DNA of 61,874 bases, taken from positions 1 to 61,874 of the forward strand of contig JAUNLB010000001.1 in NCBI GenBank assembly GCA_030532485.1. Reading direction: 5' to 3'. This document shows, piece after piece, positions 1 to 61,874 of the stretch; the stretch's first letter is position 1; every line of letters starts with the position of its first letter. The DNA is from Pseudoclavibacter sp. GTDB lineage: Bacteria; Actinomycetota; Actinomycetes; Actinomycetales; Microbacteriaceae. Both the position numbers and the translations under genes were made by a program. The notes under the pieces are model-generated. The model made no database searches. It was not told where the DNA came from and saw only the letters and a list, made by a program, of their open reading frames with translations.

Positions 1-1
1 C

Positions 2-190
2 GTCCCCGACACCCCCGGGGTGTCGGTCGTGCCGCGCGAGCAACGCACCCGCCCCGCCGCCTTCACCATCACCGATCACCCCAATCCACAACACATCGTG
101 AACCACTCCGAGAACCACCAGACACACATCGCCCGACCGGCTCTCGAACTCCCATCCCTCCAGGAGCCTATGCTTCCCCGATACCCCTGA
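2..190 (+). CDS. 3' end of an unidentified gene entering from the left edge (partial)
   Basis: Frame 2 is open from base 2 to TGA at 188-190 (VPDTPGVSVVPREQRTRPAAFTITDHPNPQ...PRYP*), with mostly C/G third positions in the first half. No family recognised. Confidence 0.4.
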   Translation, partial: VPDTPGVSVVPREQRTRPAAFTITDHPNPQHIVNHSENHQTHIARPALELPSLQEPMLPRYP

Positions 191-376
191 AAGGACGCCA
201 CCAGCATATCCCAAAAGGTACGACACGACAAGCCCGACAGCACATTTCACCCTGGGTATTCCCTGAGTGCCGACACGCGAACCCGCCCGGAACCACGGGC
301 CACACACGCCCCGAAAAGACCACCAGGGCGACCCCCTGGTCGGAAAAGTGAAAAGACACAGGAAGCGCCCGGTCGA

Positions 377-398
377 ATCCTATATGCCACCTCCGACA
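377..398 (-). promoter_or_regulatory. PafBC-type (RecA-NDp) DNA-damage promoter facing left
   Basis: Minus strand reads TGTCGG-AGGTGGCATA-TAGGAT, an exact fit to TGTCGG-N10-TAnnnT. Confidence 0.65.
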
Positions 399-612
399 AT
401 CGTCGATCGAAGTGAGGTTGTTTACTTATCGCTCAAGTTTTTCAGGCCATCAAGCAGGAGGTCATGAATCAGGGCGCTCGGTCCTTGATCACGGTGGGGC
501 GACCTCCAACCCGGCACCGGGAGCATCTGGGCCTCGGAATCCAGAAAGTAGGGAGAACGCGGTGCCCCGGCGCCCAGGGGAGCCGGGAGGCAGCCGCCTG
601 GATTGTGTCCGC

Positions 613-634
613 TGTCGGCGGTTCCGGGCATCAT
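613..634 (+). promoter_or_regulatory. PafBC-like promoter upstream of recQ
   Basis: TGTCGG-CGGTTCCGGG-CATCAT (N10 spacing, CAnnnT -10), about 50 bp upstream of a DNA-repair helicase. Confidence 0.5.
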
Positions 635-683
635 GGTTCGCGGCGCCCGGCGGCGGCCGGGGAACACGGACGGGAGGGTCGGG

Positions 684-2828
684 ATGCGGGAACCCATGGC
701 GCAGGAGCCGTCGGCCGACGGGCACGACGGAACGATCGCCGAGCGGGCGCTGGAGATCCTGCGGCGCCTGAGCGGACGCGCGGACGCCGAGTTCCGTCCC
801 GGCCAGCTGGAGGCGATCCTGGCGCTCGTGGAGGAGCGCCGCCGCACGCTCGTCGTCCAGCGCACCGGCTGGGGCAAGTCCGCCGTCTACTTCATCGCGA
901 GCCTGCTGCTGCGCGAGCGGGGATCGGGGCCCACGCTGCTCGTCTCGCCCCTGCTGGCCCTCATGCGCGATCAGATCGCCGCCGCCGAGCGGGCGGGCGT
1001 GCGGGCCGCCACGCTGAACTCGGCGAACCAGCACGAGTGGCGCGAGATCTCCCAACGACTCGCCGACGACGAGGTGGACGTGCTGCTCGTCTCACCCGAA
1101 CGGCTCAACAATCCGGGGTTCCGCGAAGAGCACCTGCCCCGGCTCACCTCCTCCACCGGCCTGGTGGTCGTGGACGAGGCGCACTGCATCTCGGACTGGG
1201 GGCACGACTTCCGGCCCGACTACCGGCGCATCGCCCGGCTCGTGGCCGGGCTGCCCGAGGGGCTGCCCGTGCTGGCCACCACGGCCACCGCGAACGAGCG
1301 GGTCGTCCGGGACGTCGAGGAGCAGCTCGCCGGCCCGGCCGGGGCGCCGCACGGGGTGCTCACCCTGCGCGGTTCGCTCGCCCGCGACTCGCTGCGTCTG
1401 GGGGTGCTGCGGCTGGCGGACGCGCAGGAGCGGCTCGCCTGGCTCGTGACGCATCTGCGGGAGCTGCCCGGCAGCGGCATCGTCTACGCCCTCACGGTCG
1501 CCGCGGCCGACGACACCGCTCGGATGCTGCGCGAGGCCGGATACGAGGTCGACTCCTACACGGGCAAGGCCGACCCCGAGGCCCGCGAGCGCATGGAGGC
1601 CCGGCTGAAGGAGAACCGGTGCAAGGCGCTCGTGGCCACGAGCGCGCTCGGCATGGGCTTCGACAAGCCCGACCTGGGATTCATCGTGCACCTGGGCGCC
1701 CCCTCCTCCCCGGTCGCCTACTACCAGCAGATCGGCCGGGCGGGCCGCGGTTCCGAGGACGCCCGGGTGCTGCTGCTGCCGGGCGCCGAGGACGCCGAGA
1801 TCTGGCGGTACTTCGCGACCGCCTCGATGCCGGTGGAAGAGACGGCCAGGCAGGTCATCGCCGCGCTCGGCCCGGAGCCCGTCTCCACCCCCGAGCTGGA
1901 GACCCGGGTGGAGCTGCGGCGCACTCGGCTGGAGCTGCTGCTCAAGGTGCTGGACGTGGAGGGCGCGGTCGCCCGGGTGCGGGGAGGCTGGGTGACGACG
2001 GGACGGCCGTGGCGCTACGACGCCGAGCGCTATGCGCGCATCGCCCGGGCCCGCGAGCAGGAGCAGCGCGCCATGCTCCGGTACCAGGAGGGCGGCGAGT
2101 GCCGCATGGCCTTCCTGCAGCGTGAGCTGGACGATCCGAGTGCGAGGCCCTGCGGCCGCTGCGACGAGTGCGCGGGCCCCTGGTACCCCGTGGGGGCAGA
2201 CGATGCGGCGCGCGAAGCGGTGGGCGGCGCGTTGCGCCGCGCAGGCGTCGTGATCGAGCCGCGCCTGCGCTGGCCGACGGGGATGGCCTGGCTCGGCGTG
2301 GAGACGGGCCGGGCGGGCATCCCCGCCGAGGAGCGCTGCCAGGAGGGCCGCGCCGTGGCCCGCCTCACGGACCTGGGCTGGGGCGGGCCGTTGCGCCGAC
2401 TGTTCCGGGGCGGGGACGGGACGGTCCCTCCCGGCATGGTCGAGGCGTGCGTGCGGGTGCTGAGCGAGTGGGGCTGGCAGCGGCGGCCCGCACTCGTCGC
2501 CTCGGTGCCCTCCCGGTCCCGGCCGCGGCTCGTCGCCTCCCTGGCGGCCGAGATCGCCCGCATCGGCCGGTTGCCGGACGCCGGTCCCCTGCGGCTGCGG
2601 GCCCCCGGGCCGCAGCGCGGGCACGGCGGCAACAGCGCGCACCGGCTGGCCGGCGTGTGGAACGCCTTCGAGGTGCCCGAACCGATGCGGGAGCTGCTGC
2701 CCGCGGGCCCGGTGCTGCTCGTCGACGACCGCGCCGACAGCCGCTGGACGCTCGCCGTCGCGGGCCGCGCCCTGCGCCGGGCGGGCGCCCCGGCCGTGCT
2801 GCCGCTCGTGCTCGCCCTGGAGGCCTGA
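684..2828 (+). CDS. recQ: RecQ-family ATP-dependent DNA helicase (actinobacterial type with C-terminal PRT-like region)
   Basis: Walker A RTGWGKS, DEAHCISDWGHDFRPDY, motif VI QQIGRAGR, Zn motif CRM...CGRCDEC, C-terminal LLVDD. ATG 684 follows GGGAGG; ATG 696 is an alternative start. Confidence 0.92.
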   Translation: MREPMAQEPSADGHDGTIAERALEILRRLSGRADAEFRPGQLEAILALVEERRRTLVVQRTGWGKSAVYFIASLLLRERGSGPTLLVSPLLALMRDQIAAAERAGVRAATLNSANQHEWREISQRLADDEVDVLLVSPERLNNPGFREEHLPRLTSSTGLVVVDEAHCISDWGHDFRPDYRRIARLVAGLPEGLPVLATTATANERVVRDVEEQLAGPAGAPHGVLTLRGSLARDSLRLGVLRLADAQERLAWLVTHLRELPGSGIVYALTVAAADDTARMLREAGYEVDSYTGKADPEARERMEARLKENRCKALVATSALGMGFDKPDLGFIVHLGAPSSPVAYYQQIGRAGRGSEDARVLLLPGAEDAEIWRYFATASMPVEETARQVIAALGPEPVSTPELETRVELRRTRLELLLKVLDVEGAVARVRGGWVTTGRPWRYDAERYARIARAREQEQRAMLRYQEGGECRMAFLQRELDDPSARPCGRCDECAGPWYPVGADDAAREAVGGALRRAGVVIEPRLRWPTGMAWLGVETGRAGIPAEERCQEGRAVARLTDLGWGGPLRRLFRGGDGTVPPGMVEACVRVLSEWGWQRRPALVASVPSRSRPRLVASLAAEIARIGRLPDAGPLRLRAPGPQRGHGGNSAHRLAGVWNAFEVPEPMRELLPAGPVLLVDDRADSRWTLAVAGRALRRAGAPAVLPLVLALEA

Positions 2829-2930
2829 GCCCGACGCGCCGCTCCGGGGCCGGACTCAGGGGCTTCATGCAAGGATCGCATCCGGGGAGGTGGACAGTGG
2901 GAGGCTGACAGCACGCTCGGAGGCGATGCC

Positions 2931-4952
2931 ATGACGGTTACGGCGATCGAGACGACCGACGAGGCGCGAGCCCTCGCCGAACAGCTCCTCGGCTCCGAAC
3001 GGCGCCGCCCCGTCGCGCTCGTGAGCATCGCCGCCGGGCAGAGCGAGCCGTTCATCGACGCCGCGCGCATCGACGCGGAGCTCGGCGACGCCGTCGACGT
3101 CTACACGATCGTCACCGGTCCGGTCACCTTCGCGTTCCGCGACGCGATGCCCCCGGGCACCGAAGCGTACGGGGGCGCGGGGCGGGTCTACCCGGTCGGC
3201 ACCGAGTGGGTGGAGGACCTGCGGGTCTCCCCCCTGCGCTTCGCGTTCGACGCCGAGCACGCGAGCCGGTCCACCGACAACCTCATCGACGACGCCCACC
3301 GCATGTCGGACCGCGCCCGCACGAACGGTCGGAACTCCCGGCACGGCGGGCTGGTCCGGACCGAGGCGCAGGTGCACGCGGTCCTGGGCGATGCCAGGGC
3401 CATCGTCAAGACGGATTCCGGCTGGAACGCGACGATCGCGCAGGAACGCATCGCCCGAGGCGTCCCCCTCGGCTGGCTGCTCTCGCCCGGGATGCGCCTC
3501 ACCGGGCTGCTGGACGAGCAGAGCCGCAGTTTCGCCCCCGATCAGCCGGCCGACCGGGCCTCGCTCGTCGCGGACTACCCGGACGGCGCCGTCGTCCTCG
3601 CGCTGGTCGCCGACGTCGCCGAGGACGCCGCCCAGCTGCTGCTGCACCCCTGGCTGACCGTGCGGGTCCGCCGCGGCGAGGTCTCGCAGGACGCGCAGGG
3701 CGCGCTGGCGATGCTCCTCGCGCCCGGCGACGTGGTGGCCGCCCGGCTCCTGCGCGGCCCGGACGGCCGCCTCCGCCTGCGCCTGTCCGATGTGCGGGAC
3801 GACGAGCCCGTGCTCCCGGCCGTCCCCTTCGCCCCCGGCGGCGAGCCGTGGCTGCTGCCGGAACGGCACCTGGACATCCCCGAACCCCCCGCCCAGCGCA
3901 GCGCCGCACCCGCCTCGACCGCACCCGCGTCGGCGGAGCCGGCCGCGCAACCGATCCGGCCGGTACCGAAGCCGGGCCCTCCCCCCGGTGCTCCGGGCCG
4001 GACCGCCGCGACCCCGCGCCCGGCGCCGCCCGAAACCGCGCCCGCACCGCGCCCGACCGTGTTCCCGACCCCGGGCGATCTGGCCCGATCCGGCGGCACG
4101 GTGGCCGTGCCGGACCCGGAGAGGACGAGCGAGAAGACGGCTCGGCGTCCCGCCGACGAATCGTCGGCCGAGCCCGCCCCGGAGACGGCGGCCGGGCCGC
4201 GACCGGCCCCCGGCCCGCACCTGGTCGCGGCCGCCGCCCAGCGGGACCTCGGTCAGGAGATGAACACGCTGCGCCTGGAGGCCGAGCGGGAGCGCCTGCG
4301 CCGCGTGCGGGCGGAGAACCGGATCGTCGAGCTGGAGCAGCAGCTCGGCGGAGCCACGGGCGGAGCCGAGCAGAGCGAGGCGCAGCGCGCCATGAGCGAG
4401 GCCTTCGACGCCGAGCGGCGGCAGCTGGCCGAGGAGATCACGAAGCTCGAGCAGCGCGGCAGCCAGATGCGGAAAGAGCTGAGCAGGCAGCGCGACGCCC
4501 TGCGGAAGGCGAACCGGACCTCCTCGGAGCGGTCCGGCCGGGTCACGGTCGACTTCGACGCCTTCCCGGACGCGGACGAGGCCGTGCGCTTCGCGATCCG
4601 CTCCAGCTGGGTCGCCCAGATCCCCGCCTACGAGAAGCGAAGCAAACCGCTGCCGGCGTACCGGCTGGGGCCGGATTTCGCCGACTCCCTGGCCAGATTC
4701 GACGAGGACCGGCAGGCGAAGGCGCTGCGCGCCGTCGTGGACGTGCTCACCGGCGCCCGGAACCGCACCGTCCACCACCTGAAGGAGAGCGAGTCCGGTC
4801 CGCCCGTGACCCGGGCCGAGGACGGCGCCGTCGCCTGGCGCGTGTACATCGAGGAGAACTCCCCCCAGGCCCGGCGGCTGCACTACTGGCAGCTCAAGGG
4901 CGGCGAGATCGAGCTGGCCCGGGTGGTGCTGCACGACGACTTCTCGATCTGA
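2931..4952 (+). CDS. Uncharacterised 673-aa protein: N-terminal domain, two S1/OB-like repeats, Pro-rich linker, coiled coil, RelE-like C-terminal domain
   Basis: GGAGG RBS and strong GC3 support the CDS. S1 pattern DGAVVLALVADV...EVS...LAPGDVVAARLL...LRLS; heptad-rich EAERERLRR...EEITKLEQ; C-terminus WRVYIE..ARRLHYWQLKGGEIELARVVLHDD. The domain calls are inference. Confidence 0.8.
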   Translation: MTVTAIETTDEARALAEQLLGSERRRPVALVSIAAGQSEPFIDAARIDAELGDAVDVYTIVTGPVTFAFRDAMPPGTEAYGGAGRVYPVGTEWVEDLRVSPLRFAFDAEHASRSTDNLIDDAHRMSDRARTNGRNSRHGGLVRTEAQVHAVLGDARAIVKTDSGWNATIAQERIARGVPLGWLLSPGMRLTGLLDEQSRSFAPDQPADRASLVADYPDGAVVLALVADVAEDAAQLLLHPWLTVRVRRGEVSQDAQGALAMLLAPGDVVAARLLRGPDGRLRLRLSDVRDDEPVLPAVPFAPGGEPWLLPERHLDIPEPPAQRSAAPASTAPASAEPAAQPIRPVPKPGPPPGAPGRTAATPRPAPPETAPAPRPTVFPTPGDLARSGGTVAVPDPERTSEKTARRPADESSAEPAPETAAGPRPAPGPHLVAAAAQRDLGQEMNTLRLEAERERLRRVRAENRIVELEQQLGGATGGAEQSEAQRAMSEAFDAERRQLAEEITKLEQRGSQMRKELSRQRDALRKANRTSSERSGRVTVDFDAFPDADEAVRFAIRSSWVAQIPAYEKRSKPLPAYRLGPDFADSLARFDEDRQAKALRAVVDVLTGARNRTVHHLKESESGPPVTRAEDGAVAWRVYIEENSPQARRLHYWQLKGGEIELARVVLHDDFSI

Positions 4953-5099
4953 CCCCGCGCGGGCGGCGGGGCGTCGACCGCGCGGCGAGCGGTGCGCCGA
5001 GGCGATCCGACGCGCCTGCGCGGCGGCGGGCGCTGCTGGCATGATCTGTGGTGACGGCCGGTCCCGGCCGCCCGCACCCCGCACGCCCAGGAGCCGCCC

Positions 5100-6569
5100 G
5101 TGCCCGACCCCGCCTCCGACCCCGAGCCCGCAGGCCGGACCGGACCCGCTCTGGAGACCGCCGGCATCGAAGTGATCGACGAGGCCCAGCGCACCGCCCG
5201 GCCGCGCGATCTGTTCTGGCCGTGGTTCGCGGCGAACGTCTCGGTGTTCGGCATGAGCTACGGCTCCTTCGTCCTCGGCTTCGGCGTCTCCTTCGCGCAG
5301 GCGACGTTCGTCTCGCTGCTCGGCGTGCTCGTCTCCTTCGCGCTGTGCGGGGTCGTCGCGATCGCGGGCAAACGCGGCTCGGCGCCCACCATGGTGCTCT
5401 CGCGCGCCGCATTCGGGGTGCACGGCCAGAAGGTCCCGGGCCTCGTGTCCTGGCTGACCTCGATCGGCTGGGAGACGTTCCTGGCGATCATGGCGACGCT
5501 CGCCACCGCGACCGTGTTCGAGCGGCTGGGCTGGTGGAGCGGGACGGGCGTGAAGCTCGCGGCCGCCGCCGCGGTCGCCGCGCTCGTCGTCGCCGCCTCG
5601 GTCGCCGGCTACCACACGATCATGCGGATGCAGTCGGTCCTCACCTGGATCACGGGGGCCGTCACCGTGCTGTACATCGCCCTGACGCTGCCGCGCATCG
5701 ACCTCGCCGCGGTACTGGCGATCCCCGCCGGTCCCCCGCAGGCGGTGCTCGGCGCCCTGGTCATGGTGATGACCGGCTTCGGCCTGGGCTGGATCAACAT
5801 CGCCGCGGACTGGTCGCGCTACCAGAGCCGCAGCACCCCGGGCGGACGGATCGTGCTGTGGAACACCCTCGGCGGCGCCGCGGCCCCGGCGCTGCTGGTC
5901 GTGTTCGGCCTGCTGCTGGCCGGCTCCGACCCGGAGCTGTCCGAGGCGGTCGCCGCCGACCCGATCGGGGCGCTCGCCTCGCTGCTGCCGGTCTGGGTGC
6001 TCGTCCCCTTCCTGCTGACCGCGGTGCTCGCGCTCGTCTCCGGGGCCGTGCTGGGCATCTACTCCTCGGGCCTGACCCTGCTGAGCCTGGGCGTGCGCAT
6101 CCCCCGGCCGCTGGCCGCGGGCGTCGACGGGCTCATCCTGACCGCGGGCACGATCTGGGTGGTGTTCTTCGCCCCCGACTTCCTGGGGCCCTTCCAGAGC
6201 TTCCTCATCACCCTCGGCGTGCCGCTGGCCGCCTGGGCGGGCCTGCTCATGGCCGATGTGGCGCTGCGCCGGCGCGACTACGACGAGGCGGCGCTGTTCG
6301 ACGCCTCCGGCCGCTACGGCGCGGTGGACTGGACCTCGATCGGCACGATGGCGATCGCCTCCCTCCTCGGCTGGGGGCTGGTGGTGAACGTCTTCGCCGA
6401 GGAGGCGGCCTGGAACAACTGGCAGGGCTACCTGCTCGGCCCGATCGGCGGCCGGGAGGGGCCGTGGGCCTCCGCGAACCTCGGCGTGCTGCTGGCCCTG
6501 GCGCTGTCCTTCCTGGCCGGTCTGCTGCTGCGCCGCGGCCGGGTGCGCCGCCAGGAACAGGAGCACTGA
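5100..6569 (+). CDS. Purine-cytosine permease (NCS1 family)
   Basis: About 12 hydrophobic segments; WPWFAANVS, SRAAFG, ADWSRY motifs. Confidence 0.88.
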   Translation: MPDPASDPEPAGRTGPALETAGIEVIDEAQRTARPRDLFWPWFAANVSVFGMSYGSFVLGFGVSFAQATFVSLLGVLVSFALCGVVAIAGKRGSAPTMVLSRAAFGVHGQKVPGLVSWLTSIGWETFLAIMATLATATVFERLGWWSGTGVKLAAAAAVAALVVAASVAGYHTIMRMQSVLTWITGAVTVLYIALTLPRIDLAAVLAIPAGPPQAVLGALVMVMTGFGLGWINIAADWSRYQSRSTPGGRIVLWNTLGGAAAPALLVVFGLLLAGSDPELSEAVAADPIGALASLLPVWVLVPFLLTAVLALVSGAVLGIYSSGLTLLSLGVRIPRPLAAGVDGLILTAGTIWVVFFAPDFLGPFQSFLITLGVPLAAWAGLLMADVALRRRDYDEAALFDASGRYGAVDWTSIGTMAIASLLGWGLVVNVFAEEAAWNNWQGYLLGPIGGREGPWASANLGVLLALALSFLAGLLLRRGRVRRQEQEH

Positions 6570-6580
6570 GCGGCCACGGG

Positions 6581-6660
6581 GGAGTCGGGCGGCCACGAGA
6601 GGACTCGCACGACACCAGGAGGACTCACACGACACCAGAGGGAGTCACACGGCACCCGAA
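6581..6660. repeat. 20-bp-period tandem repeat (3 good copies plus 1 degenerate)
   Basis: GGAGTCGGGCGGCCACGAGA / GGACTCGCACGACACCAGGA / GGACTCACACGACACCAGAG / GGAGTCACACGGCACCCGAA. Confidence 0.75.
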
Positions 6661-6690
6661 ATGTCTCGAAACGGGTCATTGCGAGGGCGA

Positions 6691-6720
6691 AATGTCACAA
6701 AACCGCCGTAGTGTGACATT
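6691..6720. promoter_or_regulatory. Inverted-repeat operator overlapping a probable fic -10 (TAGTGT, 6709-6714)
   Basis: AATGTCACA-N12-TGTGACATT, perfect 9-bp arms, 12 bp before the ATG. Confidence 0.6.
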
Positions 6721-6732
6721 GTGCACCTAAGC

Positions 6733-7935
6733 ATGTTCACCGATCGCGCTCCGGGGATCCTCGTGGAACTCCGCGGGAGCGACTCCCGCACCGGTTCCTG
6801 GACGCACCGGGCATTCGTTCCGGATCCGCTCCCCGCCTCGATGCCGGAGCTGTCGCCGGCGACCTTCCTGCTCGTCGCCGATGCCAGAGCGGCTCTCGCC
6901 GCCCTGGACGGTACGGCCCGTCAGCTGCCCGAACCTCGGCTGCTGCGGAAACTCGCGCTGCGGCGCGAGGCCCACAGCACCTCGGCGCTGGAGGGGACGT
7001 ACGCACCGCTGGCGGAGGTGGTCACCGCGGACGAGGAGGAGACCGCCTCGCTCGAGCTCGTCGAGATCCTCAACTACGTGCGGATGGCGAAGCTCGGCTT
7101 CGCCCGGGTGTCCGAGGGGCAGGCGATCACCCGCTCGATGCTCGCCGAACTGCAGGGCGTCCTCATGCGGGGAACCCGCCTCGAACCGCACGCGGGACGG
7201 CTCCGGGACGTCCCGGTGGTGATCGGGCGCCGCGAGGACGCGGGCCCCGAGGAGCTGCCCGTGCACGCCGCGCGGTTCGTCCCGCCGCCGCCCGGCGACC
7301 ACCTGATCGCCGGCGTGGACGCGCTCGTCGAGTGGATGCGCACGGACCATCGCGGGCGCATCGACCCCGTCGTCGCCGCCGCGATGCTGCACTCCCAGTT
7401 CGAGACGCTCCACCCCTTCCTCGACGGCAACGGCCGGCTGGGACGCTACCTGATCAGCCTGCATCTCTTGGGCATGGGGGTGCTCGCCGAGCCCACGCTC
7501 ATCGTCTCCCCCTGGTTCGAGTCCCGGCGCGGCGAGTACTACGACGCGCTGCTGGGAGTCAGCACCGAGGGCGCCTGGGACCGGTGGGTCGCCTTCTTCG
7601 CCCGGGGCGTCCAGGAGTCCGCCGACGACACGCGGGAACGGATGATCCGGCTCGTCGTCGTGCAGGAGGAGCTGAAGGAGGTCGTCCGCGCCTCCGGCAT
7701 CCGGGCGAACAACGCCCATCGGCTCGTCGACTTCGCCGTCGCGAACCCCTCCTTCACGATCGCCCAGGCGCGCGACGGCCTGGGGATCTCCCAGACGAAT
7801 GCGAGCAAGCTCGTCGGGCAGCTGGTCGATCTGGGCGTCCTGACCCCGGTCGCCCAGCAGCGCTACCGGCGCCGCTTCGTCGCCCCGCGCATCCTGGAGG
7901 TGCTGCTGGACGATCGGGGGGCGCGGCGCGATTGA
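6733..7935 (+). CDS. Fic-domain protein, class II (N-terminal inhibitory motif, C-terminal HTH)
   Basis: Catalytic HPFLDGNGRLGR; inhibitory (S/T)xxxE(G/N) motif TSALEG; C-terminal wHTH-like FTIAQARDGLGISQTNASKLVGQLVDLGVL. Confidence 0.9.
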   Translation: MFTDRAPGILVELRGSDSRTGSWTHRAFVPDPLPASMPELSPATFLLVADARAALAALDGTARQLPEPRLLRKLALRREAHSTSALEGTYAPLAEVVTADEEETASLELVEILNYVRMAKLGFARVSEGQAITRSMLAELQGVLMRGTRLEPHAGRLRDVPVVIGRREDAGPEELPVHAARFVPPPPGDHLIAGVDALVEWMRTDHRGRIDPVVAAAMLHSQFETLHPFLDGNGRLGRYLISLHLLGMGVLAEPTLIVSPWFESRRGEYYDALLGVSTEGAWDRWVAFFARGVQESADDTRERMIRLVVVQEELKEVVRASGIRANNAHRLVDFAVANPSFTIAQARDGLGISQTNASKLVGQLVDLGVLTPVAQQRYRRRFVAPRILEVLLDDRGARRD

Positions 7936-7945
7936 GCCTCCCGCC

Positions 7946-8935
7946 TCAGCCGAGCTGCCGCTCCAGCCACGCCTCGTCCACGATGGGGGTGCCGTAGCGG
8001 CGGGCCGTGTCCGCCTTCTTGGAGAGCGAGTCCGGATCGGCCGCGACCAGCAGCTCGGTCGCCTTCGTCACCCTGGGCTGCACGACGCAGCCGCGGGCGG
8101 TCAGGCGGCGCTCCCACTCCTCGCGCTCCAGGCGCATCCGCCCCGTGAGGACGACGGTCACGCCCGGGCGGAGCGGAGCCGCACGGCGAGAGGGGGCAGT
8201 CGGGCGAACCGTACGCTGCGCCAGCTCACGCGGCAGCGCCCTCGCCCGCTGGCCCGTGGTCCCGACCATCGCGGCCCGGAACGGCGTCCGGGGGTGCTCC
8301 GCCCATACCGGAGAGCGCGCGTGCGCGCGCAGATATGCGGCCAGCAGCCTCGCGGTCGCCTCCGCATCGCCGAAGGCGCTGTGGGCACCGCGATTGCGGA
8401 TGCCGAACGCCTCGCAGCACTCCCCGAGCCCGCGCCCTCGCCCGGGCAGCAGTTTCGCGGCCAGCCGCATCGTGCACAGGGCCGGCACCGGCAGCTCGTC
8501 GCTCTGCAGGCATCCGGCGCGACGCCACTCGGCGGCCAGGAATGCCGCGTCGAACGCGGCATTGTGGGCGACCACGATACGACCGTCGAGCAGCTCGCGC
8601 ACCTGGTCGGCGATCTGCTCGAATCGGGGCGCATCGCGCATCTCCGCGCCTCGCAGACCGTGCACGTGCACCGGTCCCAGATCTCGGCCCGGATGCACGA
8701 GCGTCTGCCAGCCGCCCGTGATCCGCCCGTCCGGATCGCAGTGCACGATCGCGATCTCGACGATCCGGTTGCTCCGGCGCCCCACACCCGTCGTCTCCAG
8801 GTCGATGACGGCGTAGCCGAGCGATCCCTCCGCCGCGGTGCTCGGAGGGCTTGCCCGAAGCTCCCGGGAGGAGAGGGAGCGCACGAGCGCCCCGAGCCGA
8901 CGGGCGAGCGCAGGAACATCCCTCATCGTGTTCAT
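7946..8935 (-). CDS. DEDDh 3'-5' exonuclease (DnaQ/epsilon-like) with C-terminal BRCT domain
   Basis: VIDLETTG, VAHNAAFD, HSAFGDA; BRCT-like VVLTG...VTKATELLVAADPDSLSKKADTARRYGTPIVDE. Confidence 0.88.
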   Translation of the reverse strand: MNTMRDVPALARRLGALVRSLSSRELRASPPSTAAEGSLGYAVIDLETTGVGRRSNRIVEIAIVHCDPDGRITGGWQTLVHPGRDLGPVHVHGLRGAEMRDAPRFEQIADQVRELLDGRIVVAHNAAFDAAFLAAEWRRAGCLQSDELPVPALCTMRLAAKLLPGRGRGLGECCEAFGIRNRGAHSAFGDAEATARLLAAYLRAHARSPVWAEHPRTPFRAAMVGTTGQRARALPRELAQRTVRPTAPSRRAAPLRPGVTVVLTGRMRLEREEWERRLTARGCVVQPRVTKATELLVAADPDSLSKKADTARRYGTPIVDEAWLERQLG

Positions 8936-9058
8936 GGCTTCACAGTCTGCCGGACGCCCGGAACCCGCGGATTCCCCGGGACCCCGAAGGGGTCGATTCC
9001 GGCGCCGCACAGCGTCGCGAGCTTCACGCGCGAACGAAGAGGGGAAGGCCTCGCCGAA

Positions 9059-10855
9059 CTATCGCTCGCCCCGGCGCCCCAGGAGCACATCGGCGAAGTC
9101 GTTCATGATCGCCGTGGGGGAGCCGTCGGGGTTCATCTCCATGTACTCGCCGTGCCGGTCGACCATTCCGGCCATGCTGTCGGGCGAGCTGGGGACGAAG
9201 TGGTTGCCGGGCCGCTCCACGACCCTGCGCTGCTGCGCGTCGAACTGCTCTTGCCGAGCAGCGGCCGCGGTCCCCGGACCCACCGGGCCCTGATCGGAGA
9301 GATGCTCGAACCCCTGCATCCTGGTCGGATTCGCCCCGAAGTTGCGGTCGGTCCCGACCCCCTGGACGATGTCGCCGGAGGGAACCGCAGAGACGTAGGG
9401 GGTGCCGGAGATGTTGTACTCCCGCACGTCGTGGACCCCCGAACCGGGCGAGCCGAAGAGCGTCACATCGTCGACGACCCCGTGCCGCACGTTCGCAGCC
9501 GCGATGCCGGTCGTGGTCGAGCCGTAGGAGTGGCCGAACATCGAGAGGTTCGCGTCCCCGGCCTCGGAGAGACTGCGGGAGGCGTGCATCCCCTCCACGA
9601 ATCCCTGCAGAGATGCTGCTCCCTCCTCGGCCCGGGCGGTCGAGAAGGTCGCCGGGTCGGTGGGACCGGTGGGAGCGTCGTAGCCGAGCCAGGCGATGGT
9701 CGCGACGCTCTCGCCGTTCCCCCTGGCACTGGCCGTGCTCTGCAGATCGTCCGCGAAACCGACGTAGTCGCGGAGGGTGTCGCGGACGTTCGTCTTGATG
9801 CCGGGAGTGAAGGTGGCGACGTGCTCCGCGCTGTCCGGGTCGCCGATCGCGACCGCGGCGTGCACCTGCCTGCCGCTCTCCGCATCGAGCAGGGCCAGGC
9901 GCATCTCGGGTCCGGGGTCCCCGCCGCCGGCGATCCGGGCGAAGCGGTTGTCGTCGCTCAGCAGACCGTCGATCTCCTGCAGATCCGCCAAACGATTCCG
10001 CGCCGACTGGAGTTCCTCCATCGCTCGCTGCCGCGACCAGGACTCGCCGGGGCCGCCGGGCAGCACGGAGATGCTGTTGTCCAGATACCTCTCGAGCCGG
10101 TCCACCTCGGCCTGCGCCTCCTCGATGAGCCGGGGCAGGCGGATCATGTTCGCCTCGTGCCGGGAGCCGATGTCGATCCCGTCGAGGTTGCCGATCGCGT
10201 CGGGGTGCTCGCGGATGATCCGCTGCCGTTCCTCGTCGCTCAGAGAGCTCCACCAGGCGGCCACTTCGGTCGGCGACCACGCGGAGTCGGGCAGGTCCGG
10301 CAGACCCTGCGAGGCCGAGGCGTGGTCCTCGCCGCTGTCGGCCTTCCCCTCGGCGACCTTCTCCAGCCGGCTCCGGTAGTCCGTGTCCACCTGGTTCGCG
10401 AACGTGACCGCTTCCCGGATCATCTCCTCCAGGCTCGCCTTGTCGCGGAGAGCCAAGGCGTACAGCACGGGGTCGTCCGCGCAGGCGGCCAGCCTCGCCG
10501 GGGAAATCATGACGCCGCCGCCGGGGAGGATGATCAGCTCGTGCATGGCCGCGAAGCTGTGGCACTCGTGCACCTTCGTCTGCAGCAGGGACACCCCGTC
10601 CGCCGCTTCCGCAGTGGCCATCATGAGCTCGGCCACCTGGTCGACGAGGCGGTCCGTCTCGCTCACACGGCGCGTGATGAATCCGCGGATCTCCTCCGGC
10701 GAGTCTCCCTGGGACTCGAAGCCCGCGCCGCTCGCGAACAGGGCGTCCGAGACGCCTTCGACGGCCGCTTTTCGGCCCTGGCACTCCCCGACCAGCGTCA
10801 GCAGGGCGTCCGGACGCCACTGCTCGGCCTGCTCCCAGCGCACCGCCACGGTCAC
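9059..10855 (-). CDS. Alpha/beta hydrolase (DUF1023-type lipase) with helical WXG100-like N-terminus; probable type VII secretion effector
   Basis: GHSYGS nucleophile elbow, AWLGYDAP, GSPGSG, IGNLDGI, EVAAWWSSLS. The GTG start overlaps the upstream stop (GTGA). Confidence 0.8.
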   Translation of the reverse strand: MTVAVRWEQAEQWRPDALLTLVGECQGRKAAVEGVSDALFASGAGFESQGDSPEEIRGFITRRVSETDRLVDQVAELMMATAEAADGVSLLQTKVHECHSFAAMHELIILPGGGVMISPARLAACADDPVLYALALRDKASLEEMIREAVTFANQVDTDYRSRLEKVAEGKADSGEDHASASQGLPDLPDSAWSPTEVAAWWSSLSDEERQRIIREHPDAIGNLDGIDIGSRHEANMIRLPRLIEEAQAEVDRLERYLDNSISVLPGGPGESWSRQRAMEELQSARNRLADLQEIDGLLSDDNRFARIAGGGDPGPEMRLALLDAESGRQVHAAVAIGDPDSAEHVATFTPGIKTNVRDTLRDYVGFADDLQSTASARGNGESVATIAWLGYDAPTGPTDPATFSTARAEEGAASLQGFVEGMHASRSLSEAGDANLSMFGHSYGSTTTGIAAANVRHGVVDDVTLFGSPGSGVHDVREYNISGTPYVSAVPSGDIVQGVGTDRNFGANPTRMQGFEHLSDQGPVGPGTAAAARQEQFDAQQRRVVERPGNHFVPSSPDSMAGMVDRHGEYMEMNPDGSPTAIMNDFADVLLGRRGER

Positions 10856-11169
10856 CACCCCGAAGCGGTCGAAACGGAGGCGAACCCTCGGGCGCACTGC
10901 TCGTCGAGCGCGGTGAACTCGCCGTCCAAGTCGGCGATGTCCTGGGAGGCGCCGCGGAGCAGCCGGACGATCTGGTCGATCTCCCGGTCCAGCGCCTCCC
11001 CGGACCGCTGCAGGACGGCGGAACTCGAGGCGCCGGGGATCGACGACGGGACCGCGGCGGCCGCAGCCTGGAAGCCCCTCTGCGACTCCAGGCCCGAGGC
11101 CGATTCGTCGATCTTTCCCGAGAGTGCGAGCAACTCGCCCTCGATGATCTCCAAGTACGGACCGGTCAT
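10852..11169 (-). CDS. Small (105 aa) helical WXG100/ESX-substrate-like protein
   Basis: About 100-aa helix-turn-helix size and amphipathic pattern, C-terminal FTALDE (YxxxD/E-like), GAAAGG RBS, translationally coupled to the hydrolase. Confidence 0.65.
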   Translation of the reverse strand: MTGPYLEIIEGELLALSGKIDESASGLESQRGFQAAAAAVPSSIPGASSSAVLQRSGEALDREIDQIVRLLRGASQDIADLDGEFTALDEQCARGFASVSTASGW

Positions 11170-11330
11170 GCCGCCCAAGCCCTTTCGCTCGCGTCGTTCT
11201 GGGGGGTCGGTGCCGCGGCACCCGCGCGAGCGGCAGCATATCAACGTATGATGATTTCATCAATCGTTCGGAGCGGAGCGTCCGCTCCTCGAGCGGGCCC
11301 GGGCGGCGATCCCCCCGCACGCCCGACGGC

Positions 11331-13484
11331 TCAGCGCAGCTCGAAGTCCGCGGCGCTCAGCTGCACGCCGTCGGGCACCGTCGCGAAGACGCGGGACGGC
11401 TCGGGTCCCGACCCGTCCGGGTCGAAGGACAGCGTGGCGCCGTTCTGAACGAGCCGCGTTTCGGGGGTCTCGGCGCCGGCCGTCGCGAACCATGCGCCGC
11501 CCGGCTCTCCGAAGACCACGCGGGGCAGCACGATCCGGTCCGCCTCCCCCTTCTCCCGGAAGTCCGCCAGGCGGTCGGCCTGCTCCCCGGGGGCCCCGGA
11601 GACGCCCGGTTGCACGACGAACACCCACGGATCGACGACGAAGCGGTCCGCCCCCTCGCCTCCCCACAGCTCGTCGGCGCCCTGGCCGCCGTGCAGCTCG
11701 TCCTCCCCGCCGCCGCCCTCGATCCGGTCCGCCCCGACCCCGCCGAAGATCACATTGCTCGATGCGTTGCCGTGCACCGTCACCCCGCTGCGGGCGATCA
11801 CCCGCAGCCGCTCCACGTCCCCCGGCATCCTCGCCTCGGCCACGCTCGCGTAGAGCGTGTCGCTCCCGTCGCCCCCGGAGATCGCGTCGTCGGCCGCATC
11901 CCAGACGAGGAGGTCGTCGCCGGCCCCGCCCCGCTCGATCCGCTCGTCGCGGTGGATCGTGCCGAAACCGCCCTGGGCGAACTCGATCTCCGGCGAGGGC
12001 AGACCGGGCAGAACGCCGCGGTGCTCCCGGATCGTCTCCGTGAACTCCGAGCCGGCCAGGCGGTTGCCGGCCACCGTCAGCCCCGTGATGCCGCCCACGA
12101 TCCGAGCCCGACCGCCCCGGTTCTCCGAGACGTCGGCGCCGAGGTAGACGATCGGCGCGTCCCCGCCCGCCGCGAGCAGCACGTTGTCGCGCACCGCGAC
12201 GTTCCGAAGCGGCCCCTGCCCGCCCGCGTAGTCGAGGAGCGTGCCGTCGGGCGCGGTGATCGTGCCGCTGCCCATGTAGGCGGCTCGGTTGATCTCCCCC
12301 TGGGCCGCGCGCGGGGCGGCCGAGCGGCCGTCCCAGAGGGCTTCGATCCCGACGACCGCGCCGCCGGCCGGGGCGGAGACGATGTTCCGCTCGAAGACCG
12401 TCCCGTGCGAGTCGGTGGCCGTGTAGAGCACCCAGTAGGGGCGGGCCCCGCCCGCGGCCACGACGACGTTGTCGGCGAAGACGTTGTCGTCGCTGCCCTG
12501 ATAGGCCTGCAGGAGCCCCTGTCCGGTGGCCCGGTGGGTGACGATCGTGTTGCCCTCCACCCGGTTGCCGTCCGAGTCGTAGGCGATGTGCACGCCGGAG
12601 GAGACGCTCTCGCCGAAGGAGTTCCCGCTCACGGTGTTGCCGCTCGAGCGGTTCTGCATCGACAGGTTCCGCACGTTGTCCGTCACCAGGTTCCCGGAGA
12701 CGGTGCCGCCGCTCACCCCGCTCAGGCCGATGCCGTAGTAGCCGCCGACGATCGTGTTGCCCGAGATCTCGGCCCCGTGGTTGACGTGCCGGTTGCCGCT
12801 CACCGTGCCGTCCTGCGCATAGCGCTTCCACACGGGCCGGCCGGGCTCGAGGGACACCGCGGAGACCTTGATCGACTCGGCCCCGGGCTTCTTCGGATCG
12901 CCCCGCTCCCCCTCGATGCGGTTCCCGGTGATCCGCAGCCCCTCCACCGGCCCGTTCCCGGCGACCACCTCGATGCCGTGCGTGTCCAGACCGGTGATCC
13001 GGTTGTCCCGGATCGTCGGGTTGAACGCGGCGTTGGCGTACACGCCCTTGGTGCCCGGGGAGTCGGCCAGGTCGATCACGAGGTTCGCGACCACCGTGTC
13101 CCGGGAGCGGCTCGCGAGCTCCACCGCGACGGGGCGGCCTCCGCTCAGCGCCACGTCCAGGGTGGCGCCGTTGCCGTCGAGGAAGGGCACCTCGTCGGGG
13201 ATCAGGAGCCCCCGCGAGAGCGGGTAGACGGCGCCGGGCGCCAGGCGGAGCCCGGCGCCGCGGCGCTTCGCCTCCGCCAACGCCTCGCGCAGCGTCGCCT
13301 CGTCCCGGCTCGCGGAGCCGGCGAGCTCGACCGCCTCGCCGGGGACCGGACCGCTCCCGCGCGGCAGGCCCGCGGCCGCGGGCGGGGAGGCGGGACCCGC
13401 CGCCTGCAGCGCCCCGGGGCCCGCCAGGCAGGCACCGAGCACGACGGAAGCGGCGAGCATCGAGCGCAGCCGGGACGACATCAT
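11331..13484 (-). CDS. Secreted right-handed parallel beta-helix protein with C-terminal RTX Ca-binding repeats
   Basis: N-terminal signal peptide; PbH1-type repeats (ISGNTIVGG, VSGNLVTDN, VEGNTIV); nonapeptides GGAGDDLLV, GGDGSDTLY, GGVGADRIE, GGGGEDELH, GGQGADELW, GGEGADRFV. Confidence 0.85.
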   Translation of the reverse strand: MMSSRLRSMLAASVVLGACLAGPGALQAAGPASPPAAAGLPRGSGPVPGEAVELAGSASRDEATLREALAEAKRRGAGLRLAPGAVYPLSRGLLIPDEVPFLDGNGATLDVALSGGRPVAVELASRSRDTVVANLVIDLADSPGTKGVYANAAFNPTIRDNRITGLDTHGIEVVAGNGPVEGLRITGNRIEGERGDPKKPGAESIKVSAVSLEPGRPVWKRYAQDGTVSGNRHVNHGAEISGNTIVGGYYGIGLSGVSGGTVSGNLVTDNVRNLSMQNRSSGNTVSGNSFGESVSSGVHIAYDSDGNRVEGNTIVTHRATGQGLLQAYQGSDDNVFADNVVVAAGGARPYWVLYTATDSHGTVFERNIVSAPAGGAVVGIEALWDGRSAAPRAAQGEINRAAYMGSGTITAPDGTLLDYAGGQGPLRNVAVRDNVLLAAGGDAPIVYLGADVSENRGGRARIVGGITGLTVAGNRLAGSEFTETIREHRGVLPGLPSPEIEFAQGGFGTIHRDERIERGGAGDDLLVWDAADDAISGGDGSDTLYASVAEARMPGDVERLRVIARSGVTVHGNASSNVIFGGVGADRIEGGGGEDELHGGQGADELWGGEGADRFVVDPWVFVVQPGVSGAPGEQADRLADFREKGEADRIVLPRVVFGEPGGAWFATAGAETPETRLVQNGATLSFDPDGSGPEPSRVFATVPDGVQLSAADFELR

Positions 13485-13724
13485 CCGGGTCCTCCGTTCC
13501 GCGGGCGGGCCCGCGCGGCCCCGCCGACACCTCGCGAATGTACCCGGGCGCGCGCGCCGGTCCCGCGTGTCCGCCGCGGGTATGGAACCGGACCCGGTCC
13601 ACGGCGCGCTCCGATCGCCTTCGCGGCGCCTGCGCGATCTGGACGTCGGCGAGACCCGGTCCCGGCGAGTTTCGGGAGTCTCTTCTCCCCGTTCGCCGGC
13701 CGAGGAACGGGGATCAGGTCCGTC

Positions 13725-13985
13725 TCATGCGCGGTCATGCGCGCGGTGCGCCGCTCTCTTTCCGTTCGCCGGCCGGGGAGAGCTGTGCGGGGCCTCCGCG
13801 CGGAGCTGCGGGTCGGACAGGGCAGGCGCGTCTTGCGCGTTCGTCCGCTCCAGCCGTCTCCGAAAGACCCGGAGTCGAGCCGCCGAATCGATCTGGAAGG
13901 AGTCCCCCGGCGCCGTCATGCGCAGGGGTGGCGGGAACAGCCTCTGCGCCTGCGCCGGTGTCATCATCGTGTTCTCGCCGTTCAT
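13725..13985 (-). CDS. Possible small hypothetical protein (86 aa)
   Basis: ATG preceded by GGAGG/GGGAG; fills the gap between two minus-strand genes. No motif recognised. Confidence 0.3.
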   Translation of the reverse strand: MNGENTMMTPAQAQRLFPPPLRMTAPGDSFQIDSAARLRVFRRRLERTNAQDAPALSDPQLRAEAPHSSPRPANGKRAAHRAHDRA

Positions 13986-14061
13986 GACTCCCGAACCTCC
14001 GTTCTCGGTCCCGTTCCCGCACGGCGCTCCCGACGGCCTCCTCGCCCCGTGCGACCACGGC

Positions 14062-15600
14062 TCAGCCGGTCTGCGCGGGCGGGGCGAAGGCGATCATGCC
14101 CTCGGGGCCCGCCACCACGTAGGGCCCTCCCGGCTTGAAGCCGGCCAGCAGCAGGCCCGCGGTGCTCGGCCCGCCGCCGGGCACCTCGGAGCCGTCGGCC
14201 GTGCACACCGAACGGGTCCGCACGACCGTGTAGGGCCACATCCGCCCCTGCGCCCAGCCGCTCAGCAGGCGCACCCGGGAGTCCCCGTTCCACTCGAAGG
14301 GCTCCAGGCACAGCAGCCCGGTGAGCGGCAGGGGGCGGATCGCCCCGCTCGCCGGGTCCACGAGGTGTGCGGCGCCGTCCAGGTGCACGAGCGGCCGCTC
14401 CGGGTGGGAGACCGTGTTCGCATCGCCCGTGTTGGTGACGACGTCCGGCTGCTTCGCGTCGATCGGGAGCTCCCAGCGGATCTCGCCCGTCGTCCGGTCC
14501 ACGCCGACGAGCTCGACGTCGAAGTTCTCGTAGGACTCGCCGACGACCTCCCGGTTCCGCCACTGGATCGTGTGCACCCCGGAATTGAAGCGGCAGGCGA
14601 CGACCACCTCCCCGGAGGCCGTCAGCCCGGCCGCCGCGGGGCAGGGGCCCACGCCCTCCAGCGTCCAGAGGGTGCCCCCGGTCCGCCGGTCGAAGCCGCC
14701 CATGCGGTGCTCGGCGTAGTCGTAGGGGATCTCGGCGTCGACGCCCGTGACGTCCCAGATCTGCCGGGCCGTGCCGACGATCGGGTAGCGCTCGTCGTCG
14801 TCGAGCCAGCTGTCCTCGAACGCCCCGCGGAAGCTGCCGAGCAGGGAACCGAACATCTCCCGGAAGCCGCGGGTCCACAGGACCTCCCCGTCCCGGGCGT
14901 AGCCGACGGAGAGGTCGAACTCGTCTTCGCCGGCCGTCTCGAAGGTGTAGTCGCCCAGCGCGACACCGGATCCGCCGGGCGCCTCGCGCCCGCTCGGAGC
15001 GAAGCGACCACTCGCCGGGTCGTAGCGCAGGACCCGCAGTCCCGTCGCATGGGGCAGAGCGCCCAGGCAGTAGCCGTCGTCGCACGCCACCGGCCGCGGG
15101 TGCCGGCCCGGCTGGCCGCTCGCGATCCGCTCGCCGCTGCGGGCGTCGACCACGACCGGGACGCTCTCGCTCGGGCCGCTCCCCTCCCGGGCGAGATAGG
15201 CGACCGTCGCCCGACCCTCGATCGTGTTCGCCGCCACCCGGAACGGCCGTTCCGGGAAGTCGGTGCCGGTGACCGACTCGGCGCTCCACAGCTCCTGGCC
15301 GGTCGCGGCGTCCCGGGCCACGAGCCCCACCAGTCCCCGGCCCGTGTGCACGTAGGCGAGCGCGACCCCGTCGGCGACCAGGACCGGGCCGATGAGCTCC
15401 TCCTCGCTGGTCCAGGCCACGGGGTTCGGCTCGTTCCAGACCGCCTCCTCGTCGAGCGAGGGGGCGCCTGGGCCCGTCCGCTGGGGGTCGCCGGAGCAGC
15501 CGCTCAGCACGGCCGCCGCGACGCAGGCGAGCGCGAGCGCCGAAACGGCCCGGCGACGGCCCGATCGAGGAGCACTGCGCCTGGATGCCTCCGTCTTCAT
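14062..15600 (-). CDS. Lipoprotein with PQQ-like beta-propeller repeats
   Basis: Lipobox LSGC after a basic/hydrophobic leader; repeats DAATGQELW, DRRTGGTLW, DRTTGEIRW. Confidence 0.8.
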   Translation of the reverse strand: MKTEASRRSAPRSGRRRAVSALALACVAAAVLSGCSGDPQRTGPGAPSLDEEAVWNEPNPVAWTSEEELIGPVLVADGVALAYVHTGRGLVGLVARDAATGQELWSAESVTGTDFPERPFRVAANTIEGRATVAYLAREGSGPSESVPVVVDARSGERIASGQPGRHPRPVACDDGYCLGALPHATGLRVLRYDPASGRFAPSGREAPGGSGVALGDYTFETAGEDEFDLSVGYARDGEVLWTRGFREMFGSLLGSFRGAFEDSWLDDDERYPIVGTARQIWDVTGVDAEIPYDYAEHRMGGFDRRTGGTLWTLEGVGPCPAAAGLTASGEVVVACRFNSGVHTIQWRNREVVGESYENFDVELVGVDRTTGEIRWELPIDAKQPDVVTNTGDANTVSHPERPLVHLDGAAHLVDPASGAIRPLPLTGLLCLEPFEWNGDSRVRLLSGWAQGRMWPYTVVRTRSVCTADGSEVPGGGPSTAGLLLAGFKPGGPYVVAGPEGMIAFAPPAQTG

Positions 15601-15948
15601 CTTCTCCCCCGGGTCCGGACCGCTCCTCGCGGCGTCCACATCGGCCTCCTCGCCGTGTTCCCGGACGAGCCTAGCGGCTCGGACGCCGTCCGCGCCGAGA
15701 TGTCGTCACCTCGATGTCCGGACCGGCACGGCGCCCGGGCCTTCGGCGAGTCCGGCGCCGCCCGCGAGCCGGACCGGCGGCAGGTCTCCGAGCTGCGCGG
15801 CCGCTTCGGGGCCGAGCACCGGGCCGAGTCCTCCGCGGAGCTGCAGCAGCGTCCAGATCCGCGGCCCGGAACGAACGCGCCGTCGATGTCGGCTCCCGCC
15901 GGAGGCCCCGGAGTAGTAGGAGTATCGCGCCGGCCCGACCATGCGAGA

Positions 15949-15975
15949 GGCCCGCCCGGACGAACCGGGCGGGCC
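15949..15975 (-). terminator. Hairpin downstream of tRNA-Leu
   Basis: GGCCCGCCCGG-ACGAA-CCGGGCGGGCC, 11-bp stem. Confidence 0.55.
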
Positions 15976-15987
15976 GGCCGCTGCGGG

Positions 15988-16071
15988 TGCGCGAGGGGGG
16001 AGTTGAACCCCCACGCCCTCACGGGCACACGGACCTGAACCGTGCGCGTCTGCCTATTCCGCCACTCGCGC
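15988..16071 (-). tRNA. tRNA-Leu(CAG)
   Basis: GCGCGAGTGGCGGAATAGGCAGACGCG...TTCAGGT...GGTTCAACTCC...CTCGCGCA with long variable arm; canonical position next to fhaA. Confidence 0.97.
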
Positions 16072-16305
16072 GCAACTCCACGACCATATCAGAGCCGGGG
16101 CGGGGTGGCGCAAACCGGCGCGCGGGTTTCCCGCCCACCGGCGCGCTCGAATACGCGATTCGAGAACTGTCGGGCTAGCATGCAGGGAGCATCGGCGTAC
16201 CGACGGCCCGTGTGCCTCACGGTCCCGGCACGCCGCCCGCGAGCCGCCCCGGCGGCCCGCGGGCGCCCGTCCGACCGATATGCGCACTCACCCCCCGGGA
16301 GTCAT

Positions 16306-17019
16306 ATGGGAATCCTCGACCGCCTCGAACGAGGCCTCGAGCGCTTCTTCAATGGCGCCTTCGCGAAGACCTTCCGCTCGGGGGTGCAGCCGATCGAGAT
16401 CAGCGCCGCGCTCAAGCGCGAACTGGACACCCAGGCCGAGGTCGTCTCCCGCGAGCGGGTGCTCGTCCCCAACCGCTTCCACGTCAACCTCTCCAGCGTC
16501 GACTACGACAAGATGACCGCGCTGGGCCGCAGCCTCACCGACGAGCTGCTGCAGGTGGTGGAACGGCACGCCGCGCAGCAGCGCTACCAGTTCCCCGGCG
16601 GGCTGAGCATCAAGCTGCTGGAGGACGGCTCGCTGCGCGAGGGGCAGCTGCAGATCGACTCCCGCAGCGTTCAGGGCCAGGTGGCCTGGACCCCGGTGCT
16701 GGACATCGACGGCCGGCGCATCCCCCTGCGGCGCGGCAGCACCGTCATCGGCCGCGGCTCCGACGCCGACATCACGATCGGCGACTCGGGCGCGTCCCGA
16801 CGACACGCGGAGCTCGTGTGGAACGGCAAACGGGCGGGGCTGCGCGACCTGGGCTCCACCAACGGGACCAAGGTGAACGGCAGGCGGGTGCGCGAGGCCG
16901 CGCTGGAGCCGGACTCGGTCATCCAGATCGGCGAGCACAGCATGACCTTCCGGGTCGTCCCGCAGGCGCCGCCGAGCGACGAGACGGGGTACATCCCCAG
17001 TCAGCGGGGTCCGCGATGA
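16306..17019 (+). CDS. fhaA: DUF3662 + FHA domain protein
   Basis: MGILDRLERGLE...FRSGVQPIEI; FHA motifs IGRG, ASRRHA, DLGSTNGT. Confidence 0.92.
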   Translation: MGILDRLERGLERFFNGAFAKTFRSGVQPIEISAALKRELDTQAEVVSRERVLVPNRFHVNLSSVDYDKMTALGRSLTDELLQVVERHAAQQRYQFPGGLSIKLLEDGSLREGQLQIDSRSVQGQVAWTPVLDIDGRRIPLRRGSTVIGRGSDADITIGDSGASRRHAELVWNGKRAGLRDLGSTNGTKVNGRRVREAALEPDSVIQIGEHSMTFRVVPQAPPSDETGYIPSQRGPR

Positions 17020-17564
17020 CCGGAGAGCTCACCCTGTTCGTGCTGCGGCTCGCCTTCCTGGCGGTGCTGTGGATCTTCGTGTTCTCGGTCATCTACGCCC
17101 TGCGCAGCGACCTGTTCGGCACCAGGGCCGGCGAGTACCGGATGCGGGTGGAGCAGTCCCGGCAGCAGACCTTCGGGGCCGCCGAGGAGGCGAGCCCGCG
17201 GCCGGAACCCGTCATGGCCGCCGCGGCCGGCGCGCGAGAGCCGTCGCGCCCCGCCGCCCCGCCGCCCGCCGCCGGACGGCCCAGCCGTCTGGTGATCACC
17301 TCCGGGCCCCGCCGGGGGACCGAGATCCCGCTGGCCGCGGAACCGCTGAGCATCGGCCGCGCCCGCGACTCCGGCCTGGTGATCCAGGACGACTACACCT
17401 CCACCCGACACGCCCGTCTGCTGCTGTGGGACGAGCAGTGGATGATCCAGGACCTCGACTCCACCAACGGCACCTTCGTGGCCGGCGAGCGGGTCGACCA
17501 GCCGACCCCGCTGCACGCCGGCACCCCGGTGCGCATCGGCACGACCACCTTCGAGCTGCGGTGA
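17016..17564 (+). CDS. fhaB: Membrane-anchored FHA domain protein (FhaB/FipA)
   Basis: N-terminal TM LRLAFLAVLWIFV; STRHARL, DLDSTNGT. Confidence 0.92.
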   Translation: MTGELTLFVLRLAFLAVLWIFVFSVIYALRSDLFGTRAGEYRMRVEQSRQQTFGAAEEASPRPEPVMAAAAGAREPSRPAAPPPAAGRPSRLVITSGPRRGTEIPLAAEPLSIGRARDSGLVIQDDYTSTRHARLLLWDEQWMIQDLDSTNGTFVAGERVDQPTPLHAGTPVRIGTTTFELR

Positions 17565-17565
17565 T

Positions 17566-18813
17566 ATGAGCATCATCTCGCGCGCAGACGCCGTCTCCCA
17601 CGTCGGCCGAGTCCGATCCAACAACCAGGACTCGGCCTTCATCGGCGAGCATCTCTTCGTGGTCGCCGACGGCATGGGCGGGCACGCCGGCGGGGACGTG
17701 GCCAGCGCGATCGCGGCGAAGCACTACGCCGAGCACGACGAGGCCTTCGCCTCGGTGGAGGAGGCCCAGGCGGGGCTGCGACGCCTCCTGGTGGACAGCA
17801 ACACGCTCATCACCGACGCCGTCGCCGAGCACGCCGAACTGCGCGGCATGGGCACGACCTCCAGCGCCGCGACCCTGGTGGGCGACAAGATCGTGCTCGG
17901 CCACATCGGCGACTCCCGCGTCTACCGCCTGCACCGCGGCCGCTTCAGCCAGGAGACCGTCGACCACACCTTCGTGCAGCGCCTCGTGGACGCGGGCCGC
18001 ATCACCCCGGAGGAGGCGCTTACCCACCCCCGCCGATCGGTGCTCATGCGCGTGCTCGGCGATGTGGAGACCGAGCCGGAGGTGGACACGATCGTCGTGG
18101 ACGCCGTGGACGGGGACCGCTGGCTGCTGTGCTCCGACGGCCTGTCCAGCTACGTGGACGAGGAGCGGATCGCCCGCGTGCTCGGCCGCCAGGCCCACTC
18201 CAGCCGGGAGATCGCCGACGACCTGGTGCAGCTGGCCCTGGACGAGGGGGCGCCGGACAACGTCACCGTCGTCGTGCTCGAGGTCGGGCCCGAGCCCTTG
18301 GAGGACCTCGAGCCCAAGCTCGTCGGCTCCGCGATCAACCCGCTGCGCTACACCTCCCGCAAGCAGCGGCGGCAATCGCAGCTGCTGCCGGCGATCCTGC
18401 ACCCGCTGCGGCGCCAGCCCCGGCCGGAGGACGAGGAGTACGTCCCGCCCAGCGACGAGTTCCTGGAGCAGCTGATCGCCGAGGACCGCAAGCGGCAGCG
18501 CATGCGGCGGCTGTGGTGGCTCGCCGCCGTGGTGCTCGTGCTGGGGCTGCTCGCGGGTGCCGTGGGCATGATGTACGCGTGGACGCAGGACCAGTACTAC
18601 GTGGGCGAGGCGAACGGGCACGTCGCGATCTATCGCGGCGTGCAGCAGGACGTGGGCCCGGTGGGGCTGCACGAGGTGGTCGAGGTGACCGATATCCCCG
18701 TCTCCTCGCTGCCGGAGTTCCAGCGCATGCAGGTGCAGTCGACCATCTCCTGCGGCTCCCTGGACGAGGCCAGACGGCTCGTGGAACGGTTGCGTGATGT
18801 CTCCGTCCCCTAG
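17566..18813 (+). CDS. pstP: PP2C-family Ser/Thr phosphatase
   Basis: RSNNQD, VADGMGGH, LCSDGL, DNVT; C-terminal TM and extracellular domain. Confidence 0.93.
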   Translation: MSIISRADAVSHVGRVRSNNQDSAFIGEHLFVVADGMGGHAGGDVASAIAAKHYAEHDEAFASVEEAQAGLRRLLVDSNTLITDAVAEHAELRGMGTTSSAATLVGDKIVLGHIGDSRVYRLHRGRFSQETVDHTFVQRLVDAGRITPEEALTHPRRSVLMRVLGDVETEPEVDTIVVDAVDGDRWLLCSDGLSSYVDEERIARVLGRQAHSSREIADDLVQLALDEGAPDNVTVVVLEVGPEPLEDLEPKLVGSAINPLRYTSRKQRRQSQLLPAILHPLRRQPRPEDEEYVPPSDEFLEQLIAEDRKRQRMRRLWWLAAVVLVLGLLAGAVGMMYAWTQDQYYVGEANGHVAIYRGVQQDVGPVGLHEVVEVTDIPVSSLPEFQRMQVQSTISCGSLDEARRLVERLRDVSVP

Positions 18814-20191
18814 CACCATCGAACGCGAGAAGGAGCGCCTCGCCGTGCCCGGCGCGAGCAGGCGCCCCTCCCAGGGGCTCCGCAACATGGAGCTCCTGCT
18901 GCTGGTGTTCGCGGTCGGCATCAGCTTCGGCGCCATGCTGCTCGTGCAGCTGGGGGTGCGCGGCGAGTTCGACTGGAACGTCGTGCGCATGGCGAGCGTC
19001 ATCCTCGGTCTCACGCTGCTCATCCACATCGTGCTGCGCTTCCGCGCCCCGCAGGCCGATCCGCTCATCCTGCCGGTCGCCGTGACCCTCAACGGCCTGG
19101 GCATCACCATGATCTACCGCCTGGACCTGGCAGACACCGAGCTGGAGGGGTTCTGGACCCCCTCCACGAGCCAGATGATCCTCACCGGCATGGGCATCCT
19201 CTCGGCCTGCGTGGTGCTCCTGCTGCTGCGCAACCACCGCGTGCTGCAGCGCTACACCTACGTATGCATGATCGTGGCGATCGGCCTGCTGCTGCTGCCG
19301 CTGATCCCCGGCCTGGGCGTGCGGGACGTCGCCGCCCGGGTGTGGATCCGGATCGCCGGCTTCTCCTTCCAGCCGGGCGAGATCGCGAAGATCGCGCTGG
19401 CGATCTTCTTCGCCGGCTATCTGGTGACGGCGCGGGAGACCCTCTCCGTGGTGGGCCGCACCTTCCTCGGCATCCGCTTCCCGCGGCTGCGGGACCTGGG
19501 CCCCGTGCTCATCGTGTGGACCGTGTGCATGGGCATCCTCGTGCTGCAGCGGGACATCGGCACCTCCTCCCTGTACTACGGGCTGTTCATCGTCATGATG
19601 TTCGTGGCCACCGGCCGGATCTCCTGGATCGTCATCGGCGGGGGCCTCGCGGTCGGCGGCGTGGTGATCCTGGCGAGCACCTGGGGCTACGTGCAGGGCC
19701 GCGTCTCGGGCTGGCTGGACGCCTTCGACCCGGAGGTCTACAACGGCGAGGGCGGCAGCTACCAGCTCGTGCAGGGCATCTTCGGCATGGCCGACGGCGG
19801 GCTCATCGGCCAGGGTCTCGGCCAGGGGCGGCCCGACATCACGCCCCTGGCCTCCAGCGACTTCATCGTCGCGGCGCTCGGCGAGGAGCTCGGGCTCTCC
19901 GGGGTGTTCTGCATCCTGCTGCTCTACCTGCTGCTCGTGGCCCGCGGCTTCCGCATCGGCCACGAGGGGCTCGACGACTTCGGTCGGCTGCTGGCCACCG
20001 GCCTGACCTTCGTGATCGCCATGCAGGTCTTCATCGTGGTCGGCGGAGTGACCCGGGTCATCCCGCTCACCGGTCTGACCACCCCCTTCCTCGCCTCGGG
20101 GGGCTCCAGCCTGCTGGCCAACTGGGTCATCGTGGCGATCCTGCTGCGGCTGAGCGACACCGTCCAGCGCTCCCCGGAGGTGAGGCGATGA
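18797..20191 (+). CDS. rodA: SEDS-family peptidoglycan glycosyltransferase RodA
   Basis: FQPGEIAK, QRDIGT, SDFI..EELG, PLTGLTTPFLASGGSSL. Confidence 0.93.
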   Translation: MSPSPSTIEREKERLAVPGASRRPSQGLRNMELLLLVFAVGISFGAMLLVQLGVRGEFDWNVVRMASVILGLTLLIHIVLRFRAPQADPLILPVAVTLNGLGITMIYRLDLADTELEGFWTPSTSQMILTGMGILSACVVLLLLRNHRVLQRYTYVCMIVAIGLLLLPLIPGLGVRDVAARVWIRIAGFSFQPGEIAKIALAIFFAGYLVTARETLSVVGRTFLGIRFPRLRDLGPVLIVWTVCMGILVLQRDIGTSSLYYGLFIVMMFVATGRISWIVIGGGLAVGGVVILASTWGYVQGRVSGWLDAFDPEVYNGEGGSYQLVQGIFGMADGGLIGQGLGQGRPDITPLASSDFIVAALGEELGLSGVFCILLLYLLLVARGFRIGHEGLDDFGRLLATGLTFVIAMQVFIVVGGVTRVIPLTGLTTPFLASGGSSLLANWVIVAILLRLSDTVQRSPEVRR

Positions 20192-21651
20192 GCCGCAACA
20201 TCCGCGCCCTCAGCGTCTTCGTGCTGTGCATGTTCCTCGCGCTGTTCGTGTCCACCACGACCATCCAGGTGTTCCAGCGGGAGAACCTGCAGGCGAACCC
20301 CTACAACTCCCGCTCCATCCTGGCCGGCTACGAGGTGCAGCGGGGCGCGATCCTGCTGCGGGACGGCACCGCGATCGCCCACAGCGTCCCGGTGGACAGC
20401 GAGTTCAAGTATCAGCGGGTCTACGCGGACGGCCCCCTGTACTCGGCCGTGACCGGCTACTACACCTACAGCAAGGGCAGCACCGGCATCGAGCAGGCCA
20501 TGAACCCCGAGCTGAGCGGCCGCAGCGACGCCCAGTTCCTCAGCGGCCTGGGCCAGCTGTTCACGGGCCAGGACCCGGCCGGCGCCTCGGTGCAGCTGAG
20601 CATCGACCCGGCGGTGCAGCGCGTCGCCTGGGACGCCCTGGGCGAGATGAAGGGCGCCGTGGTCGCGATGGACCCGGCCACCGGCGAGATCGCCGCCATG
20701 GTCTCCAAGCCGAGCTTCGACCCCTCCGCGCTCACCGGCCAGGACCAGGAGCAGGTGCTGGAGGTCTACAACGCCCTGCTCTCGGACCCCGAGCAGCCCC
20801 TGCAGAACCGCGCGATCGGCGGGGACATGAACCCGCCCGGCTCGGTGTTCAAGCTCGTCATCGCGGCCGCCGCGCTGGAGTACGGGGTGACCACCCCGGA
20901 CGGCCCCCTGCCGAACCCGCCGACCTTCACCCTGCCCGGCTCGACCGCCGTGGTGAACAACCCCGTGCACGGCGCGCCCTGCGGGGAGGGGGAGACCACG
21001 ACGCTGCGCCAGGCGATCCAGGACTCCTGCAACGTGCCCTTCGCCCAGCTGGCCATCACCCTCGGCGACACGCGGGTGCGGGAGATGGCCGAGAAGCTCG
21101 GCTTCAACCACGAGTTCTCGATCCCCACGACGGCGTCGGCCAGCAACTACCCCGAGGAGAGCCTGGACGACGCGCAGACCGCGCTCACCGGCTTCGGCCA
21201 GTTCGACGTGCGTGCGACGCCGCTGCAGATCTCCCTGGTCTCCAGCGCGATCGCGAACGGCGGCATCGTCATGAATCCGACGCTCGTGGACCAGGTGATC
21301 GCGGCGGACCTGCAGCAGCTGACCGGCGGCGACGGCTCCCAGTTCGGGCGCGCCTTCAGCGAGCAGACGGCGCGCGCCCTGCAGGAGATGATGGTCGGCT
21401 CGGTCTCCTCGGGCGTCGCGAGTAATGCGAGAATTGACGGCGTCGACGTGGCCGGCAAGACGGGCACGGCCGAGAACGGCGAGGACGAACCGTACTCGCT
21501 GTGGTTCACGGGGTTCATCGCCTCCGGCGATCGGCACCTCGTGGTCACGGTCGTGCTGGAGGACGGCGGCGGAGAGGGGCAATCGGGCACCGGGAACGGT
21601 CTGGCGGCCACGATTGCGCAGCAAGTGATGAAGGCGGTGCTTGACCAATGA
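20188..21651 (+). CDS. pbpA: Class B penicillin-binding protein A
   Basis: SVFK, SCN and KTGT transpeptidase motifs; N-terminal TM. Confidence 0.93.
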
Positions 21652-23264
21652 GGCCAGCTCCTGGCGTGTCTTTCGAGGACCGGTACAAGCTCATCTCGCG
21701 CATCGCCATCGGCGGTATGGGCGAGGTGTGGGAGGCCACCGATCAGGTGATCGGGCGAACGGTCGCGCTCAAGATCCTCAAGGACGAGTACATGGGCGAC
21801 CCCAGCTTCCTGGATCGCTTCCGCGCCGAGGCCCGGCACGCGGCGCTCGTCAACCACGAGGGCATCGCGAACGTCTACGACTACGGCGAGGAGAACGGCT
21901 CGGCCTACCTGGTCATGGAGCTCGTGCCCGGCGAGGCGCTGTCGAACATCCTGGAGCGCGAACGCGTGCTGCCCGCCCCCCAGGTCATGGACATCGTCGC
22001 CCAGACCGCGGCGGCGCTCCAGGCGGCCCACAACGCGGGGCTCGTGCACCGCGACATCAAGCCGGGCAATCTGCTCATCACGCCCGACGGCCGGGTGAAG
22101 ATCACCGACTTCGGCATCGCGCGCATCGCGGACCAGGTGCCGCTCACCGCGACCGGGCAGGTCATGGGCACGGTGCAGTACCTCTCGCCCGAGCAGGCCT
22201 CCGGGCATCCCGCCTCGCCCTCGACCGACGTCTACTCGCTCGGCATCGTCGCCTACGAGTGCCTGGCCGGCCGCAGGCCGTTCACCGGGGAGTCCCAGGT
22301 CGCCATCGCCATGGCGCACATCAACGACGAGCCGCCGCCGCTGCCGGTGACGGTCCCCGAGCCGGTGCGCAACCTCGTCATGTCCTCGCTGGAGAAGGAC
22401 CCCGAGGACCGGCCCCGGACCAGCGAGGCCTTCGGCCGCGCCGCCCGCGCCCTGCGGATGGGGGACGTGGCCAAGGCGGCCCGCTACGTGCCCGCCGTGC
22501 TCGGGCCCGAGGGCGAGGAGGAGACGGCGACCGCGGCCGTCGACCGCACCCAGGCGGTCGACGAGGCCCGCACCACGGTCTTCGCCTCCCCGCCCGCGAA
22601 CGCGGCGGGCGTGGTGCCCACCACGACCGAGGCCTTCGACACGCTCATCACGGGCGAGACCCCGGCGCAGCTGCAGGCCGGGGCGCCGGAGGGGGAGCGC
22701 GCCGAGGAGCCCGGCCGCAGGCCCGCCTGGATGTGGCTGCTCATCGTCGCGATCGTGCTGTTCGCGCTGGCCCTGGCGTGGTTCGCCTGGGCGCTCGTCG
22801 GGAACCGCCCGGACGCCGGCCCCACCGCGAGCCCGAGCGCGAGCAGCACGACCGCCTCCCCCGCCGCCTCCACGCCCACGCCCACCTCCACGACCGTCAA
22901 CGTGCGCCGGGACGAGTACCTGGGGCTGGACTACGAGGAGGCCGCCCAGAAGCTGCGCGCCCTCGGCCTGATCCCGCAGCGGCAGGAGGGGGCGCCCACG
23001 AACGAGCCCAACAGGGTCGGGAAGGTCTCGGAGATTAACCCCTCCGGGAACATCCCGATGGGCAGCACGGTCACGCTCACGGTCTACACGGCCCCGCAGC
23101 CGTCGAACACCCCCCAGCCCACCAACGACAACCCCCAGCCGCCACCCGAGCCCTCCAATCCCCCACCCTCTAATCCCCTGCCCACCAACACTCCCCAGCC
23201 CACCGGCGGAGCCGGCGGCAACGGCGAGGAGGGGACCGAGAACGAGGGCGCCAGGGAGGAGTAG
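21648..23264 (+). CDS. pknA: Ser/Thr protein kinase PknA (TM, one PASTA-like domain, Pro-rich tail)
   Basis: [23 protein letters not shown]; position upstream of pknB. Confidence 0.92.
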
Positions 23265-23354
23265 TCCCCCGCGCGGCGCGCATCGACCGCTGGGTATCAT
23301 CGAGAAGCCGACGACCGCACCCGGACCGACGTCGGAGCTAAGGAGTCCATCACC

Positions 23355-25115
23355 GTGATCCAGGGGGAGCGCACGCTCGCCGGCCGCTACGAGATCGGCC
23401 GACGCATCGGCCGTGGCGGCATGGCCGAGGTCTACCTGGGCACGGACGAGCGCCTGCGCCGCCGCGTCGCCGTGAAGCTGCTCAACACCTCGCTCGCCGG
23501 CGAGCCGGACTTCCGCTCCCGCTTCCGCCGGGAGGCCCAGGCGGCGGCGCGCATGACCCATCCGACCATCGTGCGCGTCTTCGACGCCGGCGAGGACACC
23601 TTCGTCCGCGCCGACGGCCACGAGCTGATCGTGCCCTACATCGTCATGGAGCACATCGAGGGCCGCCAGCTGCGGGACGTCATGATGGACGCGCCCCTGC
23701 CCCTGGACAAGGTGCAGCACTACATGTCCGGGCTCCTGACGGCGCTGGAGTACTCGCACCGGGCCGGGGTCGTGCACCGCGACATCAAGCCGGGCAACGT
23801 CATGATCACCCCCGACGACTCGGTCAAGGTGATGGACTTCGGCATCGCCCGAGCGATCTCCGACACGGCCGGCACGATCGCCCAGACCACCGCCATCCTC
23901 GGCACCGCCTCCTACTTCTCCCCCGAGCAGGCCCGCGGCGAGCAGGTGGACGGCCGCAGCGACCTCTACTCGGCGGGCATCGTGCTGTACGAGATGCTCA
24001 CCGGCCGGGTGCCCTTCCAGGGCGACTCCGCCGTCGCGGTCGCCTATCAGCACGTCACCGAGCGGCCCATCGATCCGGACCAGATCAATCCCTCGATCTC
24101 CCCCGCCATGAGCGCGGTGGTCATGCGCGCCCTCGCCAAGAACCGCGAGGACCGCTTCCAGTCCGCCTCCGAGTTCCGCCGGGATCTGGAGCTCGCGGTG
24201 CAGGGGATCATGCCGACCTTCGCCGCGAACGCGGACGAGACGGACGACACGCAGCTCTTCGGCGCGGCCCCCACGGCGGTCGGGCAGACCGAGTCCGCCT
24301 TCGCGGCCCTCGCCGAGAGGGACGACCGGGCGCCGCAGGTGCAGCGCCGACCGCCGGCCATGTGGATCTGGAGCGCCGCGGTGCTCATGCTCGTCGTGAT
24401 CGTGGCGGTCGTCATCTGGGTCGTCTCGCTCGGCGGCGGCGACGGGGTGGAGGCCAACTCCACCCAGGTGCCCGACGTCGTCGGCAAGACCTGGGAGGAC
24501 GCCAGCCGCGAGCTGTTCCAGGCCGAGCTGGATCCGCGCCAGGAGACCCAGCCCAGCGAGAGCATCCCGGCCGGCGAGGTGATCAGCACGACCCCCGTCG
24601 CGGGTCTCACGGTCACCAAGGGCCAGATCGTCACGGTCGTCGTCTCCTCGGGACCCTCCGCGATCCCCCTGCCCGATCTGACGGGCATGACCCAGGAGCA
24701 GGCCACCGCGGCCCTGGAGGCGGCCGGGCTCCGCCTGGGCGTGGTGACGACCGAGAACTCCGGGACGGCGCCCGCGGACACCGTCATCCGCACCAACCCG
24801 GCGAAGGGCTCGGGGGTGGCCCCAGACTCGGCCATCGACCTGGTGATCTCCACGGGCAAGGTGGTCCTGCCGGATCTGCGGGGCGAGTCGCTCGACGAGG
24901 CGAACCGGACGCTGAACCAGCTGGGCCTGCTGGTGGTCGTCGAGGTCGACGACCAGTGCCCGGCCAAGGAGGGCAACCCGGTCGAGGAGATGTCCGTCTC
25001 GCCCGGCCTGGTGGAGCAGCACACCCCGGTGACGATCCGCTACTGCGCGGGCCAGCCGGAGCCCACGGCGACCCCGACCCAGACCCCGCAGCCCACGCCC
25101 ACCCAGACCGCCTGA
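23355..25115 (+). CDS. pknB: PASTA-domain Ser/Thr kinase PknB
   Basis: Kinase motifs, TM, three PASTA repeats (VPDVVG, LPDLTG, LPDLRG). Confidence 0.94.
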   Translation: MIQGERTLAGRYEIGRRIGRGGMAEVYLGTDERLRRRVAVKLLNTSLAGEPDFRSRFRREAQAAARMTHPTIVRVFDAGEDTFVRADGHELIVPYIVMEHIEGRQLRDVMMDAPLPLDKVQHYMSGLLTALEYSHRAGVVHRDIKPGNVMITPDDSVKVMDFGIARAISDTAGTIAQTTAILGTASYFSPEQARGEQVDGRSDLYSAGIVLYEMLTGRVPFQGDSAVAVAYQHVTERPIDPDQINPSISPAMSAVVMRALAKNREDRFQSASEFRRDLELAVQGIMPTFAANADETDDTQLFGAAPTAVGQTESAFAALAERDDRAPQVQRRPPAMWIWSAAVLMLVVIVAVVIWVVSLGGGDGVEANSTQVPDVVGKTWEDASRELFQAELDPRQETQPSESIPAGEVISTTPVAGLTVTKGQIVTVVVSSGPSAIPLPDLTGMTQEQATAALEAAGLRLGVVTTENSGTAPADTVIRTNPAKGSGVAPDSAIDLVISTGKVVLPDLRGESLDEANRTLNQLGLLVVVEVDDQCPAKEGNPVEEMSVSPGLVEQHTPVTIRYCAGQPEPTATPTQTPQPTPTQTA

Positions 25116-25311
25116 CCTCGGTCGGACGTTCGGCGCCAAAGGCCAGCCGCCGGACCGGGCCGCGTGGAAGACTCCGAGGCCGCCCCCGGGACCCCCGCAC
25201 CGCCCGCTCCCAACGCCACGCGGAAGCCCGCGAAGAAACGGCGTCGAGCGGCCCGGGAAGACGGGGCGCCCCACGCCGGCGGGCGGATTCCGCTCTTCGG
25301 GCGGGCTCCGC

Positions 25312-25500
25312 TCAGTCGAGCGCGGTGTGCGAGAGGCCCGCGCCGACCGTGACGTCCTGCACGTTCGACTCCAGGATGGAGTCGAACCACGGGAAGACGT
25401 AGAACACGAGGGCGTAGAGCAGGGCGGCCAGGAGCACGAGGCTGATGAGCGCCTTCACCGGCCAGGGGCCCGGCATCGCCCGCCACAGGGCTGCATACAT
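25312..25500 (-). CDS. Small conserved membrane protein
   Basis: MYAALWRAMPGPWPVK...FYVFPW, the small protein that typically follows the class E sortase; RBS present. Confidence 0.8.
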   Translation of the reverse strand: MYAALWRAMPGPWPVKALISLVLLAALLYALVFYVFPWFDSILESNVQDVTVGAGLSHTALD

Positions 25501-25542
25501 TCGGGGAGTCTCCTCTTCGTCTCGTCCGGTCCTCGCCGGGGC

Positions 25543-26379
25543 TCAGCCGGCCGCGCCGGCCAGGGCCGGCGGGGGGCCGTCGGCCGCGGGCCGGAAGCTG
25601 TCGAACACGGCGTAGGCGATGATCCGCTCCTCCGTCGACCAGAACGGGTTGCAGCTGGTGAGCGTCAGGATCCGGTCGCTGCCCAGTCCCTCGGGCACGC
25701 GGGGCACCGAGTTGAGGACGTCCACCTGGGAGGGCTGCACGTACTCGCCGGAGCGGTAGACGTAGGTGTAGTACCCCTCCTTGGTCTGCACGATGATCTC
25801 GTCGCCCACCCGCAGCTCGTGGATGTGCTGCATGGAGGCGCCGTAGGCGAGCCGGTGCCCGGCGATCGCGAAGTTCCCGACCGCCCCGGGCATGGGCGAG
25901 TCCTCGTAGTGGCCCACGTGCGTGTTGAGCACCTCGTGGTAGCCCGTGCCGTGCGCGATGGGCCGGCTGTAGTCGGCGCCCCAGGCCGGCACGTACAGCA
26001 CCGCGAACTCCTCGCGGGTCTCGGTCGGGGCGGCGCCCACGGGGATGCCCAGCTGCGGGTCGTAGCTGGGCTCCGGCGCCCCGGCCTCGCCCTGCTTCTC
26101 GCCGAGCTGCTGGGCCAGCGAGGCGCCGGCCTGGTTCTGCTCGCTGCCGGCGATGCGGTCGTTGAGCCAGTACTTCCAACCGACGAAGAGCATCATGACC
26201 ACCCCGAGGGTCATGAGCACCTCGCCGATCACGCCGATCACGGACAGGCGCCGCCGGGGAGGGGCGGCGGCCGCGGCGGCCGGGGCCGCGCGGCGACCGG
26301 CGGCTCGCTGCGCCGGTTCGTCGTCGATGTCGAGGCCCAGCAGCACACGCGGGTCCTCGTCGTCACGGAGGGAAGCCAT
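25543..26379 (-). CDS. Class E sortase
   Basis: GNFAIAGHR, LTLTSCNP, ERII; N-terminal TM. Start set at the leaderless ATG 7 nt after TACAAT. Confidence 0.9.
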   Translation of the reverse strand: MASLRDDEDPRVLLGLDIDDEPAQRAAGRRAAPAAAAAAPPRRRLSVIGVIGEVLMTLGVVMMLFVGWKYWLNDRIAGSEQNQAGASLAQQLGEKQGEAGAPEPSYDPQLGIPVGAAPTETREEFAVLYVPAWGADYSRPIAHGTGYHEVLNTHVGHYEDSPMPGAVGNFAIAGHRLAYGASMQHIHELRVGDEIIVQTKEGYYTYVYRSGEYVQPSQVDVLNSVPRVPEGLGSDRILTLTSCNPFWSTEERIIAYAVFDSFRPAADGPPPALAGAAG

Positions 26380-26410
26380 GACCGCCATTGTAGATACAAT
26401 GGCGCCCATG
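26377..26410. promoter_or_regulatory. Symmetric bidirectional leaderless promoter (sortase / crgA)
   Basis: CGCCATTGTA-GA-TACAATGGCG palindrome; each strand reads TACAAT-N7-ATG. Confidence 0.75.
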
Positions 26411-27010
26411 CCTTCTGACAAGCTGCCCGCCTCCTCCCGCGACCGGGACGAGGAGTTCGACGAGGACCTGCTCGACGACGAGGACGAGGGGTTCGTGCTC
26501 GACGAGGACGGGGAGGACGGGCTCGACGGCGAGGAGCTCGAGGGGGCGGAGCACGACGAGGAGGAGTCCGAGGACCAAGCCGCCGCCTCGGCGGCACGCG
26601 GCTCCCGCACGCGCAGCGAGGCCGAGCGCAAGGCCGAACGGCGCGAGGAGGCCCGCAAGCGCGGCCGCGAGGAGCGGGCCAAGAAGAAGGGCGCGGCGAA
26701 CGCCAAGCAGTCGGCCGCCAAGAAGAAGGCGAAGACTCCCGCGGGCTCGAAGAAGAACCGCTCCTCCCAGGCCTCGGCGGCGGCGAACGCCGCGGCGGCC
26801 GCGAGCAAGCGCCGGGTCCGCGGCACCGACGAGAACCCCGTATGGTTCAAGCCGGTCATGTTCGGCTTCATCCTGATCGGCCTGCTGTGGATCCTGGTCT
26901 ACTACCTCTCCAGCGCACGACTGCCCATCCCGGAGCTGGGCGATTGGAACATCATGGTCGGCTTCGGCATCGCCTTCGTCGGCTTCCTCATGACCACGAA
27001 CTGGAAATGA
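26408..27010 (+). CDS. crgA: Cell division protein CrgA with long charged N-terminal extension
   Basis: C-terminal NPVWFKPVMFGFILIGLLWILVYY...LGDWNIMVGFG...MTTNWK. Confidence 0.9.
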   Translation: MPSDKLPASSRDRDEEFDEDLLDDEDEGFVLDEDGEDGLDGEELEGAEHDEEESEDQAAASAARGSRTRSEAERKAERREEARKRGREERAKKKGAANAKQSAAKKKAKTPAGSKKNRSSQASAAANAAAAASKRRVRGTDENPVWFKPVMFGFILIGLLWILVYYLSSARLPIPELGDWNIMVGFGIAFVGFLMTTNWK

Positions 27011-27058
27011 CCGCACCGGGCGCAATCGGCGCCCGGCGGCCGAATGACACGGGTGTGA

Positions 27059-27102
27059 TTCTCCACATGTGGAGGGGCCCTGTGGAGAACGACTGTGGAA
27101 CG
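27059..27102. promoter_or_regulatory. Cluster of four DnaA boxes downstream of crgA
   Basis: TTCTCCACA 27059, TGTGGAGGG 27068, TGTGGAGAA 27081, TGTGGAACG 27094; same variant as in oriC. Confidence 0.75.
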
Positions 27103-27146
27103 ATCCCGCCGGGACGCTCCGGTCCGGGGATCCGCCCGCTCCGTGC

Positions 27147-28010
27147 TCAGCGCAGGCCGAAGAACACGGCGGCCCCCGCCACGAGCGCGCCCAGCGCGAG
27201 CGTCAGCCAGGCGAAGGCCCCGAAGCCGCCCGGTCGGGCCAGATCCCGGTGCATGAGCGCCCCGCAGGCCGCTCCCGTGAGCAGGCCGCCCACGTGGGCC
27301 TGCCAGGAGATCCCCGGCAGCAGGAACCCGGCCGCGAGGTTCAGGCCGATGAGGATCACGAGCGTCCGGGTGTCCATGCGGGCCCGGCGCATGACCGTGA
27401 AGTAGGCGCCCATCAGGCCGAACACCCCGCCGGAGGCGCCCACGACGGAGACCCCCGGGCTCAGCAGCAGCACCGCGAGGGAGGATCCGAGCACCGAGAC
27501 GATCCACACCGCCAGCAGGCGCCGCGGGCCGTAGACCTCCTCCAGCGCCCGGCCGAAGATCCACAGCGTCAGCATGTTGAACAACAGGTGCAGGAAGCCG
27601 CCGTGCACGAGGCTCACGGTCAGCATGCGCCACGGTTGGAAGCCCGGTGCGTCGGCGCCCTCCAGGAAGCGGGAGTTGAACAGCAAAAGGCCCGCGACCG
27701 GATCCCGACCGGAGAAGACCAGACCGAGCAGGAGCTGCGCGAGGAACACCGCGACCGTCAGGGCGATGATCCCGTAGCTCACGGGCGCCGAGGAGATCGC
27801 CGCGCGGCGCAGCGCGCCGGCCCGGCGGACGCGGGCCGGCGCGGCCGCGCGCAGGCACTCGGGACAGATCACGCCCACGGGCGCAGGGGTCTGGCAGGCC
27901 GGGCACACGGTGCGCGCACAGCGCTGGCACAGCACGAAGCTCTGACGTTCGGGGTGCCGGTAGCAGCCCTCCCCGCCGGACCGCCCGGACGGTCCGGGCC
28001 GCTGCATCAT
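27147..28010 (-). CDS. Rhomboid intramembrane serine protease with N-terminal Zn-finger
   Basis: CYRHP...CQRC..CPAC..CPEC; HLLFNM, GASG, WQAHVGG. Confidence 0.92.
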   Translation of the reverse strand: MMQRPGPSGRSGGEGCYRHPERQSFVLCQRCARTVCPACQTPAPVGVICPECLRAAAPARVRRAGALRRAAISSAPVSYGIIALTVAVFLAQLLLGLVFSGRDPVAGLLLFNSRFLEGADAPGFQPWRMLTVSLVHGGFLHLLFNMLTLWIFGRALEEVYGPRRLLAVWIVSVLGSSLAVLLLSPGVSVVGASGGVFGLMGAYFTVMRRARMDTRTLVILIGLNLAAGFLLPGISWQAHVGGLLTGAACGALMHRDLARPGGFGAFAWLTLALGALVAGAAVFFGLR

Positions 28011-28029
28011 CTCCGTGTCGTCGCCCCGA

Positions 28030-28572
28030 TCAGGCGACCGGCTCGACGGTGAAGGACTCGATCACGACGTCCTCGACCGGACGGTCGCCGGGCCCGGTCG
28101 CGACCCGCCCGATCCGGTCCACCACCTCGCGCGAGGCGGGGTCCACGACGCGGCCGAAAATCGTGTGCTTCCCCTGCAGCCAGGTGGTCGGCGCGGTCGT
28201 GATGAAGAACTGGGAGCCGTTCGTGCCCCGCCCGCCCTGCAGGCCCGCGTTCGCCATGGCGAGCACATAGGGCTCGGTGAAGTCGAGCTCGGGGTGGATC
28301 TCGTCGTCGAAGCGGAAGCCCGGACCCCCCGTGCCGGTCCCCGTCCGGTCCCCGCCCTGGATCATGAAGTCCGGGATGATGCGGTGGAACACGACGCCGG
28401 CGTAGAAGGGCTCCTGCTTGCGGGCCCCGTCGACGGGATCCGTGAACTCCAGCTCCCCGTTCGCCAGGCCCGAGATGGTCTTGACAGTCTTGGGGGCGTG
28501 GTGTCCGTAGAGCTCGGCGACGATGGGGCCGTGGTTGGTCTGGATCTTCGCGATGGCGGTGGGGGTGGGCAT
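28030..28572 (-). CDS. ppiA: Cyclophilin-type peptidyl-prolyl isomerase
   Basis: FHRIIPDFMIQGGD, AMANAG, NGSQFFIT, KHTIFG. Confidence 0.94.
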   Translation of the reverse strand: MPTPTAIAKIQTNHGPIVAELYGHHAPKTVKTISGLANGELEFTDPVDGARKQEPFYAGVVFHRIIPDFMIQGGDRTGTGTGGPGFRFDDEIHPELDFTEPYVLAMANAGLQGGRGTNGSQFFITTAPTTWLQGKHTIFGRVVDPASREVVDRIGRVATGPGDRPVEDVVIESFTVEPVA

Positions 28573-28796
28573 GCGGCCGATTCTCCCACAGTCGCGTCCC
28601 TCGCCGCCGGATCGCGGCCTCCGCGGCGTCCGCCGGCAGCGAATCCGCCTCCGCGACCCGGCGGTGGCGCGGTGATCGAGGCCCGTTGCCCGGAAAGCGC
28701 GAATCCCGCGCATGCGACGCGGCGGTATCTCAGGCGCACGGGGGGCGGCACGTGCCAAGATGGGGGACGATCCCACGCTCATCCGGAGGCACATCC

Positions 28797-29378
28797 ATGG
28801 CACTGTCACGCAAGAACAAGCGCAAGCTCAAGAAGCTCCAGAGGGACGCGAACAAGCTCTGGGCCGAACAGCAGGCGGTGGCCGGCCACGCCCGCTCGCT
28901 GCTCGCCTCGGCGGGCGACCAGGCCAAGCTGCTGCGCGACACCGAGCTCGTGCCCTCCCTCCGTCGCGGCTACGACGCCAAGCTGCGTCCGGGCCTGGAC
29001 CGGGTGCGCGGGGCCGCCGGCGATGCGCGCGTGTGCGTCAACGGCCGCCTGATGCCCGCGCTCGCCGGACTGGGCGGTTCGCTGGCCGGCGTGCTCGCGA
29101 AGCTCGCCTCGGGCAACACCGACTACAAGGACGCGGCCAAGCGCGCCCGCGGCTTCTCCCGCGAGCTGGACCGACGCGCCAAGGCGGCCGCGCGCGAGTA
29201 CGACCGCAAGTACAACAAGCGCGGCATCGGCCTCGGCGGCTGGTTCGGCATCGGCCTGGCGGTGACCGCGGTCGGTGCGATCGGCTACGCGCTGTGGCAG
29301 ACCTTCCGCGCCGACGACGATCTGTGGATCGCCGACGAGGAGCTCGACGCGCCGGTCACCACCGTCTCGCCCAACTGA
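28797..29378 (+). CDS. Conserved membrane protein divergent from ppiA (CwsA position)
   Basis: Basic helical N-terminus, single C-terminal TM followed by WQTFRADDDLW; GGAGG RBS. Confidence 0.8.
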   Translation: MALSRKNKRKLKKLQRDANKLWAEQQAVAGHARSLLASAGDQAKLLRDTELVPSLRRGYDAKLRPGLDRVRGAAGDARVCVNGRLMPALAGLGGSLAGVLAKLASGNTDYKDAAKRARGFSRELDRRAKAAAREYDRKYNKRGIGLGGWFGIGLAVTAVGAIGYALWQTFRADDDLWIADEELDAPVTTVSPN

Positions 29379-29399
29379 GAGCCCTCCCGAATCGGACGG

Positions 29400-29427
29400 G
29401 GCCCGGCCGCACATCCGCGGCCGGGCC
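29400..29427. terminator. Bidirectional hairpin between convergent genes
   Basis: GGCCCGGCCGC-ACATCC-GCGGCCGGGCC. Confidence 0.6.
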
Positions 29428-29904
29428 TCAGTTCGTTGTGCCGGAGTCCTCCGGTGTCTCGGGCGCGGCGAGTCGGCCGTCTGCGGGCCGTTCGGCCAGC
29501 AGGCGCAGCCCGGTCTCCACGAGCGAGAGCGCGTCCAAGCGTCCGAGCTCGGCCAGCGGGAACCAGGCCGCCTCGTCGGTGGTGCCGTCCTCCTCCGCGC
29601 GCAGCGCGCCGCCGAGGATGCTCGCCGCGTAGACGATCCGAACCGCCTGCAGATCCTCGCCGGGCCGGGAGATGCGCTCCCGGCCGGGGATGATGCGCGA
29701 GTCGATGCCGAGCAGCTCGTCCACCCGGGCGTGGTAGCCGGTCTCCTCCCGGATCTCCCGGACCGCCCCCTCGACGGGGTCCTCCCCCGGCTCCAGGCCG
29801 CCGCCGGGCAGCGTCCAGCCGCCCCGGCCGGGCGCCCGCCAGTGCGCGAGCAGGATGCGCCCCTCGCGCAGGATCACGCCGTACGCGGCGAGCCGGACCC
29901 GCAT
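29428..29904 (-). CDS. NUDIX hydrolase
   Basis: Nudix box GGLEPGEDPVEGAVREIREETG. Confidence 0.9.
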   Translation of the reverse strand: MRVRLAAYGVILREGRILLAHWRAPGRGGWTLPGGGLEPGEDPVEGAVREIREETGYHARVDELLGIDSRIIPGRERISRPGEDLQAVRIVYAASILGGALRAEEDGTTDEAAWFPLAELGRLDALSLVETGLRLLAERPADGRLAAPETPEDSGTTN

Positions 29905-29993
29905 GCCTGTCTCCCTCCCTGAGCGAGCACCTCCCGACTCCCGCTCGCGGGGCCGGCGGGGCCATGCTACCGGCGCCGACGTGCGAGCAGGCC

Positions 29994-30653
29994 TCAGCGG
30001 CGCAGCACCAAGCGGTTGAGGCGGTTGCCCAGGAACTGCACGAACTGGACGATGAGCACGATGAGGAACACCGAGGCGTAGATCACCAGGTAGTCGCTCT
30101 GCCGGTGCCCGTCCTGGATCGCGAAGGTGCCCAGGCCCCCGCCGCCGATCCAGCCGGCGACCGCGGACATGTCCACCAGGGCGACGAAGACGTAGGTGTA
30201 GCCCAGGATGAGCGGGGCCAGCGCCTCGGGCACGAGCACCGTCCACACGGTCCGCCAGCGGCTCGCGCCCATCGCGCGGGCCGCCTCCAGGACCCCGGGC
30301 GGCACGCTCAGCAGGTTCTGCTCGACGATGCGTCCGATGCCGAAGATCGCGGCGATCGAGATCGCCACGATGATGGGCGGGTTGCCGATGCCGGTGCCCA
30401 CCACCAGGCGCGCGAAGGGCACGACCACGACGAGCAGCAGGATGAACGGGATGGGGCGCACGAAGTTCACGAGCACGTTGAGGATCGTGAACACGGGACG
30501 GTTCGAGAACAGGTTCCCCGGCCGCGTCAGGTACAGGGCCAGGCCCAGTAGCAGCCCGCCGGTGCCGCCGACCAGCAGGCTCAGCACGACGATGTACAGC
30601 GTCTCCCAGGCCGCGAGCGCCAGCTCCGGCAGGATCTCCACCACCTCGCTCAT
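29994..30653 (-). CDS. metI: Methionine ABC transporter permease
   Basis: VNFVRPIPFILL, EAARAMGAS, SAVAGWIGGGGLG. Confidence 0.9.
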   Translation of the reverse strand: MSEVVEILPELALAAWETLYIVVLSLLVGGTGGLLLGLALYLTRPGNLFSNRPVFTILNVLVNFVRPIPFILLLVVVVPFARLVVGTGIGNPPIIVAISIAAIFGIGRIVEQNLLSVPPGVLEAARAMGASRWRTVWTVLVPEALAPLILGYTYVFVALVDMSAVAGWIGGGGLGTFAIQDGHRQSDYLVIYASVFLIVLIVQFVQFLGNRLNRLVLRR

Positions 30654-31768
30654 GCGTCGCGCTCCTCTCCGTGCTGCGTCTCCGGGGCCCGCTCGGGCCC
30701 GGTCGGGGCCTGCGCCGCCTGCGCCGCGATCTCGGCGTGGGTGAGGGGGATCGTGACGTTCGCCACCTCGCCCACCGAGCGCAGTGCCGCGTCCGTCCGA
30801 TCCTCTGGACCGGTCACCGCGAAGGTCAGGTGGCCGAAGGAGCGGCCGCGGATCTCGTTGAGCCCGCCGAAGACGAGCTGCACGTCCGTTCCCGCCTCGT
30901 GGAACCTGCGCAGGATCTCGCCCTGCTCGCCGTGCTCCGGCCGGACCGAGACGGTCGCGATCCGGGCGCCGGGATGCCTGCGGCGCAGCTCCTCCACCTC
31001 GAAGGGGTTGGGCACGCCCTGCACCACGGTGGAGACGAAGCGCCGGGTGGCCGGGTGCTTCGGCTCGCTGAACACGTCGAAGACCTCGCCCCGCTCGATG
31101 ATGCGGCCCTGTTCCATGACCGCCACGTGTGAGCAGATCGTCTTGACCACGTCCATCTCGTGGGTGATCACCACGATCGTGACCCCGAGCTCCTCGTTCG
31201 CCCGGCGCAGCAGCGCCAGCACGTCCGAGGTGGTCTGGGGGTCCAGGGCGCTGGTCGCCTCGTCCGCCAGCAGGATGTCGGGGTTCGTCGCGAGCGCCCG
31301 GGCGATGCCCACGCGCTGCTTCTGGCCGCCGGAGAGCTGGTCGGGGTAGTTGCGCGCCCGCTCGTCCAGCCCCACGAACTCGAGCAGTTCGGCGACGCGC
31401 TTCTTGCGTTCGGCGGCCGGGCGCCCGGCGATGCGCAGCGGGTACTCGACGTTGCCGGCGACGGTGCGGGAGGAGAAGAGGTTGAACTGCTGGAAGATCA
31501 TGCCGATGCCGGAGCGCAGCGAGCACAGGGCCGCCTCGTCCATGCCGGTGATCTCCTCGCCGTCGATGCGGATGGAGCCGCTCGTGACCGGCTCCAGCGC
31601 GTTCAGCAGCCGCACGAGCGTGGATTTGCCCGCGCCCGAGTAGCCGATGATGCCCCAGACCTGGCCGCGCTCGACCTCCAGACTGACCGAGTCCACGGCG
31701 CGCAGCGGGACCGCGCCGCCGGATCCCGGATACTCCTTGACCACATCGCGAAGCGTGATGAACGCCAT
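30650..31768 (-). CDS. metN: Methionine ABC transporter ATP-binding protein
   Basis: GYSGAGKS, LSGGQKQR, DEATSALDP, ITHEM, C-terminal NIL domain. Confidence 0.92.
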   Translation of the reverse strand: MAFITLRDVVKEYPGSGGAVPLRAVDSVSLEVERGQVWGIIGYSGAGKSTLVRLLNALEPVTSGSIRIDGEEITGMDEAALCSLRSGIGMIFQQFNLFSSRTVAGNVEYPLRIAGRPAAERKKRVAELLEFVGLDERARNYPDQLSGGQKQRVGIARALATNPDILLADEATSALDPQTTSDVLALLRRANEELGVTIVVITHEMDVVKTICSHVAVMEQGRIIERGEVFDVFSEPKHPATRRFVSTVVQGVPNPFEVEELRRRHPGARIATVSVRPEHGEQGEILRRFHEAGTDVQLVFGGLNEIRGRSFGHLTFAVTGPEDRTDAALRSVGEVANVTIPLTHAEIAAQAAQAPTGPERAPETQHGEERDA

Positions 31769-31801
31769 CTCTGCTCGCCTCCCGCGCCCGCGGCGCTCCG
31801 G

Positions 31802-32686
31802 CTACTCGCCGGAGACGGAGCGGTAGTCCGCCTCGACTGTCGCCAGGGTCTCCTGCAGCTCGGCGGGGGGCACGATCGTGAACTCGGCGGTGCCGCCGGA
31901 CTTCTCCTGCACCGCGTCCAGGACCTCCTGGGTGTTCTGGTAGATCTCCACGAGCTGCTGATAGCGCGGGTCGTCCTTCTTGTCCGCCGTGGTGGCGAAG
32001 ACGTTCACGTAGGGGCGGGCGGAGGCGTCGGCCGGCTCGTCCTGGGCGATCGCGTCGGAGGCCTGGAAGCCGGCCTGCTCGATGAAGTCGTTGTTGATGA
32101 TCGCGCCGGCCAGATCGGGCAGCGACTGGCCCATCTTGTCGGCGTCGATCGTGACCACCTCCACCCGGGAGGCGGCCGGGTCGATGTCGTCCGTGGTGGA
32201 GAAGGCGTCGCCGCCGCCGCGCAGCGTGATCAGGCCGGCCGACTGGAGCACGAGCAGGCCGCGGGCCTGGTTGGTGGTGTCGTTGGGCACGCCGATCTTG
32301 GCGCCCTGGGGGATGCCCTCGACCGAGCCGTACTCCTTGGAGTAGAGGCCCAAGGGGTAGATCGCGGTCGAGCCGATGGGCTGCAGATCGGTGCCCGAGT
32401 CGACGTTGTACTTGGCCAGGTACACGAGGTGCTGGAACTGGTTGATGTCCACATCGCCGGCCGTGACCGCGGGGTTGGGCTGGGTGTACTCGCCGAAGTC
32501 GACGATCTCCACCGGGATGCCCGCGTCCCGGGCCGCGCGCTCGTAGATCTCCCAGGCCGGGTCGGAGGCGCCCACGACGCCGATCTTGACGGTGTCCTCG
32601 CCGGCCTCGGCGGAACAGGCGGACAGGCCGCCGATCATGAGGATCGCGCTGGTCGTCGCGGCGAACAGCTTGGCGAAACGTGACAT
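31802..32686 (-). CDS. metQ: MetQ/NlpA lipoprotein
   Basis: Lipobox LSAC; INQFQH, PNDTTNQARGL, PYVNVF. Confidence 0.92.
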   Translation of the reverse strand: MSRFAKLFAATTSAILMIGGLSACSAEAGEDTVKIGVVGASDPAWEIYERAARDAGIPVEIVDFGEYTQPNPAVTAGDVDINQFQHLVYLAKYNVDSGTDLQPIGSTAIYPLGLYSKEYGSVEGIPQGAKIGVPNDTTNQARGLLVLQSAGLITLRGGGDAFSTTDDIDPAASRVEVVTIDADKMGQSLPDLAGAIINNDFIEQAGFQASDAIAQDEPADASARPYVNVFATTADKKDDPRYQQLVEIYQNTQEVLDAVQEKSGGTAEFTIVPPAELQETLATVEADYRSVSGE

Positions 32687-32825
32687 GGCAGGCCTCCGGT
32701 GGATGGACGTGACGGGCCGCGGCGCTCGGGGGCCGGGCACGATGTCACTGTAGGAAATCCCCCTCGACGCCCGCTGCGCCCGCATTCACGCGACGTAACA
32801 CGAACCCCGTGCCGCCCTCGACGGC

Positions 32826-33692
32826 TCAGGGCAGCAGGCCCAGCCGCCGGGCCTCGGCGACCGCGCCGTGCCGCGAGCGCTGGTCGAGCTTCCGCATGGC
32901 CGCCGCGAGGTAGCTCTTGACGGTCGCCTCGCTCAGGCCGAGCTCCCGGGCCGCCTCGGCGTTGCGCAGCCCGAGGGCGACGTGGCCCAGTACGTCCAGC
33001 TCCCGCGGCGAGAGGTGCACCTCGACGGGCGGCCCCTCGTCCGGGCCCTGCCCCGGCCCGGCGCCGCTCAGGTTCGCCAGCCGCTGCTCCAGGCGGCGCA
33101 ACCGCTCCAGCAGCTCGGGATCCTCCACCCGGGCGGCGATGGCGCGCAGCTCGGCGTAGCCGGCCCGCAGCTCCTCCAGGTGCCCGGCCGGGATGCCCGG
33201 ATCGGCCTCGCCCGCCCGCAGCCCCAGGCGCATGCGCTCGGCCTCGTCGCGGGCGGTCAGGGCCCGCTGGAGCCGCACGGCGGCGTCCACCGCCGGACGC
33301 ACCGCGACGCCGCCGAGCGCGCAGTCCTCGCGTCGGGCGCCGTAGAGCACGCCCCGCACCACCCCGTCCACGATCACCGGGACCGCCAGCAGGGTGCGCA
33401 CGCCCTCGCCGAGCACCTGCCGGTCGTAGTCGTGGGTGATGACGCGGGAGGAGCGGTAGTCGTTCGCGATCCGCGGACGCTGCTCGATCATGGAGCGTCC
33501 GCCCAGGCCCCGGCGCAGCTCCACGTGGAGCCCGGCCAGCAGGGGCGTGCGGTGCCCCCGCAGGGAGGAGATCCGCAGCCCCGTGGAGCCGCTCAGGCCG
33601 CCGAAGACCAGCGCGAAGGCCCCGGATCGGCCGAGCTCGTCCACCGCGTCGTCGAGCAGTTCGTGCTCGCTTCGTGTCGTGCGTCTTCGCAT
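32826..33692 (-). CDS. GAF + LuxR HTH regulator, RamA-like
   Basis: GAF GLGGR...ITHDYD...LAVPV; LSPRELDVL...ATVKSYL...MRKL. Similar length and architecture to Corynebacterium RamA. Confidence 0.85.
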   Translation of the reverse strand: MRRRTTRSEHELLDDAVDELGRSGAFALVFGGLSGSTGLRISSLRGHRTPLLAGLHVELRRGLGGRSMIEQRPRIANDYRSSRVITHDYDRQVLGEGVRTLLAVPVIVDGVVRGVLYGARREDCALGGVAVRPAVDAAVRLQRALTARDEAERMRLGLRAGEADPGIPAGHLEELRAGYAELRAIAARVEDPELLERLRRLEQRLANLSGAGPGQGPDEGPPVEVHLSPRELDVLGHVALGLRNAEAARELGLSEATVKSYLAAAMRKLDQRSRHGAVAEARRLGLLP

Positions 33693-33696
33693 GAGC

Positions 33697-33754
33697 GGAT
33701 ACCAACTTTCGGGGGTATCCCACCGCCCGGCGGGTTCTTAGGGTTGGACCCTAA
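33697..33754. promoter_or_regulatory. Two inverted repeats in the divergent regulator/ligase promoter
   Basis: GGATACC-N10-GGTATCC containing GGGGGTA (33697-33720) and TTAGGGT-TGG-ACCCTAA (33738-33754). Confidence 0.55.
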
Positions 33755-33825
33755 CACGCGGACCGGGGCGCAGAATCCGGCCGCTGTCCCGAGCACGCGA
33801 CGATGCGGAAAGCAGAGGACCGCTG

Positions 33826-35841
33826 ATGACCACCGAATCGACCGATCCGCCGACGGCGCAGCTGCGGCACGACTCCTACGAGCCGATCTGGCGGCGCAGC
33901 CTGGAGGACCCGGAGGGCTTCTGGCTGGAGACCGCCGAGCTCGTCGACTGGGACGTGAAGCCCGAGCGGGCGCTGGAGACGCGCGGCGAGCACGAGTGGC
34001 GCTGGTTCCCCGGCGGCCGGCTCAACACCTGCTACAACGCGGTCGACCGGCACGTGGCGGCCGGACACGGGGACCGCACCGCGGTCATCTACGACTCGGC
34101 CATGACCGGCACGCAGAAGCGGCTCAGCTACGCCGAGCTGCAGGAGCGCGTCGCCCGCTTCGCCGGCGTGCTGCGCCAGGCGGGCGTCGAGACGGGCGAC
34201 CGGGTGGTGATCTACCTGCCCATGATCCCGGAGGCGATCGTCGCGATGCTCGCCTGCGCCCGCATCGGCGCCATCCACTCGGTCGTCTTCGGCGGCTTCG
34301 CCTCCAGCGAGCTGGCCGTGCGCCTGAACGACGCCGAGCCCGGGGTCGTGGTCACCGCCTCCGGCGGCCTGGAGCCGAACCGGGTGGTCGAGTACCTGCC
34401 GATCGTGGAGCGGGCGCTGGCCAAGTCCAGCGGCAGCGTGCACACGGTGATCGTCACCGACCGGCCCAAGGTGCCGGGATCCGCCGCCGACTACCCGAGC
34501 GAGGCGTACCGGGACGCCGGGGTCCGCTACCTCGACTGGACCGAGGCGGAGGCGGCGGCCGAGCCGGTCGACCCGGTGCCCGTCCCCTCCGAGCACCCGT
34601 CCTACATCCTCTACACCTCGGGCACGACCGGGAACCCGAAGGGCATCGTGCGGGACACCGGCGGGCACGCCGTGGCCCTGGCCCGCTCCATGAGCAAGAT
34701 CTACGGCGTCGAGGCGGGGGACGTGTTCTGGTCGGCCTCCGACGTCGGCTGGGTCGTGGGGCACAGCTACATCGTGTACGCCCCGCTGCTGGCGGGCGCG
34801 ACGACCGTCATCTACGAAGGCAAGCCGGTCGGCACCCCCGACGCCGGCGCCTTCTTCCGCATCGTCGAGCAGTACGGCGTGAAGGTGCTGTTCACGGCCC
34901 CGACCGCGATCCGCGCGATCCGCCGCGAGGACCCGGAGCTGGCCGGCGCCGCCCGGCACGACATCAGCTGTCTGCAGGCCCTGTTCCTGGCCGGCGAGCG
35001 GCTGGACCCGGAGACCTACCACTGGGCGAACGACGGCCTGCACTGCCCGGTCATCGACCACTGGTGGCAGACCGAGACCGGCTGGGCGATCTGTGCGAAC
35101 CCGCGCGGCATCGAGCTGCTGGAGGCCAAGCCCGGCTCCACCTGCGTGCCCTGCCCCGGCGTGGACCTGCGCATCCTGAACGGGAAGGGCAAGGACGTCA
35201 CCCGGCCGGGCAAGGAGGGCAACATCGCCCTGCGCCTGCCGCTGCCGCCGGGCTACCTGCTGACCGTGTGGGGGGATCCCGAGCGCTTCGTCTCCTCCTA
35301 TCTGCGGACCTTCCCCGGCTACTACGCGACCGGCGACTCCGGCTACGTGGACGAGGACGGCTACGTCTTCGTCATGGGCCGGACCGACGACGTCATCAAC
35401 ATCGCCGGGCACCGCATCTCCGCGGGCTCCCTGGAGGAGGCCCTGACGATGCACCACGCCGTCGCCGAGGCCGCGGTGGTGGGCGTGCGGGACGAGCTGA
35501 AGGGGCACCGGGCCTTCGGCCTGGTCACCCTCAAGCACGGCGAGAGCGCCGAGCACGACGTGCTGGAACGGGAGCTGCGGGAGCTGGTGCGCGAGCACAT
35601 CGGCCCGGTGGCCGCCTTCCGCGACGTGGCGATCGTGCCGCGCCTGCCGAAGACGCGCTCCGGCAAGGTCCTGCGCAAGACCCTCCGGCAGATCCTGGAC
35701 GGCGACGAGTACAAGGTCCCGGCCACGATCGAGGACGCGAGCGTGCTCGAGGAGATCCTCGCGATCGCCCCGGCCGCGCCGACCGGCCCGCCCACCGGCA
35801 TGTTCACGGGCCCCGTGGACACCGTCCGGCCGGACGCCTAG
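33826..35841 (+). CDS. prpE: Propionate/acetate-CoA ligase (PrpE-like)
   Basis: YTSGTTGNPKG, SDVGWVVGHSY, DHWWQTETG, LPKTRSGK. Confidence 0.85.
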   Translation: MTTESTDPPTAQLRHDSYEPIWRRSLEDPEGFWLETAELVDWDVKPERALETRGEHEWRWFPGGRLNTCYNAVDRHVAAGHGDRTAVIYDSAMTGTQKRLSYAELQERVARFAGVLRQAGVETGDRVVIYLPMIPEAIVAMLACARIGAIHSVVFGGFASSELAVRLNDAEPGVVVTASGGLEPNRVVEYLPIVERALAKSSGSVHTVIVTDRPKVPGSAADYPSEAYRDAGVRYLDWTEAEAAAEPVDPVPVPSEHPSYILYTSGTTGNPKGIVRDTGGHAVALARSMSKIYGVEAGDVFWSASDVGWVVGHSYIVYAPLLAGATTVIYEGKPVGTPDAGAFFRIVEQYGVKVLFTAPTAIRAIRREDPELAGAARHDISCLQALFLAGERLDPETYHWANDGLHCPVIDHWWQTETGWAICANPRGIELLEAKPGSTCVPCPGVDLRILNGKGKDVTRPGKEGNIALRLPLPPGYLLTVWGDPERFVSSYLRTFPGYYATGDSGYVDEDGYVFVMGRTDDVINIAGHRISAGSLEEALTMHHAVAEAAVVGVRDELKGHRAFGLVTLKHGESAEHDVLERELRELVREHIGPVAAFRDVAIVPRLPKTRSGKVLRKTLRQILDGDEYKVPATIEDASVLEEILAIAPAAPTGPPTGMFTGPVDTVRPDA

Positions 35842-35959
35842 ACGTGCGGCCGCACCGGCGCCCCGGGCCCGGCGCGGCCGCCGCCCGCTCGACCCCGAGC
35901 GGATCGGACCATCCGAATCATCCCACCCAGTCCACGAGACCATGCGGCGAGGAGGCCCC

Positions 35960-36316
35960 ATGCAGGAAGCGAACCACCCGGAGCACGCGGTGCCCGTCGA
36001 CTATCTCGCGTTCCGCGGGAAACCCGAATTCCAGAGGCTGCGCAGACGACAGCGCTCCTTCGTCTTCCCCATGGCCGTCTTCTTCCTGCTCTGGTACTGC
36101 GGCTACGTGCTGCTCGCCGCCTTCGCGCCCGGGCTGATGGCCGTGCCCGTGCTGGGCAACATCAACCTCGGCATCGTGCTGGGCCTGCTCCAGTTCGTGA
36201 CGACCTTCGTGATCACCATGTGGTACGTGCGCTTCGCGGACCGCCGCCTCGACCCCGAGGCGCGCTCCATGCGCCACGAGCTGGCCGCGATCGAGGGCGG
36301 GGAGGAGGAGCGATGA
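35960..36316 (+). CDS. DUF485 (YjcH-like) membrane protein
   Basis: Two TM segments; overlaps the actP start. Confidence 0.85.
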   Translation: MQEANHPEHAVPVDYLAFRGKPEFQRLRRRQRSFVFPMAVFFLLWYCGYVLLAAFAPGLMAVPVLGNINLGIVLGLLQFVTTFVITMWYVRFADRRLDPEARSMRHELAAIEGGEEER

Positions 36317-37941
36317 ACCCGGTCGAGCACGCCCGACGCGCCCTGGCCCAGAGCGCCGAGACGGTCGAGAACAATCCGGTCCTCAACATCTCGATCTTCC
36401 TCGCCTTCGTCGCGGTGACGATGTTCATCGTGTTCCGGGCCAGCCGGAACAACAAGACGGCCGCCGACTACTACGCGGGCGGACGCTCCTTCTCCGGCAC
36501 CCAGAACGGCTTCGCGATCTCCGGCGACTACCTCTCGGCCGCCTCCTTCCTGGGCATCGTGGGGGCCATCGCGATCAACGGCTACGACGGCTTCCTCTAC
36601 TCGATCGGCTTCCTGGTCGCCTGGCTGGTGGCGCTGCTGCTGGTGGCCGAGCTGATGCGCAACACCGGCAAGTTCACCATGGCCGACGTGCTGTCCTTCC
36701 GGCTGCAGCAGCGGCCGGTGCGGATGGCCGCGGCGACGACGACGCTCGCGGTGTGCTTCTTCTACCTGCTCGCCCAGATGGCCGGCGCCGGCGGCCTGGT
36801 CTCGCTGCTGCTGGGCATCGACGACCGGGTCGGCCAGAGCGTCGTGGTGGCCGTGGTCGGCGTGCTCATGATCGTGTACGTGCTGGTGGGCGGTATGAAG
36901 GGCACCACCTGGGTGCAGATCATCAAGGCGTGGCTGCTCATCGGCGCGGCGTTCGCCATGACGATCTGGGTGCTCGGCCTCAACGGCTTCGACCTGTCCC
37001 AGCTCATGCAGCAGGCGGTCGAGAACAGCGAGAAGGGCGCCGCCGTGCTCGGACCCGGCCTGCAGTACGGCGGCCGGGAGCTGGACTTCATCTCCCTGGG
37101 CCTCGCGCTCGTGCTCGGCACGGCGGGCCTGCCCCACGTGCTCATGCGCTTCTACACGGTCCCGACCGCCAAGGAGGCGCGCAAGTCGGTGGTGTGGGCG
37201 ATCTGGCTCATCGGCGCCTTCTACCTGTTCACGCTCGTGCTCGGCTACGGCGCCGCGGCCCTCGTGGGCCCGGAGACGATCGAGAACGCCCCCGGCGGGG
37301 TCAACTCGGCCGCGCCGCTGCTCGCGCTGAAGCTCGGCGGCCCGGCGCTGCTCGGCTTCGTCTCGGCGATCGCCTTCGCGACGATCCTCGCGGTGGTCGC
37401 GGGCCTCGCGCTGACCGCGGCCGCCTCCTTCGCGCACGACATCTACGCGAACGTGCTCATGAAGGGCCGGACCGACCCGCAGACCGAGGTGAAGGTCGGC
37501 AAGATCACGGTCGTCGTGCTCGGACTCATCGCGATCGTCGGCGGCATCGGCGTGCAGGGGCAGAACATCGCCTTCCTGGTCGCCCTCGCCTTCGCGGTGG
37601 CCGCCTCGGCGAACCTGCCGACCATCCTGTACTCGCTGTACTGGCGCGGCTTCACCACCCGCGGCGCCGTGTGGAGCATGTACGGGGGCCTGGCCGCCGC
37701 GCTCGTGCTCATCTTCTTCTCGCCGGTCGTCTCCGGCAACGAGAAGGCGCTGTTCGGCGCGGGCGTGGACTTCGCCTGGTTCCCCCTGCAGAACCCTGGG
37801 ATCGTCTCCATCCCGCTGGGGTTCCTGCTGGGCTGGCTCGGCTCGATCACCTCGACCCGCAAGGAGGACGAGGCGCTCGCCGCCGAGATGGAGGTCCGCT
37901 CGCTCACCGGCCACGGTGCGGAGGCGCCGGTGGAGCACTGA
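36313..37941 (+). CDS. actP: Cation/acetate symporter (SSS family, ActP/MctC)
   Basis: QNGFAISGDYLSAASFLG, GLPHVLMRFYTVP, ASANLP. Confidence 0.92.
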   Translation: MNPVEHARRALAQSAETVENNPVLNISIFLAFVAVTMFIVFRASRNNKTAADYYAGGRSFSGTQNGFAISGDYLSAASFLGIVGAIAINGYDGFLYSIGFLVAWLVALLLVAELMRNTGKFTMADVLSFRLQQRPVRMAAATTTLAVCFFYLLAQMAGAGGLVSLLLGIDDRVGQSVVVAVVGVLMIVYVLVGGMKGTTWVQIIKAWLLIGAAFAMTIWVLGLNGFDLSQLMQQAVENSEKGAAVLGPGLQYGGRELDFISLGLALVLGTAGLPHVLMRFYTVPTAKEARKSVVWAIWLIGAFYLFTLVLGYGAAALVGPETIENAPGGVNSAAPLLALKLGGPALLGFVSAIAFATILAVVAGLALTAAASFAHDIYANVLMKGRTDPQTEVKVGKITVVVLGLIAIVGGIGVQGQNIAFLVALAFAVAASANLPTILYSLYWRGFTTRGAVWSMYGGLAAALVLIFFSPVVSGNEKALFGAGVDFAWFPLQNPGIVSIPLGFLLGWLGSITSTRKEDEALAAEMEVRSLTGHGAEAPVEH

Positions 37942-37950
37942 GCCTCGGAG

Positions 37951-37998
37951 CGCGGACCGGGTCGGGACGGCGCGGGGGCCGCCCCGGCCCGGTCCGCG
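37951..37998 (+). terminator. Long GC hairpin after actP
   Basis: CGCGGACCGGG...CCCGGTCCGCG. Confidence 0.5.
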
Positions 37999-38119
37999 AC
38001 GCGCCGGCGTCGCCACTCCGCCCGGTCCTGCGGGCAGGATGAACCCTGCGGGACGAGATCGCCCCGCGGGGATGATCGAGGCGGACGGGTCCGGATCAGC
38101 CGGAGCGGAAGGGGCGACG

Positions 38120-39415
38120 ATGGCCGAGGAGCAGCGGGGGGTTGTCCGGGGGGAGCTGGGCCCGGTCCGCATCGGATCGATCTGGCTGGCCGCGAACCTG
38201 GTGGTCACCACCCTGTTGACCGGCACGCTCTTCGTGCCCGGCGTGCGCCTCGGCGAGGCGATCGCCTGGATCGCGGCAGGCACGGTGCTGGGGGCCGCGG
38301 TGCTCACGCTCGTCGCGGTGCTCGGGGTGCGCACGGGCCTGGGGACCATGGCGCTCACCCGCTCCTCCTTCGGATCGCACGGCTCGATCGTGCCCTCCCT
38401 GTCGAATCTCGTCATCCTCATGGGCTGGTCCTGGGTGCAGGCCATGCTCGCGGGCCTCTCGCTGAACGAGCTGCTGCGTCTGGCCGCGGGCTTCTCGAAC
38501 CCGGTGCTGTGCTCGGTGCTGTGCCAGGCGGCCGTGGTCGGCCTCGCGGTGTTCGGGCACCGGGGCATCGAGCGCGTGCAGCCGCTGCTGGGCCTGCTCG
38601 TGCTCGGCTTCATGGCCGCCGTGTTCGCGATCGCCCTGCGCGCCCACCCGCCGGCCGAGTATCTGGCGATGCCCGCCGATCCGCGGGCGGGCGTGAGCGG
38701 CTCCGCCGTGTTCGACATCGTCTTCGCGACCGCGATCTCCTGGACCGTGCTGAGCGCCGATCTGACGAGGACCGCCCGCTCGGTCCGGGCGGGCGCCGTC
38801 GGCGCCGCCTGCGGCTACACCGCCTCCACCGTGATCGCGATGACCCTCGGGGCGACCGCCGCCGCCTACCTCGTCCTGCAGGGGGCGCAGCCGCGTCCCT
38901 TCGACCCGACGGTCCTGGTGGCGGCCTTCGGGCCGCCGGCCGCGCTGGTCATGTTCCTCTCGGTCATGGTGACGAACACGATGGTCATGTACGGGATGAC
39001 CGTCTCGCTCCAGCACGCCCTGCCGGGGCGGCCGCCGCTGCGATTCCTGCCGACCGCGCTGGGGCTCGGCGCGATCGCCGTGGCCGGCTCCGCCTGGCTG
39101 CCGCTGCTGGAGCGCTTCACCGGCTTCCTGTCCCTGATCGGGGCGCTGTTCATCCCGGTGTTCGCGATCATGATCGCCGACGCCTACCTTCTGCGCCGGG
39201 GCGGCGGGACGCCGGCCGGCGAGCCCGAGCTCCGCTGGAACCCCGCCGCCCTCGGTTCCTGGGCGATCGGCGCGATCGTCTGCGCGCTGCTCTCCTTCCT
39301 CTGGCCCTCGCCGGCGGGGGCCGCCCTGCCGACCTTCCTGATCGCCGGGGCCGTCTACCTGCCGTGGAGCGCGGCGACTCGCACTCGGGCGGCTCGCGGC
39401 GGGGATGGGCCATGA
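38120..39415 (+). CDS. Purine-cytosine permease family transporter (NCS1)
   Basis: WLAANLVV, RSSFG, SWTVLSAD; about 12 TM segments. Confidence 0.82.
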   Translation: MAEEQRGVVRGELGPVRIGSIWLAANLVVTTLLTGTLFVPGVRLGEAIAWIAAGTVLGAAVLTLVAVLGVRTGLGTMALTRSSFGSHGSIVPSLSNLVILMGWSWVQAMLAGLSLNELLRLAAGFSNPVLCSVLCQAAVVGLAVFGHRGIERVQPLLGLLVLGFMAAVFAIALRAHPPAEYLAMPADPRAGVSGSAVFDIVFATAISWTVLSADLTRTARSVRAGAVGAACGYTASTVIAMTLGATAAAYLVLQGAQPRPFDPTVLVAAFGPPAALVMFLSVMVTNTMVMYGMTVSLQHALPGRPPLRFLPTALGLGAIAVAGSAWLPLLERFTGFLSLIGALFIPVFAIMIADAYLLRRGGGTPAGEPELRWNPAALGSWAIGAIVCALLSFLWPSPAGAALPTFLIAGAVYLPWSAATRTRAARGGDGP

Positions 39416-39464
39416 TGGGAGCGGGCCGCGAAGCGCGCGTCCCCACGATCCGAAGGAGAATCCC

Positions 39465-40187
39465 GTGAGCGAGACCGCGAATCTGCACCAGCTGCGAGCG
39501 AGCCTGCCGGTCGATCGGATCGCCGCGCAGATCGGCGTGGACCCGGCCGTCGCCTCGAAGGCGATCGACGCGCTGCTGCCGAGCCTGGTCGGCGGACTCG
39601 GCGCGAACGCCCAGGACCCCGCCCGAGCCGCCTCGCTCGAGCACGCGCTGGCCGACCACCGCGAGGGACCGGCCGCGCCCGGCGCCATCGACCCGGCCGC
39701 GATCGACACCGCGGACGGCGCCCGGATCGTGCGCAACATCTTCGGCGAGAACACCGACGAGGTCGTCCACCGCCTGGGCGGCGCCACCGGCGGCAGCGAC
39801 GAGGTGGTCAAGAAGCTGCTGCCGATCCTGGCCCCGATCGTGCTGGCCTGGCTCGCCTCCCAGCTGACGAAGAGCCGGAGCCAGGCGCAGGCGGGCGAGG
39901 GCGGCGGCCTGGTCGGCCAGATCCTCTCGAACGTGCTGGGCTCCGGCTCCTCGGGGGGCGTCCTGGGCGGCGTGCTCGGCGGCGGCGCCCAGAGCTCCTC
40001 CGAGCGGCGCGCGGAGGCGGGCGAAGGGGAGGAGGACACCTCCAGCGTGCGCATGCCGGACGTCTTCTCGAAGCCGGAGGACGCGCCGCAGCAGGCGCAG
40101 GCCCCCGGGGAGCAGTCCGAGCAGTCGACCGGGCGGTCCCCGCTGGACGATCTGCTCGGCGGGCTGCTCGGCAAGGGCAAGCGCTGA
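39465..40187 (+). CDS. DUF937 domain protein
   Basis: ALLPSLVGGL, DGARIVRNIFG, LLPILAPIVLAWL, Gly-rich LLGGLLG tail. Confidence 0.8.
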   Translation: MSETANLHQLRASLPVDRIAAQIGVDPAVASKAIDALLPSLVGGLGANAQDPARAASLEHALADHREGPAAPGAIDPAAIDTADGARIVRNIFGENTDEVVHRLGGATGGSDEVVKKLLPILAPIVLAWLASQLTKSRSQAQAGEGGGLVGQILSNVLGSGSSGGVLGGVLGGGAQSSSERRAEAGEGEEDTSSVRMPDVFSKPEDAPQQAQAPGEQSEQSTGRSPLDDLLGGLLGKGKR

Positions 40188-40255
40188 CACCGCGATGACC
40201 GCGGGGCGGACATCCCCGGGAAGCGACCGCACGCCCCGAGGGAGCTGACGCCGGG

Positions 40256-41176
40256 ATGAGTTCGGGCCGGGCGAGGCCGCTCACCCGCGCCGAGCGCGTC
40301 GTCGACGCGGCCGCCCGGCGCCTGCTCGAGCTCGCCCCGGAGCGGGGACCGGGCGCGGCCGCGGTCGATTTCCTCGTCTTCGGACTCAAGCAGGCCTGGG
40401 CCTGCCTCTTCGGCGGGCTCATGCTCGCGGCCATCCTGGCGACCCGGCTGTGGTGGCCCGAACAGGCGCCGCTGGCGAGGAACGACGCGCTCGTCGTGGC
40501 GGCGGTCGGCATCCAGCTGCTCATGTTCGGCCTGCGGCTGGAGACCGGCCGCGAGGCCCTGGTCATCCTGCTCTTCCACCTCGCGGGCACCGGCATGGAG
40601 GTCTTCAAGACCGCTCAGGGCTCGTGGAGCTACGAGGAGGGCGGGCTGCTGCGCATCGGCGGGGTGCCCCTGTTCACGGGGTTCATGTACGCCGCCGTCG
40701 GCTCCTACCTGGTGCGCACGCAGCGATTGTTCGATCTGCGCTTCGATCGCTACCCGCGGCGGCTGTGGACGCTGCTGCTCGGGGCGGCGATCTACGCGAA
40801 CTTCTTCGCCCACCACTACCTCTGGGACGCCAGGTGGCTGCTGCTGGCGGCGGCCGCGCTCCTCTACGCGCCCGTCGTCATGCACTACCGCGTCTTCCGG
40901 CGCACTCTGCGCATGCGGCTGCTGCTCGCCTTCGGCCTGGTCGCCCTGTTCATCTGGTTCGCCGAGAACATCGCCACCTGGGGCGGGGCCTGGGCCTATC
41001 CGGACCAGCTGGACGGCTGGACGCCGGTGTCGCCGAGCAAACTGGTCTCCTGGTTCCTGCTCATGCTCGTCAGCGTCGCCCTCACGACGCTCGTCCACCC
41101 GCCGGCGGCCCCACCGCGCCCGCGCTCCGCCACCACACCCCGTTCTCCCGGAATCAGATCTCGAAGAAGTGGCTGA
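40256..41176 (+). CDS. DUF817 membrane protein
   Basis: FGLKQAWACLFGG, MEVFKT..GSWSY, FIWFAENIAT, KLVSWFLL. Confidence 0.85.
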   Translation: MSSGRARPLTRAERVVDAAARRLLELAPERGPGAAAVDFLVFGLKQAWACLFGGLMLAAILATRLWWPEQAPLARNDALVVAAVGIQLLMFGLRLETGREALVILLFHLAGTGMEVFKTAQGSWSYEEGGLLRIGGVPLFTGFMYAAVGSYLVRTQRLFDLRFDRYPRRLWTLLLGAAIYANFFAHHYLWDARWLLLAAAALLYAPVVMHYRVFRRTLRMRLLLAFGLVALFIWFAENIATWGGAWAYPDQLDGWTPVSPSKLVSWFLLMLVSVALTTLVHPPAAPPRPRSATTPRSPGIRSRRSG

Positions 41177-43682
41177 CCACGGGGATCGAGGCGGTCACGG
41201 GGGTGCCGTCCGCCCGGGTCTTGCCGGTCACGCCGCTCTTGCCGGGCCCCTCGCCGGGGATCACCGGCCCCTGGTCGGGCAGCGGCACGACGGTGGGCAC
41301 GCCGGGCACGAGTTCCACGTGCTCGCCGCGGACCCTGACCGTCACCGCCTCGCCCTCCACGATGTCGAAGGCGATCGCCTCTCGCGTCAGCCGGACGTTG
41401 AAGGCCGTGCCGTGCCAGCGCAAGCGGAAGCTCAGCGAGGACCACTCCGCCGGCAGCCGCGGCTCGAAGGAGAGGTGTCCGCCGTGGTCCCGCATCCCGC
41501 CGAATCCGTTCACGAGCGCGGCCCACACCCCGCCGGTCGAGGCGATGTGCACCCCGTCCGCCGTGTTCGCGTGCAGATCGGCGAGGTCCACGAACAGGCC
41601 CTGCAGGAAGTAGCGCATGGCGAGTTCCACGTACCCGACTTCCGCGGCGATGATCGACTGCACGACCGCGGAGAGGGAGGAGTCCCCCGTGGTCAGCGCA
41701 TCGTAGTACTCGAAGTCCCGTCGCTTCTCGTCCGCGGTGAACAGGTCGCCGCGCAGGAACAGGGCGAGCACGACGTCGGCCTGCTTGATCACCTGGAAGC
41801 GGTAGATGACCAGCGGGTGGAAGTGCAGCAGCAGCGGCCGCTTGTCCTGCGGGGTGTTCTCGAGGTCCCACACCTCCTTGTCCAGGAAGGCCTCGTCCTG
41901 CGGGTGCACCCGGGCCCGCTCGTCGTAGGGCACGTACATCCGCTCCGCGGCCTGCTGCCACTCGTGCACCTCCGACTCGCTCAGGCCGAGCCGGCGGGCG
42001 AAGCGCTCGTAGACCTCCGGCTGGTGGACGTGGAACCACCGGACCGTGCGGGCGGCGACCTCCAGGTTCTCCTTCGCCATGACATTGGTGAAGAGGTTGT
42101 CGTTCACGACCGTGGTGTATTCGTCCGGTCCGGTCACGCCGTGGATGTGGAAGCGGGCCCCCTCCTCGCCCGATCGCCAGAACCCCAGGTCCGCCCACAT
42201 CCTTGCGGTCTCCACGAGCACCTCGACGCCGCCGGCGAGGAGGAAGTCCTCGTCCCCGGTGGCCATGACGTACTGCATGAGCGCGTGGACGATGTCGGCG
42301 TCGATGTGGTATTGCGCCGTCGAGGCCGCGTAGTAGGCGCTCGACTCCTCCCCGTTGATCGTGCGCCACGGGAACAGGGCGCCCTGCTGGTTGAGCTCGC
42401 GCGCCCGGCGCCTGGCCGCGTCCAGCAGCTGCACCCGGAAGCGCAGCGCGTTGCGCGCCACCTGCGGGGCCGTGTAGGTCAGGAAGGGCATCACGAAGAT
42501 CTCGGTGTCCCAGAAGTAGTGTCCGCCGTAGCCGGAGCCGGTCACGCCCTTGGCCGCGATCCCGCCGCCGTCCGTGCGCGCCGAGGCCTGCGCCACCGAG
42601 AACAGGTTCCAGCGGATCGCCTGCTGCATCTGCGGACATCCTTCGACCCACACGTCGGAGGCCTCCCAGAAGCGGTCCAGCCAGGCCCGCTGCCGCGCGT
42701 AGTGCTCGGCAAGGGGCGTCCCCGCGGCCCGATCCAGGATCCGGTCGCAGCGGTCCGCGAGCTCCGGCACCGGCACTTCGGCGGCCGTGCCGTAGGCGAT
42801 GTACTTGACCACGCGCACCGGCCGGCCGCGGCGCGCGTGCACCGTGAACACATGCTTGGCGAGGTCCTCGCCGATCCGCTCGAGCTGCTCGACGGGGCAG
42901 TCCGTCTCGATCCGGTGCTCGACCGCCACCACGATCGTCATGCCGGAGTTGACCGTCTCGTAGCCGAGCGCGTACCTGCCCTCCTCCACGCGCTGGAGCT
43001 TCGGCTGCAGGATGCGTCCGGCCAGCTGCTCCGCCTGCCGGGGGTCGAAGCTCTCCGAGGCGTCCCGCATGCGCCGGGGCGCGCGGCGGCTGTATTCGTG
43101 GGCGCCGTCCTGGCGGTTCAGGATCTGACTGGAGATCACGATCGAGGCGTCGCTGTCCAGGCATTCCGCCTCGTACTCCACGATCGCCAGGTGCCGGTCC
43201 GAGAAGGAGGCCATGCGTCGGGAGACGATCCGCACCCGCTTGCCTGCCGGCGTCCGCCAGATCAGGCGGCGCTCCAGCACCCCGGAGCGGAAGTCCAGCC
43301 GCCGCTCGTACTCCTCCAGATCGGCCGTGGCCAGCACGAACGGTTCGTCGTCCACGTACAGCCGCATGGTCTTGGCGTCCGGAGCGTTCACGATCGTCTG
43401 CCCCACCCGGGCGAAGCCGAAGGCCTCCTCGGCGTGCCGGATCGGCCAGGTCTCGTGGAAGCCGTTGACGAAGGTGCCGTGCAGATGCCCCTCCCGGCCC
43501 TCGTCGATGTTGCCGCGCAGGCCGAGGTAACCGTTGCCGACGGTGAAGACGGTCTCGGCGTGCCCCTGGTTCTCCGGATCGAACTCCCGCTCGACCAGGG
43601 CCCACTCGTCCACCGGGAACCGCGCCCGGTCGAGCATGTCCGGGAGGCCGCTCGAGGCTCCGGGTGCCGACTCCTCCGTCAT
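41154..43682 (-). CDS. GH65 glycoside phosphorylase/hydrolase
   Basis: GNGYLGLRG, YGGHYFWDTE, GPDEY, IKQADV, DSSLS. Confidence 0.92.
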   Translation of the reverse strand: MTEESAPGASSGLPDMLDRARFPVDEWALVEREFDPENQGHAETVFTVGNGYLGLRGNIDEGREGHLHGTFVNGFHETWPIRHAEEAFGFARVGQTIVNAPDAKTMRLYVDDEPFVLATADLEEYERRLDFRSGVLERRLIWRTPAGKRVRIVSRRMASFSDRHLAIVEYEAECLDSDASIVISSQILNRQDGAHEYSRRAPRRMRDASESFDPRQAEQLAGRILQPKLQRVEEGRYALGYETVNSGMTIVVAVEHRIETDCPVEQLERIGEDLAKHVFTVHARRGRPVRVVKYIAYGTAAEVPVPELADRCDRILDRAAGTPLAEHYARQRAWLDRFWEASDVWVEGCPQMQQAIRWNLFSVAQASARTDGGGIAAKGVTGSGYGGHYFWDTEIFVMPFLTYTAPQVARNALRFRVQLLDAARRRARELNQQGALFPWRTINGEESSAYYAASTAQYHIDADIVHALMQYVMATGDEDFLLAGGVEVLVETARMWADLGFWRSGEEGARFHIHGVTGPDEYTTVVNDNLFTNVMAKENLEVAARTVRWFHVHQPEVYERFARRLGLSESEVHEWQQAAERMYVPYDERARVHPQDEAFLDKEVWDLENTPQDKRPLLLHFHPLVIYRFQVIKQADVVLALFLRGDLFTADEKRRDFEYYDALTTGDSSLSAVVQSIIAAEVGYVELAMRYFLQGLFVDLADLHANTADGVHIASTGGVWAALVNGFGGMRDHGGHLSFEPRLPAEWSSLSFRLRWHGTAFNVRLTREAIAFDIVEGEAVTVRVRGEHVELVPGVPTVVPLPDQGPVIPGEGPGKSGVTGKTRADGTPVTASIPVVSHFFEI

Positions 43683-44455
43683 GCGCGCTCCTCCCGCTCT
43701 CGGGGCCGCCCGCCGCCGGACAGCCCGGGCAGCAGTTCGGCCAGGTCCGCCACGACCAGATCGGCGCCGGCCGATCGCAGCGCCTGCGCGCCGGTGCCGC
43801 GGTCCACCCCCACCACGAGGGCGAAGCCGCCGGCCCGTCCGGCCGCCACGCCGCTGACGGCGTCCTCGACGACGGCGCTGCGCTCGGGCGGCACCCCGAG
43901 CAGCCGCGCCGCGTGCAGGTACGTGTCGGGGGCCGGCTTGCCGGGGAGGCCGAGCTCGGCGGCGACCGTGCCGTCCACGAGGCGGCCGAAGCGGGGGCGC
44001 AGGCCCGCGGCCCGCAGCACGGCCTCGCCGTTCCGCGAGCTGGTGACGACCGCGCCGGCCAGGCCCGCGGCCTCCACGGCGTCCAGCAGGGCGAGGGATC
44101 CGGGGTAGGGGGCGACGCCCTCCTGTTCCAGGATCCGGGTGAAGACGGCGTTCTTGCGGTTGCCCAGCCCCCAGACGGTCTCCCGTGCGGGGTCGTCGTC
44201 GGGCGAGCCCTCGGGCAGGACGACGCCGCGGGTCGCCAGCAGGTCCCGCACCCCGTCCGGCCGCGCCTTGCCGTCCAGCTGCTCGTAGTAGTCGGCCTCG
44301 CGGTAGGGGCGCACGCCGCGGGCCGCGAACTCCGCCTCGAAGAGCGCCGCCCAGGCGCGCCGGTGCACCTCCGCCGTCGGCGTGAGCACGCCGTCCAGAT
44401 CGAAGAGGAAGGCGCGCACGGGGGCCAGGGCCGCACGGATCTCGTCAGGGCTCAC
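43679..44455 (-). CDS. Beta-phosphoglucomutase-family HAD hydrolase
   Basis: FDLDGVLT, GKPAPD, VVEDAVSG; coupled to the GH65 gene. Confidence 0.9.
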   Translation of the reverse strand: MSPDEIRAALAPVRAFLFDLDGVLTPTAEVHRRAWAALFEAEFAARGVRPYREADYYEQLDGKARPDGVRDLLATRGVVLPEGSPDDDPARETVWGLGNRKNAVFTRILEQEGVAPYPGSLALLDAVEAAGLAGAVVTSSRNGEAVLRAAGLRPRFGRLVDGTVAAELGLPGKPAPDTYLHAARLLGVPPERSAVVEDAVSGVAAGRAGGFALVVGVDRGTGAQALRSAGADLVVADLAELLPGLSGGGRPREREERA

Positions 44456-44606
44456 GGGGTTCCTTCCTGCCCGGCCGCTCCGGTCGGGTCCCTCTCATTC
44501 TCACCCGTCCGGGGACTCGGAGGAAACCGCCCCGGCCCCGTGCAGAAGAGGAAGGGGCCCGGTCCCGTCCGGGGACCCGGAGCAAACCGCTCGCGCCCGG
44601 CTCGGC

Positions 44607-45734
44607 TCAACCGCCGTCCGCCCGGCGGCGCCGTGCGCGGGCCGGCGCATGCATGTCCACGGGCGTCGAACGGAAGACGCGGTCGATCAGCGTCTCGAAG
44701 AAACGCTCGGCGCTCAGCGCCCGGGGCACCAGATCCATGCGCACCCGCACCTCCCGGCCGGCCGCGACCCCCTCGCCGAAGGGACCGAGCCCGAGGCAGG
44801 CCGCCTCCGGCAGGGCCGCCGGGGCGGGAGGCTCGCCGTACTCGATCATCACCAGGCACGTCGCGTGGTAGGCGTCCCGCCCGTCGCCGAGCTTGGCGAG
44901 CATGTCCGCGAGCCACTCGAAGCGGTCGGGCTCGTCCAGCACCTCGCTGCGCAGACCGAGGACGAAGCCGGTGGCGGCCAGGGGGTGGCGCGAGCGCAGG
45001 CCCCGGACGTCGCCGTAGGCCTCCTCGATGCGATTGGCGGCGTTCTTGCCGTAGGAGGAGTCCATCCGCTTGGTGGACACGAGGATCTCCGGACCGGTCG
45101 TCCAGTCCGAGAGGACCACCTCGACCTGCCTGCGAGTGGTCCTGCCGAGCACGTGGGCGGTGGACCCGGTCGCCCCGGCGATCGGGCCGGAGCGCTGCAG
45201 CCGCTCCCGCACCGCCTCCCGCTGCTGGACCGGCAGATGCTCCAGCAGCCCCACGAGGGCGGCGGGCAGGATCCTGGGCTCGCTCGCCCGCGGCCACACG
45301 GCGTCCGGGTCGAAGCCGGCCCGGCGCAGCTCGTAGGCGATCCACACGTCCAGGGCCAGGGCGGGCACGCCGGTCTGGCTGGGCTGCACCTCGCCCGGGC
45401 GCAGGGTGAGGGGCACGTCCAGCAGCCGGGCGAGGGTCTCGTAGTCCGGGAGGTACCTCCGTTCCCGGCCGTCCGCCCGCCAGGGATTCGAGAAGCGCCC
45501 GGCGGGCGCGGCGCCGGCCACGATCCGGTCGAAGCGGGCCCAGGCCGCTCGCCTGACGCTCGCGACCCGGCTGCGAGCCGGGCCCTCGCGCTCCTCCCGC
45601 CCGGACTGCCCGGACCCGGCCTCCGGACCCGTGAGGAGATCGTCCCAGTCGAAGCCGTCCAGCTCCAGCTCGTCCGGCTCGATCGCGTACCCGCTCTCCT
45701 CCACGCCGTCCGCCGCGCTCGCGCCGCCGTCCAC
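44607..45734 (-). CDS. Putative type II restriction endonuclease (PD-(D/E)xK, PaeR7I/XhoI-like)
   Basis: QVEVV...EILVSTK...SSYGKNAANRIEEAYGD resembles the SFGNNxxNRxEEA motif of XhoI/PaeR7I enzymes; directly downstream of an MTase. Confidence 0.65.
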   Translation of the reverse strand: MDGGASAADGVEESGYAIEPDELELDGFDWDDLLTGPEAGSGQSGREEREGPARSRVASVRRAAWARFDRIVAGAAPAGRFSNPWRADGRERRYLPDYETLARLLDVPLTLRPGEVQPSQTGVPALALDVWIAYELRRAGFDPDAVWPRASEPRILPAALVGLLEHLPVQQREAVRERLQRSGPIAGATGSTAHVLGRTTRRQVEVVLSDWTTGPEILVSTKRMDSSYGKNAANRIEEAYGDVRGLRSRHPLAATGFVLGLRSEVLDEPDRFEWLADMLAKLGDGRDAYHATCLVMIEYGEPPAPAALPEAACLGLGPFGEGVAAGREVRVRMDLVPRALSAERFFETLIDRVFRSTPVDMHAPARARRRRADGG

Positions 45735-45767
45735 TCGTCCCGCTCCTCTCGTTCCCCGATCCGCCTC

Positions 45768-47438
45768 TCACGCCCGACCGCGCCGCGTCCCGCGGGCCGC
45801 CCGCCTGGCGGCCAGCTCCTGGCGGGCGGCCCGCACGGGGGCGATCTGCCCCTCGTCCAGCCCGGCCCCGTCCCGGAGCACGAGCTCGTCGACGAGCCGC
45901 ACCGCCCCGGCCAGACGCCCGTCCCGCAGCAGCGCGGCGACCGGCGCCCTCGCCTCGTCCAGCGCGCCCCGGCAGCGCTCCAGCAGCCCGGGGGCGGGCA
46001 CGAGCCACTCGTCCGCCTCCCGCGGCTCGAGCTTGAGCACCCCGCCGCCGTAGCTGCGGCCGACGAGTTCGGCCGCCAGCAGCGTGACGGAGTTGAGGCT
46101 CGCCAGCGGCAGCAGCGCCCGGCCGGTCTCGCGCAGCCGCGGATGCAGGTAGACCCCGTGCACCGAATTCAGGTGCCTGGCGCCGGCCCGGTTGTCCGTG
46201 AGTCTGGGCGCGTCCGCGTTCATGTAGGTGAGCAGCAGATCCGCCGGGTCCGCGAGCGGCACCCGGTACCAGACCCGGCGCGCGCGGCACTTGTAGGCGC
46301 GGTGCACGCCCGCCCGCTCGCCGCGGCGCACGTAGCGCGCCGCGGCCGGGGACATCGTCTCCGCGGGCGAGAACAGCCGGGTGGCCCGGCCCGCCTCGCC
46401 GAGCCGCTCCAGCTCCTGCGCCGTGAACTCCAGGCCTCGCAGGTGCGAGCTGCCGGGCGGGGACAGCGGCAGCAGCTCCTCTTCCCCGATGCCCAGGCCG
46501 CGGGCGCGGGCGGGGGACATCGCGAAGTAGCCGTTGGCCCCCGTCACGATGCCGAGGGCCGTCCGGCCCCATTCGGCCAGGCGGGTGAACCGGCCCTGTT
46601 CCTCCAGCAGGCGCAGCGGCTCGGACGCCCGCCGCGTCACCAGTCCGCCCAGCCATTTGTCCCCCGGCCGGGCGGGCCGCCAGCTGCGCCCCGCCGACAC
46701 TCGCTCCAGGCCCGCCGGACCGCGGGCGTGCCGGAACACCGCCCCCTCGGCGGGACCGGAGCCGGCACCGGAGGCGAGCAGCAGCAGCGTCTCGGTCTCG
46801 GCCTCCGGGAACAGCCGCTCCCGGAACAGCACGAGTTCCACCCGGGCGAATCGCTCCAGCAGCAGGGCGCGCACCGGGGCCGCGTAGTTCACCGAGAGCA
46901 GTTCGGCCGGCAGGACGAGCGCGAGCCGGCCGCCGGGACGCAGGAAGCGGCTCGCGTGGACCGTGAAGGCCGCCCAGCTGGAGGCGAGCCCGGAGAGCCG
47001 GACGCCGGAGCGGGCGGCGGCGTTGCGGGCCAGGCGCCGCAACTCGCCGGTGAACTCCTGGTAGCGGATGAAGGGCGGGTTCCCGACGACCGCGTCGTAG
47101 TCGGCGGCGGCCTCGATACGGAAGAAGTCCTGCACGCGGATGCGCGCTCGACCACCCGCGTCCTGAACCAGACGCCGCGCGCGCCGGGCGCTCGCCTCGT
47201 GGATCTCGACCCCGTCCACGGTCGGGGAGGCGCCCGAGCCGCCCAGTTCCCGCAGCCGCTCGACCACCGGCACGAGGAAGGCCGCCTCCCCCGCGGCCGG
47301 CTCCAACACGCGCTCGCCGGCCTCCCGCACGGCCCAGCGGGCCAGGAAGCGCGCGATCGGCGCCGGGGTGAAGAAGGCGCCCCGCGCCTTACGCAGCGCG
47401 GGGGTGTCGATTCCGGCATCGGGCGGCGCGAGCGTCAC
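45768..47438 (-). CDS. N6-adenine DNA methyltransferase (gamma class, Eco57I/XhoI-like)
   Basis: GAFFTP, motif I LEPAAGEAAF, motif IV VGNPPFIRY, C-terminal GRSYGGGVLKLEP. Confidence 0.88.
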   Translation of the reverse strand: MTLAPPDAGIDTPALRKARGAFFTPAPIARFLARWAVREAGERVLEPAAGEAAFLVPVVERLRELGGSGASPTVDGVEIHEASARRARRLVQDAGGRARIRVQDFFRIEAAADYDAVVGNPPFIRYQEFTGELRRLARNAAARSGVRLSGLASSWAAFTVHASRFLRPGGRLALVLPAELLSVNYAAPVRALLLERFARVELVLFRERLFPEAETETLLLLASGAGSGPAEGAVFRHARGPAGLERVSAGRSWRPARPGDKWLGGLVTRRASEPLRLLEEQGRFTRLAEWGRTALGIVTGANGYFAMSPARARGLGIGEEELLPLSPPGSSHLRGLEFTAQELERLGEAGRATRLFSPAETMSPAAARYVRRGERAGVHRAYKCRARRVWYRVPLADPADLLLTYMNADAPRLTDNRAGARHLNSVHGVYLHPRLRETGRALLPLASLNSVTLLAAELVGRSYGGGVLKLEPREADEWLVPAPGLLERCRGALDEARAPVAALLRDGRLAGAVRLVDELVLRDGAGLDEGQIAPVRAARQELAARRAARGTRRGRA

Positions 47439-47532
47439 CCGTCCATTCTGCTGCACGCCCGGACCGCGCCGCACGCCCGGCCCACGCGAAGCGGCCGGGA
47501 CACGGCCTGCGCGCCTCGTCGGCTCCAGGGGG

Positions 47533-48234
47533 TCAGCCCGGCCCCGCCCCGTCCGCGAGTCGGCGGATCCGGGCGGCGGTGAGCAGGGAGCCGGCGATCG
47601 CCAGCCCGGCGCTGGCAAGACCCGCGATCCCGCCGAGGGGGTGCTGCACGTCCGGGCGGAACCCGTCGGCCCGACCCGGTCCGTCGGGTTCCGGGGACTC
47701 CCTCGGCCGCTCGTCCGGTCCCGGTTCGAACAGCCCTCCCACCCGGCCCGGATCACCCGGCGAGGACGGGGAACCGGGGGAGGAGGGGACCGCTGTGCCC
47801 GCGGGGCCCGGCCCGCCATCCGGCCCCGGCGCGTCCGGCGCCGAGGGAGAGCCCCCGGCACCGCCGCTGGGAGCAGACGGCTGGGAGGGGCCCGGGCCGT
47901 CCCCGCGGCCGCCGCCCGGTCCGGGGCTCTGCCCGCCGGACCCGGCGTCCGGGACCGAGGGGCCGGGGGCCACGGGAGCGGACGGCGGCTCCGGGGCGGG
48001 CTGCGGAGGCTCGGGTCGGACGGGCGGCTCCTGCGGGGGCTCGGGCTCCGGCTGGGCCCCGGTGGGCTCGGGCTCCGGCTCGCCGCTCTCCTCCGGCCCC
48101 TCCGGCTCGCCCGGCGGGTTCTCGACGATCGAGGACCACGGAAGGTGGCCGAGCGGTTCGGCAGCGGCCTGGGCGGGGGCGCTCGGCACGAGCACCGCGA
48201 GCGCACAGGCGATCGCGAGCAGGCGGATCCTCAT
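47533..48234 (-). CDS. Secreted/anchored Pro-Gly-Glu-rich low-complexity protein
   Basis: Signal peptide MRIRLLAIACALAVLVPSAPAQA; PEP/GP-rich body; C-terminal hydrophobic helix followed by RIRR. Confidence 0.65.
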   Translation of the reverse strand: MRIRLLAIACALAVLVPSAPAQAAAEPLGHLPWSSIVENPPGEPEGPEESGEPEPEPTGAQPEPEPPQEPPVRPEPPQPAPEPPSAPVAPGPSVPDAGSGGQSPGPGGGRGDGPGPSQPSAPSGGAGGSPSAPDAPGPDGGPGPAGTAVPSSPGSPSSPGDPGRVGGLFEPGPDERPRESPEPDGPGRADGFRPDVQHPLGGIAGLASAGLAIAGSLLTAARIRRLADGAGPG

Positions 48235-48452
48235 GGGTGCGGTCTCCGGGGTGGCGTCGTCGGGGACGACGGGATCTGGGGGAGGTCCGAGCGCCGGGCC
48301 GAAGGAGCCGCGCGACTCGTCCGATCAAGATATCGATTCCCTCAACTCCTCACCAAACTCGCGACGTTCCGAAGAGAAGCTACGGGAAGCATCGCGTTCG
48401 TGAAGCACGACGACATTGCACAGATGAACTGACGAAACCACGTGAAATGCCC

Positions 48453-48471
48453 TTATATCCATCGATATAAT
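48453..48471. promoter_or_regulatory. AT-rich inverted repeat with -10-like hexamers
   Basis: TTATATC-CATC-GATATAA, overlapping TATAAT (+) and TATTAT (-). Confidence 0.45.
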
Positions 48472-48496
48472 ATTGCTTCGAGCAGGCGTCGAGAAC

Positions 48497-48943
48497 TCAG
48501 CGCTCCCCCTGACTTCCAACACTCCGGTATGCATTCACAGCTTGTCGGCGAGACTCCTTCAAATCTACTATCCGGGGCATATGGCGCGGGTTCCTCAGTG
48601 AAAGCCAGCGGTCGACGTAGTGGTCGCTCGAGTCGAAGGTGCGCCGCTGCACCTCGGGGTTGAAGACGCGGAGGTAGGGCGCCGCATCCGCCCCGCAACC
48701 GGCCGCCCACTGCCACTGAACGGGATTGCTGGCCTCGTCCGCATCAGCTCGACCATGCCCGCGTCCACCAGCGCGATGCCGGCCCGGCCCCGCCGCCCGG
48801 CACGCAGCAGTTCCCGGTCCTTGCGGAAGGGGAAGGCCTGGAAGCGGGGGCATCCTCACCGATGTTTGAAGAAGCCCGGCGGCCGCGAGCGCCTCGTGGT
48901 CGACCGGCCGCAGATCGTCCCGCAGCCACAGCAGCGTCGTCAT
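48497..48943 (-). pseudogene. phrB: Internally deleted DNA photolyase remnant
   Basis: N-terminal MTTLLWLRDDLR; middle FQAFPFRKD...LVDAGMVEL in a shifted frame; C-terminal DADEASN..WQWAAGCGADAAPYLRVFNP...IVDLKESRR. Confidence 0.8.
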
Positions 48944-49407
48944 CGCCCCTCCGCCCGCTCGGGCGGGAGGAGGACGGGATCCTCGCCCCGCTCCCGGAGT
49001 CCCGCCTCGCCCCGCCGGGCCAGCTCCGCGGCGACCCGGCCCGCCGCCGGCATCAGCTCCCGCCACCGCTCGCCGCCGACCGCGCGAGCCGCCTCGCTCG
49101 CTCGGACCCCGGCGCCGCCGCGATGCCCCAGCAGGGCCCGGACGACGGCTTCGAGCCGTTCCCGGCGTCCCCGCTCGCTCGGCTCCCACCACGGTTCGCC
49201 CCGTTCGCCGAGGACCACCTTGGCGTCGTGGACCCTCGGCCGGGCACGCGCCGGGTCGCTCCGCACCAGCCTGCGGGCGGCCATGAGTTCGGACACCAGC
49301 TCCGCCCGCAGCTCCTCCGGGATCGCGGGGTCGCTCGCACGCCAGCGCCTGCCGTTCACGACGATGTGACGCCCGTCGGGCGTCCGCTCCGCCCCCGTCC
49401 CCTTCAT
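48940..49407 (-). CDS. DUF3253-containing protein
   Basis: TPDGRHIVVNGRRWRASDPAIP...LGERGEPWW followed by SEAARAVGGERWRELM. Confidence 0.7.
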   Translation of the reverse strand: MKGTGAERTPDGRHIVVNGRRWRASDPAIPEELRAELVSELMAARRLVRSDPARARPRVHDAKVVLGERGEPWWEPSERGRRERLEAVVRALLGHRGGAGVRASEAARAVGGERWRELMPAAGRVAAELARRGEAGLRERGEDPVLLPPERAEGR

Positions 49408-49533
49408 GGCATCGGCTCCTCGGCTCCTGTGGCGGGCGGGCGCATGCATTGCCCGCGACCGGGCTCGGTTGTCGTTCCGGCCATGGTAGGCGCTCGACGG
49501 AGCTGCGGGGCCCCTCCCCGCGCCTCAGCGGAT

Positions 49534-49628
49534 CACGTCCCCCGAGCGGGCGGGGGCTCGCGGTCAGCGCGGCCTCAGTTTCTGCGCGCAGCAGCACGTC
49601 CCCCGAGCGGGCGGGGGCTCGCGGTCAG
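49534..49628. repeat. Exact 34-bp direct repeat, 61-bp period
   Basis: CACGTCCCCCGAGCGGGCGGGGGCTCGCGGTCAG at 49534-49567 and 49595-49628. Confidence 0.85.
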
Positions 49629-50162
49629 GGCGATCGCGTCCGCCGCCCCCTCCGGGGCCAGATGCATCGCGTCATTGTCGGCGGTGTGCTCCTGGGCCCG
49701 GGTGAACAGCCCGCCGAGGATCGGGACCTCCGAGATCATGGAGTCCGACAGGAGCCGCCAGGAGCTGCCGTGACCGGCCGCGATATGACCGATCTCGTGC
49801 GCGATCATCCAGCGCATCGCGTCCATTCGACCGTTCTCCCGGCACCCCGCGGAGAAGTCCGTGCCGATCGAGACGAATCTCCGCATCCCGTGATCGGCGC
49901 TCCGAGGGCTCTCGGCTTCGCCCTGCGAAGACCGATCGTGAAGACCATGCCGAGCGGCAACGGCAAGGCCAGGAGGGCTTCGATCACGATGCTCTCCTCG
50001 AGCAGCTCGAACGGGACGAGCAGCGGCACCGCTCCGGCGAGGAGGGTGGCGGCGACCGTGCAGAGCACGCCGAAGACGACGCCGGGGATCTCGGCGGGGT
50101 GACACAGCCGACGACGCAGGAGTCGAGGCGATGGACCGGCCCGCGTCCTCTTCCGGACGCAT
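49575..50162 (-). pseudogene. Frameshifted M48 (HtpX-like) zinc metallopeptidase remnant
   Basis: AHEIGHIAAGH and RAQEHTAD in one frame; N-terminal HPAEIP and TM segments in another frame. Confidence 0.7.
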
Positions 50163-50290
50163 GCGCTGATCCCCTTCCCCGCGGGCGCCGCCGGGCAGAT
50201 CGAGCCCGGTGCCGGCGGGGCGTCCCGCTCGCGCAGCTCGCGAACGCCGCGGCGAGCACAGCCGGAGGAGGCCGGATCGGCAGGCTTCGG

Positions 50291-50363
50291 TGGAGACGAG
50301 GGGAATCGAACCCCTAACCCCCTGCTTGCAAAGCAGGTGCTCTGCCAATTGAGCTACGTCCCC
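50291..50363 (-). tRNA. tRNA-Ala(TGC)
   Basis: GGGGACGTAGCTCAATTGG...TTTGCAA...GGTTCGATTCC...CTCCA. Confidence 0.97.
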
Positions 50364-50416
50364 GGGCTGCGTCCTCGTGATGTGGACGGACCGCGGTGTG
50401 TTCGATTTTGACGGAG

Positions 50417-50490
50417 TGGGGCTACCAGGACTTGAACCTGGGACCTCTTCGTTATCAGCGAAGCGCTCTAACCGCCTGAGCTATAGCCCC
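50417..50490 (-). tRNA. tRNA-Ile(GAT)
   Basis: GGGGCTATAGCTCAGGCGG...CTGATAA...GGTTCAAGTCC...CCCCA. Confidence 0.97.
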
Positions 50491-50692
50491 GGAGCGACAC
50501 CTCACTGTACACGACAGCCGCGCCTCGCGCGAGCCCGACGCGGGCGGGGTGTCGCTCCCCCTCCCGTCGGAGATCCCGATCTCGATCGGACGACGGACGA
50601 CACCGCGACGCGACGCGACGAAGCTGGGAACCGCGGGCAGGGCCCGTGCCGGGCCGCCGGAGGGGCGGCGTCATGACGCGGAGGGAAGCGCC

Positions 50693-51643
50693 TTGTCGAA
50701 CGATCTGCTGCCGTACGTCCTGCCGCACTATTCGATCGATTGGCTCAGCGAGGAGCCGACGACCAGCGAGCCGACGGAGATCCTCCGACAGATGGCGACC
50801 GTGGAGGACGCCGCGCTCGCCGGCCACGCGCCGTCCCAGGCCGTGCTGGTGCGCGAGCTGGTGCAGCGCCTGCACCAGGGACTGGTCCGGGCGCTGCGCG
50901 CCCGCGCGCGGTCCGCCTCGTCCGGCCCCGCAGCCCCGCCGGCTCGGCGGCGGAGGGTCCTGTCCTGCCTGGCCACGCTGTGCTCGTTCCTCGCCCTCGC
51001 CTTCCCCGTCGTCGGGCTCTCCGAGGTGCTCGGCGGCCGGGCGACGATCGTGCTCCCGTTCTGCGCGGCGATCGCCGCCGTCGGGGCGGTGGCCGCCCTG
51101 TGCGGCTGGTCCGCGCGAGTCCGGGCCGGCGCGCCCGAGGACCTGCGAAAGGTGTTCGCGCGCGGATTCGTGCTGACCGGGCTCGCGGCCGCCCTGATGG
51201 TCCCGATCGAGATCGGGCCCGGGCGATTCGACGGCTGGCCGCTGATCGCGATCGTCGTCACCGCCAGCTGCACCCACATCGTCCTCTACGCCCTCGAGCG
51301 GCGCCGGCTCGCGGCCGAGGCGCCGCAGGACCCGTCCGCACAGGGTCCGTCGGAACTCGTCCACCGGGCCCAGGAGGAACTGGACGGGATCTTCGCCTCG
51401 CTGCCGGAGGCCACGCGCGAGGCCTGCCGGGAGGACCGGGACGAGGGGCTGCGGGAGCTGAGGCGGCGAGGCACCTTCGCCGAGTTCACGCAGCCGGAAC
51501 TGCTCGGCGGAGCCCTGGCCGGCTCTCTTCCCTTCGGTCGCCTGCTCGTGGACTACGCCGTGTTCTGCGCGGAGCAGCAGGCCGAACAGCCCCGTCTGGA
51601 GGAGGGGGCCGTCGAGTGCGCGGAGGAGCTCAGCCGTTCGTGA
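50693..51643 (+). CDS. Hypothetical 4-TM membrane protein
   Basis: TTG start after GGAGGG; four hydrophobic segments; GC3-biased codons. Confidence 0.65.
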   Translation: MSNDLLPYVLPHYSIDWLSEEPTTSEPTEILRQMATVEDAALAGHAPSQAVLVRELVQRLHQGLVRALRARARSASSGPAAPPARRRRVLSCLATLCSFLALAFPVVGLSEVLGGRATIVLPFCAAIAAVGAVAALCGWSARVRAGAPEDLRKVFARGFVLTGLAAALMVPIEIGPGRFDGWPLIAIVVTASCTHIVLYALERRRLAAEAPQDPSAQGPSELVHRAQEELDGIFASLPEATREACREDRDEGLRELRRRGTFAEFTQPELLGGALAGSLPFGRLLVDYAVFCAEQQAEQPRLEEGAVECAEELSRS

Positions 51644-52040
51644 AGCCGAAGACCAGGCCGCCGGTGATCCGCACCGAGAGGTTGTAGAGGAAGGCGCCGA
51701 CCGCGGCGAGCGCCGTCCCGGCCACGCAGTTGAGGGCCGAGGCGACGAGGGTGAAGCCCATGAGCGGGGCGAAGCTGACGAAACTGCTCACGCTGACCTG
51801 ATCGGCCTCGCCGCTCACGTCGTTCAGCAGGCTGTTCACCGAGCCGAACACGCCGGTCTGCTCCAGCACCGTCCACAGCAGTGCGACCGCGATGAGCGAG
51901 ACGACGATGCCGCACAGGCCGATGAGGAAGGTCAGCTTCACGATCGACCAGAAGTCGACGTGGACGAGCCGCAGCCGGACCTGCTTGCTCACCGTGTGAC
52001 GGGCGGACTTCTGAGCGAGTTTGTCGGCGACGCTCGTCAT
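51630..52040 (-). CDS. DUF3566 membrane protein
   Basis: VRLRLVHVDFWSIVK...AFLYNLSVRITGG; canonical gene after gyrA. Confidence 0.9.
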   Translation of the reverse strand: MTSVADKLAQKSARHTVSKQVRLRLVHVDFWSIVKLTFLIGLCGIVVSLIAVALLWTVLEQTGVFGSVNSLLNDVSGEADQVSVSSFVSFAPLMGFTLVASALNCVAGTALAAVGAFLYNLSVRITGGLVFGFTNG

Positions 52041-52052
52041 GGATCACAACCT

Positions 52053-54752
52053 CTATAGCTCTGGGGCGTGCGTTTCGGAAGCTGCATGAGAGTCTGGCAC
52101 ACTCTGCCGCACCCCGCCGGAGGCCGTGTCCCCGCCCGGCTCCGCGCCTTCGTTCTCGGGGTCCTCCTGATCAGGGGATTCCTCGTCCTCAGGGTGGTCG
52201 CCGAGGTCTCGTTCGCTGTTCTTGGCGATGGCGATGACGTAGTCCCCGCCGCCCGGCCGGGCGAAGGTCACCCCCATCGAGTCGCGGCCGGTGACCGAGA
52301 CCTCCGAGACGAAGGAGCGCACGACCTTGCCGCTGGCCAGGATGACGAGCACCTCGTCGCCCTCCTCCACCAGCAGCGCGCCGGCCAGGCCCCCGCGCTC
52401 CCGGCTGAGCTTGGCGACCTTGATGCCCAGGCCTCCCCGGCCCTGTACGCGGTACTGCGAGATCGCGGTCCGCTTCGCGTAGCCGCCCTCGGTGACGACG
52501 AAGGCGTAGCCGGCGGAGTCGTCCCGCACGACACGGGCGGTCAGCAGGTGGTCGCCCTCTCGGAAGGACATGCCCTTCACCCCGGAGGTGGAGCGGCCCA
52601 TGGGCCGCAGCGCCTCGTCGTTCGCCTGGAAACGGAGCGACATCCCGGCCTTGGAGACCAGGAAGACGTCGTCCTCCGCGTTCGCGAGCATCGCGGACAC
52701 CAGCTCGTCGCCCTCCCGCAGCCGGATCGCGATGACCCCGGCCTGCCGGTTCGTGTCGTACTCGGTCAGTGCGGTCTTCTTGACCAGCCCCTGCCGCGTC
52801 GCGAGCACGAGGTACTGCGCCTGCCGGTAGTCCTCGATATCCATGATCTGGGCGATCTGCTCGTCCGGTTGCATGGGCAGGAGATTCGCGACGTGCTGTC
52901 CCTTCGCGTCCCGGCCGGCCTCCATGAGCTCGTAGGCCTTGGCCCGGTAGACCCGGCCCAGGTTCGTGAAGAACAGCAGCCAGTGGTGGGTCGTGGTGAC
53001 GAAGAAGTGGTCCACGATGTCGTCCGCCCGCAGCTGCGCGCCCTTGATGCCCTTGCCGCCCCGGTGCTGGGACCGGTAGTTGTCGCTCCGGGTGCGCTTG
53101 ACGTAGCCGTCCCGGGTGACGGTCACCACGATCTCCTCCTCGGGGATCAGGTCCTCGTTCGTCATCCCCCCGTCGAAGCCGGCGAGGATCTCGGTGCGGC
53201 GCTCGTCGCCGTGCCTGGCGACGATCTCCCGCAGCTCCTCGGCGACGATCTCCCGCTGCCTGGCCGGGGTGGCGAGGATCGCCTCGTACTCGGCGATGAG
53301 CCGCTCCAGCCGCTCGGCCTCCTCCATGATCTTCTGCCGCTCCAGGGCGGCCAGGCGGCGCAGCTGCAGATTGAGGATCGCCGAGGCCTGCACCTCGTCC
53401 ACCTCCAGCAGCTCCATCAGGCCGACCCGGGCCTCCTCCACCGTCGGAGAGCGGCGGATGAGCGCGATCACCTCGTCCAGCATGTCCAGGGCCTTGAGGT
53501 AGCCGCGCAGGATGTGCACCTCGTCCAGCGCCTTGCGCAGGCGGAAGCGGGTGCGCCGGACGATGACCTCGATCTGGTGGTCCGCCCAGGCCGAGACGAA
53601 GCCGTCGAGCGAGAGGGTGCGCGGCACCCCGTCGACGATCGCCAGCATGTTGGCGCCGAAGCTCTCCTGCAGCTGGGTGTGCTTGTACAGGTTGTTCAGC
53701 ACGACCTTCGCGACCGCGTCCCGCTTGAGCACGACGACCAGCCGCTGCCCGGTCCGCCCGGAGGTCTCGTCGCGGATGTCCGCGATCCCCTGCACCCGGC
53801 CCTCCTTGACCAGATCGGCGATCTTGAGCGCGAGGTTGTCCGGGTTCACCTGGTACGGCAGCTCGGTGATCACCAGACAGGTGCGGCCGTGGATCTCCTC
53901 GATCGACACGACGGCCCGCATCGTGATCGAGCCCCGGCCGGTCCGATAGGCGTCCTGGATGCCCCTGGTGCCGAGCACCTGCGCGCCCGTGGGGAAGTCC
54001 GGTCCCTTGATCCGCTGGATCAGGGCCTCCAACAGCTCCTCCCGGGAGGCCTCCGGGTGCTCCAGGTGCCACAGGGCGCCCTCGGCGACCTCCCGCATGT
54101 TGTGCGGCGGGATGTTCGTGGCCATGCCGACCGCGATGCCGACCGATCCGTTCACCAGCAGGTTCGGGAACCTGCTGGGCAGCACGGTCGGCTCCTGGGT
54201 GCGCCCGTCGTAGTTCTCCACGAAGTCGACGGTGTCCTCGTCGATGTCCCGAACCATCTCCATCGCCAGGGGCGACATCTTCGTCTCGGTGTACCGGGGT
54301 GCGGCGGCGCCGTCGTTGCCGGGCGAGCCGAAGTTGCCCTGACCCAGGGCGAGGGGGTAGCGCATGCTCCAGGGCTGCACGAGGCGCACGAGCGCGTCGT
54401 AGATGGGCGCGTCGCCGTGCGGATGGAACTGCCCCATGACGTCGCCGACGATGCGCGTGCACTTGGAGAAGGCCTTGTCCGGCCGGTAGCCGCCGTCGTA
54501 CATGCCGTAGATGACGCGGCGGTGGACGGGCTTGAGCCCGTCCCGGACCTCCGGCAGGGCGCGCCCGACGATGACGCTCATCGCGTAGTCGAGATAGGAG
54601 CGCTGCATCTCCAGCCGCAGATCGACCTGTTCGACCCGGTCCCCGGTCGCACCCTCCGGCCGATCGTCGTTCTCCGTCACGATCCCCGCCTCGGCGGCGG
54701 TGTCGAAGAGCTCGCCGTCGCCGGTCGCCTCGCCGTTCTCAGAGTCCGTCAT
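52053..54752 (-). CDS. gyrA: DNA gyrase subunit A
   Basis: [22 protein letters not shown], GyrA box QHRGGKG. Confidence 0.98.
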
Positions 54753-54803
54753 CACTCAATCCCGATTCCTGTGGTTCGTGCGATTCGTCTGGAGCCGAAC
54801 GGC

Positions 54804-57023
<2,220 letters not shown>

Positions 57024-57102
57024 CTATCAAGCGCGAGCACCCGAACGCCCATGACGCGGCCTCTGACGCGACCGCGGGGAGCGGGGAGTGGTATTTGCCC
57101 CT

Positions 57103-57606
57103 TCAGCCGTAGGTATCGCGCGGACCACGCCCTGGAACCGATCTGCGGCCGTGTTTCCAGGAAGGGACGCCCGGGTTCAGGAATCTGACGTCCTCGACCC
57201 CGGCGTCCGGGTGGTCCCGGGCGATCCGCCGGAGGATGTCCCGGCGAAGGCCCCGCAGCTGGGTCGCCCAGGCGGTCGAGTCGCACTGCACGACCAGGCA
57301 TCCCTCGTCCACGTGCAGCGCCCGGGAGTGCTGCGCCGTCTCCTCGCCGGCGACGCCCGACCAGGAGCGCACCAGCTCCGCCTGGGCGATCGGGACGCTC
57401 CAGCCGAAGTCCCGGGCGAGCGCGCGGAACACCTCGCCGGCCGCGCGGGGATCGCGCCCCGTACCGAAGGGCCGGCTCGACTCCTCGTCCTCCTCCGATC
57501 CGGTCGAGGCCTCGGCCCGCCGCCGTTCCATGCGGGCCAGATAGGAGCTGCGCCGGGCGCCGAACAGACGCCTGCAGTGCTCGTAGTAGCGAATCGACTC
57601 GTTCAT
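57103..57606 (-). CDS. DUF721/DciA-family protein
   Basis: CDSTAWATQL...VPGRGPRDTYG; between recF and gyrB. Confidence 0.9.
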   Translation of the reverse strand: MNESIRYYEHCRRLFGARRSSYLARMERRRAEASTGSEEDEESSRPFGTGRDPRAAGEVFRALARDFGWSVPIAQAELVRSWSGVAGEETAQHSRALHVDEGCLVVQCDSTAWATQLRGLRRDILRRIARDHPDAGVEDVRFLNPGVPSWKHGRRSVPGRGPRDTYG

Positions 57607-58775
57607 CGGCTCCCCCCGTCGTCCGGGAGCACGCGCCCGGCCTCGATGCGCGTGGGCGAAGCCCGCAGGGGGCCGGGCACGTCCTCCAGCACGGCGGCCG
57701 TGATCAGGATCTGCTCGACGCCCTGGATCGCGTCCCCCAGCCGCTTGCGCCGTTCGCCGTCCAGTTCCGCGAAGACGTCGTCGAGGATGAGCACGGGGTC
57801 GCCCGCGAGCGAGACCTCGCGCAGCAGTTCCAGCGCGGCGAGCTTGAGCGCGAGTGCATAGCTCCACGATTCGCCGTGACTGGCGGTGCTGCGCGCCGGC
57901 AGTCCGTTGAGCATGAGCACCGCATCGTCCCGGTGCGGGCCGACGAGGGTCTGCCCGCGCTCGATCTCCCGCTCCCGCAGCGCCAGCAGCCGCTCGGCGA
58001 ACCGCGTCCTCAGCTCTTCGAAGGCGATGCTGCCGCCGGGCACCCGGGTTCCGTCCTCGTCGCCCGCCTCGGTCCCGGGCTCGGAGAGCGCGGAGACCCG
58101 CAGACGCACGAGGGCCTCCTGCTCCCGGCCCGCGAGGGCCGTGTAGGCGCGGGCCAGGGGGTCGGCCATGCGGGACACGAGCGCGGCGCGCTCGGCGATG
58201 ATCTCGGTGCCCAGGGCCACCAGCCGCTCGTCCCACACCTCCAGGGACGGCGAGCCCGCCGCACCGCTGCGCCGCAGATGGCGCAGCACGCTGTTGCGCT
58301 GGCGCAGGACCCGCTCGTAGTCGGCCACGACGGCGCCCAGCCGAGGCGAGCGGGTCCCCAGCAGCCGGTCCAGGTGCTCGCGCCGCTGTGCGGGCTCGCC
58401 CCGGACGAGCGCGAGGTCCTCCGGAGCGAAGAGCACCGTGGCCACGTAGCGGCTCAGCTCTCGACCCCGCACCCGGCGTCCGCTCACCGTCGCGAGATTC
58501 GCGCCGCTGCGCCGGATCCGCACCTCCAGCTCGACCCGGCGCGAGCCGTGGACGAGCTCCCCCTGCACGAGGGCCTGCTCGCAACCGGCCCGGACCAGTG
58601 CGGCGTCGCTGGAGACGCGGTGCGAGGCGAGCGTGGCCAGGCAGCCCACCGCTTCCACGAGATTCGTCTTGCCCTGTCCGTTCGCCCCGAGCAGCAGTTG
58701 CGGACCGGTGCCCAGGCCCAGCTCGGCGTGCTCGTAGTTCCGGAAGTCGCGCAGCCGCAGTCGCGTCAGGTGCAC
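57603..58775 (-). CDS. recF: DNA replication/repair protein RecF
   Basis: GANGQGKTNL, GPHRDD, ASHGE, LILDDVFAELD. Confidence 0.96.
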   Translation of the reverse strand: MHLTRLRLRDFRNYEHAELGLGTGPQLLLGANGQGKTNLVEAVGCLATLASHRVSSDAALVRAGCEQALVQGELVHGSRRVELEVRIRRSGANLATVSGRRVRGRELSRYVATVLFAPEDLALVRGEPAQRREHLDRLLGTRSPRLGAVVADYERVLRQRNSVLRHLRRSGAAGSPSLEVWDERLVALGTEIIAERAALVSRMADPLARAYTALAGREQEALVRLRVSALSEPGTEAGDEDGTRVPGGSIAFEELRTRFAERLLALREREIERGQTLVGPHRDDAVLMLNGLPARSTASHGESWSYALALKLAALELLREVSLAGDPVLILDDVFAELDGERRKRLGDAIQGVEQILITAAVLEDVPGPLRASPTRIEAGRVLPDDGGSR

Positions 58776-58779
58776 CGCG

Positions 58780-59919
58780 CTATCGCATGAGGAGGTTCGG
58801 CTGCAGCAGGTAGCGGTAGTCGACGCTTTCGCCCTCGTCCCGGGAGGTCTGGGCGGTGAGCAGCACCGGTCCGGGCTTGCCGGGGGTGTCGTTGGAGGTG
58901 AAGGCGATGCGGACGAACTCCGCGTGCAGCGCCCCCACGCCGTCCAGCAGGAACTGCGGTTTGAGCGAGACGACGATGTCCTCGCCGTTGAGCACCGAAT
59001 CGATCTGCTCGGAAGCCTGGGCGTGCTCGCTGCCGAGCGCCTCCAGCTCCACGCCCTCCGGCCCGAAGGAGAAGCGCAGCGCGGCCTCCCGGTCCAGCAC
59101 CAGCTGCACCCGGCGCACCGCGTCCATCACATCGGAGACGGACAGCACGCTGTAGTGCGGCGTCTCGCTCGGGAACAGCCGGGAGACCGGCGGGAAGGAG
59201 CCCTTGATGAGCAGCGAAGTGACCGTCTTGCCGCCCGCGGTGAAGGCGATGAGCTCGCTCTCGCCCTGCTGGACGACGGTGAGGGTGATGGCGCCGGCCG
59301 AACCCAGGGACTTGCCGACCTCGGCCAGGGTGCGGGCGGGCACCAGCACGCTGCGGGTCTCCTCGACGTCCGAACGCCACGGCAGCTCCCGCACGGCCAC
59401 CCGGTACCGGTCCGTGGCCACGAGCGTGAGCCGCTCGGGGGCGAGTGTGATGTTGACCCCGGTGATGACCGGCGCGACGTCCTCGCGGGAGGCCGCCACG
59501 ACCACCTGCGAGACCGCCTCGGCGAAGTCCTGGCCGGGGACGGTGCCGGAGCTGCCGCTCACCTCGGGCAGGGAGGGGAACTCCTCGATGGGCATGGTCG
59601 GCAGGTGGAAGCTCGCCTGGCCGCAGCGGATCACGACGCCCGCGTCGTCGTGTTCGACCTCGACGGGGGCCTGGGGCAGGCGGTTCGCGATGTCACCCAG
59701 GATGCGGCCCTGGACGAGGACCGCGCCGGGGGTCTCCACATCGGCATCTACACGAGTCCTACTCGAGACTTCATAGTCGAAGGAGGAGAGCGAGAGGCCC
59801 CCGTCGGCGGCGTCGCGGACGACGCCGGAGAGGATCGGCTGGGTCGGACGGGCCGGCAGCAGCTTGACGACGAACGACACGGCATCGCTGAAGAGGTCGC
59901 GATTGACCACGAATTTCAC
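58780..59919 (-). CDS. dnaN: DNA polymerase III beta clamp
   Basis: SFDYEVS, VATDRYR, C-terminal YLLQP. Confidence 0.96.
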   Translation of the reverse strand: MKFVVNRDLFSDAVSFVVKLLPARPTQPILSGVVRDAADGGLSLSSFDYEVSSRTRVDADVETPGAVLVQGRILGDIANRLPQAPVEVEHDDAGVVIRCGQASFHLPTMPIEEFPSLPEVSGSSGTVPGQDFAEAVSQVVVAASREDVAPVITGVNITLAPERLTLVATDRYRVAVRELPWRSDVEETRSVLVPARTLAEVGKSLGSAGAITLTVVQQGESELIAFTAGGKTVTSLLIKGSFPPVSRLFPSETPHYSVLSVSDVMDAVRRVQLVLDREAALRFSFGPEGVELEALGSEHAQASEQIDSVLNGEDIVVSLKPQFLLDGVGALHAEFVRIAFTSNDTPGKPGPVLLTAQTSRDEGESVDYRYLLQPNLLMR

Positions 59920-59959
59920 GGAAGATCCTCTCGACGGACGTTGCCCTCATGGTAACCGT

Positions 59960-60458
59960 GCCCGTTCGTGCGACGGCTGCGACTCCGCGAGCGCCCGGGC
60001 GGGCCGTAGGGCCTCCGCTTCCCTCCATCGAGGCGAGCGCCGGATCCGCGGGCGTCGGGCGGGCCGCGGGGCTTCAGCGTAGCGGCTCCTGAGGCCGAAG
60101 GGAACCGACCTCGACTCATCGTTGTGGAGGCCCGTCCGAAGAGTTTGCTTTCTTGATCATGATCATAACCGCTGTGGAAACTGTGGACAGATGCGCTGTC
60201 GCCCGTCCTCGTGCGGATCCCGCTCCATCGGCCCTGTGGAGGAACGGTGGAGATCCTGTCACCACTCGAGCCCCCCGCTGTGGAGAAACCGGAATCCTCC
60301 ACAGCGGACTCTGCGTTCTCCACGGCCCCCTTCCGCGTGTTCCCCGGTTTCTCCACAGTGTTCTCCACAGGCTTCGAGGGGTCGAGACGCACCGCAGCGG
60401 CTGGGGGCGCGGTGCTGCGGAGCGCGGCCCGAACTCCTGCGAGCGGGCGCGGGACCGT
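59960..60458. other. Chromosomal replication origin oriC
   Basis: dnaA-dnaN intergenic region. DnaA boxes at 60123, 60173, 60182, 60235, 60279, 60295, 60316, 60349 and 60361. AT-rich unwinding element with trio-like TATGATCATGATCAA (about 60141-60168) adjacent to tandem boxes. Confidence 0.9.
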
Positions 60459-61862
60459 TCAGGCGTGCCGGTTCGCGCCCTGCCGCAGCCGGGCGGTGAG
60501 CTCGGCGACGTGGTTGTAGACGTCGCGCCGCTCCTGGATGAGCTTGGTGATGCGCTTGTTCGCGTAGATGACCGTGGTGTGGTCCCGGCCGTTGAACAGC
60601 TCGCCGATCTTGGGCAGCGAGAGGTTCGTCATTTCGCGACACAGGTACATGGCGATGTGCCTGCTCTGCGAGATGGGGGCGGATCGGGAGGCTCCCAGCA
60701 GATCGTCCACGGACTGGCCGAAGTACTGGGCGGTCGTGCTGATGATGTCGTGCGGGGAGATGAACGAGGACTCCTCGTCGCTGCCGAGGTCTTTCAGCAC
60801 CGAGCGGGCCAGGGCGAGATCGGCGGGGACCCGGTTGAGTCCCGCGAAGGCCGTGACCCGGATGAGCGCTCCTTCGAGCTCCCGGATCGAGGAGGTCGCC
60901 CGTTCGGCGATGTAGAGCACGGCGTCGTCGTGCACCTCGAGCCGCTCGCGCTTGGCCTTGTTGCGCAGGATCGCGATGCGGGTCTCCAGTTCCGGGGACT
61001 GCACATCGGTGATGAGCCCCGATTCGAAGCGCGTCCGCATGCGGTCCTCGAAGCCGGTGAGCTGCTTGGGGTGCAGATCGGAGGTGATGACGATCTGCTT
61101 GTTCTGCCCGTACAGGGAGTTGAAGGTGTGGAAGAACGCCTCCTGCGTCGAGTCGCGCCCCTGTAGGAACTGGATGTCGTCGATGAGCAGGATGTCGGTG
61201 GTCCGGTAGCGCCCCTGGAACTCGTGCCCCCGGTTGTTCGCGATGGCGTTGATGAAGTCGTTCGTGAACTCCTCGCTGGAGCTGTACTTCACCTGGATGC
61301 CGGGGTACATGCTCTCGGCGTAGTGGCCGATCGCGTGCAGCAGATGGGTCTTGCCCAGGCCCGAGTCGCCGTGGATGAACAGGGGGTTGTACGAGCGGGC
61401 GGGTGCCTCGGCGACCGCGATGGCCGCGGCGTGGGCGAAGCGGTTGGAGGCGCCGGTGACGAAGGTCTCGAAGGTGTAGCGCGGGTTCAGCTTCGACTCG
61501 CCGCCGGCGCCGTCGCTCGGGATCCCGCCGTCCGGTTTCGGCGGGCTGGGCACAGGGGCCGGCAGCAGGCTCTCCACCGGATCCGGGGCGAGCGCGGGCT
61601 CGGGCTCCATGTCCGGGTTGACCAGCACGCCGAAGTTGGTCACGTGCTCGCCGACTCTGGCCAGCGCCCGCAGGATGTCGTTGCGGTTGCTGGCCTCGAG
61701 GGTGCGGCGGGCGAGCTCGTTGGGAACCTCCAGCAGGATCATGTCGTTGACGATCCCGGTGGGGCGGGCGACGCCGAAGAAGCCGTGGGCGGAGGGGCGG
61801 ACGGTCTCGTCGGCGCGCAGCAGGGCGAGCACCTCGTGCCACAGAGCGTCGGCATCGGCCAC
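60459..61862 (-). CDS. dnaA: Chromosomal replication initiator DnaA
   Basis: YNPLFIHGDSGLGKTHL, LLIDDIQF, RELEGAL, RDHTTV. Confidence 0.98.
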   Translation of the reverse strand: MADADALWHEVLALLRADETVRPSAHGFFGVARPTGIVNDMILLEVPNELARRTLEASNRNDILRALARVGEHVTNFGVLVNPDMEPEPALAPDPVESLLPAPVPSPPKPDGGIPSDGAGGESKLNPRYTFETFVTGASNRFAHAAAIAVAEAPARSYNPLFIHGDSGLGKTHLLHAIGHYAESMYPGIQVKYSSSEEFTNDFINAIANNRGHEFQGRYRTTDILLIDDIQFLQGRDSTQEAFFHTFNSLYGQNKQIVITSDLHPKQLTGFEDRMRTRFESGLITDVQSPELETRIAILRNKAKRERLEVHDDAVLYIAERATSSIRELEGALIRVTAFAGLNRVPADLALARSVLKDLGSDEESSFISPHDIISTTAQYFGQSVDDLLGASRSAPISQSRHIAMYLCREMTNLSLPKIGELFNGRDHTTVIYANKRITKLIQERRDVYNHVAELTARLRQGANRHA

Positions 61863-61874
61863 GGTCTCGACGCT

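What the first reader, a model, noticed from the sequence alone, without database searches (positions are those of the whole stretch)
2931..4952. Orphan S1-S1-coiled-coil-RelE-like protein: candidate self-contained sensor/RNase (defence or stress toxin)
Seen: a modular 673-aa ORF with a globular N-domain (about 2931-3310), two beta-rich repeats (about 3350-3540 and 3570-3795), a Pro/Ala linker (about 3880-4230), a coiled coil (about 4240-4520) and a C-domain. The second repeat has an S1 pattern (G.VV...V..V...EVS....L..GD.V.A.LL....L.LS). The C-domain ends WRVYIEENSPQARRLHYWQLKGGEIELARVVLHDDFSI. Known: RelE/YafQ/HigB RNases end in an R..hhY...hEh..h..H arrangement, and many anti-phage effectors fuse a nucleic-acid sensor, an oligomerising coiled coil and a toxic nuclease. 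Inference: a single-chain RNA-sensing RNase with no adjacent antitoxin. I do not recognise this architecture as a named system.
Basis: partly seen in the sequence, partly recalled or inferred. Interest (0 to 1): 0.75.

Follow-up and report, generated by a model that had tools for sequence, protein, structure and literature searches.

The report
HEC-07 cousin with added S1 domains
This is a real, patchily spread actinobacterial protein that shares a thioredoxin-like domain with the known anti-phage protein HEC-07, adds two S1 domains, and ends in a domain predicted to be a RelE-type RNA-cutting toxin with no antitoxin gene beside it, so it is likely an untested single-gene phage-defence enzyme.

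Summary
Predicted folds are a cysteine-free thioredoxin-like domain, two S1/OB domains, a disordered linker, a coiled coil and a RelE/YafQ-fold C-domain. H615 and H668 are conserved in 98-100% of 202 relatives.

It is not an orphan. The N-domain is homologous to the thioredoxin-like domain of the tested anti-phage protein HEC-07 (HHalign 97.9%), which also ends in a RelE domain with a terminal His. It is not an HEC-07 member: it lacks the AdoMetDC-like domain, adds S1-S1, and its RelE does not align with HEC-07's by sequence.

The family is accessory (21 of 300 same-family genomes). It rides in a conjugative-element cargo slot and on megaplasmids, and has no conserved antitoxin. Defence genes lie nearby in 11-12 of 45 contexts versus 0 of 18 random stretches. 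The signal is weaker and not significant in the own-family sample.

S1 as RNA sensor is doubtful: S1-less forms exist, and the second S1 is acidic and lacks the usual aromatic RNA-binding residues. Best reading (0.5): a dormant single-chain abortive-infection RNase. Verdict: new variant of a known kind; interest 0.5.

The parts
2931..4952 (+). Whole gene, 673 aa: Trx-like / S1 / S1 / Pro-Ala linker / coiled coil / capped RelE-fold domain
   Evidence: same gene with only substitutions in contigs of 4 public runs from 4 studies
2919..2923 (+). GGAGG ribosome-binding site, 7 bases before the ATG
   Evidence: sequence
2931..3329 (+). Thioredoxin-fold domain without any Cys (res 1-133), homologous to the second domain of HEC-07; candidate trigger sensor (inferred)
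   Evidence: fold; PADLOC PDLC04161 profile 167-272, E 5e-5; HHalign 97.9%, E 4e-13; 0 Cys
3339..3542 (+). First S1/OB domain (res 137-204), near neutral, one conserved Arg (R156, 93%)
3543..3815 (+). Second S1/OB domain (res 205-295), acidic, canonical RNA-stacking aromatics absent
   Evidence: profile hit to ribosomal S1 domain 6, E 3e-4; fold
3894..4226 (+). Disordered Pro/Ala-rich linker (res 322-432)
   Evidence: pLDDT <50
4227..4532 (+). Coiled-coil helices (res 433-534)
   Evidence: weak coiled-coil family hits only
4533..4649 (+). Helical cap before the RelE core (res 535-573; helix 548-563, W560 >=90% conserved), kept in the short and S1-less forms; candidate built-in restraint (inferred)
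4650..4946 (+). RelE/YafQ-fold RNase core (res 574-672); H615 (4773-4775), R637, R648, R649, H651, H668 (4932-4934), D669 conserved in 97-100% of 202

Best explanation
This is a single-gene sister of the anti-phage protein HEC-07: a thioredoxin-like domain homologous to HEC-07's, two S1 domains, a coiled coil and a predicted RelE-fold domain, which is likely a dormant RNase that would be switched on during phage infection and would cut mRNA to stop the infected cell. Shown by sequence or search: homology of the thioredoxin-like domain to HEC-07, conserved His/Arg residues, patchy spread, no conserved cis partner. Predicted: the folds, and H668 sitting where YafQ has its general acid His87 (end register of the structural match). 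Inferred: (1) the RelE core is held off by its own helical cap or by its assembly state, not by the N-terminal domains, because coiled-coil + RelE-only forms persist intact; (2) the Cys-free thioredoxin-like domain (one or two copies) is the trigger-binding module, as the part shared with HEC-07; (3) the S1 pair is an add-on that presents RNA or docks the enzyme, as ribosomal protein S1 does for the RelE-fold RNase RegB of phage T4, or that binds a protein; (4) the outcome is abortive infection.
For: HEC-07 link: 54 of 56 members hit HEC-07 models; HHalign 97.9%; HEC-07 = AdoMetDC-like + Trx-like without CxxC + RelE with conserved His, and was among the seven candidates that reduced plaquing (bioRxiv 10.1101/2024.01.29.577857). 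HEC-07-like proteins fetched here also show a helical, charged stretch between Trx-like and RelE domains (read from the sequences). RelE fold and residues; YafQ H50 as base and H87 as acid (PMC4652777). Accessory spread: 21 of 300 same-family genomes; 3 strong matches in 400 phylum genomes; no full-length copy in 13 same-genus genomes. 12 of 72,556 plasmid records, all actinobacterial. Neighbours within 3 genes include Mokosh, Azaca, Sir2-HerA, McrBC, BREX, Druantia-E-like, type I/II/IV restriction genes and an HEC-07-like gene. Gene level: 25 of 236 distinct neighbours versus 0 of 63 random genes at PADLOC E<=1e-25 (p 0.002), or 20 of 236 without generic hits (p 0.007). Context level: 11-12 of 45 versus 0 of 18 (p 0.01-0.016). 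In 7 loci the gene sits in one cargo slot of a VirD4-bearing element whose other cargo swaps. All 6 listed SNPs in the Trx-like and C-terminal domains are synonymous.
Against: No experiment on any member. About three quarters of contexts have no recognised defence neighbour. The own-family sample is weak: 5 of 112 neighbours versus 0 of 63 (p 0.10), two of the five generic (RecQ, kinase). The control is small and has fewer genes per stretch, and I picked the 'strong' list after seeing the scan. The 79 loci were the best 80 matches of 392, rich in Nocardioides. 19 Nocardioides loci share one stable context, and the short forms sit stably among WYL/glyoxalase/MFS genes, which fits a stress role. 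The RelE domain does not align with HEC-07's RelE (E 0.09). The helix 1-2 region is net acidic (-2.1), whereas YafQ uses basic patches there to bind 16S rRNA, so ribosome-dependent cutting is uncertain. pTM 0.43 shows no fixed inter-domain packing.
Confidence: 0.5

Rival explanations
1. One reading: an anti-phage RNase in which the S1 pair is the RNA sensor that activates the RelE domain.
For: Both S1 folds are well supported. They are kept in 200 of 206 proteins collected with the full-length query. R156 is conserved in S1a. An S1 bi-module stimulates the RelE-fold RNase RegB up to 100-fold (PMC3014915).
Against: S1-less Trx-coil-RelE forms exist (3 of 79 loci; two proteins), and the window's RelE groups with such forms at modest support (82, quick tree). 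S1b is strongly acidic and lacks the aromatic RNA-binding residues. The 200 of 206 count is biased by the query.
Confidence: 0.13
2. A stress or mobile-element toxin (persistence, or element maintenance), self-restrained or neutralised in trans, and not tied to phage.
For: RelE fold. Carriage on a conjugative element and megaplasmids near HipA, SocA and Fic genes. Short forms lie beside WYL regulators and glyoxalase genes. Weak defence signal in the own family.
Against: No conserved cis antitoxin gene or RNA in 500-base flanks of 49 loci. An addiction module normally needs a labile antitoxin. It shares a domain and layout with a tested anti-phage protein.
Confidence: 0.22
3. A non-toxic, sequence-selective RNA-processing enzyme: a cellular RegB-like RNase with its S1 cofactor built in, tuning mRNA turnover.
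For: RegB precedent: RelE-like fold with an extra first helix, two catalytic His, very low basal activity, S1-stimulated, no known antitoxin. Stable residence in some lineages. No antitoxin needed.
Against: Very patchy spread and defence-island neighbours. The HEC-07-type domain is unexplained. No RegB chain appeared among the 50 fold-search rows shown, which is inconclusive.
Confidence: 0.12
4. The C-domain is a catalytically dead RelE/ParE-like binding domain.
For: ParE chains are among the fold matches. Basic ribosome patches are missing.
Against: His615, Arg637, Arg648/649, His651 and His668 are 97-100% conserved at about 35-45% overall identity.
Confidence: 0.03

Closest known systems
HEC-07 (Hma-embedded candidate 07; Payne et al., bioRxiv 10.1101/2024.01.29.577857; PADLOC PDLC04158-04161)
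   Same: Single gene; homologous Cys-free thioredoxin-like domain; C-terminal RelE-fold domain with a conserved terminal His; helical stretch between them.
   Different: No AdoMetDC-like N-domain here; two S1 domains and a long linker inserted; some relatives have a second Trx-like copy instead (27 of 206). RelE domains not alignable (E 0.09). The S1-adjacent Trx-like domains form their own branch (98/96). The PADLOC match covers only about 105 of 553 positions.
YafQ / YoeB / RelE type II toxins
   Same: Fold (Z 8.6-9.8 to YafQ). A His after helix 2 and a His after the last strand; the end register puts H668 on YafQ H87 (model 672 pairs with YafQ 91, assuming no gap).
   Different: Fused at the end of a 673-aa protein; extra N-terminal helical cap and a long hairpin insertion; no RelB/DinJ/YefM gene; helices 1-2 not basic.
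T4 RegB plus ribosomal protein S1 (PMC3014915)
   Same: RelE-like RNase with an extra first helix and two His, no known antitoxin, stimulated by an S1 bi-module. A functional analogy to S1-S1...RelE in one chain.
   Different: RegB is a phage enzyme using host S1 in trans; no sequence or fold-search link found here; the S1 domains here lack the RNA-binding aromatics.
Cami1 (CARF-fused RelE-fold CRISPR effector)
   Same: Sensor-fused RelE-fold RNase without antitoxin (mechanism recalled; weak fold row 8phb_A Z 5.1).
   Different: No CARF domain; no CRISPR neighbours seen.

Membership tests
HEC-07 | N-terminal AdoMetDC-like domain | tested here: not met
   The protein begins with the Trx-like domain; HEC-07 profile match starts at position 167; HHalign to the HEC-07 N-domain 0.1%; longer relatives carry a second Trx-like copy instead.
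HEC-07 | Thioredoxin-like domain lacking CxxC | tested here: met
   97.9%; no Cys
HEC-07 | C-terminal RelE-fold domain with conserved terminal His | tested here: met
   (H668 in 202 of 202)
HEC-07 | RelE domain homologous in sequence to that of HEC-07 | tested here: inconclusive
   HHalign 0.6%, E 0.09 against 15 HEC-07-like proteins; reversed control E 0.15; a forced alignment does pair the last strands and terminal His
HEC-07 | Full-length match to the PADLOC HEC-07 models | tested here: not met
   E 5e-5, profile 167-272 of 553 only
HEC-07 | Anti-phage activity as a single gene | not testable with these tools
   needs plaque assays
RelE/YafQ type II toxin-antitoxin toxin | RelE/microbial RNase fold | tested here: met
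RelE/YafQ type II toxin-antitoxin toxin | Catalytic-type His/Arg at YafQ-like places | tested here: met
   conservation; register inferred from aligned ranges, no residue-level superposition available
RelE/YafQ type II toxin-antitoxin toxin | Adjacent small antitoxin gene | tested here: not met
   gaps of 102 and 147 bases; no small ORF conserved across independent contexts
RelE/YafQ type II toxin-antitoxin toxin | Basic patches on helices 1-2 for 16S rRNA binding | tested here: inconclusive
   net charge -2.1 over 202, but K597 93% and R at 595 59%; crude count, no surface map
RelE/YafQ type II toxin-antitoxin toxin | Ribosome-dependent mRNA cleavage | not testable with these tools
   needs biochemistry
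S1 RNA-binding domain | OB/S1 fold | tested here: met
S1 RNA-binding domain | Aromatic RNA-stacking residues (the Phe/Phe/His positions of PNPase S1) | tested here: not met
   alignment to 4nbq_A and column profiles; one position in S1a is Trp in 40% of relatives but Ala here; that these residues bind RNA is recalled knowledge
S1 RNA-binding domain | RNA binding | not testable with these tools
   needs binding assay

The most novel reading that the evidence does not exclude
An undescribed actinobacterial family of antitoxin-free 'capped RelE' RNases that swaps modules in front of one effector (none, one or two HEC-07-type thioredoxin-like domains, zero to two S1 domains). The S1 pair is either a built-in version of the S1 cofactor that activates T4 RegB, or an acidic decoy of ribosomal protein S1 that catches phage proteins which hijack S1 and then fires the RNase.
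Probability: 0.2. Interest if true: 0.78.

Novelty: new variant of a known kind. Interest (0 to 1): 0.5.

Why it matters
If it defends, it adds a family of about 1,480 clusters at 50% identity (E<=1e-10) to actinobacterial immunity that PADLOC models match only over one domain and public sources call 'hypothetical'. Natural variants with and without S1, with one or two thioredoxin-like domains, and with neither, are a ready-made deletion series. They make testable what the HEC-07 thioredoxin-like domain senses and how a RelE RNase stays silent with no antitoxin. The parts and the sensor-plus-RNase logic are known, so the surprise is moderate.

Tried and rejected
No Pfam or NCBIfam family above cut-off; only weak coiled-coil hits. 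No PDB sequence match for the protein or the C-domain profile.

Structure prediction of two copies of residues 433-673 gave no verdict (median 0.39, mark 0.42); it is not used for or against.

No relative was found in viral contigs or in 50,697 phage records.

A type III-like RNA antitoxin or conserved small ORF was sought in 500-base flanks of 49 loci; similarity appeared only between loci that share synteny, apart from a few 32-76 base chance-level matches. No promoter or terminator consensus was found.

The idea that longer relatives carry HEC-07's AdoMetDC-like domain was rejected: the extension is a second Trx-like copy. A defined empty site in same-genus genomes was not found: their RecQ-like gene lies in other contexts, and the permease had no match at E<=1e-60 in 13 genomes.

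Literature searches: 'HEC-07' gave one relevant paper; S1 domain + RelE + anti-phage or phage defense gave 0; fused toxin-antitoxin + RelE + phage + single-gene gave 0; one search gave only the HEC paper as relevant; searches gave nothing useful. The Streptomyces systems of bioRxiv 10.1101/2025.01.08.631966 have no mention of RelE or thioredoxin in the main text. Earlier scan notes held nothing on this protein (one search listed only HEC-01/02 items).

Full report
Observation. The 673-aa ORF at 2931-4952 is real: ribosome-binding site, coding-type GC skew by codon position, and 63 full-length-range relatives at E<=0.001 among 7,996 scored candidates, all unnamed or 'hypothetical/S1 motif'. A profile search found 1,480 clusters at E<=1e-10. 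Contigs of four public runs from four studies carry the gene with substitutions only. Of 18 listed SNPs in the gene (13 further differences over the 8-kb stretch were not shown), 10 are synonymous, including all 4 in the N-domain and both in the C-domain. The window lies next to dnaA/gyrAB-like genes of a high-GC actinobacterium (names from my reading of the sequences); the closest named relatives by the RelE tree are Microbacteriaceae.

Anatomy. The AlphaFold2 model and fold searches give a thioredoxin fold at 1-129 with no cysteine, S1/OB barrels at 137-204 and 205-295, disorder at 322-438, long helices at 433-534, and a RelE/YafQ fold at 574-672. The C-domain alone models at pLDDT 96.9. Ranks 1-19 of its structural matches are all RelE, YafQ, YoeB, ParE or HigB chains (best 4q2u_B, Z 8.6, rmsd 2.3, 83 aligned). 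The ESM Atlas structure search agrees. Z values are middling and Foldseek found nothing at E<=0.001, so the call rests on the unanimity of the top rows. Over 202 relatives, H615 is 98%, R637 about 100%, R648/R649 98%, H651 97%, H668 100% and D669 99% conserved. The aligned end register places H668 on YafQ His87, the proposed general acid; H615 follows helix 2 as YafQ His50, the proposed base, does (PMC4652777, passages read; position of His50 relative to the helix partly recalled). This is inference from ranges, not a residue-level superposition.

The N-domain matches PADLOC HEC-07 models in 54 of 56 members (best E 1e-31). In the 14 inspected, the best stretch always falls in profile positions about 165-295. 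HEC-07 is described as AdoMetDC-like + thioredoxin-like without CxxC + RelE with a conserved His, and it was among seven candidates that reduced plaquing (bioRxiv 10.1101/2024.01.29.577857; part 1 of 5, section 9 and passages read; supplements closed). I pulled 15 HEC-07-like proteins from actinobacterial genomes. The thioredoxin-like domains align at 97.9% (E 4e-13). The RelE domains do not (E 0.09; reversed control 0.15), and neither the S1 domains nor an AdoMetDC-like part have counterparts. In a 57-row tree, the S1-adjacent thioredoxin-like domains form one branch (98/96) apart from the HEC-07 ones. So it likely works like HEC-07 but is not a member.

Architectures. Among 206 proteins: 173 Trx-S1-S1-RelE, 27 Trx-Trx-S1-S1-RelE, 6 partial. 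S1-less Trx-coil-RelE forms occur in 3 of 79 loci and in two more proteins. Five of 13 same-genus genomes hold an intact coil-RelE-only ORF of about 200-220 aa and one holds a broken one; none holds the full-length form. Those lie among WYL-regulator, glyoxalase-like and transporter genes. All keep the helical cap and the catalytic-type residues. Hence the RelE core is probably not restrained by the N-terminal domains, and S1 is not the family's core. The second S1 has mean net charge -7.4, and the positions that are aromatic in PNPase S1 are variable, which weakens 'RNA sensor'. A counterpoint is T4 RegB: a RelE-like RNase with an extra first helix, two catalytic His and very low basal activity, stimulated up to 100-fold by ribosomal S1, minimally by the bi-module 4-5 (PMC3014915, passages read). 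The fusion could be that pair in one chain.

Distribution and context. Matches occur in 21 of 300 same-family genomes and strongly in 3 of 400 phylum genomes (plus two weak). They are on 12 actinobacterial plasmids of 72,556, and absent from the phage and viral sets searched. I called genes on 79 loci with my own codon-score script and scanned 236 distinct neighbours within three genes. 25 hit PADLOC at E<=1e-25, five of them generic, versus 0 of 63 genes from 18 random stretches and 1 of 106 when 43 genes flanking RecQ in relatives are added. By collapsed context, 12 of 45 (11 without an orphan methyltransferase; 3 contexts with fewer than three called neighbours dropped) have a defence gene within three genes, versus 0 of 18. 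Neighbours include Mokosh, Azaca, Sir2-HerA, McrBC, BREX, Druantia-E-like and restriction genes. In 7 loci the gene fills one cargo slot between a DUF6112-led block and a VirD4 block, alone or with changing cargo. Against this, a second sample of 20 own-family loci (4 overlapping earlier ones) gave 5 of 112 (p 0.10). In the window the upstream RecQ-like helicase scores as PsyrT-like, and genes two and three downstream as SoFic-like and PDC-S48-like. The RecQ is in 10 of 13 same-genus genomes, so that hit says little. No cis antitoxin gene or RNA is conserved.

Mechanism. Most likely (0.5): a dormant single-chain RNase. A phage product binds the thioredoxin-like module, the coiled coil relays a change in assembly, the cap releases the RelE core, His615/His668 cut mRNA, and the cell stops. 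S1-S1 assists. Every step after the domain homologies is inferred. Whether it cuts on the ribosome is open, since helices 1-2 are not basic as in YafQ.

Novelty. My searches found no description of this architecture, but most subscription papers and both preprints' supplements were not visible, and it may be among their predicted families. It is a new variant of a known kind: HEC-07-type domain and layout, a distinct RelE lineage, inserted S1 pair. Interest 0.5.

Noticed in passing
G000:C202, L096:115-2016 (+): The same genome has a second, HEC-07-like gene (633-aa frame; PDLC04161 E 4e-20; C-end weakly like NsnC), so it carries both the canonical-like form and the S1 form.
   Followed up: partly
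L046:8390-11797; L189:3481-6956: An HEC-07-like gene ends 3 bases before a family member (L046), and another faces an S1-less member (L189 = L052); possible paired RelE defences.
   Followed up: partly
L028, L036, L041, L043, L044, L051, L060: Cargo slot of an actinobacterial conjugative element (DUF6112 block to VirD4 block) with swapping cargo: Mokosh, a Druantia-E-like helicase with an unannotated 1,061-aa partner, UvrD, DO-GTPase2, an HSP70-like cluster. A likely hotspot for mining new defence genes.
   Followed up: partly
L082-L087, L137-L143: Stand-alone coiled-coil + capped RelE ORFs (about 200-220 aa) in same-genus genomes, between glyoxalase-like genes and two WYL regulators; broken in G001.
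   Followed up: partly
window 696-2828 (+): RecQ-like helicase scoring as PsyrT-like (E 1e-216); in most same-genus relatives it lies shortly upstream of ComM-like and DprA-like genes, which are not beside it here.
   Followed up: partly
window 6733-7935 (+) and 7946-8935 (-): Fic protein (SoFic-like, E 7e-84) and DEDDh exonuclease-BRCT protein (PDC-S48-like, E 7e-107), convergent, two and three genes downstream.
   Followed up: no
window 9059-11169 (-) and 11331-13484 (-): A small helical protein plus a roughly 600-aa hydrolase-like protein resembling a WXG100-type pair (my reading, no family hit), and a beta-helix protein with RTX repeats.
   Followed up: no
window 4961-5018: One public run has a 56-base deletion just downstream of the stop codon between short GC repeats, so this spacer is not fixed.
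   Followed up: no
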